In this document: in pieces, positions 1 to 64,000 of the stretch
Position numbering within the stretch: position 1 is the stretch's first letter
Layout of the letters: the number at the start of each line of letters is the position of its first letter
Assembly (NCBI GenBank): GCA_000182565.2
Contig: KQ257459.1
DNA: 64,000 nucleotides
Reading direction: 5' to 3' (one strand)
From: Spizellomyces punctatus DAOM BR117
Taxonomy: Eukaryota
The notes under the pieces: model-generated
Database searches by the model: none
What the model was told of the DNA's origin: nothing
Seen by the model: only the letters and a program-made list of their open reading frames with translations
Translations under genes and position numbers: made by a program

Positions 1-3000
1 CGCGAGGTCCTAACAAAGCGTGCAAGTGATGGGCCGCAAAGCCGCCGCGAGAGTCAGGACCGAGTGGCCACAGAGCTTTCTAACGGTAAAGCTGCCCGTC
101 CATTGAGCCGGACATCACAGGCACGTTCCGACGCACGCAATCTTGACGCTTTCGACTCTGTTATGACGAGCATCAAGCAGATGATTGATACTTCTGGGCA
201 CCTAATCGAGCAGGCAGACAGCGACACTACCCTCGCAGATGTAGGAATGATTGATTCACCACCAAAGGGAAACGGAGCAGCAGAGCCTCGTCGTCCTGAC
301 TCAAAAGACACGGCCAAGAACGTCCACATCAAATCTGAACAATATTCCAATGATCGGGAAGGAAGCAGGAGCAAGAATTGGAAAAGCCAATTGCAGCATA
401 CACTAGCTGAGAGGACATTCCGTGATGAAGGCAAGAGTGGGAAGTCCCAAGGGTCACATTCTGCAGAAGGCGGCTTTGAGAAAAAAGGTAAACGGCTCAC
501 TAAGAGGAACAGTAAAGTTGGGAGAAGGGCGTCTGTTGAAACGACTGCGGCGACCGTGGAAAAGCCGTTAACAGTGATTGTGCGGAAACCAGGTGCGTAG
601 TTTCACCGCGAGTAATTGACTGGACTACGCCCTAATGTTTCTCTCATTGCAGCATCGAGTGACGATATTGCAGCAAAACCATCAGCAACATCTGTTGTTG
701 ATAAGGTTGCACCGTCAAAGCCCGACGAATCGGGGGAGTCGTCCGGCTCCCCGACTTTCTCCGTCGCCATTCCGCCCGAGATTGACTTGAGTAGGAAGGT
801 CAACTTCTTTGCTATGCCGGATATCCTTTCTCCTGAACCGCCACCCCCATCAGCCAACGTCTTGTCTGCCGAAAATGACATGACGGCGTCTGATAACGTC
901 ACTAACGGATTGAAGTCTCCGCTTGCGCCGAAAGAGGATGTGCTTCTTGATGCCTTCAAAAACGAATCTCCAAACCCGCAGCACGGAGAACGTCGCTTGA
1001 ATGTCCTCGAAAATAAGCATGCCATACCTCGCCATCCTGTGGAGGCGTGGGCGACCATGCTGCAGCCAACTACCACAGTAGATTTAACTCAACCTTGGGC
1101 GGCAGCGGTCCCAGCTACGTTTAGCCCTCGCACCACTTCCTACCGATCGACTGACTCAGGGTTGCTTTCTCAACCATCGCTCATGCTCCATCCGACCGCC
1201 CAGCCGTTGATTGTACCCCAATATCCAACGGCCCATCCCCAAATATGGCATAACAAGGACTCTTTCCATGGAGCTACGGTTTCATCTCAAATAGGCCCGA
1301 GTATGCAATTACTCGTTCCCCGACAGATGATGACGCAACAGTTCCCATATCCGTGGATGGTTGTACCAGGTGGGATGCAAGCACTTAAGCCGCAGCAAAC
1401 AGCATCGTCTTATCCCCAGGTCGCCGTGCGGCCGGCAGGGCCGCCAGTGCAGATGACGCCTCAGCAGTTCCAGGCGCTATGGAAGGATCAAGGAGTTTTG
1501 GCTGGTATGCAAATGCATCCACATACGGGATCCACAGTAAAAGCAAGTCAACAGCAAGCGTTACCCACTAAGCACGTGGGACGGTTCCCTGAAAGGCATC
1601 GGTCGTATCAAGGGGACGTGCCGCGGTCAAATGCAGGTGGAGGAAAGCCGGTTGGTTATGGGAGGCTGCAGCCCTCTTCGTCGCAAAATCTACCTACGAA
1701 TTCTGCGCCCATTCACCTACCTTTGGGTTCAGCTCTAGCCGCTACGGTAACACCTGTCCCAGCGGTAGATTCTAATCCAGCCCAAATTCCAAGTGGCGGT
1801 GCTGAAAGCAAGCATCCGTCACCAGTTCTTCCTGCACAGAATTCGGAGGTTGGCAGAGCACAGCGGGTACCACAGCCTCCTCCCGCCGTGCCTGCTCCAT
1901 CCTCAAATCCCACGCAACAACCTTATATCTCTCCACCAGCAGCAACGCAAGCGGGCAAAGCAGGTCAGGTTCCGCTCAAATCAGTAAAGCATGGAACGCC
2001 CCATGAAGAATTGAAAACCGCACCATCCTCGGGTAGTGATATGCTCACAAAGCAGGTGTCAGGAAGTGCTGCGGCCACTCCAGCTACTGCCCTGCCGTTG
2101 CATAACATCCAACCCCGTGAAGCTTCACACAAGAGGACTCCGTCGTATGGGTTACAACGTGGACCTTACTGGCAGGCGCGGCAGGTAGGACGACCAGATT
2201 TGACAAGACACATGGGAAGTATGGCTCAAGGGTATCAACCAACGGCCGGAAAAGACATACAAGTCGGGCAGAAACCAAGGAAGGATAATGGTACTGATAC
2301 TGCAGAGGATAACAAGAACCCCCAGGACTCTGCAGAACATTCTGGCGATAGTCATATGGAGGTGTCAAAATCAGAGTCGAAAGTGGAAGTGGAGAAGGCA
2401 GCACTTATCCTTAATGACACAAGGGTGCAGCAGTCTCGACGTCCTGCACAGACCTCCTCGGAGACCCAGGCACGGCCATCGGGCCCTCCATCGACAAGGG
2501 ACCGTTCTACTCAACCCACAAGCAAAGCCACGGAAGAAACACGCGGCGCTGGAGCGGCAGGGAAAGGAGCGGAGCAAGCAATCACGTCCTCAACGCATCC
2601 CAAATCCACACAACGGAGCCTCAAGCGCCCCGCCTCGTCACAACCTTTGGTACCCCGAGAGAAGCACCCACGCCCAGCAGTTTCATCGGGACCTCAGAAA
2701 GGGGACAGGCAGAGTGTATACAAGGAGGATATAACGCCGAGTGGGTTGAAGATTACCTATACATCGCGAACTGTCGCTGGGCCACCTACTGTGGAGAAAA
2801 GCAACGAGAAGGGGAAGAAGGACTCCGCGGTAGGAACGGAAAGGGAACGAAAAAATCAGGCTGCAGTGGAGGTCCGGGAATGCGCAGAGAAGGAGAACGA
2901 GAGCAAGGGGGAAAAAGAGGAAGGCGATATGAAGGGGGATAAGGAGAAGAAGAAGAGACGGCGGCAAGGAAAGAAGGCCCGGGAGCATGATAAGACAGAT

Positions 3001-3441
3001 GACAATGATGAGGAGAACATGCGAGACAAGAGCACTACGCCCAGTTCTGGCCCCACCTCCAGTCCCTCTCCTGTACCATCACCTGACGTTGGGCCAGGGC
3101 GCATAATGGCGAAGAAGCCTGTATCGCCTCGCATGCCTCCTACCCAGGTCGAGGGGGATGGGTCCGAAAAGGCTCAATTCGCTGGATCACAGAACGTACC
3201 GAGCAATTCGGTGCCATCGTCAAGACCTTCCCGTAAGGATGGTTCTCGCGGCGGATTCAGCGGATCATTCTCTTCATCATTCTCTGCGAGCCGAGGAAAA
3301 GGGATCAATAATGCATCATGGCGAAGAGGAGGAGCCACTTCTGCAGCAAGATTCAGCCAACGCCGTGGTGGTCGTGGTGCAGAAGGAGCCGTGAGTGGAA
3401 TGTGTGGTCCTCGGGCTGTTTATGTGACATCAAAGCAGTAA
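1..3441 (+). CDS. Large low-complexity (P/Q/S-rich, acidic/basic, RG-rich C-terminus) hypothetical protein; 5' end probably upstream of the window
   Basis: ORFs 64-600 and 616-3441 share a frame and are joined by a 60-nt GT-AG intron (593-652: GTGCGT...CTAAT...TTGCAG). No recognisable folded domain. Confidence 0.75.
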
Positions 3442-3850
3442 GAGAGAATCAAATGCAAATGTGTTTGTCGGTATGTGTACAAACGGGGCTTTGTAGCGGA
3501 AAATGGGCTTTTAGTTTTTGTGAATTCCGACATAGATTGAGATAGTTGTTTCCTGCTGATTTGTTTTATGCAAGAAGCGATTGCTCCTCTCGTTTTCTCT
3601 TTTTTTTTGTATAAATATATTCAAATGCATCTCAAGGATAGGATATCCGTTTGGGTTTTGGAGGGATGGGCTTTGCGGATGGCTTAGCGGCGCGTATCGA
3701 TGTCTGGATGTGTGACATCATTTCCGTTGGTGGGGTTTGGGGGTTGATATATTTTGGAAAGCCTTTGGAAATCTCTTGTTCGTACGTTTTCGTTCAACTT
3801 GCAGCAAACAAAACGTTATTTTATACAGATTATATTTCAACAATACACAC

Positions 3851-6800
3851 ATGCCTTCAGTTCAACAACCTGTCATGTCAACCACTCAGCCCTCCAAAGT
3901 CGTTCCCATTGAGACCCTCATTCAAGATGACCCCTACCTGGGTCCGTACAAGGGTGCTATCCAGCACAGGTGCGACCAGCCCAGGGAAACTGTGTAGTGG
4001 CCCTCGCACATTATTAACCAGCATACCTTAGATATTCGCAGTACGCATCCTGGGTTGATAAGATAAACGCGGATGAAGGTGGGGTCGATAAGTTCACTCG
4101 GGGATGGGAGCGATTGGGATTTAATGTGGACAAGGACGGGATTGTGTACAGGGAATGGGCACCTGGTGCAGAACAGGCGTTTCTTGTTGGAGAATTCAGT
4201 GAGTTTCATATTGCTGTCTTTGAGTGGGAACGCCAGGATTGACGTTGTCATTGTCACAAAGACAACTGGGACAGGAACAGCCACCCTTTGAAGAAAAACG
4301 AGTTTGGGGTCTGGGAGATTCGATTGCCTAACAAGCCGAATGGAGAGCTTGCAATACCTCATAATACCAAAGTGAAGGTGCTGTCATTTTCACCCGTCAT
4401 TAACGGCCGTGGATGGGCCCTGATATTTGAAATGTCATGAATAGATATCAATGACGAAACCCGGTGGAGAACGGATCGAGCGGATTCCTGCTCTGATCCG
4501 CAGAGCTGTACAAGATCTAAACTTGAGCCCAGCATATGAGGGCGTGTTTTGGCATCCCAAACAAAAGTATATCTTCAAGAACAAACCTCCACCAAAGCCG
4601 ACTGAAATGAGAATATACGAGTCACATGGTATGCTTCACATGGTGATGCAGCGTCTTGTTTAACGAATACCAATCCTCTTTCTTTCCTGTACGACACAGT
4701 CGGTATTTCATCACCCGAGCCGCGGGTTGCGAGCTACAAAGATTTTCGTGAACAAACCTTACCCCGAATTGCACGTCTGGGGTACAATGTCATTCAGTTG
4801 ATGGCGATTATGGAGCATCCGTATTATGCCAGTTTCGGCTACCAGGTGACGAATTTCTTTGCGCCCTCTAGTCGATTCGGTAGGCAAAAATGATGTCGTG
4901 CGACGGGAGGTATGGCACAACACTGAAGTTCACAATTAGGAACGCCTGAGGACTTGATGGAACTCATCGATGCTGCCCATGGCTTGGGGATCACAGTGTT
5001 GCTGGATGTCGTGCATTCTCATTCATCCAAGAATGTTTTGGATGGAATTAATGAGTTTGATGGGACAGGTCTGTAGGGTCAATTAACGTGTGAAATCTTT
5101 TGCGCAAGAAATGTGAACCCAATTCTTTCCTCTCTTGCAGACCACTGTTATTTCCATGAGGGGGCACGCGGACGCCATGAACTTTGGGATAGCCGGTAAG
5201 GGACTATTTTCAGCATGCGATTCCCACAAATGGTATATCGTACCTACGAAATTCATTGGAAACCTGCTGCCAGGCTCTTTAACTACGGGCACCACGAGGT
5301 CCTTCGCTTCCTCCTTTCGAATCTCCGATACTGGATCGTAGAATATGGGTTTGACGGCTTCCGCTTCGATGGCGTGACGAGCATGCTGTACCATCACCAT
5401 GGTCTAGGAACGGCGTTTTCTGGAGGCTACGATGATTATTTTGGAAATGCTGTGGATGTGGAGGCAATTGTTTATATGATGCTGGTGGGTTGTTGAATTA
5501 CGATTGTCTGGCTGGTAGTTGTACTGAAAGAAAGCGCATTGTGGTCCTCAGGCAAACGACATCATGCACAAGCTGCATCCGCATATTGTGACAATTGCTG
5601 AAGGTACGCAATACCTTTTTGAATCCGTCGATACATTGATGATGACCGTAGCACAGATGTGTCTGGTATGCCAACCCTTTGTAGACCTGTTGCTGAAGGG
5701 GGTATCGGGTTTGATTACCGGCTGGCGATGGCGATTCCCGATATGTGGATTAAGCTTCTGAAAGAGAAGAAGGTATTGTTCACCGTTAGTACCTGCTGAA
5801 GGTTACGAACTATTTATTGAAGTGCACATTTACATCGAAGGACGAGGCATGGGACATGGGCAACATCACTCATACTTTGACCAATCGCCGCTGGAAGGTA
5901 TCCTAATAACGTCCTGGGTCATTGTCATGAAGTCGCTCAAATATATATTTTTTTTTCCAGGAACCGACCGTCGCGTACTGCGAGAGCCATGATCAGGCCC
6001 TTGTTGGGGACAAGACCATTGCTTTCTGGCTAATGGATAAGGAGATGTACACCAATATGTCAAACCTCACTCCATTGACTCCAGTGATTGACCGTGGATT
6101 GGCGCTGCACAAAATGATCAGATTAATAACTTACGGACTGGGGGGTGAAGGCTATCTTAATTTTATGGGCAATGAGTTTGGACATCCCGAGTGGTTGGTG
6201 AGTACTACTGTTGGACTGGCGCAATTTAACAGTGTTTCAATGCGGGTTCAATAAATGATACTGCGTCATTAGGATTTCCCACGTGCGGGAAATAACAGTA
6301 GGTAAAGTATCGCCGCCGATGCGAGGTCCTATGAGCTTGTTTCTCAATTCGACCTTTGTTCTCAAAAGCTTTCACTACGCGCGCCGTCAATACAATCTGA
6401 TTGATGACCACCTTCTACGCTATCAATATCTCAACAACTTCGACCAAGCGATGCATGCCCTGGAGAAACAATCTCACTGGCTGCAAACCACCCAAGTAAG
6501 CCCTCGCTATTGCGCGATTCCTTCCTGAGAGACATTTGCCAACTCCCGATCCCGCTAGTATGTGTCTCTCAAGCACGAAGGCGACAAAGTGATCGCATTT
6601 GAACGCGGCAATCTTCTCTGGATCTTCAACTTCCATCCTTCTCAGTCATTTTCAGACTATAGGGTTGGAACAAACTGGGCGGGTACATACAGGGTCGTTC
6701 TTGATACAGACTGGAAGGAATTTGGCGGACATGAAAGGGTGGACCGGAAGGGCAAGTATTTTTCCACTCCTGAGGAGTGGGCTGGAAGGAAGAACTACAT

Positions 6801-6920
6801 TCAGGTGCGGTTGCATTACGCTCTTGGGGCTTTCACGAGACAGAAAATGCTAACCTATCGTATACGCTTTGGCAGGTTTATATCCCAAGTCGGACTGCTC
6901 TAGTTTTAGCTTACCAATGA
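3851..6920 (+). CDS. GLC3: 1,4-alpha-glucan branching enzyme (GH13), about 16 exons
   Basis: Spliced exons give [53 protein letters not shown] (nucleophile), [31 protein letters not shown] and end [14 protein letters not shown]. Alternative start ATG at 3875. Confidence 0.97.
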
Positions 6921-7207
6921 GAAACAGTAGCGCTAGATCATCCTTCGTTAGGAAAGCGTGATTGCAATTAGAGACCAGGCATTCTGCCTTTGTTTGTGAC
7001 TGTCCACAAATCTCACTTGACAATGTTAAGTGTTCGCAAATGGATTGTGCGATTGAGGCCCAAGTTTAAGATGAGGATATCAAGCTCGCAACTTTGCTTG
7101 AAATCTGACTATATATAATATTACTTAAAAAAACCATTTGCTTTAAAATCTGAAACTCGGATGCATCTATAGACAAGAATATGACATAAGTAACCCGGTG
7201 CAGCAGG

Positions 7208-8299
7208 TTAGTTCAGCTCCACAATCCTCGCCGTCTGAGGTCCTGACAAGTCCTCACCCACCCTCCGACCACCATAGGGTCCGGGTTGTGCTCCTTCCGT
7301 TGGAACAACTGGCGCAAAGAAGCTTGCGACATTTTCCATCAAAGATGCGGGCGGTGTATCCGGCAGTCCTCTCGTCTCACCGCTTCCGCTCAGTCGTCCA
7401 CCACTTGCCACTGCTTGGCCCCACGCAGCCCACCCTACGATGGTCTTCCATAACCAGTCAACGGCGTTGTCCCCTCCGATCCTTCTTAAATCCATCACCT
7501 TTCCAACTACCATTGCTGCAACCAGCCCTTTCAGCATTGCTTTCCATGCCCCAAAACCGCCGAGGGCGCACAGGCATAACGGAATGTAGACAGGTTGAAT
7601 GGGAAGGACGCCAAAAAGCGTTAGCGATGTTGATGGGGTGGTTATTGCCCAAAGCCAGCGGAAGGCGTACTCTAGGTTGGGGTAAAGCGAATATGGAAAG
7701 AGGAGAAGGGACGGTGTCGCTGTGGTCAGGAATGAAGTAGTGGACACTGGCGCTGGAGGCGCGCAGTACAAGGCTAGTTCGATGCCGACCAAGACTACCC
7801 CCGCCAACAGTTGAGCTCTCAGAAAGTGGTTATCTAGAACTAACCACTCCAAGGCATTCTTCCGTCCTCCATTCCTTTTTCTTCTGTTTTGCCCCTCTCG
7901 CAGGACGACGCCGTCCTGAACGAGATCCCCTTCACCGTCGAACCACTTTTCTAATGGTGCTTGCCAATAGACCATGCCCACAGCCCTTTGAAAGACTTCA
8001 ACAACGCCGTGACCCAAAACACAGAATCCCGTTATCCCTCGCCATAGTTGATATCTTGGAGCAAGGAAGAGGCGCGGGTGGAAGAGGAGAGTGCGGTAGG
8101 GTGTTAGACCTATGAGGTGGGTTAGATGAATCGTCGAGCCCAAGGCAATTTGCAAAGTTGTGTGCGGAGAGCTGCGAATGTGGGATTGCAGAGTGTGCGT
8201 AAGAGTTGATGGGGACATTCCTGTCAAGGTAGTGACGGTGGCGACAAATGTGGAAATTGAGGTTCCGTCTTCACCTCCGAGAAGTCGGGGCCTAGACAT
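7208..8299 (-). CDS. Derlin/DER1-like (rhomboid pseudoprotease) membrane protein, intronless
   Basis: FHPRLFLAPRYQLWRGITGF resembles the derlin Q.WR.IT.F motif, and FGVLPIQPVYIPL resembles derlin FG...F.A.YLPW. Several hydrophobic segments and a G-rich tail (GGRLSG, GGRRVG). Start could be 8299 or 8311. Confidence 0.65.
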   Translation of the reverse strand: MSRPRLLGGEDGTSISTFVATVTTLTGMSPSTLTHTLQSHIRSSPHTTLQIALGSTIHLTHLIGLTPYRTLLFHPRLFLAPRYQLWRGITGFCVLGHGVVEVFQRAVGMVYWQAPLEKWFDGEGDLVQDGVVLREGQNRRKRNGGRKNALEWLVLDNHFLRAQLLAGVVLVGIELALYCAPPAPVSTTSFLTTATPSLLLFPYSLYPNLEYAFRWLWAITTPSTSLTLFGVLPIQPVYIPLCLCALGGFGAWKAMLKGLVAAMVVGKVMDLRRIGGDNAVDWLWKTIVGWAAWGQAVASGGRLSGSGETRGLPDTPPASLMENVASFFAPVVPTEGAQPGPYGGRRVGEDLSGPQTARIVELN

Positions 8300-8603
8300 G
8301 CTTTTGTTCATCGCTTCTGGCGGTTGTATTAGTGAACGGAGACCGAGAGACGCTTGTCTACAGTCGTAAGCATGGTGCGAGTGCAACTGCAAAAGTGCGG
8401 TCGACCACATCGATTGTGCTTCTGAATAAAAAAAAACTTTATGAACAAATGTAAACCTTCTTTAACGAGAATGTAAGCCAAAGCGTAGCATACCCTCCAT
8501 ACTGGAATCCGCCGTTACGCCAGCCGAGTACCAGTATATTGACAATTGTAAACAAGCGCTTGTTGGAAATCTTACAGCTGCTTGCCGGCCTGCTTGGATT
8601 GTG

Positions 8604-8617
8604 GCTGTCATGGCAAC
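8604..8617. promoter_or_regulatory. RFX X-box-like element in the derlin/BABAM2 divergent promoter
   Basis: GCTGTCATGGCAAC (reverse complement GTTGCCATGACAGC), 12/14 match to GTTGCCATGGCAAC. Confidence 0.45.
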
Positions 8618-8776
8618 AGCCAGCACAGCCACCTCGCTGTCGACAGCGACAATGGTCATTAGCAATCACCTAAAGATTGAATTTCCAACACGTGTTCCGG
8701 CTCTCAGCACGACCTTTACCCTTGGTTTGAGCAACCAATACCTCCCTTTTGTTTGTCCGAAGCCCCATGCCCGAGG

Positions 8777-10609
8777 ATGCTCCGGTCCCTACATCCCAAA
8801 TTGCGTCCACTAGCAGAACCGCTGCTGAATGCACGCGATTTGTATGAACTTAAAACTGCCAGACCTTCTACTTATAAAAACCGATCGGAAGGAGAATGTA
8901 CGCGATTTGATGTGGGAGTGAAGTGCGTCGGAGAAGTGCGGTTTCAATGTGAGTGTTTTCTCGTGCCAAACGGTAGCCTGTAGCATGCCGGCAAGAGGGG
9001 AGACGAGGGTAGATGGACTGCGAACTTCTCTCAATAGCTGTTTGTCAATCATTGACTGCTTGTCGTCTCTGCGCTGTGCTCCATAGGTACTGTCATATTC
9101 GATCTGGGTGACTTGGAATTTCCACCCGACCTTGTCTGCGAAGACTTCCCGCTCAAGTATGGCGATATTAGACCTCTCATCGAATGGCGATCTGGCGATA
9201 GAAACGCTCTATGGAAGACCTTTGATGAAATCGGAAAATTGTATCAGGTCAGCTTTGTTGATATATTCTGCCGATCTGTGGAGGGAGGAATACTCAATGT
9301 GCGACCCTCCTACATAGCACTACCAAAGACAGAGAATCACGGAGCTAGGAATTGAAAGGATACAGTTTGACTTGAGTAGCTTTGACCATCAGAAAGTGAG
9401 ATTGGTCCTTACCACTCTATGGGACGTACGCCGTATTGGATTCTCATTGCTTGGGGCTTCCTCGTGCAGGACCTTCAGTGCTTCATGACAGCCCCTGAGT
9501 GGATGTCAACCGACGCAACCGTAAGTGCTCTTATCCGTGCATGTTACCGAGATTTCTGTAATTGAACGGTACTTCTAGATATATATATACATGCCCGTAC
9601 GCGTTGATGACAAGGATGAATCAAATCTTCTGCTTTTGGATATCAACGAGAGCTCTGTTCTCGTAGGTAAATAGCGGCGTTGATATCTCGCTTTCTCAAG
9701 TGTAAGGATTGGGACTGTGCATTGAACGTTCTTTGGCGACTCTAGCACGGCTGACTGTGATGTTCCATGTGTATGAAGGAGAGGTGAAGCAAATCGAAAA
9801 GCAGATACAGCTTCCCCCGCAGTGGAAAGATATATACGTCCCGAAGGTTGGTGAATATTCTGCGCATATGATCCATTATATTGCACACCTTTAATCGTCA
9901 AAATATTGTACCGCACAGATACCTGATTATCCTCTCGATGCGACGTTGTTCGATTATATGCTTGAGGTGCAAAAGTACTTGGCAACTGTGCATTCCAACG
10001 TCATTCAGCGGATCGACAGGAGACGGGAGTTTGTGGAGACCATCGTAGCTACCTTCAGAAGGTAAAGCCAGCATATCATTTTTTCTTAACCCAGTCTGAT
10101 CCTAAGGTCTGAACTCGTTGAGAGTCATATACTTGAATATGACTCGAGAGAGTGGTTTTATGCGTCTTTTTACTTTGAAATTCCACCACCACAGACATCG
10201 CCATCGGATTTGTCACCTGTGGATCGCAAAAACAACTCTAGGGCTGTAGCAAATGGTACGGGCTGGGGCAGCCTATATTGCGCGTGTCCCTCAGGTGTTT
10301 ATGCCTAATATGGATCCTAGTTCATCTGTCCCAGGATTATCCGGACATTCCACCAGAGGTTTTCCTCCAGTCAGCGTCAATGTTTGCAGATGCAGACTCG
10401 TATATACCGGCAACTGTGCGCTTGAACGTCGACTTTGGACTGGTTGGGATGTGGGGGTCGGAAAGGGTCTCGTGCGAGGAAGCAGTTGAACGATTTCGGT
10501 AAGCGGTATTCGGTTATCATGTTTACGACAATTATTTGACCAAAGTTTGATGTCTTTTAGTAATGCGTTACTGGAGCAGATACCCACTGCATTCGCATGC
10601 ATCCCATGA
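8777..10609 (+). CDS. BABAM2: BRISC and BRCA1-A complex member 2 (BRE/BRCC45) homolog, multi-exon
   Basis: Spliced protein has CTRFDV..VIFDLGDLEFPPDL..EWRSGDRNALWKTFDEIGKLYQHYQ, IPDYPLDATLFDYMLEV..VIQRIDRRREFV..ILEYDS and VHLSQDYPDIPPEVFLQS. These are colinear with animal BRE motifs as I recall them (CDRF, PELPPDF, LIDYVPQV, KRREYI, VEYDAE, FPRDQPTLTFQS). Confidence 0.85.
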
Positions 10610-10885
10610 GAACACGGTTCGCTTCAACGCGAGGGAAAAATCCGTCGTTCGACTGGAAATTCCTTTAAAGTTTCAACTACTTCAGACCTTTGAAATAAAA
10701 TAAATAACTGTTTATTTTTGTCTGAACCGCTGGTGGTTTTTATGTCCATTTGCTTGACGGTTTCATTTTGACCTCTTCATCCATAAATTGCTTTCATCGC
10801 TTACGTATGTGATCTGGCATGTGACGCAACCCACCACCACACGCGAAGTTAAGCGTTCAACGATCCCATTGGCCTTCCACAAGAC

Positions 10886-12270
10886 ATGTACCTAATACCC
10901 TCCCAAACGATACACCTCCGCCAGCAGCTTGACAACTGCCCAGTTGACCACGATGCTGTCAAGCTGGCGCTCGGTTCGTTTATCACAGCCGGCCTCTTAC
11001 TGTCCTACGTACCGCAGGTATTACCATTTTGAAGAATTTCCTACTGGTGCGCCAGCAACTTGGGAGTCTACAGGGATCGCTTAGAATAATACTACTTGTA
11101 GTTCATTAAAATTGTGCAAAGAAAAACGAGTGAGGGACTCTCATTATGGTTCCTGTTCTTGGTGGGTTTCTGCAAGTTCCGCGTTTGCGGCCTTTGAAGT
11201 TGACCACGACACCACTTGATAGGGCGCTGTAGGAATGGCGTCAACTGTTGGCAATATGGCGCTGCTTCAATACCCTTATGTTCTATGCTGTAAGCGACCC
11301 ACGGTGAGTACTTTGACGCTGTCGTATAGGTATCCCGCAGGGAAACTTTTCTTATCGGCATTAATGGACGACCAGTGGACGCCTTTGATGTGCTTTGAAA
11401 ATACACTCGGACTAACACAAGTGGGCATTCAAACCGTTTGCTTTATGACATGGTCAGTTCTTCGCTCGTGGCTCGAACACGTTCTTCATGAGGAATGGGT
11501 TTAACGAGTTGTTGACCGTCTCCTTAGTGTCCTGCTATACTATGCTTACTACCCAACCGCCAAAAAGCACATCCCAAACACCGTACCCCCAGCATATACG
11601 TCCCAATGGCGACGATCCCTTTATATTGGTTGTATCATCATCATTTGGACAGTCATACTGACTGTAGGCGTCATAGCGATTTTGACTATTGATGCTGACG
11701 CGCTGGGTTACTCGCGTACCGCGGAATGGGTAGCGGGTGTTTTGGGGTTGATTGCGATGCAAACGTCGCTTATGCAGTTTTTCCCTCAGATAGTACATAC
11801 CTGGTTTGCAAAGGTATAAATCTGAGCATGTCACTTTTCTGGTTCCTGTGCGTATTCTAAACGACTTTTTGGCGGCCGATATATGCAGGCAGTTGGGGCT
11901 CTTAGCATTCCCACAATGCTCATGCAATGTCCAGGTACGCTATTTCACCTCTAAAAGGGCATCAACAATGTGATCACTCACGATTGTTTCATATACAGGG
12001 TCTTTCATCTTTGTCTACTCTCTTGCTGTCCAACCTGGTGCGAACTGGACCTCATGGCTTCCCTACCTCGTAAGCGGCGTACTACAGGGGGTGCTGCTAA
12101 CCATGTGCATCGTGTTCTCCATGAGAAATAAGGAGGATTTGGAGGATGGTGTGCAGGCACCGTTACTGGGCCCCGCAGATGAGGGAGTAGATGTCCAGGT
12201 AGAAGATCAAATCCTCGCTGATGGGAATGCACCAGATTATGGTACTATAGCATCGAAAGCAGAAAGGTAG
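10886..12270 (+). CDS. PQ-loop repeat membrane protein (putative vacuolar/lysosomal transporter)
   Basis: Two PQ loops after splicing: SYVPQ|FIKIVQRKTSEGLS and QFFPQIVHTWFAK|AVGALSIPTM. The C-tail carries APLL and YGTI sorting-like motifs. Stop TAG ends at 12270. Confidence 0.9.
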
Positions 12271-12490
12271 ATAAATTCTGGAATGCGTACCTTTCCTCTC
12301 AAGATACGTGTAATCGGTAGACCTCAAAAAGCTTCATGTGAGGATGTATATTGCTTTCGCTTTTCAAAGATATATCACCGCATTTAGGCCATAATACTAT
12401 CAATATCAATATATATATATAAATGTGTGTGTCTGTTTATTCAACAGCCATGGTAGTCTCGAATATCAAATTGTGTGCCACATCCATGCT

Positions 12491-13898
12491 TCACAACAAC
12501 GTTTGAATGGACGAAGGCAGGTAACTCCTCATCTTGGTCCTTGTTTTCTCCAGCCCAGCCTTACCAGCCTTCATGATTGAAGACGATGAGGCATCATGTT
12601 GCTGGTTCTGTTCGTCTGCGACTAGAAGGTCCGATATAAGTTCTACTAGACTTCGGATCTCGTAATACTCTCCTTCGGTTTGCAATTCACGAAGGGATTG
12701 CTTGTCCTCAATTTGAGTTATAGTGTCAACGCCTAGTAAAAGACATGAGTAACGGTGCAAAATACCGTTGGCGTGTGCAGACTTACCGCGCAGCCAATTC
12801 AAGATATGCCTGAATTGTGTCCCATCCCTGTCGATAAAGTATGCTCCATCCGTCATGCTGCACTTGATCCTGCCCTTTGAGCTGTTCCCGAATAGTTGCG
12901 CTAATAGCGACTCAGGGTCAGCGCAGAGTGTCGCGCGGGTTGTGGTGAAGGGTATCCCGCCTACAGACAGCTTGATGGTTTGGGTAGGGGAAGGTGCAAG
13001 CGAGAGGTCAATCAAGTTACTAAGACGTGTCCGCAAGGCAACAGCGGTGGTGGTGGGTTGGATGGTTGGTGACGGCGGAAGTGGTTCTGGTGTTGGTTGG
13101 GGGGAATCGGAAGGTGAAATCGGGACAGGTTCGCGCGACTGGGGACGTTGATAGGGCGGCGTCTATGTGTACATTAGCAACTTGCCATCGTGAATAAAAT
13201 GTAACAATGGTTAACAAACCTTTTGATATGCAACAACTGCCCGTAGCACCGCCATCGCAAACACTCCACTAATCCAGACCTGAAATCTCACAAGAGCCTG
13301 TCCCCATACCACCAGCTTTTGCTGAATTGCGTATTCCGCGTCTAGAATGCGCAAGAAATCTAGAGTGTGGTCCAAGATCTGTGTGAGGGTCGAGGGAATG
13401 GGAGACTGTTTGAGGAGAATGGCCAGAGTAACAAAGACATTTGTGATCGTGTGGGATATCAGAGTCAGGAGCTCCGCTGGAACATTTAGATATAAGAATC
13501 CCTGTCAGAACACAACAATGGAGACGACTTGTCCCACTACCTCCGTTTAATGCTTCTCTCTTCTTTGTCCCTTTGCTTCCGTCGACGCCCTGTTCGGCAG
13601 TCTCCGGCACATGGTCATCGCCCCGCGGACCTTCTTTCTCCATTCTAACTCTTGAGGCACTCTCCGCCACTTCCACTTCTCGGTACATTTGTGACTGAAA
13701 CTCTCTAACAAAGGAAAACACCCTGGAGTTCACTGTAACGGCGCCTTGAACGAGGCGTATACCAGCGTCTTCCAGCCAGGCTTGGTCTGTGTGCTGCGAA
13801 GACATGTCGCTCACGCCAACGGTTCGAGGAGTGGTATTGGAGGCACGCGGAGGTGAGGACGTAGGAGTAAGTGTGCGTGTGAGAACAGAGGGTAACAT
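12491..13898 (-). CDS. KCTD/T1-type BTB-POZ domain protein with an uncharacterised N-terminal helical/hydrophobic region
   Basis: IKLSVGGIPFTTTRATL..DPESLLAQLF..YFIDRDGTQFRHILNWLRG..EGEYYEI is a BTB_2 signature. Three GT-AG introns link it to the upstream exons. Confidence 0.85.
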
Positions 13899-14630
13899 GA
13901 CTGCTGTGTTCCGTCTGATGGCAGGCTAATCTGCGTTCTTCAAAACGGGGCGAAAGGCTGCAAGTATGCCTGCAAAGCCCTTGTTATCCCTTTTTTTTTT
14001 GCAAGTGACCCCTGCAGCTGTCCCTTCGGACCTTTTCAAACGAGAGGCACCAGGAAAGACCATCATCAACACACGTGTAAAAACGCGGGATGGACGCGCT
14101 TGAAGGGAAACGCGTTCGTTTTGGTCATTGCGAGGACGATGGCATTCGTCTTTTTGAGCATTTCGGAGAGGAGATGCCAATAAACATGCATGGGGGTCAC
14201 AGCAGTCAAGACGGGTGGGCGTTAACGAGAAGAAAATGTGTTGTCGTGGGCTCAAAAGGGCCTTAATCTGTCTGCAGGCCAATAAGAATTCGCAAGTGTG
14301 CCTTGACGATGCAAATGTCGTCAAGCTATTTGTAAGTCAGGACAACAGCTCGCACATTGAGAAAAAGGCCCCCACGATGTATGAACCTGTCCATGTAATG
14401 TCCATCCGGATGCAGCATTCATTTGAAGCCAGTCGCGGATGCGCCATTCCAGTTCATTGTTCACCCCACGCCCACGCATCACTCCATTCACCAAATGGCA
14501 TCACCTCTTTTGTTCAAAATGCTGTCAAATCCACTAGTGTTAAAGAGTTTTTCTGTCCATTTCAGTGCATGCCAATGACATGACGCGTAGACGAGTTTGC
14601 CGAAACGATCCTTCAGGCTTGTCGATCTCA

Positions 14631-15255
14631 ATGGGAGAAGATCAGCGGAAACGAAAAAGGGAGGACCCGCAGGACGAGACTCGCTCGACATCTTCTCTCA
14701 AAGACTCCTCACCATCGAAACCTCCACCGCGACAATCGTCAAAGATTACCGTGGCTGGCTTCCCTTGGCAGTATCTAAAGATTCGGCTGTAAGGGCATGC
14801 GATAGGAAGGCACCTACACTTTACTGATTCACAAACCATTCATAGAACGACCGAACCTCCTTCTGCTCTTGAGCAAGTGCACTATCGGAATGCTATCAAC
14901 CACGCTCTACAGGAAGCCTTTGGAGCGGTGGGGGCGGCACACCATGTAGATCTTCTTGATTTCGAGCAAGATAGTCAAGAAGGACTGATAAGAACGCCAT
15001 ATAAGTATGTGTGCATATTGACTGAACCTTTGGCCAGCGATACTGTTGGGATTGGTCGTCAAATACTCTGCCATTTCCGTGCTCACATCTCCCTGGAATA
15101 TTAGGTCTCTTCCGACTGTTCGAGCGGCCCTCAGCCTCCTGCATGAATACCAAAGCAAAGAGTGTCGATTTGACGTGCTGGACTCGTCCCCTTATTTGTT
15201 CACATTCGCTTGCAACAGTCGCCAATGGAGTAGCCAACACAACCAACACCCGTAG
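14631..15255 (+). CDS. RPP14: RNase P/MRP subunit, Rpp14/Pop8 family
   Basis: Three exons give WQYLKIRL..AINHALQEAFGAVGAAHHVDLLDF..LIRTP..VRAALSLL..YQSKECRFDVLDSSPYLFTFACNSR, matching the Rpp14 pattern (YHYMKV, DLFGEV, CAFRVIQVSPFL..GNSR). Start codon uncertain. Confidence 0.8.
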
Positions 15256-15488
15256 CGTTCAATTGCAATGCGATCCTTACCATCCCCAAGACTTTCCCCG
15301 TTCGCACTACCTATATATAAACCCATCCTCCCTCACTGTGTATAATCTTCGTTACAGACTTTAATACATGCTATTTTTGCCTCCGGACCACATGAGCCAG
15401 TCCTTGGATCACACTCTCTAGGATTTGCACGACAAAGTGCGCTTCGGGCCAGCATCTTGCTCGCTGAATCATGGTACATCTTGCAGGA

Positions 15489-18400
15489 CTATGAGTCCTC
15501 CTGCATGATGACACTACCTCCTTCGACAGGAACTTCCTTGACAGGCACCGGTTTCGGCTGTGGTTCAGGTGATTCCGTCGGACCAGCGAGCGCTAGGGCA
15601 TGTGCTGCAATAGACGCCAAAGCGTCCGTGGCTGATGTAGATGTTGGTTGATCAACCTCGTTCACCATGGATTCGGATGGTGGGGGGAATAACTCGTCTT
15701 TGAGATCAGGAAGGAACGAGTCCACATACTTCCATGTCAGCTCCCACAAATTTTGACTTTCCCCTGCTGCCAAAGTCACCTCCGCTGACGGTTGGAACAC
15801 CCCTTGTGTGGACATTACCAGAAGCATATTTTTCAATGACTCTTGCACACCTTCGTACTGCGTACAGATGAGGGTCAGTATGATAAACATTGTTGGTTAT
15901 CACTGGGAATTTACCAAATAGTCCGACTCTCCCATGCTCATTTGCTTCCTCATATAGTCCAAGATTTTGATCCATAGTTGAGGGAGCTCCTTCCAATTCT
16001 GCAAGCGCGGGAGGTATTGTAAAAAGATCTTGCACAACAGGGCTGATGCCCGCATACGCGTCTCATCCATTCCAAGTGGATCTATGCGTGTCATTTCTGG
16101 TCGAAGAAGCTCATCAAGCATTGGGAACAGCACAGTCTCGAAGGAATCAGCCCACACGCTGGGTGAACCAGGGCCACAGCCGGTTTCCAGCTCGGGAGAC
16201 AGAAGGGTTCGCTGCAAAAGGGTAAGTGCATGTTGTCGTACTTCCCGAGCGGGATGGTACGATTGTTGGCTAAGTCCGGAAAGCACAGGCAACCAGAATT
16301 CAAAGAATGCTGCAACATGAAGAGCAGCTCAAGGTTAGCAAAACAGTGAGGGCAGAATGCCTACGAGTCTACTTTGCACCTCTGTTGAACTTCATTCCTG
16401 TTTCTTCGACCAAACTCGGTATTTTCAAGTGTAATTTGAATAGTTTGTCCAAAGCTCGTAACGCGCGTTCGATTGCTACCTGGGTTAGCTGACTAAAATA
16501 GGCTATATTACTACAAAAGGTTTCAACCAAAAAAAAAGCAAAAAAAAGCAAAGCACCAACCTTTTAACCGGCGTCAGTCTTTCCCTGCTCCCCAAACGAG
16601 GACTTGTCGGTGCACTCGATGAAAGGTTTACACTCTCTCCGCCGATAAGGCCTGTACTTCGCCCGCTGGGGGATGCTACCGCAGAGCTGAGCACAATCCC
16701 TCCTGCGGCTGCCGCGAAACTAATCAACAAATCAACGCATTCGCTGAAATTATGAGAACTGACGCATGAATCGGCATTTTCCGACACTAAAATGCAGGTA
16801 GCCTCAAAACTGAAGCGTGATGCTTCTGGATGGACGGATGTGCGCGAGAGAAACCCTATCACAACCTCCCAACGTGCGTTGCGCGTGACGAGGCTTGGGT
16901 CAGACTTGAGCAGAAAGGCGATACCCGCCATGAGAGGTTCGGCGACGCGGTTGAAGGCTTCAGGTGAAAGGGAGTTAACCAAATCAAGCGATTGGAGGAT
17001 TCTCTCCAGCATGTCATCCTACAAAATAAACCAATATCCAGTTAATTCAGCTGGCAACCGATCAAGCCTGTTTACTATCCAGTAAACAACGTAGAAAAGG
17101 TGTAAATTGTTGCGCACCTTATGACCTAGTCTTTGCACCAATCTAAGCAAGCTGGTAACCCCCCGTTCCACCAAAACGGGGTGACAGTCGCCAGAGCTCT
17201 TCAAAATACCGCTGATGTGCTCTAAGACAAGGGGCCACAAAGTCATAATACGGTCCCGATTTTGGATAGTGATGGCGATGAGCAGCTCCAACAAGAAGAC
17301 CGCTGCGGAATCGTACTTTCGAGCTGCTTGATCAGATGGTAGGGGTGCGGTCACAGCTTCACTTCTCTCTGCGCGTGCATCTGAGCCGTCAGGAGACACA
17401 TCCTGCCCTTCCTCCAGCTCGCGCCGCCTCCAAGTAGAATGCTCAGGATCACGATTCTCTTGCACAAAGGACGCCTGCGAGATTATTTCCACTAGCAAAC
17501 GGAGAGTATCCTCTTCAAGGAACCTGAACATGCCAAAGACATTAGCCCTTGGTGTTTATGTGCGAAAATCAGCTTTGTTTGGCGTGTCGTACCTGCTATC
17601 TGCAAAAAGCTGCTCGATTCGGCACGATCGTACACAATGTATTGCTCGTTTCTCGTACTCGACTCCATCTGGCGTCGCTTCGTAATTATCAAAGTCATCT
17701 CCGTTACTTGAACTTAATGAAAGAAAGTTCGATAGCGTTGACAGCAATCCCGCTTCACGGCGTGATCCAGGTGCATTCGGTTTCCGCGATGTTACATCCT
17801 GGTCTCGTAGCCTGGAAATAACCACACTTCCACGGACAAAGTCTTCAACCTGAACCATTGACGCTGGGAGTAACGAATGCAGGAACAAGTTACGCAAGCA
17901 GCCGATTATCTATGACAATCAGCGGGAGGTTGAACAAGGGAAGACGAGGAAGCTCCAAGTGATTCAACAAGGATATACATACCCATCGCCAGCCGCTTTT
18001 CAGGCACGTTCCATACTCGCTTACAAGGGTGAACATGAGCACTGCGGCTACTTGGCCACGGTAGTTCCGGCCGATTTCTACACGCCAGGGATCAATCGGC
18101 CTTCTTGCGTTTCTGTCGTTGTTGGTATCCTCCATAGTAGTATCCGGTGGCAGTCTGCTGGTTTCTTTGAGCATGCCGGTCATCTTCGCCAATGAGATAA
18201 TAAGGCTATCATAGAGTTCCGTTAGGCGATAATGTGCAGCCACAACTGCGCAATTGTGATAGCCTATAACGGCTTTCTGCAATGTCAACTGGTCTTCTGC
18301 ATTATCGAATGCTAAAAAGAACAACATTGCGGTAAGGGGGATTGTGCAAGCGAAATATAGATCAAAAGGGCATACCATAAGATAAAGCCGAAAGGATTGA

Positions 18401-21400
18401 GTCGGATACAGTTCGTAGCATGTCTTTATCGTAGCAGTTCGTACGGCAGGTCAGAACGTCGCCCGCATGTTCAGCCTTTTTCATAAGCTCTTTCCACTGG
18501 TAATTGAAACCTAAATCCCCTTCATGCTCTTCAGGCATAACAATCTCGTTTTCCCGGATAGCCGTATACATTTGTTTCTGCGCGGGGTGTACCAGCGTTA
18601 GCATATCTTCATCCATGAAGTGATCTGCCTGCAAATTGGCACAATACCAAAAACTCTGGCGAGAAATCTTTATTTCCATTCAATCCCCGCAGATTTCTCA
18701 TAAAGTCGTCTAAAGTCATTCTGCGCTGAATACGGAATGAGGGTCGTCTAGCAGGCTAATGAACTCAACGATGGTGTACCAACCCTAACTTGGGGATTGT
18801 GCTGATCAGTGTTCAACATAATCACCGAATACGCAAGAATAAATGTAGCATCCACTGTTTCGATGTCGTGATTTTCTTTGCCTGCGCCATGAGCCGCGGT
18901 TAGCATACTTGTGTGATGAACGCATAGCTCTAATCTGTTCCCGATCATACCCTTTATAGCGTCAAAATAAGCAGAAGCAAAATTCTGCATGATTCGCTCG
19001 ATCTGCTGTGATTCACCAGGGAGTCGAAAGCTTTCCAGCAGCAACCTCAGTGCTTCATCGAATCGTTTCTGAACAGGTGTATCGGATGAGAATACCGTTC
19101 CATCAAATTCACTATTCCTGGCCAACTTACGTCACCAAAATCATACAAGCCAACAAATGCCTTAAGAACATCTACGTGCTTGGGTTTCGACAAGTATTCG
19201 CCGAGGAGCTTTTTATTTACGCTGGCCGTCGTTTTCAGGAAGCGGGCAAGACTTTCGGCATCCAGAGGATCGGGGAGGAAATTGTGAGCTGAATTGAATT
19301 TATATCAGTGTCAATACGTTTAGAAGGACCATATGCGATCATTCACGGATGATGAGAGTACCTTGCAGAAACTTCAACCCTTCCTTGGGATTGTCATTGA
19401 AGCGATCCGTGCCTTCCTTCAGTACACGCTTGCGAGCCTTGTTGAAACGAACGCTATCTGGGGGAGGGAGCTTCGCAAGTTTGAGCAGATGGTTCTCAAA
19501 ATAGTGGTAGGGGTATAATATACCTGGCGATCTGTACATGGTGCCTCTGATGAGGTCTGAGGCCAGTCAATATATATGAATATACTCGTAGTCATATTTC
19601 AAATGTACCTGATATCCCTCCGGTGATTCTCCCAAGCTTGGTGTCATGAACTCGCCATTGTGCGATTTCCGTTCCATTATGTCATTGAGAACCATGAGAA
19701 GGGCATCAAAGCACAGAGTCTGGTGCGCAGTAGTTGATATCGGTCCACCAGGTGTTACATCGGGGAACGAATGCTACAAGAGAAAAGCTGATATCGGTAT
19801 ACGGACGTTAAGCCATCTCATACAGAGGTGTATCCACCTTTGCAAAGAAGGTCACGAGCTCCTCGAAAAGGTGAGACCGACGATCCATATCCCCGTCATA
19901 GTTCACATATAGCTCTACCATAATGCCTGGAATGCGGCATAACTGGATATGCGCCATATATTTTAAAGTTAATGTCAGTTCGCAACGTGCCCTGATTCCA
20001 ACTAACCTGCGCCATGCTTTCTAGCATCAACTCCCGCGCTTCCCCAACAATGACCCCTCCTCTTTGCTGTGCCCCAGCAGCGCTTGCTCGCTGCCACGGT
20101 TCCTTGCTGTGTGTTTCTTTTTTCGCCCAGTCTTCAATATCTAAAGTGACCACACCTCCATCCAGACGGCCCATCGTCCACTCGAGAAACCATTCCAATT
20201 GCAACTTCATATGCTGGCGACTGGACTGAAAGAGTGTAGTTATACACTTCAGCGTAAGAGCCAGAATAGTCAAAGTCGTTACACTAGGTGATTGCGTGGA
20301 AGTGTATGCACTATTTTGCAGGAGCTATGACGAAAGCGTCAGTGTCAGTCCGGTAGTGAGACTCTTCAGCTGGCGTTCACACCTGAAAGAGGTACTTGCA
20401 GAGCTCATTCACTACCAGATCCTTCGCCAAATAAGGGGCGCGCTCCTCCCCATCCTCTGGAATTCCAGCTTCAACTTCTGATTGATACAAAGAACCTTCA
20501 GCCGAACCGAGTGAGGTGCGTCTCGAACTTGAGACATCACGCGAGTCTACATTTGCACCATCTTGCACTATTGATACATATGCGTTGGTACGTTCCGGCG
20601 ATTGCCGTGGATCTGACGATGCACTCTCCTGTTCTTGAGACAAGGCAGACGATTGCGACAGAGTAGCAGAGCGGGTCACTTTGGCAGGGGCTCTGGTTTG
20701 AGGGGTTCGGCGGAGTGGCGAGGTTTTTTCATCGAGGAATCCCCAGCTGACGAGCTTGCCAAGAGAGCATCCTCCCACTTCGAGACCAGCATGAAGAAGA
20801 GTCAATGCCATTGTCCTGTGCATGGAATCTGTATGTTGTTTATTTCGCGGGTCCAATAACGTGACAAGAACTCGCAACATCTCTATGATTGCTGGTAGGC
20901 CAAATGGTTGAAATACATGGTGCACTGGAGTAGAGGGAGTCTCCTCGGCAATGACATTGCCACCAGATGAACTGGTATGAGCAGGAGGGTCGCCTGCATC
21001 GATCCCTGGATCTCTATCGCTTACGTGAGGTTCTTCCACATTTGACAAATGGTGCCCATCTTCCAACGTATGATGTCTGGCAAGGTCCTGTCGCACTGTT
21101 TTAACCCCACCATCCGGCAAAATATAATCATTGCTCGCAAAGGTAATTCGTGGCCCATCGTCTTTAAGAAATTCCGTTTGACCATGGTCCAGTGTTGATG
21201 CCTGCGATCCTCCCACAGATATCATATTCAAGTCCGCAGATCGATGGCCCTCCGACCCCTGCTCAAAAACTGATATTGACGGAGATATGCCACCACTTTC
21301 CGCATGATCCTCGTCGGATACGCCCTTATGATCGGCAGCAGAAGGGCGACGAGTTGGATAAAGTTGCGGGGTCGCAACGACACTACCGCGCAACCTCGCA

Positions 21401-22624
21401 CCACCCTTCTCTATTGGTATACCAATGGATGTGGGTCCGAAGACAGATCGGTTGTCTTCGTGCTCCTTGGCTCGAACCAAGACCGTCAATCTAGCGACAA
21501 GATCATAAGACGGGATGACTCGAAATTGGCCGGCCCATCCGTCATGTATACCTTTCAAATAGTGCTTGCACCAACATTATAAGAGTCTGCTCGGCAGATC
21601 TCCGTAGAAGTTCTAGTAAAAACGAGCAGGTTGACAAAAATAGAGGTAAGCTTTGGGAAAACCGTCCGAAAGCTTACCAGTTATCCGGCCTTGAAAAAAC
21701 ATCCCAAAAGCAACTTCCACCATCTCACAGATGCCCTTGTCATCTAGGCTCTTCTGACCAGCTTCTGACTGGATGATGACGCGCAGAAGTCCCAAGATTT
21801 TGGCTAACACGGCTTCATCTGAAACTGCGTCAGTAGCTTCAAACTTGCAGCGTGTAACAGAATGCGTAAGAGCAGCCATCGCAGAGGGAAGGCCTGGGTG
21901 ATTCGGATCTGCGGATATCTGTTAAGATGCGTGTCCCGGAAAGCGAACACTCCACAACCGACTATACCCAAGACTCGGTATGTGATAAATTTCTCTACGC
22001 TACTTAGTGCAGCTCCTGTGATGGGTCCAGTAGTGTCGCCACTTCGTATAACCTCGAGAAACGGCTCCAGTAGATGTGAGGGGTCTAAATCCCGCAATTC
22101 TAATCACGTCATTTGGGTGAGTTCGAGAGCTTTCTGTGTCAACACAAGCACAGAACTCTGACCATTTAGGAGCATCAAGCGTGCTCGTAGCCGCGCAAAT
22201 CCCTGTAATAAGGGGTTCTCCTGACCCGCAAAATCAGTCGCAGAACTTGAGCATCGCATTTCTCCAGTGAACAAACCTCAACTCCTCCCACACCCCAATC
22301 AGCTGGTCCTAATCCACGCGTGAAATCTACCAAAGCATCAAGATGTGCACGACCATGCGCAACTACATCTTGGCAGAAGTCGTACGGTACAACAGAAGGC
22401 ATGTCTTCTCGTCGAACTCTATCAGCGTGTATACTCCATCGTTGGTTTTTGCGCATAGCAGCAGTAACGCTCACTATCTCCGCCTGAACAATGTATATCC
22501 AGTGGCTCTCTGGTCTTGCGTGTTTCGGTCTGGGGAACACTGATCTACCGTCCCCTACGTGCACACCACCGACATTGGCTGGTAGAACACTCGACACAGC
22601 GATCTGCTCATTCCGGAAGTCCAT
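15489..22624 (-). CDS. GBF1: Large Arf-GEF of the GBF1/Gea1/2 family (DCB-HUS-Sec7-HDS)
   Basis: LEPFLEVIRSGDTTGPITGAAL, VTRCKFEATD, ELYVNYDGD (HUS), FNDNPKEGL, FRLPGESQQIERIM (catalytic Glu finger), YSVIMLNTDQHNPQVR, EIVMPEEH, ETRMRASALLCKIFLQYL, EGVQESLKNMLLVM. Confidence 0.95.
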
Positions 22625-23046
22625 ATTTCCAAACCCAGCGGGGGAAATATATACCGCTCACAACAGAAAAGCTGCGCTCTTCAATATGTCTACCCAACAA
22701 CGGTGGAAATTACCAAGCGCAAGATGGGCCTCAAGAACCGCAATTATGCTGCTTTTAGCGAGAGAAAAGCTTAGAATTCAAAAGGTACTGCCCAGTAGGA
22801 TGAAGAATATCGTCTCCTTACCTCTGCAACCCTTTGCGACACCTCCCAACGCCCAAGGAATGCCGCGAGCCACGGCGGCAGGAAGGCCTGGCTGTTGGAA
22901 GGTCAATGTGCGGAATCGCCACGAATTTAACCACACAAACCGGATGGAATGCATATGGATCCAGTGACATCAGATATTGCAAGCACGTAATCGATGTGCT
23001 TTTGTAGTTCCCTTCTTTCAATCCGCTGGAATTTGACAAAGGAATC

Positions 23047-24548
23047 ATGGCCACCACCGTACGCACTGTCCGTCGTTTTCTGTTAGAAAGTTACAAGCCC
23101 CGCGTATTACATTCTGGTGAGTGCTGCTACCGTTTCTGCGGCATTGCGGATGTCATGGTCCTTATCCTTTTCAAACAGCGCGTGCGGCATCAACGGTTGC
23201 GGGTAGGGAAGTTTTCTCGCCTGCTGTCGCCTTTCTAATTGATAGCAACCATATCGACATTGACACGGTTCGTCGTTTGCCGCGAACCGGTAGGTTACTT
23301 GTACCTTGCACCAACCGGCTGTAGCTCGCGACGTTGGTTAACATTGAACGCTTTCAAGGGCCGAGGAATAGACTCTTGAAAGGGGATGTGCTTCGTTTTC
23401 TGTCAGATCCAAGTGTTTTGGACCAAGCAGTCAATGCGGGGCACACACAAACGTCTCAAGGAGGCGCGCTTGCGGAGGATGCTTCTTTGATACCACCGTC
23501 GTACTACGGGACGGATGTGGTCGTCAACGAGCTGGTGACGTTCGTCAAGAACTTCAACGGTATGTCGCGATAAGCTCCTATCTCTATATACAGAGCATAG
23601 CTAAATTCTTCCATCTCAGATGCGCGAAATTCTAAAATATCCATTAGCGACCTTCTAACCCGAGCATTATATTTAGCACTACAGACTGTCCCGGAAGGTA
23701 TTCAACAATGCATTTACGTCGTTATACGATTTTGACCTCGAGTCTTACGTGAGGCATGTGGCTTTCAATCGGTCCTGACAGTTAACACACGATGGAACGA
23801 GCAGACACAAGCTGCGGAACCAGTCGAGCCAGTTCAAATTCTAATAAATCGTCTGTCCGCTTTTGGAATCTCACGAATGGTGCTGCGAGACCCAAATGAG
23901 ATAGGAGGTGTTAAACTCGGCAAGCTTTTCAAGGTGAGTTTATGCGCTGATTTGCCACGATTGCACACAAGTAGTGGCTGAGTAATCGTAATTGCTCGTG
24001 GTAGGATGAAGGCAACACAGCGGACAGCACTCGGGGACTATTCAGGTACGCAAGAACCTCTAAGATTTGTGGAAATCCGGTCAACTAAACCACTATTCGT
24101 CTATAAAAGCATATATGATGCTGTCTTATCTCCTTTCACCGAAATAGAACCTTCTCTGACCTCTCGTCAGACAGCCCTCTTCAATATCTCCCCAATACGC
24201 AAAGTACATCGCATTCAAGACTCGACAATAACCTCAAAAAGTAGCGACGTGTTGGACTACCTCGCCGGCAATTTTGTATCTCGAACTCCACAAGCATCTG
24301 TCAAATGGCATCCCAATGAACAATCGCCCTCTATACGATCGAGGGTCCGCGACGAGATCGACGTCTTGGCACAGCCAGGGCTCAGCAGTTTTTATACAGG
24401 ATACTTAGATGGCGAGTGTGAGCCTATGGTGAATTACACACTTTCCGTGGACTTGACGGTGGATGCAAGAGCGGTATCTGAAAAGACGGCAAAGAAGTTT
24501 TTAAGTGTATGGCAAACGTTGCTGAAAAATCCCAAAGCACTGCTTTGA
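23047..24548 (+). CDS. PDX1: Pyruvate dehydrogenase protein X / E3-binding protein-like, no lipoyl domain
   Basis: An Arg-rich presequence is followed directly by a peripheral subunit-binding domain (SPAVAFLIDSNHID..RTGPRNRLLKGDVLRFL). A degenerate E2 acyltransferase-like domain follows (ISISDLLTRALYLALQTVPEVNTRW; LTVDARAV..FLSVWQTLLKNPKALL). Confidence 0.8.
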
Positions 24549-24702
24549 AATTAAGGTTGTCGGCGGTCTATTTTTCATCTTTTCTTTCTTTGGCTTTCGA
24601 GATCATTGCTTAAAAAGCCCCCTCCTCTAAACCTACATTAAATACAATATTATGTACATTTGCTACGTGTAACTTCTATGTAATATCTATCCACTTAAAA
24701 TA

Positions 24703-25608
24703 CTATCTTCCCACAGGAGCCAACCTTCTCAATAAGTCTATCGCTCCCTCCAATGCCACCATGTCCTCTTTCATGGCCATGGTGCCAATAAAGGTACCAT
24801 TGGCGTCCAACGCACGATCGTATAGGTGGGATAATCTGGTTTGGAAGCAAGTGGCAAACGCTGATGCCTGAGCGTGTGAATTAATATATCCAAGAAACTG
24901 ATCGAGCGGAGTGGGAAGCGAGGACACCCAAGGGACGTACGAAGTACTCTCGGTTGGGCTGGGCAAACATGTCATGGCTGAGGAAACAGACGAACACGGT
25001 GAGGTAGCCATTGTCGGGGATTGTGGCCAGTTAGTGGCGCTATGCGTGGTGACAACACGAATATCTGGCCTGCGCCTACGCCTGACTTGGTTCCCATAAC
25101 GAGTGTGGTGTCCGGATTGAACAGGGTTACTGTTATCGAACTGGTACATGCTGGACATGACGGCCATGCTATGTGCATAGCGGAGCATGGACTGGACGGC
25201 TGAACCATTGGGATCATAGTCTTGTGAATCCTCCAAGTCCCATCCCGCGTACATTTCCTCTTCGTCGTCACCATACATGGGCCTATTGGTAGCCGTGACG
25301 AACTCATTCCACTGTTCCTCAGTAACAGGAATCTGCTCGAGCATGCCTTCGCGTGCCGAACTGTCGATCACAACAGGCCCTTTATCATCGTCGCTATTGT
25401 AGTCACGTTCGTCGGGGTCCGGAACCATCTCAAACGACATCTCTCCACCAAACACCAGAGGCCTCATCCCAGTTAGTGTTCGTCGCAAGATAGTAGGAGG
25501 GCCGAACTCTGAAGACGACCAAGAAGAGTCCGAGAGACTAATTGTAGTATCGGAAGCGTCGGAGCCCGCTCGACTCGGCGGTCGTAGTAGCATATTGGTA
25601 TTTTCCAT
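24703..25608 (-). CDS. Hypothetical 301-aa protein, intronless, acidic and Ser-rich
   Basis: Uninterrupted 906-nt ATG ORF flanked by AT-rich UTR-like sequence. No family recognised. Confidence 0.7.
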   Translation of the reverse strand: MENTNMLLRPPSRAGSDASDTTISLSDSSWSSSEFGPPTILRRTLTGMRPLVFGGEMSFEMVPDPDERDYNSDDDKGPVVIDSSAREGMLEQIPVTEEQWNEFVTATNRPMYGDDEEEMYAGWDLEDSQDYDPNGSAVQSMLRYAHSMAVMSSMYQFDNSNPVQSGHHTRYGNQVRRRRRPDIRVVTTHSATNWPQSPTMATSPCSSVSSAMTCLPSPTESTSYVPWVSSLPTPLDQFLGYINSHAQASAFATCFQTRLSHLYDRALDANGTFIGTMAMKEDMVALEGAIDLLRRLAPVGR

Positions 25609-27747
25609 TTGATCGAGCGTTGGGTGGTAGTAAAAATATTGAGGACGATGGAGCTGCCTTCCTCTTGCTCGAAAGCGAAAAGTTCCGCTTGCTTATGTTA
25701 TTGGCGTGGCGCAGCAGATCGCTTACTTAATCCAAGCCCGATGCTTTCAGCCCCAGGTTGGTAGAACGGAGGTTGTATTGACTTATTTTGAGATACTACT
25801 TTGAACAATGAGTAAAACTAACCAGTAAATAGGCATCAAATTCCTTTTGATCCTGCTTCTTATCCAATGAGAAGGAAAAGCAGAGGTATCAGGTTTTAAG
25901 TATATCAAAGGTGAGGAAGGAGCACTTCAGTCCGGAGCACTGATTCGAGCGCGTGCGTAACCCTCTATTCCTGTGAAGAATGGCCTATGGCGGTGATTAG
26001 TTTCATCATCGTAGTTCTATGACACTGGTAAGAAAGCTTACGTTTTTCTCTTACCGTTTCAGTCACCCATTCAGTGCTTTGAAGTGCTGATGGGTCTTTG
26101 AAGTAATGTGATGGCAGTCGATTCTGGGCCACTAGATCATGAGTGCTCGGACGTATGCTGGTTCCAGTCTTGCGCCGTCAATCTTCCCTTCCATAACAAC
26201 TTGTCAAGTCGCGATTATACTCCAAAGGTAAAAGATGGACCGACGGTGCTCGATATTGTCAGCTGTCATCAAGTCAGTGCATCTTTGAGAAAGGTGCGGA
26301 GCACAGGGAATCTTTTGCAAAGTCGGAACTTGGGACGGTTCCCGCATTCCCGCCGTAGCGCGTACTTGAGATTAGGCACAAACACCTGCCCGACCATATC
26401 TCAATGAAATAATTCCTTTCCTGCCCTGACGCTTCTGATCAATGTCAGTTATCCTTTCCCAGCCCAGAGCGGCGTAAGATCCCTTGGTCAGTTTATCATC
26501 TCTGCTCATATCTCTTCGACCGCTGAAGTGAACAGCAACTTTAATAAGGGGCCAAACGCCATTGAGAGAAACGCCTTGGTGCCCTCGTTAAATGATGGCA
26601 TTCATCGAGAACAATGGTGGAACCATGGTTTTGAAACATGACTCCCGAGCAACCGGGAAATGTTTGCTCTGCCTGCTGGTCAGGTATTTCCTTCCACCAA
26701 CTCGCGTCCAACAGAGAGCTCTGTAGTATTTGGAGAATGCATCCTCTTAGCCCTTCAGGGCAGGTCAGCTGCAACTTCAAAGATCCAGCTATGGCACATG
26801 TATTCCCATTGATATCCCATTTAAGAATGTCAAAAAATCTACCGGCCGGTCTTCCCCCGCAAATTCGTACATCATTAGCAAGGCGGGAAGTACATATCGA
26901 ACCAGACCGTTCTCGGACTGTAGAAAGAACACGCACAGCAGTAGCTGAAGAGCTTGTTATCAAGCCCGTAAAAGCTGCTGTTTCTTAATGAATTGCCGTG
27001 CATTCCAAGCAAAGATCCAATATTTATCGGCAACACGCCCGCCATACCTGAGATGTCGTCAAGAGGAAATTCCTGTTGCCTCCACAATATCCTTAGCGGC
27101 GCCAAGTTGAATGAACGTGCGATCGCATCTCTCTGCGAGTCTTCTACTTCTGATGAAGATCATACTTCATGAACCTCACCATGACGTGCTATTTCCAGAC
27201 TAGGCTCCATATCAAGTAAAACTCGGCTAGTATCAGACCAGTGGATTACATTGAAATGCGTGTAATCCTGTTCGGAATTATCTGTCCGATACCAAACACT
27301 TCATGTTTTTTGCACTATCGTTAGATTTCAACGCTTTTGCACACCAAGTTCTCTTGGTTTGATACTCGTGATGCGGTAGTTTCCTGCATCTCGCAATTGT
27401 TGATTGGCAGCATAATCTGAGGAATCAGTGACTTGCCGTAGTCGGACGTTCCTCTCTGGCCTACTGAACGACCTTTGGCAGCAATGTCACCATGCTAAGT
27501 GATGACATCGATGCTTTGTCGTCGTAAACGGAAAGCCAAAAGGACCAGTTTGAATGGAGAGTAGCCCCCCAATCAGGGCTCCTTCGCCTTTTCAACAGTG
27601 CTTGTTCCTTTGCACTTGTCAAAGGACGACGAGTTTCCATCCAAGCCATAGCGAAACGCGCAGGAGGCGCCGTGACTTTGCCAACCAGAAATGACGTTTG
27701 ATGCCGTCGTCCAACTCGCTCCGTAAACTCGTCGCTTTCAGCCAACG

Positions 27748-28602
27748 ATGACAGCGTCAAAGTTTGTAGCAGTCGTGACCGGGGGAAATAAGGGTATCGG
27801 GAAGGCGATAGTTTCTGAACTCGCTAGGCAGTACCGCGGGAATACCCCTCTGTCCATTTACCTGACAGCGAGGTCGGATGACCTGGGCCGACAAGCTGTC
27901 GCAGAAACGCAGGGGCAGTTACACGGTAGCAACATCCAGGTTCAGTTCTTGCAGTTGGACATATCGTCGCCAGAGAGCATCAACACTGCCGCTAAAAAAA
28001 TTCATGAAACTGCCGGTCATGTGGATGTCCTCATCAACAATGCCGCTATCGCCTTCAAGGGCGATGCGTTCGATGATAACGTAGCTCGACAAACGGTGGA
28101 TACCAATTACACAGGGACAAAGAATGTCACCCTGGCATTTCTTCCCTTGGTACCGAAAAATGGGCGTATTATTAATGTGAGCTCCTCGGCTGGTAAACCT
28201 AGGATCTTGTCGGAAGATTTACAGGCAAAGTTTGCGCGAGACGACGTACGTTTGGAAGATCTGGATGATCTGATGGAACAATTTATCAAGGATGTTAGTG
28301 AGGGTACATACTCGAAGAAGGGATGGCCAAAGCAAGCTTATGGAGTGTCCAAAGTAGGCGTTACTGCCTTCACCCGCGCATTGGCCAGGCTGCCAGATGT
28401 GAAAGATCGGAATGTTTTAGTGGCAGCTTGCTGTCCAGGCTGGGTAAGGACCGATATGGCAGGACCGAATGCCCCTAAGAGTCCGGAAGAAGGTGCCCAG
28501 ACACCGGTTTGGTTGGCGCTTGCTGATGTTGATGATATATTGCATCATGGAGAGGTGCAGAATGGAGGGTTTTACAAGGACCGTCAGAAAGCTGAATGGT
28601 AG
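27748..28602 (+). CDS. Short-chain dehydrogenase/reductase, carbonyl reductase (CBR1)-like, intronless
   Basis: TGGNKGIG (Rossmann fold), YLTAR, LINNAAI, NVSS, YGVSK (catalytic YxxxK), CCPGWVRTDMAG, SPEEGAQTPVWLA. Confidence 0.93.
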   Translation: MTASKFVAVVTGGNKGIGKAIVSELARQYRGNTPLSIYLTARSDDLGRQAVAETQGQLHGSNIQVQFLQLDISSPESINTAAKKIHETAGHVDVLINNAAIAFKGDAFDDNVARQTVDTNYTGTKNVTLAFLPLVPKNGRIINVSSSAGKPRILSEDLQAKFARDDVRLEDLDDLMEQFIKDVSEGTYSKKGWPKQAYGVSKVGVTAFTRALARLPDVKDRNVLVAACCPGWVRTDMAGPNAPKSPEEGAQTPVWLALADVDDILHHGEVQNGGFYKDRQKAEW

Positions 28603-28761
28603 TCAGATAGTTGGCAAAATTGGACTCCAAAATTTGGAAAAGTCTAATGTACATCAAGAAGGTGTCGAGTGTCTGCCATTAAGATATGAATGAAATATAC
28701 TATAAAACAATAATCGGGCATATACTATACTAAATACTTCGTGGACGTGCCTATGTCAATG

Positions 28762-30618
28762 TCAACTTTCAAGTACCCCATCGCCCCTTCTACCAGTTTC
28801 CTTTTCTAATACAGCTTTAACGGCATCCGCGGCCTTGACTATTAGCGCGGCGTATGTCTCATATTCGGATGAAAACAGACCCATGTGGGCGTCAATCTCA
28901 TTGAGACAAGGGTGTCCCACAGGCTCGAACAGGTGCGCTGTTTCCGGAGGCGGCAGGTTACAAAAGTGGCGATTGTTAGTAGGGGAGGCAGACGGGGCTG
29001 ATGTTCGTGCGCTGGTAGGCACACCAGATGCAGAAGTAGGGCCTGCAGAAGGTGCTGTGGTGGTTGGAGTTGGTGTAGTCGTAGGCGCCGTACCAGTTGC
29101 TGAAGCAGGGACAGCTGCTGTTGTCAAAGGCGGAAGCTACCGAGTATCGAAAGACATTAGCATATAACTCATCATATTACCAGTAGCTGTATGATCAATC
29201 ACCTCTACATAAAATCCCTTAAATGTCAGCCTCTTACGAAGTTCCATCTCCCTTCGCATCATTTCTACACGTTGATGCATATCCCGATGGGAATTAACCA
29301 ACGGATATAGGAAATGTAAATGGTCTCGGATCTGCTCAGCGCCAGATATAACATAATGGCTTGCAAGACTGGTAGCTATCATGCTCGCCGGAATATAAGC
29401 AGCTGCCAGTGGTGCCACACTAACGGTGGTGTAAGCTGCAGCTGCAACAGCCGCGCCACCTAATGCATAGCGAGCCCATCCGGGCATGCTTGAGGTTGTT
29501 TTCGTGGGGGCTGCTTCGGTCGATATGTTCGTGGCGGGTTCTTTCGCTTCTGCAGATTCTGTGGTTGTCGGTGTAGGTTCAGGTGAAGGTGGTTGTGTTG
29601 GTGTTGACGTTGGTGTAGATTCAGATACCCCTTTCACATCCTGATCCGCCATTTCTATCAAAGCTGCAATTTCTGAAGTAGACGGCGGTGGTGGCGCCGG
29701 TGGGTCCGACCGGCCAACAGCTTTCTTAGCTGCGTCGATTACCCAAGCTGTACGCACCGGCAGAGTACGAACCATGGGTAATCCTGTAGGCACCTCGATC
29801 GTTTTTGGTGCGTATGCAGTAACCGTTTCCATAGCGGCTGGAATGTAGGCTTTTGCATTAAAAATCCCTTCGGTCATGATGGCATAGGCCTTGTTTGTTC
29901 CAGCTTGGGTTATGACGTTGGTGTGTAGTCCATAGAAAGGTGAATCAAATGTTATTATTCCACGGATGTTGACCAAAAATCGTATGCCAGAATCCGGAGA
30001 ATGTTCATCCGTCCCTTCGAAGCCATCTTGTTCGAAAGACTCTGGTGATGTGTCCAAAGGAGTAGCCGTTTCTGCTGTAGTCGGTGGGAGGTTTACTACT
30101 GTCACATCCTCTTTCTTATTACCTCGACCCCATCTTCCAAACCAACTCGACACGCCCGCAGTGCCGGTCGCAGTGGTCGGAGAAACATTGGTTGTAGCAC
30201 CGTCCACCTTGGCTTGCGCATCGGCTCGCTCCAATCGCTCCTCCACTTTCTCTTTATGCAGTGCATACATCCACTGATAAGCGTCGGCAGCCAACAAGCC
30301 ACCCATGGAGTGCGCCATGAGAATCACACACTCGTACCGGACGGTTGTGGCATAAATCTCCAACCACTTCATGAGTTTCCGCACCGATTGTCCATTGTGT
30401 CCTCTTGTATCGTACCGAGGGAACATTTTAGTCTCAATCTTCCCTGTGGGAAAGCCGTGGCGTTTTTCCAAAGCCACAACGAGATGCTCCGGGAACCCAA
30501 AGAATGATTCCTCAGAGCCGAGGAACCCATGAATGAAGACCAGGAGAACCTTTCTTTTGTCACGAGGGAGAGGAGGAAGAGGCGGCTCACAGGCTACAGT
30601 ATTTGGTTCGACGGTCAT
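28762..30618 (-). CDS. Alpha/beta hydrolase (DUF676/lipase-like), one intron
   Basis: VFIHGFLG, AHSMGG nucleophile elbow, TFDSPFYG, HFCNLPP and EIDAHMGLF (candidate catalytic His). Confidence 0.85.
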
Positions 30619-30857
30619 GTGTAATGTATTTTAGCATGAAAATGCGATCAGGAGCCAAGTTGCCAAACGGCGGTCGGGGCTTTGCTGATGCGGTGGCGCG
30701 GCTCAAATCGCCCTTGCACTCTTTTGAATGCCCCGACCAGCTCCCAAAAAACGTTCCAAAAATATCAAAGCAACGACGACAATGGTAAAATGCAATGGAT
30801 TCGAGTTGTCACAGTTATAAAAGATACATTGTATGCAGTGTAGATTCATAGAGCCCA

Positions 30858-31817
30858 TCAGCTTCCCCCCAATTGATGTTGTTCAAGCGATCGTTCAAAC
30901 TTTTTGAATTCCTCTTGGGCAACGGCCTCGTGTTCGTCCAGTACCTGTTCAACACCCTGTACCTCTGGAATATAATGCTACACGAAGGCATTTGTTAAAT
31001 TGATATGAAAGAATACATTATAACGATGTGATCTCACCATCAACATGTTTTCGATTCCGTTCTTCAAAGTGACTACAGAAGAATCACAAGTTCTGCAGCT
31101 TCCCTGGAGCTTCAGCTTCACAATACCATTTTCAAATCCCTTGTATTCAATATCTCCACCATCATCCTGAATTGTGGGCCTGATTCTGGTGTCCAAAAGT
31201 TCCTTAATCATCGCAACGGTCTCGGAATCTTCAGGGAGAATTTCTGTATCTCCTCGTAATAATCCATTCCCCCCGTCTTCTCGCATAATTGGTTGTCCTG
31301 ATGCATAAAAGTCCATGATGCTTCCATAAATCTCTGGCCTCATTAGCTGCCAGTTGGCGTCTGGGTCTTTGGTTATCGTGATAAAGTCCGGTCCAAAAAA
31401 GACTGATTGGACGCCGTCTATCCGAAACAGTGCAGCTGCTAGAGGAGATGCCAAGGAATCACGAGCCGAGACGAACTCGGCAGTCGCGTTTTGAAGAACA
31501 GGGACGCCGGGTTTGAACTTTAACGATCCGGCATTTGGTGTTGACTCTGTCTGTATGAACATGGTTCTCTCTAATTTAAGGAAACGAATATATCATCAGG
31601 CTCCATTTTCTGAGCGGACATGTCAATTGACAGAATGCTTACTCTGTTGTTTGTTGCGGTGTGCGACGGGGAATGCATTGCCGCGAACTGGGGCGGGTCT
31701 TAGAGCGTTGGTCGAGAGGAGTCGAGGGGCAGTACACTGAGCGATACGAACAAGACATGTTTGAGCCCTGCGGCCAGCAAGAGTGCCTAGACGAGCAGAT
31801 AGCGTTGCAGACAGCAT
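30858..31817 (-). CDS. NFU1: Mitochondrial Fe-S cluster carrier NFU1
   Basis: Presequence exon, then [53 protein letters not shown] (CxxC) and [16 protein letters not shown]. Confidence 0.96.
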
Positions 31818-31885
31818 CGTTTTCCTGATCGTTGTCTAAATAAAATCCTTGGATTCCTCATCAACCTCCACACTATGTCATCGTT

Positions 31886-31899
31886 GTTGCCATGGCAAA
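31886..31899. promoter_or_regulatory. RFX X-box-like palindrome in the NFU1/helicase divergent promoter
   Basis: GTTGCCATGGCAAA, 13/14 match to GTTGCCATGGCAAC. Confidence 0.55.
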
Positions 31900-31945
31900 G
31901 TCATCACATCAGCAGCGATTGTTCATCTCAGACCTTCTGCACATT

Positions 31946-33886
31946 ATGCTCTCTCGCATGGGACGAGGAGCTTTTAGACAAAGTGAAATACATGTTTGTC
32001 GTCTGTTTTCTGTGCAAATCAGAGGAAACGCTGCATATTGCCGTGCAGTTGGCAGCATCCCACTACCGAACCGGCGGATAGCTGCAATCTCAACAGCGAG
32101 TGGATATGAAAGTCTGCTACCATTAGTGACAAATGCGACGACTGTAACCGGAGCATCAAAGGAAGATGTTCACCTGGGCCCCTTTGAGCGACTGGGTATA
32201 AGTCCTGAGCTCGCTGCTAATCTGGCTCGGGAAGGCATCTCGAATCCTACTCAAATCCAAATTAAGGTTCGTCTCAGCAGTCGCTCTCAAAACGAAACAA
32301 AGTCCTGAAAATCGCTGTAGGCAGTTGGTCCAATATTGGCGCAAAAGAATGTTATTGTCACCGCAGAAACCGGATCGGGGAAAACTCTGGGTAATTTCAG
32401 TCCCGTGCAAAAAGAATAACACCAGGCACGCTTTATGCTGAAATCTCCTCTTATGGCTGTCTAGCATATTTACTGCCGCTGCTCACTCACCTTCTCCAAC
32501 ATGCGGACTTGTCTCCTTCCCGTCCAAAATCGGGTTGTGCACCTTTCTCACCTCGTTTGTTGCTTCTAGTTCCCACGCGCGAATTGTGCGTCCAAATGCT
32601 CCGCGTCTTGCAATCCATTACAAAGGGTCTGAATGTGACAGCAACCTTACTCCCGCCACCCCCATCGGTCCCGCTCACGCAAATCAGATACCCGGATGTT
32701 GCTGTATCCACACCAGCAGCAATTGCCCGCCAATTTTCCAGCCCTCGTTCTATCAAAGAGCTCCTGTATAGAACTGACGCGATAGTGGTGGACGAGGCCG
32801 ACTGGACAGTGGCCGACCCGACTGGGTGGAAGTTCATTGCGCAGATGGCATCAATTAGCAGGAAAAGGGAAACACTTGAGACATCTTCCGTAACCCCTAT
32901 CCGGAAGCTCCAGTTCATATTTGCAGCAGCAACTCTGCCACCGATCAGAGCAGCGAAAGCAAAAACTCCGCGAGCTCTCATTCAACGTACATTTCAGGAC
33001 GTGATTACAGTGGGCACAACTGCCTTGCATATGCCGCCCGCAGGGTTGAAGGAGCGGTTTATTCGTTTGGTTGATGCTGATGACCAAACGTTGAGCGATG
33101 ATCAGGAGACGCAGACCAAATGTAATGCACTGATGGCCATTCTTGTAGATGCGATGAGAAAGAAAGCGGAAGCAAATGTCGTTACGAGCGATAAATGGCT
33201 TGTTTTCTGTAACTCAACCAAGCGGGCAGAGCAAGTTTTTGCCGCCTTAAGTGCTACGCAAGATGCTATCATAGCTGAGAGTGGACTTGGTGTGCCTTCC
33301 ATGGCATTCGAGGTGAATCTCGTTCACGGGGACGTGCATAGAGATGAACGTGGCACCACTGTGCTTAACCATGTTGTTAAAAACAACCACAACGCTCAAC
33401 CTGTGTTCAAGATACTCGTCTCCACCGATCTTGTGGCACGAGGTCTGGACTTCGTGGACGTTTCCACAGTAGTTCAGCTGGATTTCGCTCGAGACGCGGC
33501 TACGTACTTGCATAGAATAGGACGGACGGCCAGAGCCGGCAAAGCAGGACAAGGTACTGTAGCCCACGGGAGTGTTTTGTTCTTCCATGTCTCATGTTAC
33601 TGACTTGGATACACCAGCTATAAGTTTCGTGTCTCCTAGCGATTATCGTTTGTCGGACTTTGTGGAACGGGCATCTAAAGGTGTAGCAGACTCCAAATTG
33701 CAAACGCATGCGCAGTTTCGCACAGCCCTTTTGGGGGATGCGGAAGTGCTACGAGAAGATGACAACGACCGGACCCCGTTGACTGCGTTGTTTAGCAGAA
33801 ATCGGTCTTTTCGGAATAAGTTAAGGAAAAAGCAGATGACAAGGCACGACAGCCTCCAATCAAAAATCGAGGCTGGACAAGCGTAG
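31946..33886 (+). CDS. DEAD-box RNA helicase, mitochondrial MRH4/DDX28-like
   Basis: Q motif (PTQIQ), AETGSGKTL|AYLLP, PTRELC, VVDEAD, AAT (motif III variant), TDLVARGLD, HRIGRTARAG, and a C-terminal FSRNRSFRNKL. Presequence-like start MLSRMGRG at 31946; alternative ATG at 31892. Confidence 0.85.
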
Positions 33887-33932
33887 AACGCACATATTAT
33901 TCCCTGACCATAAATTGTCGATATTGTAAATA

Positions 33933-37246
<3,314 letters not shown>

Positions 37247-37307
37247 TGAAGAGTTCAAATGTCCAAAGCAAGTTCAACCAATCTCTGCAGCACAGTCAGC
37301 TTCGCTT

Positions 37308-37321
37308 GTTGCCATGGAAAT
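37308..37321. promoter_or_regulatory. RFX X-box-like element in the 139-bp AFG2/DPH2 divergent promoter
   Basis: GTTGCCATGGAAAT, 13/14 match to the common X-box variant GTTGCCATGGAAAC. Confidence 0.5.
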
Positions 37322-37385
37322 CTACCATCCTTCCTGCAAACCTCCAGATCTCCAACTTGACCTCGTTGCGAAACCAGAAAGCATC

Positions 37386-39498
37386 ATGACGTCCGTTCTC
37401 AATGGGCCCACTAGTTTTGCCGACGACGGCAGAACTGTGATTGAAAGAAAGATGGACACCGGGACAGCTCGGCAAAGGTCGACAGGTGTCCTGGGTGGGG
37501 ACTACGAGATCGAGCGCACCAGCCAGGTTATAATAGAACGAGGCTATTCCAAGGTTAGCATATACTGCATTTTTCTTGTCAGGATCGCTTTTTCCGTCTT
37601 CGTGCAAAATATTAACTAGTTGCATCATCTTATTTTCGCTCGAAAGATCGCTTTGCAGTTCCCTGACGAGCTTCTTCCTGACTCTGCAGAGGTGTCTACG
37701 GCACTAAAGGAACGCACGGGGAAGGAGATTTTCATACTGGCAGATACCACCTTTGGAAGGTACGTCTCAATGCTTATTTGCGTGGATTTGAGAGTATGAT
37801 CCTAAGCCTGCGTTTATGAAATAGTTGTTGCGTCGATGAAATCGCTGCAGAGCACGGCAACGCAGATCTGGTTGTTCATTACGGGAGGGCTTGTTTGAGC
37901 CCGTAAGTCTCATCCATGATTTTCGATTAGCTATCATACAGGCACGCTAAAAGAGCTGTTTTACAGAACGTCACGTTTGCCTGTGTTGTACGTTTTCGGG
38001 AAAGCACCCATTGACGTTCATGATTGCGCTCGGGCGTTTGATCACCATTTCTCTGCACAACGGAATCAACCGGTTTTGCTGATGTATGATGTTATGTATC
38101 ATCATGTGATAAGTATGTGCTATTTGCTCAAATGCAGATGCTCGGGAGGTTCTAATCCGGTGTGTTCTTTTCCAGTTTCCTTGATGGAACTTTTACATTC
38201 GCACGGGTACACCGATGTACTTCAGACGGAAGTCGAAACGGAACTTTTTGTTCCGCCCAAGCTACAGGCCACCGAGCTGGACGAACAGCGCACACCCTCA
38301 CCGACTTCGAGCGAGTGTTGTGATAAGAGCATGAGATGTTGTAAGGAAGATCTGCGTCGCTCGCCTCTCGCCTCGACCCCAAGTGAAGTCACGGAGACCG
38401 ACGAGAGTACATGTCGACAGAGCGCGTGTGGTCGTCGTTTTACCATCCCACCACATCGCACGCTGGCTGACTATTCTATATTCTATATCGGTGGCGAGAG
38501 TCTAACTTTGACCAATATCATCCTTACAAATAGTCGAAATAAGGTATTCAAGGCAATTCCTTCAGACTGGAAGCATTTTCAAAACGTTACTTCTTAGGTA
38601 TTCTCTTATGACCCCGACACGGGAGTTCACCGGGAGGAGACCGGAGCGCAAAATAAATTATTGATGAGGCGATACTACATGGTGCAAAGTGCTAAAGACG
38701 CTAATGTGATCGGCATTGTTGTCGGCACTTTGGGAGTTGGTAAGTTCGGATGACGCATTGAGGGCTATATTTCAGTTTCGCACCCCCAAAGACAGGTGCT
38801 AACTGTCGTCTATGGGCCACCAAACAGCGTCTTATTTGTCAGTCATAAACCATATAAAGCGCCTGATCATCGCATCTGGGAAGAAGCCATATGTACTGGC
38901 CGTAGGAAAGCCCAATCCAGCAAAATTAGGCAACTTCCTTGAAATCGACTGTTTTGTCTTGGTTGCTTGTCCAGAAAATTCTCTTCTTGACTCTCGCGAC
39001 TTCCTGCGGCCCATTGTGACACCGTTTGAGCTTGAGCTGGCCCTCGTAAGAGGAAAAGAGTGGACGGGGGATTACGAGACTGACCTGACAGTTTTGGCGT
39101 CTCGCTTGCAGTCTGGCGCAGATGATTTCGACAATGGCGCTGATGACGAAGCATCAAGCGATGAGGAACCTTACTTTTCACTGGTTACCGGTGGTTACAA
39201 GCAAGCTACGCGATATCTATCGACTTCAAACGTGCCGACACGAAGCTCCAGATCCGTCGAAGATGCTCCAGGACAGCTCACCTTGCGCAATGCTGAAACA
39301 GGCCTAACTAAGCTTTCGACACAAAGCGCTGCGGCGCAGTACTTGAACGAGAGGAGGACCTTCAGGGGTCTGGTGCCAGATGTGGGGAACACTGATGTAA
39401 CAGTAGCTGTTGATGGGCGAAGAGGTATCGCCCGGGGGTACGTCGGTGAAACAGGGAAGAGCGAACAGCTTAATCAAACGCATGACACAAGCACATAA
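37386..39498 (+). CDS. DPH2: Diphthamide biosynthesis protein 2
   Basis: YEIERT, IALQFPDELL, ILADTTFGSCCVDEIAAEH, VHYGRACLS, GIVVGTLG, GKPNPAKLGNF, VACPEN, TPFEL, FSLVTG, RTFRGL, GRRGIARGY. Confidence 0.95.
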
Positions 39499-39594
39499 AA
39501 ACTTTTTACATTAAGCTTCTACTCGGTACTAGTTACAGAATGCGATCACCGTATTTCTCGGTAGATTGCGATAAATAGGGCTGGGCAGAATATG

Positions 39595-42500
39595 CTATGC
39601 CGGCGGTGCTGGTTGTGGCGTTGGCAGCGGGGGCAGCCGGGACGAATTCAACGACGGGTACGATCGCGAATTTGACTTATTCTGCTATCAAAAACAAGTT
39701 GAGCGACTGCGCCATCGACTTTGTACGGCACTTTCATACTTACTCTGGTTGAAAGACCTATTGGCTGAATGACTCCTACCACGGGCGCCTTGTTGAAGAT
39801 CTTGTTGAAGTTGGCTTCCCGGTTATTGAGTTCCAACTTGTAATACTGGAGCTCCTCCTATATCAGCTGAATTGAGCCTCTGCTACAGCCGCCTTTATGG
39901 AGAGACAAGGCTCGTACCATTAACGCTTCGATTATTTGTTTTGCTTGACGCAAGTCCTCTTCAAGCTGCGCTATCCTCTGCACGTCTACCTCGCGGGGTT
40001 CGCGGTTTATGTACTTGATATCAGCTTCGTGCAACCTGTCGGTGGGATTGGTCTCTGTACATAAAGCCTAATATGACTTGAACCTACTGATTCTTCTGGG
40101 TGGCAATCTGCTTTTTGAGATACGTCTGTGCGTGCTCAAACTCTCTAAGCATTTGTTGGACTTCCTCAATGTGTTGTTCATTGTTACGGCTGATCTCTTG
40201 CTTTTGCTGATCCAGCAGATCTTCGCGAAGGGCAGCCAATTTTGACTCTGACTCTTCCCTAACATTGCGGCAGACGATGAGCTTGGCAGTTTGCAGGCTG
40301 CGGAATGTATGCAGGTTACCTAAGGTCCTCAATCTCCGCAACTCTAGCGTCAACGTCCTCTCGCAGCTGCTCAATCACATTTAACTGCTCAGTAACTTTC
40401 GTCCGCAGGGCTTCCCCGATCGACTAGCGGTGGGTAATGTCAGCGAGTTCAGTCACCCCCGTGAGCTCATTTGGGATCATATACCTTCAAGGAGATCACC
40501 TCTTCATGTAGGCTTTTGATGGCGTCTTCCTTGGAGTTAATCTCGCTACTATGTTGTTTCTCAAGGTTCTGGAGCTCAGCGGCGTGGGCTTGCTGTATTT
40601 CGGCGACTTTCGCATTCCGATCTTCCAACAACCGCTGTCTTAATGCCAACATCTCCTGCTCAAACTCCATCTTGAGATTATTTGCCTCCACCAGCCGAAG
40701 CGCTTCTGCTTCCTGTTACTGACAGTCAATTGTTTGGCACAAGCATGGAATATCTCGGCACTAATGTCACCTTTTTCGCAGCCATATTGGACATGGTGTG
40801 AAAAGCTCGCAAGTCATCCAGCTGGCGCTTATGTGCAACATCCGCCTCTTCTCTTTCTGTCTGCAGTTTCTTTTCCAGTTGTGCTAGGGCAATCGTAGAG
40901 GCCACTTTTAGCTGCGTTTCCCGACTCTGCACTTCTATCTCCCATGCTCTTCGCGCCTCCTGTAGCGCATTGTCATGCTTTTCGGCCAGGAGGATTAGTT
41001 CTTCCCTATATTTCTAAAAAACAACAGCCAATATGCGATCAGTATAGTGTCTATTATTCCGCAAGCAATATGTAACATTACCCTTCCCATGTCTTGAATC
41101 TGCTTTTGTAGCAGAGCTTTTTCTTTCTCAAGATTGGCGGCTGTTCCTTCTGCATTGGACACCATTCTTTGCATCTTGGCAATTTCCTTCTGCTGGGTAA
41201 GTCGAATAGCCTGAACCTGCTCTTCATGGTCTTTTTCCTTTTGTGCCATGGCCGCCTGCATACAGAATAAGATACATGCAGGTCGGCAATACATGATTTG
41301 AATCCATTCTCACCTGCAAGTCCTGTGCATGTCCTTGATTTAGCGAATCTCGTAGTCTTTGATTTTCGAGTTTTGCTTCCAAATCCCTGGAGAAGGTCAA
41401 TCACTATGTAACCAGGTAGCCCTTATCCTTTCCATCGAGCCCGAACCATGCGTCCGCTAGATCCAACTTCTCCTTTTCGAAATTATCTCTCATTTCGGTC
41501 CGGATTTGTTCATCGATATGCACCATCTTTTGGAAAAGATCAGCTTTGTCAACCTCGAGTCCTCGGATGGTCTCGCTTTGATGCTATTGCGTATGATGAA
41601 TAGGGTGCTCGGCGAGATAGTTTTCCTCCCTGTTCCATCCTCGCAACAAACCTGAATTGTGATAAGGTGCTTTGAAATCTCCATCATTCTGTCTTCCAGA
41701 GTGGAAGTGACGTCTTCCAGATGGTGTGCTAGATCTGCCATTTCCTTCTCCTTGGTTTTCAGGAGTTCCTGCGTTCCGAGGTCATTTGGTGAATTTAACC
41801 GCCTTATAAATGTTGCGACACTATAAAAGACATGCGAACACACCTTCAAAGCCTCCTCTGTGTCTTTGGCAGCCCGCTGCAGCTGCTCCATCTGTCGTTC
41901 GGATGCTTCCCGATGATCCGCAAATTGCTGCTGTAAGTCAACGATTTCCTGCGGGGTGTGAAATATGAGACTCAGAGAAGGACGCATCCAAATTGCCGAG
42001 CACTACCGTACTTGAACTTTCTTTTGAAGAGCCTCATCGTGCTTTCTCTGCGCTTCCAACAGCTGCTCAGACATTTCCGCAGTAAACGCAGCTTGTAATT
42101 CACTTTTTTGGAGTGTTAGGGACGTTGCCAAAAGCTGGAAAGCCGGCGTATAGCTTGAGAACCTCTGGAAACAAAATCGATAATGACCTCCGGAAACACG
42201 AATGTACCTCTTCGTGTTTTAAACGCTCGGCTTGCATTTGCTGCTCCAATTCTTCGTACGCTTTGGCTGTGCACGAAGGGGAGACGGAAAGGTTGGCATT
42301 TAACACTCGCTGTCAGTTAATGAGCGAACCAGCTGACCCTAAGGCAACCTTGCGCAAGGAATTTCCTTTCATTCTCCATCTTCTCTGCATCATATAGTTT
42401 CATCTCTTCTTGTAGTTTATTTAACGTTCTATTTATAAATTTAAGTGAATTTGACGAACTGAGTCAAGATGCGTTCTCGTACTCACGCTAGCGTCGTTTG

Positions 42501-44350
42501 ATGTTGAGCGGTAAGAGCATCCAGATCTGACTTTATGCTTGCCTTTTCATCGGCCTCCTGCGTCAAAGCAACCGACAAATCTGCGAGTTGCTTCTCTTTT
42601 GCGTTTGACAGCATTTCCAGATTCCGCGTACGTTCATCTGCAGACATGACAACGTCAATACGACCATCAACCTGTTGACATATACAGCGTGGAGAGACAT
42701 CGAAGCCGCACCAGCAATATTGAGCTTCGTCACCATTGTTGCAATATCCTATAATGAAAAGTATAAAGTGCCTCGTCCTTCCCGCACAAGCACCTCCCGC
42801 ATTCACCTTTTCCAAACTACTTATACGATTGCTGTAGTCTTCGAGCTTGATTTTCGAATCGCGCAGTTTTATTGTGGTCTGATTTAATTCACCTTCAAGC
42901 TCCAAAGCCTGATCGCCTTTCCTTTGGCACCACAAAATAAACGTCATACGACGTAGCAATGTCTCCAACCCAGAAATAGTCAATACATACTGTTGCAGGG
43001 TCTGCTTCGTTTCCTTAAGGGCTGCCTGACTTTCTAGAAGCCGTTCATGCTCCTGATATCCCAAGATGATTAATTGATACATTCATCGTATCAGCTATCG
43101 GCTTTCACTCAGTCAATACCTGCTCATATGCCGCTGTGAGCCTTGTTTCCAGTGTTTTAATCTGAGCTGTACTGTCTTTGACTTGATCATCCAAAGCTTG
43201 CCGCAATTGCTTAATTTCTTGCTGCTGGAACTTGATTTCATCTTGATGCTTTTATTTTGTTTCATATTGAGTATGATGTTGGTACTGTGACTATTGTCAT
43301 GTGTACCCACTCGACTTTTGACTGTTGAGACGGCATCTTTGAGGCTATCATCAAGTTTCTGTCTGTCATCGTTCACCGCTTGAAGTTTCTTTGTGTACTC
43401 GGCTCTGAGTGCCTCCAGCTGTAGGGGATGTTGGCGGTCGTGTAGTATTTACAGCAAGAACTCAAGGTAAGAACTTACATCGACAAGACTTTGCCGTTTG
43501 ACCTCTTCCAGTTCTTTCTCGTGTTTATCGGACTGCTCTTGCAGCATGGACTCATAATTGGACCGTAACCCCGATGCTTCTTCCTCTTCTTTGCAGCGCA
43601 GCTTTACAGTTTTTTCCATCTCTTGCAACTGCTCTTCATGCGTGCGCGCTGTCTCTATCTTTTCTCTTTCGGCTCGTCAGTTTCGCAGGCGGCACCCGGC
43701 AACATAGATAATAGTTTCCAAACCTTTCAGCTTCGTTAAGAGAATCTTCTAGTTCCGCTACCCTTTGTCTAAGGGTGTCTAAACCCGCCTCATGCGTGGA
43801 GATCGTTTCTAGATAGGACTATCCAATGGAAATCAGCATCACAGCAAGCAGCTGGGGATTCGCCTGTAGACTAATTGATCCACCTGAATCACTTCCTCAT
43901 GTGCTCTGAGTTTTAATTCACCATCTTCTACTTTAGATTGCAAAACTTGAATTCTACTCTGCCCGTCCTCAACAACCTGACAAAAATCATTAGAAACTCT
44001 TCGGAAGATCTATATAGGTTCCGTGTACACCTCTTGTATTTCATCTTCGTATGCTTCAGCAAGACTTTGAATCTCCGTTGTATGATCTTCATTTTTGGTA
44101 TTCAGATAGTATATAACTTTCGTCAACTGAGCAATTTTCTTTGAAAGTTTATACACGACATCGGGAGGGGCCGCTACCCCCTTTGCAGACAGACTTAAAG
44201 AGGAAGAGGATGATGATTCGGCCAATTTATCTCCTCGGGACCGTCTAATGGAAAGATGTCTTTGACATGGCGACCAGCACGCCGTCCTTGGAACTGGGCA
44301 ACTCAACGACCTTTATCGTTCGGAGATCTCGCTGACTCAGCGACTAACAT
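39595..44350 (-). CDS. FAM184A: FAM184-family long coiled-coil protein, multi-exon
   Basis: N-terminal KLSKKIAQLTKVIYYLNTKNEDH..EAYEDEIQ and C-terminal YINREPREVD..YYKLELNNREANFNKIFNKAPVVGVIQP match FAM184A/B termini as I recall them. Heptad-rich exons lie between. The first exon (ATG at 44350) is tentative. Confidence 0.85.
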
Positions 44351-44390
44351 GTGACACCGAGGACCAGGTCCTGGATCTTGTGAACCGCGT

Positions 44391-44521
44391 NNNNNNNNNN
44401 NNNNNNNNNNNNNNNNNNNNNNNNNNNNNNNNNNNNNNNNNNNNNNNNNNNNNNNNNNNNNNNNNNNNNNNNNNNNNNNNNNNNNNNNNNNNNNNNNNNN
44501 NNNNNNNNNNNNNNNNNNNNN
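44391..44521. other. Assembly gap (131 N)
   Basis: Run of N. It probably hides the TRAPPC10 start codon and part of the FAM184/TRAPPC10 divergent promoter. Confidence 1.
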
Positions 44522-47500
44522 GAGGCTACCACTACGTAATATCGCCTGGCAAAATCCTCTGCGCATCTCGAGAGGGAACACCAGTGCGCCTCGAGTGATT
44601 AGCGTGCTACAAGCAGACCTGAAAAGATACTCGCCGGACATGTTTCCTCGGGCAATGCCAGGAAGATTGTACCACAGTCCATACTTTTTACATTTGTATT
44701 TGGTTACCACCGATGTAAGTTCTAGCCAGCATGGCGAGTCGGATGGGAAGATATTTCGTTCTCAGAGTCTACCACCTCATGTGTATTATTTTACGAATAT
44801 AAAATACACAATTCTGAGCCTCTTCTCGTTTTGGGATTAGGATAATGAACTTTATAAAACCGTCATACGCAAGCAAATCCAGGACTGGTTGAATGTTGTG
44901 GCGAATAAAAAGAATCAAGAATGGTTGATTGTGTATGTGTCCAGCCCTGAATCGAGAGGAAAATCTGCAAGATTTTTGGGAGTTGGCGCCAGTGTTTTTG
45001 ATCGCATTAAGTCAGATTTCAATTTCAAGAAGGAACGGTGGGTTTATCATGCTAAGGAATGCATGGAATTACGAAGGGTTTTGACTGTAGATTCTACTAG
45101 CTGCGTCCGCGTCAAGCTTTACAATGATGTCAGCAAAGATGCAGACTCGTGGACAGAGCTGCAGAATCATATGAAAGATGGCATTGTAAATAGCTTGAAT
45201 CAACAGATACTCCAATATGATGAGGACACTCGGCGCTTTGATCAACAAAGGCTGATGCCCGGATGGAATTATTGTCAATATTTTATCATGAAAGTACGTT
45301 GTTGGAGGATCCGAAAGCAACGTCAGACTCCGACTGATAGATGTTTGTCCACATAGGAAGGATTGGCGTACACCTTTGAATTGATGAACCTGTTTGATGA
45401 GGCTCTCATACAATATGATGAATTGGAAGCATCCTTCTTTCAAACACTAGCAGGTGGCTATTGAACGGCATATCTAAAGTATGACGCCCATGTAACCTTC
45501 AATATTCAGAGCAGGGCGCTCCCTGGTTCGCAAAGTTTGGTGGCACCGAGCCAGAAGATGACAGTGGGGACATTCTGAATATCAAAAGAAAACCGTACCG
45601 AGATATGATAATGCAAAACACGATCTCCATTTTTGACTTTCGGATGTATTTGTTCGCGCGACAGTGCCAATTACTTTTTCGGATGGGCTATGCCGTAGAC
45701 ATCTGTCAGAGGGCAAAGGTCTTCATTACGCAGTTTGCACGTACAATTCAGGAGCATCAGGTGTGTTCATCAGTTGAGCATGACAGCAACACCTTGCATT
45801 GATATCTTTCGAAGGTATCTTTGATTTCCTGTTTCCGAGAATCGTGGATTTATTCTGCATGCATGAACGTTATTGGGCACTGCGAAGAGTTGGTAGCTGT
45901 CTCAACACTACCCTCCGAGGTTCTCACATTTTATGAGGGCGCAAAGGCGGATTTGTTGCAGTACGCGCGGATGCAGGTAAATAGCGCTAACAGCAGGGCG
46001 AACCGATGCACCGTCCGATCATGTACTTAAAGAACAATAGTTGGATAGCCTAGGATTAGCATCCAACCTTTTCCCCTATTCTATTCATGCAAATATGCGG
46101 GGATTGGAGACTGCCAATCTGGAGCTATTGAACGGGAATGGAGCTGCCCCCAACGTCCAGGTTGACGCAAGAACAGTCGCAGATATTACCAATTCGGAGC
46201 TGAAAGAAGCCATGTCATCTATTGCTGCTTTTGATGATCTGTATCTGGTGAGGTACAATGATTGTCCTACGAAAGGAAACAGTTCTAATGTCAGGGCAGA
46301 AAATCACCAACAGAGCGGTAAAGAGCTGCGACGCGAGTGCACATAGCAGAGCAATGTGGCTTCTGAAAGGCGACATTGCATATTTGCACTAGTGAGTGTC
46401 TCGTCTAAGTTCCTGGTCGCTTCGCCGTCACTCAGAGTAGGCTTATAGCACGCGCAACCGATATGAGGACGCCGCCAGCATATGGGAAACGATGGTCTTC
46501 AAGTACTCTGAGAATGGGTGGACTGGTCTGGATAACCTGGTCATTGAGAAACTTGCAATTTGCCAGAAAACATTGAACCACGTTGCTCAATATCCTTCTC
46601 GCCTCACTTGCTTGATGAACTTCCTATCGTATTGTCCTTAACCAAGGTGTACATATCTCGACTCTTGTCTTCATCTAGTCGTAACTTCCGAGATGCTTTC
46701 TGCGGAACGTGTGTCACATTTTGCAAATGAGTTTTTATGGGCAGCCTCGAATCTTGATCATGGTATGCGATGTCGACCAGATTTTTATGACGCCACGGAG
46801 AAGTTAACTGTTCAGAAGTCATAAAGAAGCAGGACAGCGCCGTAATCAGTGTCGCTATCTTGTCCGTGGTGAACGAAATTGGAGATGATGATGGCTTGGT
46901 GGTTGCCGTCGAAGTTCAAAATCACCTGCCACAGGTTTGCTGCTCAGCTGCGCAGAATGTGAGACCTGCGTACGTTAAAATTGAATAACAGGCTTTCACT
47001 GCGGACGAGCTCCGCTTATCTTTGACTGGTGGTGACATGGGAGACCATCATTGCAGGGCTACCAACCTGAAAGTGGAACCTGGCGCAAACAAAATTCTGT
47101 TGACGGGAGAGGTCAGTTCTCAGTTCAACCTTCTCATCTCACAAACGGTCGCCGGTGCTGAATGATGGTCGACAGAAAATTACAATCTCGGGTACTTATA
47201 CGGTCGGCTTGACGACATTGCAAATTGGAAAGTTGCAGCTCGAGTACCGGAGTAGAACGTCGTTTCGCGTGACTGGCAATCCAGTTCCTGTGAGAATATT
47301 GGCAGGTCTTCCGGACAAAAGTACGACATCATATGCTCTTGTGCGCGGGTCCTTCGTACTGTTTCTGAATAATTTCTGTCGCTCCTCCTAGTAACGTTTG
47401 GTGAAACAAACAACAGTCTGCAGATTAAGTTATTTACCGGCCATCAAGCGATTAAAGGCGGCAGTTTGGTAATTTCTGCGCTCACACCGGTGTCCTTTCC

Positions 47501-49382
47501 TACAATGAAATCTGTACTGTTCCGAACAACGTCCAGTTTAGGTATGCCCCATTCGAAATTGGTCAATGGATACGTCCGATGGCTGACATGATAGTAGAGG
47601 AAACTGCCCACGCGAAAGAGCGTACAATTGATACCACGGAAAACAGAATTCTCCTGCCAGCTTGTGAGCAGCACGAGATGGTCACATTCTACGTTCCTTT
47701 CAACGAATCAAATGACACTATGTCCCATGAACACAAGGTGCCATTTTCGCTTACGGGAACTGGCATTGCTGATCATGAGACTAAGTACAATTTAGCTGAG
47801 AATCCTTTTGGATTACACGACAGAAGGCGACAAACGATTCACATGTGCGGTGATTGAGAGGATTAATCTGTCGCCTTCGTTCGACTTGAATTACTCCATC
47901 ACCTACAGTCCGACTGGGTTAGAGCATGTGCGGAACGTATCGTAGCATAAGTACGCTCAAACCTGGTAATTACTAGGTCTCTCTTGCAATACACTCTGAG
48001 AGGAAACGAATCTGTGCCGATTCGCATTCTGCAAGCAAGGATCGACCTGACCCCTATCCATCAACCTGTAGCGTATTCAGATGTACAGGGAATGGTGAGG
48101 GGCCTTTGCAGAGAACCAATTGGTGCTGTGGGCAAGTTGCTAAACACGTCAGCAGGTGATCTTTCATAGTCAAGTAGTGCCATTACTGTACAAGCTGGAA
48201 CCCAACAATGCACCGCCTTCAGGTTCGTTTAGTGATCCGCAAGTATTTGTTGTAAAGAGCATACCACCGACTGGTGCCTGGATCATCAGATGTCTCCAAG
48301 AAGACGGCAAGCTATGAGCCCTCGGACGTAAAAGTACAGTTGACTTTGAACTATTATTCCTTGAAAGAAGGTTCGTTACTGTTGCAGGGTTTCATAGTGA
48401 TAGGTTCGGGCACAAGGCTAGCATGTTGATGTCCATATCCTACCGTCAGAGCTCGAAGCATATTTGCTAGACAACCTTAGTCGCTGCCTTGTTGAACGTA
48501 ACATGGCCAAATACTCGGCATGTCTTGCTCACTTTGTTCGAGAGAGCATTGTACCGAACATCGACTATCTGTGCTACGCTGTCAAGAAAAGTGTGTCGCT
48601 CCCACCAGTGGACTTACCTGCATTGGAGGCAATCTTGAATTCACAACCTGCACAGATAATCAAGGATATCGGTGATTTTATGAACGATTTTTCAAAGGTT
48701 CGCGCTTGGATGTGTTCTAATAACCGATCAGGCCACAAGCGCTCAAAGTGCCCTGTTAGAAATTTTCGGTAATATCAGAGGCTGATGCGCAGCAAGCGAA
48801 GGGGCTTACCATCAAAACACTCGTATACCACACCGAATCCCCGCTTTGCAAGGTTGCATGAAAGCTGTATTGTATTGCATGGGTGGTTTCCCTCCTGCTA
48901 ACTTCCGGTTTCTTCCCTCCTATAAAGGTGCTCCTCACAGCTAAAGTTAGTGTACGAAAAGCTGCGGCTACGGCTGAAGGTGTCGTCGTGAGCAAGCCTT
49001 TGCCATGCTGTCTGCGAATCACGTCTGCTCAGTGGGAGGACGCGAGCAGCGAGATTCCTCTCATTTACGAGATAACAGTGGACCACACCAGCTGGATGTT
49101 TTCAGGGAAGAGGAAGCAAGCGTTCACGCTAAAGGTATATTGAATGCGCTAGGTTTTGTGAATGCTGCAATCTGAGAAATAATTTCCTTTGGAAAGGCGG
49201 AGGGATCTGCAGAGTTCCCGTTCACCCTCATTCCTGTCAAAACAGGACGACTGCTACTGCCTCAAGTTACTATCCGTAGTTCGTCAACGGTTGTGCAGAC
49301 AGTATATCCCACGAATTCCTTGAGTATCCATAGTTCTGCACCATTGCATGCCCAAATAGCCCTAGGTCTCGCTGACTTTTAA
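44522..49382 (+). CDS. TRAPPC10: TRAPP II subunit TRAPPC10/Trs130; 5' end lies in the gap
   Basis: RLPLRNIAW, PYFLHLYLV, EWLIVYV, VFDRIKSDF, QRLMPGWNYCQYFIMK|EGLAYTFE..ALIQYDELE, ISIFDFRMYLFARQ, WMFSGKRK, LIPVKTGRLLLPQV. Confidence 0.93.
46590..46652 (+). other. U12-type (minor spliceosome) AT-AC intron in TRAPPC10
   Basis: 5' end ATATCCTT, branch site TCCTTAAC at 46635-46642, 3' end GTAC. The intron is 63 nt with an in-frame TAA, and its removal restores CQKTLNHVAQ|YLDSCLHL. Confidence 0.9.
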
Positions 49383-49438
49383 GTGCTAGTACATCATGAC
49401 GTATTATTTATATATTTCCAGCTACCGGTTATTGCTCA

Positions 49439-50039
49439 CTACCAAAACTCCTTGTTCTCTTTTGCGATTCGAGCTTTCTAGATAGATGTGTAGGTGACAG
49501 CTTGCGCTAATGCTAGAACAGTGACCATGGCATACCTCAATTATATAGGTTCCCTCTTTGTACTTTTGGCTCTGCTCAAAGGCAAAAAGATATTTCCAGC
49601 CAACTACTGTGCGACAGACAGTGCAGGAGATATCCGCGACTGTGTGAAGCCCCGTAATAAGGAGCCGATCTTCTTTCGCGCCCACTGCAACGTTTTCACT
49701 TGAAAAAGCATATAGCTCAGCGTAATCACAGGAAAGAATAACAAGACGACGTGCTCACGCAGCACAAAACAGGTACGCCCTTGAAGTTCTTCCCATAAAA
49801 GCTCTCGAGATCAAGTCTTTGAAGCAAGTTAAGGGAATATCGGGAGAAACAAAAATCAAACGATCTGCGAACCTTCATGGCTAGCCAAATGAGCTGCCGT
49901 CAGACAGTCAATGAGTACATTGTAGTCCAGTAGAACTGGCAGTAAACAGCTGCTTCCACCGCTGACACATACTCTGACATTGAAGACATACATATATACA
50001 GTCCCCAGAAAGGTAGGTTAGTCGCTTTGGCGAGGCCAT
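49439..50039 (-). CDS. Yippee/Moh1 zinc-binding protein
   Basis: Spliced protein: [79 protein letters not shown], with two CxxC motifs. Confidence 0.93.
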
Positions 50040-50369
50040 GGCATTTCATTAAAACTTGAAAAGGTGAATGCGGGTGTAAAGTCCACCTGCTGGCTGCTTG
50101 CTTACGCAGCGCTGTCTCACGTGTTGCGCAGCACTGGTTGTCGTTTGACGTCAGATTCAAAGTCACCTCGATAACTGTTCTGGTGAGATAATTTGGGCAT
50201 TCATCACGAATATTGCGACGCGAGACGTTGAACACTCGTTTGCTGTACTGTGGATATTTGGCGCCTATAGGGTGCATGTGCTTGCGTTTGATTCTATCCT
50301 GGAGGAATTATTCCACAAATATCTGGGCAGAGGAGCTGTTTGTGAGGCTCTAGCACGGAGCTTCTCGCG

Positions 50370-53300
50370 ATGTTTGAAAAGTTTATCGCACCGGTGATAA
50401 ATAAGGTGAGCCAATTTGAGGTTTGAGACTTGCGTATAACAGCATGGCTAATATTGCCTTTCTCGCAGGTCCTTGGCGATTATGTTGGAAATTTGGAAAG
50501 TAAACAGCTGAGCATTGGGATATGGCAGGGTACATATCTATATCTGTTTTATAATAATATCGAGATTCTAAACTCGATTGGGCCTGTAGGGGATGTTGCG
50601 CTGCATAACTTGCGATTGAGAAAAGATGCCTTGGATAAATTTAATCTGCCTATTGAAGTTTTGGAAGGTGCGAAGAGGGGCGGCTGTCTAGTATGAATGT
50701 AGCCGTAACATGTGGACTCAAATTGGGAGATCTTAGGTTACCTGGGGGACCTGACACTTAGCATACCGTGGAATGACTTGAAGAACAAGCCAGTAAAGAT
50801 TTTCATCAACAATGTTTATTTGCTGGCGAGACCCAAAGCGGCTGGCGACTACGATCCGATCGAGGAAGATGAACGGATGCAAAAAGCAAAACAGGAACGT
50901 CTTGAAACCGCAGAGATGATCCTAAACCGCAAAAAGGAACCGCAGCTTGGTGAGCTATGATGCTACTGCGAATCTTGCGCCAGGTGACATAACTGAGCGG
51001 TCTGTCATGTCTTTCTAGAGGGAAAACAGAACGATACTACCTTCATGACGCAGCTTGTGACAAAGATCGTTGATAATCTGCAAATAACAATGAAAAACAT
51101 ACATATCCGATATGAGGATAGTTTGAGTAACCCATCAGTGTGTAGCCGTATATTTACTTTCTGATATCGGCTTCTGTATTTAACTCGTTGCTCACATGTC
51201 GTTTCATCTCAGAATCCTTTCTCGGTCGGCATTACTCTAGAAGAGCTCTCCGCGGTGTCATGCGATCAAAATTGGCAGCCGGCATTCATCCATGAACAAA
51301 CTGACATGATTCGAAAGGTAGCCTTCCCGATTGACGTGAATTGCTGCTTTGGGTTCTTATGCATTCACAGCTATCTAGACTTGGGAGCCTTGCTCTGTAT
51401 TTTAACACGCATTCTGAATCATTTTCCGGGAAGTCACCGGAGGAATTTATGAAGATTTTCCATGAATCGGTGCGTCAAATTGTAGCGTCATAATTACATT
51501 GAAGCTAATTTAGGCCATTGCACAAGATCGCAACAGGCGAACGGATTCCAATCAATCAGCAGTACATCTTAAAACCAGTCTCGGGTACTGCAAGAGTATG
51601 TTACCGTTCGATTTGGGCACTGTGACATATCCCATCAACACTTGTGATGCAGCTGAAAACTTACAAGAAACAACCCATTGACGACGCACGTCACACTGCG
51701 TGGTTGGAATTCGACGAGCTAGGCTTTGTCCTGGATAGGGCGCAGTTCACAAACTCAATCTCTCTACTGGGAGCATTTTCGTCCTACCTTCGATCACACA
51801 AGGTACGACTTTACACATTCTTGTCTGTGACTTTGGACTAACGTCCTACATTTGACGTTTGTTCATAGTACCGAAAATTCCGGCCGCCGCGCACGATTAC
51901 ACCAGTCATGGACCCGAAAGCTTGGCTAAAATATGCCGGTCAGTGTTACTTTACCAGAAGCTGTGGAGCGTCTGCTAATTCGAAATCATATCCTCAGCTA
52001 ACTCGATACTGTCCGATATACATGAGAAAAACCGCCGTTGGACATGGGCGTATTTTGAGGAGCGGCGGAAGGATCGTCTCCTCTATATCGAGCTCTACAA
52101 GCGCCAGAAAGAGGGAACCCAGTCCCTGGAGGTAATACCTTGTCTTCCATTTCGCGGATCTATGTAGTGTATCTTATCGGACCACAGGATCGAGTCCTAC
52201 TTAGTGACCTCGAAAGAAAGCTGTCATTTGAGGACATCTTACTCTACAGATCCGTCGCACTATCGCAGATGCGTAAATCAGCACCTACTAGTCCAAGTTA
52301 GTTCAGCAGTTGCTACAAGCGGTATCTTCTATTTCGAAAAAAGTACTTATCTCCCATTGTTCAGCCAAACTCGTCGAAAAGGAAACACCAAAGTCCACCA
52401 CCTGGAGTACTTTGAGCAATTGGTGGGGAGGAACATCGAAAACTGAGGTACTCCAAAGAGTGGTCGGGTTTGTCGTTTCCAGGCATGCTGAGATTCCATG
52501 ATAAACAACTCTTCATTGTAGGCATCAAAGTCTGGAGATAGTTTTCTAACAGACGATCAAATGAAGCAACTGTATGATACCATCGAATTTAATCCAGACG
52601 CGCCTACCGCAGCAGTCGAGCTTCCTCAAGACGTAATGTGGCACGCTCTGAACCTTTCATAGATGGTCCAAAAATAATTGTTTATTCTGGCTTAGGCGGT
52701 TCTCGTCAGCCTGCGGTCCCATTTGAAAAGTGGCTCACTGGCACTGAAAGATGCGCCCTCGGGTGCGGATACTTCTCTAATGTCTCTCATCTTCCAAGAC
52801 TTCCGTGCTAACGTGACGCAATATGTCGCGTCTTTGATGGGAAATATTACCTTGGGCAATATGGTTCTTAATGACAGCACCACCCCGGGGACTCTCTACC
52901 CGACGCTGATACAGGCGAAAAATAGAAAGGAAGATTTAGAAGCCAAGTGAGTCACGCGTCCTTTTTCAAAACTCTCTCTCAATACCAACCTCCGGCATAG
53001 GGAGCTGCAAGGCCCCTTCTTCAAGATGCAAGTTGAACATAACCCGTTAGATGGCCGAGCAGATGATGCCGTCTCGATCGTGATGTTACCTCTGCAAGTT
53101 GTCTATAACCCTGTTGCCATTAATACATTGGTCGGATTTTTCACACCCCCGCCCTCAGAGTTTGACATGGTGTCGACAATTCAGGTAAGCGCCCTCTGTT
53201 AGAAAGCGTATTTCGTAAGATTTTTATCGATCTCCCACAGGCCGTCGCGCAAGACACATTTGAAGGATTGACCGCGCAAACCAGGGCAGGGCTGGCTTAT

Positions 53301-56300
53301 GCGCTGGAGGAACACAAAACCTTGGATCTTAAAGTGGACTTCGCTGCACCGATCTTTGTGCTTCCTCAGAGGTAAATATATGAGTACGTGTTAGGAGAAT
53401 AGACGGAGAGACGTCAATATGCCCTTTCGTAGTTGTACCGACAGCCATTCAATGATGATGCTAGTGGATGCCGGCCATTTCCTGTTGGAAAGCAATTATG
53501 TGAATAAAGAAAAGAAGAAGGAGCTCCAATTAAAGCACGGTGCCCTGCATTCAGCCGAGGATCTGGGTGAATTAACAACTTTGCTTTACGACCGGTTTAC
53601 GTGCCAGCTCTCATCAGTGCAGGTACTTTCTCATAAGTGGTATCTTGTCCCCCCTCGTCTCACGACTTTGCGATCCGCTGTTGATTTTAGGTGTTGATTG
53701 GCCAATCATTAGACAGATGTTTGGAGGAAGCTCTAAGTGAGAGCCTCAAAGGGGAACTTCACCTGATCGAACGCGTAAACATGAGCTTCGTTCTCGAGAT
53801 GTGCATCCTCCCAAAACTTGTTGATTTTGCTCGAATGAAGATATCTGGCAACCTTCCGAGATTGCATCTGAATTTATCGGATCGCAAGTACAAAGTAATG
53901 ATGAGCATCGTGGATCTGATTACCAACCGCTCGCAGCCGATAGAGGACGGTCACTCCCAGCAACAAACAGAACCTGCTTCTGGAGCGCGTCCTTTACGCT
54001 GGAACTTGGTAGAAAATGAACCAGAAGTGGTTGTCTACGATGATGGCGACTCTTTCTATGACGCACCGGAGGAAATGGATGTGGACGCTCGGTCTGAGAT
54101 GACGGATGATTCAAAGGATCGAGTTCTAGTGGATCTTAGATTTGATGTCAATCATGCATCCGTTTCCCTAATGAAATCCGAGAAGGACCCCCACTTACCG
54201 GATCGACCGCTAGCTGATTTGACAATTGATACGTTCGGATTGAATGTGCGCTCGCTAACACATGAGCTGGATGTCAAGGTGCGCATTCGTGCCGTGGTAA
54301 TCGACGATAAACTACAGTCTGAAGAGTCGGAATTTCGTTATTTGTTGGCGCCAACGGTCAGTGATGACGCGGAGTCCATTACGAGCGATAAATCATCGGT
54401 GGATCAATTGATTCGCGTCCGATACCTGAGCATGAAGCCGACTAGCGCGGATTACAAAGGAATTGATCAATCGCTGGACGTTTCTTTCGCGGCTGTGACA
54501 GTGGTGCTGACAAGCAGCAGTGTCCTCATGTTGTACGACTTCATTCTTTCTACTTTCACCTCACCCAACGAGAACCCTCCAAACCACCAGCAATTGCAGG
54601 ATCATACTGGGGATGCATCTGATGAGGATGCCGCGATCGCCTCAGGCAAAACGACCTCCTTATTAGTCAACGCAAACATGAAGAGTATCGCGTTCGTGAT
54701 CAATCAAGATGGCCATCGCCTTGCAACAGCGCGATTTGGAGAGCTGCAGACCTCGGTATTAATGAAAAATAACGTTATGTCTGTTACAGGTGGGATTGGT
54801 GACTTAGCAGTGGTGGACGACGTTCAGAGAGTGGGAGATGGACGTCTTTTCCGCCAACTCCTGGAAATAGAAGGAGAAGAGCTCGCCCACTTCAAGTGGG
54901 AAACTTTCGATAAACTGTCGCCTCAGTATCCTGGGTATGATACGGCCCTGACGCTGAGAGGGTCTTCTATACGAATAACGTATCTGGAGTCTTTGCTGCA
55001 CGAACTCATGGAATATTTCAGCAAGTTCAGAGACATGCACGTACTCTTAGAGAGTGCTCGTAAGGCTGCCATTGAATCTGCTCAGCAAATTCAAGAGGCG
55101 GCAGGTAAATTTCATTACGATATCGAGATCCAGAGTCCCATCCTCGAATTTCCGAAAACATCTCTCCAATCGAGGGACACGCTTACAATCTTTCCGGGCA
55201 TTATATCTGCGAAGAATGTCTTCCAAACCGAGTTTGATGGCACTGACATCGATACGGTCACAGCAACGGTACACAACATGAAAGTCGCCACGTCGTTCAG
55301 CAAAGGTGCCGACGTTGAGCAACGACAGATCCTAGATAACGTAACTGTGAATGTCATCATGAAAACTGCTAATGGCTCTGATTCTTCCAGCATTCCCGAT
55401 TCCACCGTATGTACCAGCAAACCTTTCGTCTTGTGAAGCCCTGTTCTAACGACTTATTCCCACTCTCCTTGGCAGCTTGATGTCACAGTCTCCGATGTGC
55501 GAATCAAGACTACGCAACGTCAATATTCGTTCCTGCTTGAATTGGGGGAATCTCTAACTCGCCTCGCGTCTTCTGAAGTGACCGAGCTACCAGAGGAGTC
55601 ACAATTAGCGATAGTTGACCCGAAAGTCACTCCGTCGACCGTTGAACGTCCCAACAACCCACCTGCTGCTCGAGACATTAAGGTGACCATTCCTTCAATA
55701 TGCCTCGAGATCTTCAGGACCAATCATGACGAGATGGACACCTCCCTTGCGCAATTCGCGATGAATAAAGTCATTTTTAAGTTTTCGGCTTCGAAGGAAG
55801 GTTCTTCGGAAGCCGAGCTGCAGGTGAGGACATTCTCCGTACGTGATACACGCCAAGAGAACCGTAATTTCTTCCGGGAGATTATGCCATCCGCCGGCCG
55901 CGATGAAGATCAATTGGTAGTGCATTATTCGTCATCCGAAGCGGGTAGCAATACAATTGCGACATTGACTAGTCCTACAGTGATCCTAATCCCGGATCAT
56001 TTGTTTCTGGTGCGCGACTTCTTTGTTAAACCCCTGGCTTCGAAATCGAGCGAAGCTTCTGTTCAAAAGCAATCTACGGAGCTGCAGGAGACAGAACCCA
56101 GTAATGAAACCACAGCATCATACAGAGTGGATCTCATTGATATGGAACTAATCCTTCTTCACACGGCTGATGCTCCCTCTACGGAAGCAATTATTCTGTC
56201 GTCGAAACATTTGGCTGTTTGCCACGAGCATGTCACTACGGTCGGAATCAAAGAAATGGGAATGTATTTGTGCGAGATGGATAAGCGTGACGAGACTACT

Positions 56301-59300
56301 GTGCCATTTATTCAAGACTTCGACCTGACGCTGTCAATGGACAACCGAATGACGGCTCCTGGGCATAGTTTGAGCAACATCAATGTCGATCTTGCACCCG
56401 TTATGCTCAGAGTCTCTTATCGCGACATGTTGCTAATAACGGAGATCGTAACGGGGGTTAACACTCATTGGGCCGCATCGAATGCCGAAGGTTCCGCCGC
56501 CTCTGATACAAGCACGGAAGAAACCCAGGTAGTTTCAGCGCAAGAAAAGGTCATCATGGCGCGAGAAAGGGTATGTCAATGAATCTCGATGGCTCTATCG
56601 GTGTGATAGCTGCTCATTATTGCCACCCAGCTGCACGCGACTGTACAAGGATTCAGACTTGTGTTGATTGATGATCTCAATGATTTGCATTTACCTATGT
56701 TGGACATCATTATGGACAAACTCGTGATTGATCTGGCTGACTGGACGTCTACAGTAAGTTCGCATATGGCTCTCAGCAATACAAGCAAGAACATATACTA
56801 ACTGTAATGATAGATGCGGTTAGAGACTGCTCCATCACTATCCTGCAACTACTTCAATGTCAAGAATTCTCATTGGGAACCACTTATCGAGCCGTGGCAG
56901 TTTTTCATTAACGTAAGTGTCTAGCATAACTCTTGAGATTGTATGGCATGTGTGGACTCCGTTGTAACGCACTAGAGGCGTGTCATAGCTTGGCCGACAA
57001 TCTGCTACAGGAACGCTGTCGTTAGACGCATTCGCTAGAAAACGCCTCGAGGTCAACGTGACACACACATTTGTAGAAACTGTCCTAAGCACACTACACT
57101 TATGGAACAAGCAAGAAAGGGTACATGCAGCTTGAGACTGCACGTTTTCAACTATTGTATGCTGATTGAGCTCATCTACCCTGTCATGGAAATTCCCATG
57201 AATAGAGAGATCTCACCTCTCGAAGAGGCATGCACGCTCCCTACGTATTTCGAAATCGTACTGGTTACGACCTGTACGTCTGGGCAGACTCTGCGGATAG
57301 TGGCCTAGATACCGAATTGAAACAGCTTGCCAATGGACAAGATATGCAATGGCGGTTCGAGGATTGGCGAACCATGCGGGAGGTATGTTAATATTGACAA
57401 TTGTCGCCAACCATTTGTGGGACTTATTAAGTCCAAAATTCATTCAGAGAACAGTCCCAATATCGAACAAAGTGTCTCTCCAGTTGAACGGTCCCTCGTG
57501 GGAGACTTTGAAGGGCATTTCATTGGACCGGGAGGGAATGAGAACTTACATCTTACGACCCGCAATCAATCGTGTAGTCCATCGACTCGTATGTGAAGTG
57601 AAATTGAAGGATAACGTTAAAATTGTTACATTCCGTTCCGGATTGGAGCTGCAAAATGATACTAGCGTGACTGTCGATATGGTGGTGGTGAACAGTAAGA
57701 AACAGCGCACGACTAATGTCACTACCATTGGTACGCAAATGTCTTCTCATATCTCCTCATGCATCATGCTAAGTGACCGGTTTCCAGTTCCGGGGGAAGA
57801 GTTTTATGTTCCTATTGAGGCGTCTTATTATGATATGGTGCAAGTTCGGCCACACGGTAAGGTCTTGACACCGATTCGTTCTTGCTTGTTGTTAATATCA
57901 CATCTGCAAAAGGATTTGGATACGATTGGAGCACAGAGATCATCTTCTGGAAAGATCTGCAAAAACAGAAAGTCTGTGAGTATTAGTAGACCCAAAGTAG
58001 ATTGCGATATTTTTACGGTTGCGCTAATCCTTTAAGGGTGGCAGCTCTAATCACTTGCCGATCCACTGATCCCACGGCTCCCGCGTTTCGATTTCAACTG
58101 AACTGTGTTTACACGCACGGTACAAAAGACAGGTATGCCTAGGAGTGCAAATGTACTTGCCGTGCAGTCTTCAAAGCTCACAAACATGTCGTGTCTCCAG
58201 CACGTATCCAATGATGACAGTGAAGCTATTGCCGCCATTTCAACTAGAGAATCTGTTACCCTACGATATGCGCTATTCTTTGCACGACAAAACTGCAAGG
58301 CAGCAGCACACGGAAGTTCTGCGCAAGGGGGATCTACAGCCTATCCACACGGTAGATCCTACCCATCTGCTCGCCCTGGGCGTCGAGATCCCGGACTCCG
58401 GTAAGTGTTTCTGTTACACAGTTCACACGCTACCGTTGTGAGGGTCTTCGGCTTAGTCTATCACCTCAGCTTATCGACCCAGCGAAGTCGCCATCATCAC
58501 GAACTCTGAACTTGATTATCGCGACGAGACATTACGACTGGCTGATCCAAATGGGCAGCAGTTACTTTTGCGAATAAAATATCAGTAAGTTCGGCCCCCG
58601 CTTCTGAACGATAGGGCAAATATTTAATCACAACTTGAATATATTCAGAGATAAATTGGATATGCGCGGTCGCACAGTCAGCATCTACAGTCCATATGTT
58701 CTATTGAATAAGACGGGGGTGGACATGATATTCAGCACACGATCTTTGATGGGCGTCACACGCTACACAAGCCCTGCTGGTGAGTTTGTGCATTGTGATA
58801 GAAGAGAGCGAATCATCGCCAATGCTAATTCTCTATCTTCATTATCAGCAAATGAAAAAGAGGAGGTGCGGTGTACTACTCGTTTTTATGCAGTCAGCAA
58901 GCTAATCTCATCGTTATTGCAGGTCAAGCCTCTGCTTTTCTCCTTCCCGAATTTTGAACCACTTCGGTCGCGCGTGCAAGTCAAGGTTCTTCCAAACTCC
59001 GACTGGAGTAAGGTAAGTTGCCAAAACTGCCCTTGCTCCGTATCTACCGCACCAGTATGGTGAGCACTCACGTCGTCTGAAGCCCATTAGTTTCGATGCT
59101 GTGGGCAGCTCATTCGAAATATCTATATCCTCCTCGAAAACACGAACAGAAACACATATTGGGGCTACCATCAGAGAGGGAGAAGGAAAGGTAGGATTTT
59201 TGATACGATATTATCTGATATTTCCGACTAATGATGCCGCATCTCGATACAGTACTTCCTCACCAAAGTAGTGACCTTTGCCCCACGTTTCATTTTCAAA

Positions 59301-62300
59301 AATAACATGGATGAGGATATACAATTCCGGCAATTTGGCGCCACCACAACTAGTCATCTCCGCTCCCAGACTCAGACACCCTTACACACGTTGAACATGA
59401 CGGAAGGACCGCAGACGCAAATGTGTATACGTCTAACGGGGCTCATGAATGAATGGTGAGATGGTGGTCGGAAGCGTGATCCAGTGCTCAGTGAACTCCA
59501 AACTCAGATTTTTCTAGGTCAAATCCATTCGATGTAACACAAGTGGGAAGAGTGTATGTTAAACTGGGTCGCATGAGTTCTCCTGAGCAAGATTTGGTCC
59601 GCACCGAAGTCTTAATTCAGGACGCCACAATATTCGTTATATTTGCCGGACGCGAGACAAGATGGCCCTACAGAATAGAGAATCGCACGGACGTAGACGT
59701 TGACATCTGGCAACAGGTCTGCCTAACCTGTAGAGCAACTCATGTAGCTAAGTCGGTTATTAAAGCTGCATTTCATCATAGGGATCGAAAACACGATATA
59801 GGATTCCCAAGGGCGAGGAGAGACCCTATGCATGGGATTACCCGTCAGCTCCAAAAAAGACACTAATCCTCAGTGCGAACGGACGCGAAAGAGAAATCGA
59901 TGTATTGGAAATGGGACAGCTTGTGCCCTTCAAATATCCCGTACGATTGATTCTTCACTATTCCTTCTTCCCGATTGATTATTACTGACCATATCTTTGC
60001 CAAACAGGCGACTCCTAGTAGCAGAGGGGGAATCATGGCCATACACGTAGTCGCCGAGGGCCCTACCATTGTCGTCCGGCTCTCTCCATACGTTGAGAGC
60101 AAGAGCGCATTCAAAAAGAGCAGATCTAAGCCGGAATCCACTTCATCGGATGTTGACGTGAAGGAAACTTTCCAAATGGTTTGTGCTCTCAAGGATAGCA
60201 ATCATGTCCATGCCCTTCCCAAATTTAACCGCCCAGTGTCGTACTACTCCAGAAAAAGAAGGAAGCGAACATGTTGATGGCAGTGCAAGTACGTCTGGAA
60301 GGAATCGGGGTGTCCTTAATTAATAAGGGGATGCAGGTGAAGTCCATGGTTTCGTTGCCATTGGATACCCCGGTATTAACATCATCATGCGTAATATTAC
60401 AGGAGCTCCTGTATGCGTCAGCACGAAACCTGACATTTGCCTTTACGGACACTACGATGAATCAAGCGCTGAGCTTCAGCGTCAAGTGGCTACAGGTGGA
60501 TATCTATATGCCAGAGTCAACTGAGTTTGATGGAGAGTCTAATGTCAGCTTTGTATTTAGATTGACAACCAACTCTATGAAGGTCTGGAGCCAATCTTCC
60601 TCTATCCGACGGTCATTCCAAAGGAAGGAGAGGAGGACTACCATCCGATTCTTATGACCGCTCTTTCGCGGTCGAAAGATCCCTGTATGTGGCGGAAATG
60701 ATGTAAACGCTTGGAATGTTCATGATGCCTTATCCCGTGTAGCCTACGGCGTGGATTTCTTCGACTGGTTTACCATACTGCTCCAGGAACTCTCCGTGGA
60801 CATGGACGAGGAATTCCTGGGTGCATTAATAAGTTTCACAAAGTTCAATGTACCAGGGTGGGATGAGGAAAAAAGGTTGGTATGGATAGCACACGTAATA
60901 TGGCACAACTGGTCATTAATAATTCCCATCTATGCCTCAGTACGCTCTGCGACACGAGCATGTCAATACCAGAGCCGCCGCTCACACGGGACGACAACAA
61001 GATGTATTTTGAAACGTTCCTGCTTCAACCGGTCCAGATAAATGTATCCTTTGTCAGAACACAGACGGTTAATATCGAGGAAACGAGGTAATCATTTCCA
61101 CTGATCGGTTTCAAGTAAAAGCTCGCATATGAATCCGTTGATACCGTAGACCAAGGCACCACGGTGTATTGGCATTTGTGCTCGATGTTTTGACAATGAC
61201 ACTGGGCAATATACATGTAAGTACAAGGTACCGCAATGTGTTGACGTTTGTACTGGAACTAAACCATGCTACCTTGTACAGGATGCCCCCCTTCGCTTGA
61301 ATGTATGTACAGCCCTGCGCCTCTGCCGAAAATAAGAGTTGGTCTTCCCCTCACCTGCCTTCCTCTCTTACAGGCTCTAGAACTGAAGCACGCCAACGTT
61401 ACACTCAACCAACTTGTGGACCTTATTGTGAGGTTTTACTCTCAAGAGCTTATTGGACAGGTACAGGTCTGTCGGTGATTTTCGCAGTACAATCACCACT
61501 AATCTCTGCTTCAGGTTCATAAAGTAATCGGGTCAGCGGATTTCCTGGGAAATCCGGTTGGATTGTTTAACAATGTCAGCTCCGGGGTTAGCGACTTCTT
61601 CTACGAACCTCTGCAAGGTTTTGAAATCACAAGGCCACAAGATTTTGGTATAGGTGTAGCCAAGGTTTGTAGTGAACTCGAATTGCTGATCTTACGAGCT
61701 AGAAGAGTTCAACATTTTGGTCACCAGGGTGCCGCCAGTCTCTTCCGAAAAACTGTGTTCGGAGTATCAGATACGTTCTCCAAGTTCACAGGCAGCATCG
61801 GCAAAGGTTTGATTGGATGAAGCAGAATCCTGATACCAATACTGGAAACTAAACTCTGTAAATGAAAGGTCTCTCGGTTATCACAATGGATAGTGAGGTA
61901 TGAAATAGTATACTGTTTCGACAAGGTGTGGAGTGGCGTTGATGTCATTTTGCTTTCTTTTTTCCAGTTCCAACAGCGTCGTCGGCTGTCCAGTATAAGG
62001 TGAGAACAGCGTTTTAGTCGATATATGGCAGTTACTGAACTCGAGCATATGCCAGGAACCGCCCTCGACATGCTGTGTACGGAGTAACGACGGGTGCTAC
62101 TTCATTAGCCAGAAGCGTAGCAAGTGGGATCACCGGAGTGGTGGTAGGTGGAATTTAGAGTTGATTTGCCACAAACAATACTCATGGCATGTTTGTCTTC
62201 CCAAAGTCCAAGCCGTTTGAAGGTGCTCAAGAAGAAGGTGTCGGCGGATTCTTCAAAGGTCTCGGCAAAGGCATAGTGGGGTGAGTAGCGACTTAATTGC

Positions 62301-63153
62301 CCTCTGCTTCTGCACGTCGCTGATGAAATTGCAGTGTTGTTACGAAACCAGTTATTGGTGTGATTGATCTGGCAACGAATGTTGGCGAAGGTGAGGACTG
62401 AATTCTCGCTTCATCTTTTTATCATCTGTTGATATCTAATAAGAAGCACTCTCTTGATTAGGAATTCGCAACACAACCACCGTTTTCGACACTGACCTCG
62501 ACAGGCAAAGACTGCCCCGACATATCGGCAAAGACATGATCCTGACGGTACGAACGGAGCATCTGGTTTAACGATAGTACTTGTTTTCTAATTTGTAGCA
62601 GCCTTACAACCCTAGGGAAGCTCTGGGATTGAACTGGCTGAAAGGATTAGAGAGCGGACGATACTTTCATGAAGACTATATTGCGCACTTGGGTAGGTGT
62701 CCATTTCGTGTGCGCTTCTGGTGAATGGGCGGCAACCTAACCACTTATTCACACGCAGAATTGAGGATCGAGGACCTAGTGGCGATCGTAACAAATGTTC
62801 GCATAATTATGACGCGAATCAAAAAGCTGAAGATGGACTGGGAGATTCCATTCGAGGGTAAGTTGCTCTGATCTGATCCGGCATGTAAGAGTGGGAGAAC
62901 TCACTTGTTTGTCAGAACTGCAACTCGTTCGACCTGAAAGCGGGGGCATTACTCTTATCAAGAAGAGTCGGCAGCACGCGAGAGCCCGCGTTATTCCATG
63001 CCCCGACGCTGCTAGTGCACAGGTGCGTGTGCGAACTTGGCAGAACTTTGGTCGTGATTTTATGCTCAAAACCATCCTTTCACTTAGTGGTTTTGCGGTA
63101 TGCTGGAAGGCGCCTTCACCGACTTTATTGAGCAATACAAACCATATGAATAG
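50370..63153 (+). CDS. VPS13: VPS13 bridge-like lipid transfer protein, about 57 introns by manual count
   Basis: Chorein-N ([52 protein letters not shown]), [72 protein letters not shown]. Confidence 0.97.
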
Positions 63154-63299
63154 TCTCAACCATCACATATTATACATTTTGTACTTAGGGCGATATTTCA
63201 AATTGTAATGCAACTCTCATGTGTCCCATTTTAATGCGTTTGTGACTCGCGTGTCCCACCCAGCCCAACGTTTTGATCATCGTTTTCTTTTCCATCAGC

Positions 63300-64000
63300 A
63301 TGAGCCCAAAACGTGTAGCACTTTCTTTCACTGGTGGGAAGGACTGTACGCTCACTCTCCATATACTAGCCAGCAACTCTGAGCTGGTTGTTCCACTACT
63401 GGTGACTTTTGCGCCTACACCTAGCTCGTCGACGAAACCGTTCCTCAGTCATCCGATTCCTTTAATAAAGAGAATAGCACAGTCCTTGCAGATAGAGCAT
63501 AGAGTACTATATATAGATGGCCCGGACTATATGAGCTCGTACGTCTCCCATTTCATCGCGTTAAAGGATGAAGGAATAGAGGAATTCGCCACAGGTGACA
63601 TTGAGGACGTCTGTTCGGATTTCATGGTATTGTGCCAGTACGGTTCGAGTGAGTGAAGGTAGTGACGAGATTGATGCCCTAGTTATTGTTGTCAGGGTCG
63701 TGCAGCACGGCAAGCAGGACTTCCTCTCAACCGGCCACTTTGGCAGGTTCCGCGGGCGTCCCTTCTATCACAGCTCTACGATACTTATGCGCTTTCCTTT
63801 GTTGTCACATGTGTCAATACTGAATCAGTGCCCCTTGAACTTGCCCGCAGGATGGTAGGCAAAGTCTTGACCAAGGATCTCCTTGATGAAATCATGTCCC
63901 AAAAGGAGTGCGAAACGGTTGATGCTTGTGGGGAGTTTGGGGAATATCACACAATGTGTTTGGACGGACCACTGTTCAAACAGCGAATACAGCTAATGAA
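63300..64000 (+). CDS. Dph6/MJ0570-family PP-loop ATP pyrophosphatase, prokaryote-like; runs off the window end
   Basis: LSFTGGKDC (PP-loop), TGDIEDV, RPLWQ, DACGEFGEYHTMCLDGPLF. One intron at 63627-63695. Confidence 0.85.

Follow-up and report, generated by a model that had tools for sequence, protein, structure and literature searches.

The window, that is, the whole stretch of DNA analyzed here, comprises 64,000 nucleotides of contig KQ257459.1 from Spizellomyces punctatus DAOM BR117 and contains, on the plus strand, the visible part of a TRAPPC10 gene (44522..49382). The identification of this gene as a fungal TRAPPC10, made in the original prediction, is borne out by Pfam domains at both ends of the product, namely PF23036 on the N-terminal pieces (E-values of 7.3e-33 and 1.1e-17) and PF12584 on the last exon (25.7 bits, with a cut-off of 22.5), as well as by full-length annotated homologs that are collinear with 44523-49379 in tblastn searches. 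The closest proteins all come from chytrids of the order Spizellomycetales, the best being that of Spizellomyces sp. 'palustris' (85% over 150 aa), followed by those of Gaertneriomyces, Phlyctochytrium, Powellomyces and Geranomyces; no TRAPPC10 protein of the window's own species was found in the protein collection searched. The 5' end of the gene is masked by a run of 131 Ns (44391-44521) and, given that residue 33 of the homologs aligns at 44523, the start codon and approximately the first 32 codons are unreadable, lying in or before this run.

Two sequencing runs contributed information on splicing in the window. X8, an RNA run labelled as the same species, consists of 60-nt reads, approximately 6% of which were read; the library type of X7 is not on record, but X7 includes spliced contigs, as a transcriptome would. 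Downstream of TRAPPC10 and tail to tail with it, the minus strand carries a gene of the Yippee/Mis18 family (49422-49754; PF03226, 26.8 bits, cut-off 26.6), in which an intron of 58 nt (49478-49535, CT..AC on the plus strand) was skipped in 8 X8 reads, and the bin with this intron had the highest coverage of all bins to which reads mapped. Further downstream, the fragment 50709-50960 matched VPS13_N with 61 bits, short of the family cut-off (80). In the region 58780-58922 (plus strand), positions 58779 and 58921 are linked in an X7 contig through 15 intervening letters, which match window positions 58849-58863; in the window, ...ATCAG stands ahead of these positions and AG|GTGCGG after them. 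This arrangement looks like a microexon of approximately 17 nt (58849-58865) between GT-AG introns of 69 nt and 57 nt, and the candidate microexon probably belongs to a long plus-strand gene with the VPS13_N-matching N-terminus.

Six introns of TRAPPC10 that surround the region of interest are all of the GT-AG type and range from 52 to 64 nt in length (45454-45509, 45977-46040, 46248-46299, 46392-46448, 46763-46815 and 47112-47175, all on the plus strand). The intron at 46392-46448 (57 nt, in frame and containing stops) is removed in an X7 contig with the joint 46391^46449 (depth 12.7, side 93). The intron at 46763-46815 (53 nt, GTATGC...TGTTCAG) was deduced from the reading frame and homology rather than from RNA; no other GT-AG candidate in that place has a good 5' site. 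Between these two introns lie two exons. The upstream exon (46449..46589, plus strand), the 5' edge of which is set by the X7 joint, is supported by homology and ends in ...TLNHVAQ with the partial codon CA-; a search with this exon (46 aa) against the longer proteins in the collection yielded no scored match. The downstream exon (46653..46762, plus strand), likewise supported by homology, begins with the remaining codon position and reads (-A)YLDSCLHLVVTSEMLSAERVSHFANEFLWAASNLDH, its 3' edge being provided by the GT-AG candidate at 46763-46815.

The two exons are separated by a 63-nt segment (46590..46652, plus strand), for which the original prediction proposed an AT-AC intron of the minor (U12-type) spliceosome, and its description of the motifs proved exact to the base when the sequence and translations were read again. 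The segment opens with the 8-mer ATATCCTT (46590-46597), contains the 8-mer TCCTTAAC at 46635-46642, the end of which is 10 nt from the 3' end of the segment, and terminates in AC (46651-46652). The spacer CAAGGTGTAC between this box and the 3' splice site (46643..46652) includes only 4 pyrimidines among its 10 nucleotides, none of them adjacent, and thus is no polypyrimidine tract. The candidate branch adenosines would be 46640 and 46641, 11-12 nt ahead of the 3' junction. The usual optimum for the branch box of U12-type introns is approximately 10-15 nt from the 3' splice site. In Bartschat and Samuelsson (2010, PMC2846911), the consensus of U12 AT-AC introns is given as /RTATCCTTT at the 5' splice site and UCCUUAACU at the branch site, with no pyrimidine tract, and the scoring scheme admits a branch box at -40 to -5, a range that includes the box of this segment. 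The predicted 5' splice site ATATCCTTC (46590..46598, plus strand) and the branch-site box TCCTTAACC (46635..46643, plus strand) each agree with the respective consensus in 8 of 9 positions (PMC2846911), so that the recognition sequences named in the original prediction correspond to the consensus given there.

Conceptual joining of 46589 to 46653 creates a CAA (Gln) codon split as CA|A, that is, in phase 2, and the spliced translation reads ...TLNHVAQYLDSCLHLV..., i.e. ...TLNHVAQ|YLDSCLH..., which reproduces the continuous NHVAQ|YLDSC in phase 2 that had been predicted. The unspliced translation runs into an in-frame TAA at 46639..46641 (plus strand). The original description of a broken TRAPPC10 frame accordingly stands with respect to the stop, but not in the sense of a frameshift: a length of 63 nt is divisible by three and leaves the frame unshifted, and only the TAA breaks it. 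Because this codon is the sole break, we also weighed the possibilities that the stop is read through and that the segment is an insertion or an error.

The segment was compared with homologs by tblastn of 14 proteins against the window, 13 of which reach the site, the remaining one (P0001) being too short. The 21 codons of 46590-46652 are missing from all 13: nine proteins show a single clean gap of 21 residues (P0002, P0003, P0004, P0005, P0006, P0007, P0014, P0026 and P0031), in P0009 the gap comprises 22 residues and is offset by one, in P0017 and P0020 the gap totals 21 residues but is split into pieces, and the alignment of P0016 breaks off at the junction. The flanking residues are conserved (...Q|YL.SCLHLV); for instance, KLQRTTQ|YLEVCLHIV in Phlyctochytrium aligns with TLNHVAQ|YLDSCLHLV in the window. 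Among the in-frame deletions with GT, GC or AT at the start and AG or AC at the end that were enumerated, 46590-46652 alone takes out precisely the 21 codons absent from the homologs. An AT-AG candidate, 46590-46646, is also in frame but was rejected, as its AG lies 4 nt past the branch box and its use would add Cys-Thr, which the homologs lack.

Taken singly, the two boxes are not rare in the window, where TCCTTAAC occurs near the chance rate (2 found, 1.55 expected) and ATATCCTT is mildly over-represented (5 found, 1.87 expected, with 5 reached in 2 of 100 shuffles). The full arrangement, ATATCCTT-N20-50-TCCTTAAC-N6-14-AC, occurs once in the 64 kb when both strands are considered and in none of 100 dinucleotide-preserving shuffles, and this single occurrence coincides exactly with the 21-residue gap left by the homologs. 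The other eight copies of RTATCC(T/C)T in the window, at 821, 19612, 27087, 34192 and 61044 on the plus strand and at 9363, 17976 and 48669 on the minus strand, lack a suitably placed branch box ahead of a usable 3' end. The other four copies of ATATCCTT (821, 17976(-), 27087 and 48669(-)) are not intron-like. Two of these sites match a relaxed U12 pattern and were rejected, 821 on the plus strand because it sits in an uninterrupted open reading frame and 48669 on the minus strand because it is on the wrong strand, antisense to TRAPPC10.

With the motifs, the frame, the homologs and a length in keeping with the local introns considered together, we regard it as very probable that 46590-46652 is a genuine AT-AC U12-type intron in phase 2 within TRAPPC10 of a chytrid belonging to Spizellomycetales. 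The assignment of excision to exactly these bases comes from homology, not from observation, and the intron is predicted to depend on the minor spliceosome.

Comparison with the U2-type introns of the same gene bears on whether the major spliceosome could instead remove the segment at 46589^46653 by acting on non-canonical AT-AC ends. Four of these introns (46248-46299, 46392-46448, 46763-46815 and 47112-47175) resemble the AT-AC intron in length and in G+C content (0.41-0.53) and differ from it in starting with GTGAGG, GTGAGT, GTATGC and GTCAGT, respectively, in ending with AG and in lacking the TCCTTAAC box. With neighbouring introns of 52-64 nt, a 63-nt AT-AC intron is of typical length for this genome, as would be expected if the U2-type machinery processed it. 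The TTAAC near the 3' end of the segment is also similar to a branch site in an adjacent U2-type intron, GTTAAC being found 8 nt ahead of the AG in 46763-46815; because TTAAC suits a fungal U2-type branch site as well, the branch box alone discriminates less than the 5' site does. The 5' site speaks against the major spliceosome, since ATATCCTTC follows the U12 consensus instead of looking like a GTRAGT site in which G was changed to A; furthermore, there is no pyrimidine tract, and the TCCTTAAC box exceeds what a U2 branch site needs. Removal of the segment by the major spliceosome thus appears highly unlikely.

The conserved sequence downstream of the segment is pertinent to GT-AG introns that might be used nearby, in which case the U12-like motifs would be coincidental. 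The alternative at 46582-46646 shifts the frame into a stop, in agreement with the original prediction. The frame stays open with either 46582-46692 or 46634-46678, which is in their favour; nevertheless, both would delete the conserved YLDSCLHLV block, contrary to the 13 homolog alignments, and 46582-46692 would delete VAQ as well, whereas 46634-46678 would retain 15 non-homologous residues. Both candidates also have poor 5' sites (GTTGCTCA and GTCCTTAA), and coincidence as the source of the motif arrangement is at odds with its occurrence in 0 of 100 shuffles, so that we consider the use of such a GT-AG intron most improbable.

Contigs and reads bear on a third explanation, namely, that the segment is kept, the gene being a pseudogene or an allele with a 63-nt stop-bearing insertion, or the assembly being in error. 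The joint 46589^46653 was not seen among the joints listed for the X8 reads, the depth of which over the bin with the intron is ~0.7+0.3, or for the X7 contigs; this result, together with the fact that no protein of the same species was found in the collection for comparison, is compatible with such an explanation. One X7 contig breaks off 55 letters away from 46707, a point equidistant from both ends of exon 46653-46762, and for this reason the boundary at which it stops is ambiguous. The neighbouring intron 46392-46448, in contrast, is spliced in X7 contigs, and elsewhere the gene retains an open, conserved frame over ~4.9 kb, both of which argue against this explanation. Across 45735-47312, a contig from X2, a run that may share its sample with the window, shows no difference from the window; it reproduces the DNA, so the TAA is no isolated assembly error. 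A chance insertion carrying both U12 boxes at the right spacing would also be very unlikely, judging from the shuffles, and retention of the segment in any of these forms accordingly seems just as improbable as the use of a nearby GT-AG intron. Finally, translation of the 63 nt by readthrough or recoding of the TAA, yielding a lineage-specific insert of 21 residues (covering YPSRLTCLMNFLSYCP), would fit a length that is a multiple of three and the presence of a single stop, but the insert is found in no homolog, the translation with TAA as X found no candidate among the collection proteins of 57-182 aa (weak evidence), and the remaining genes of the window treat TAA as a normal stop, both by ending at it and by avoiding it, according to the list of open reading frames, so that the probability of this explanation is close to negligible.

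Separately, a single contig of 232 nt from X1, a run recorded as RNA of a root metagenome, is identical to a TRAPPC10 exon (45514-45745), from which it follows that the window's organism, or a nearly identical one, was present in that sample.

The age of the proposed AT-AC intron was approached through 47 fungal TRAPPC10 loci obtained in a metagenome scan, a set that includes several duplicates, contains no close relative among the chytrids and in which three loci (L001-L003) are apparently intron-free throughout. A segment of 135 residues around the site was matched by 26 of the 47 loci, the other 21 falling short of the region; an intron at the AT-AC position is absent in 24 of the 24 loci in which the coding sequence clearly crosses the site, with L046 covering the site marginally (3 residues) and L011 stopping short. 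A relaxed U12 pattern matched once, on the minus strand of L004, in the 269,884 bases of these 47 related fungal loci searched on both strands. An intron at this position was thus found in none of the other fungal TRAPPC10 loci examined, and the comparison shows no conservation of the AT-AC intron; conservation of position would support U12-type status but is not a defining requirement for it. The position of the GT-AG intron 46392-46448 (after DIA.L) coincides with in-frame interruptions in all six distant loci with displayed alignments across it (L006, L027, L031, L039, L045 and L046), which indicates an old and widely shared intron position.

The AT-AC intron could therefore be either an old minor intron that was lost elsewhere or a lineage-specific gain. 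The AT-AC position is free of introns in the other fungal loci examined and the neighbouring GT-AG position is widely shared, a combination from which one can argue that the U12-type intron was gained in Spizellomycetales and is not an ancestral relic. To our knowledge, gains of minor introns outside Physarum are regarded as very rare. On balance, a gain in this order appears unlikely.

A search for structured RNAs yielded no Rfam match at E<=1 across the 64-kb window. Minor snRNAs and minor introns have been published for Spizellomyces punctatus (Davila Lopez et al. 2008, PMC2396436; Larue and Roy 2023, PMC10639083), and it is from this published work that the working U11/U12/U4atac/U6atac system presumed in the original prediction draws its support. 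AT-AC U12-type introns, defined in animals and plants, are also reported from Rhizopus, Phytophthora and Acanthamoeba (PMC2396436, PMC2846911). With these introns, the TRAPPC10 segment shares the ATATCCTT start, the TCCTTAAC box near the 3' end, the absence of a pyrimidine tract, the AT-AC termini and a non-zero phase; it differs from them in being short (63 nt), like the ordinary introns of its host, and in being known here from sequence alone. Compared with the minor introns described for Spizellomyces punctatus and other early-diverging fungi, the order and the kind of intron are the same, and so, probably, is the genus. We found no literature joining TRAPPC10 with 'minor intron' or 'U12-type', in a search that did not extend to the supplements of the surveys, where the intron is possibly listed. 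Given the earlier records of minor introns from this fungal group, the TRAPPC10 intron is a neat but unsurprising example, and the known distribution of the minor spliceosome is unchanged, its presence in the lineage having been established in 2008 and 2023.

Several public models of the gene are short. The TRAPPC10 model of Spizellomyces sp. 'palustris' (P0001, 478 aa) aligns to 46041-46259, runs into the equivalent of intron 46248-46299 and ends there, and so looks cut to under half of TRAPPC10; P0010 (506 aa) and several further chytrid models are likewise short. The expectation in the original prediction that annotation limited to GT-AG introns mis-models this gene is plausible, but the truncated 'palustris' model does not exemplify it, given that this model ends upstream of the AT-AC site, at the equivalent of a GT-AG intron.

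If the AT-AC intron is processed as proposed, the steps, modelled on what is established about the minor spliceosome, would be as follows. The U11/U12 di-snRNP would recognize ATATCCTT (through U11) and TCCTTAAC (through U12) jointly, bulging A 46640 or 46641; the U4atac/U6atac.U5 complex would then join, with U6atac taking the place of U11 at the 5' site, and two transesterifications would link 46589 to 46653, restoring the CAA codon for Gln and the sequence ...NHVAQ-YLDSCLHLV.... Were the intron retained, the TAA 17 codons into it would truncate the protein at approximately residue 545 of about 1150. The notion in the original prediction that minor splicing gates a trafficking gene is speculation.

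The segment 46590-46652 would thus represent a clean chytrid example of an AT-AC minor intron within a conserved trafficking gene, and a site at which gene prediction confined to GT-AG introns will be expected to truncate or split TRAPPC10. In a chytrid lineage with published minor introns, the junction 46589^46653 may serve as a convenient single-junction assay of the activity of the minor spliceosome.
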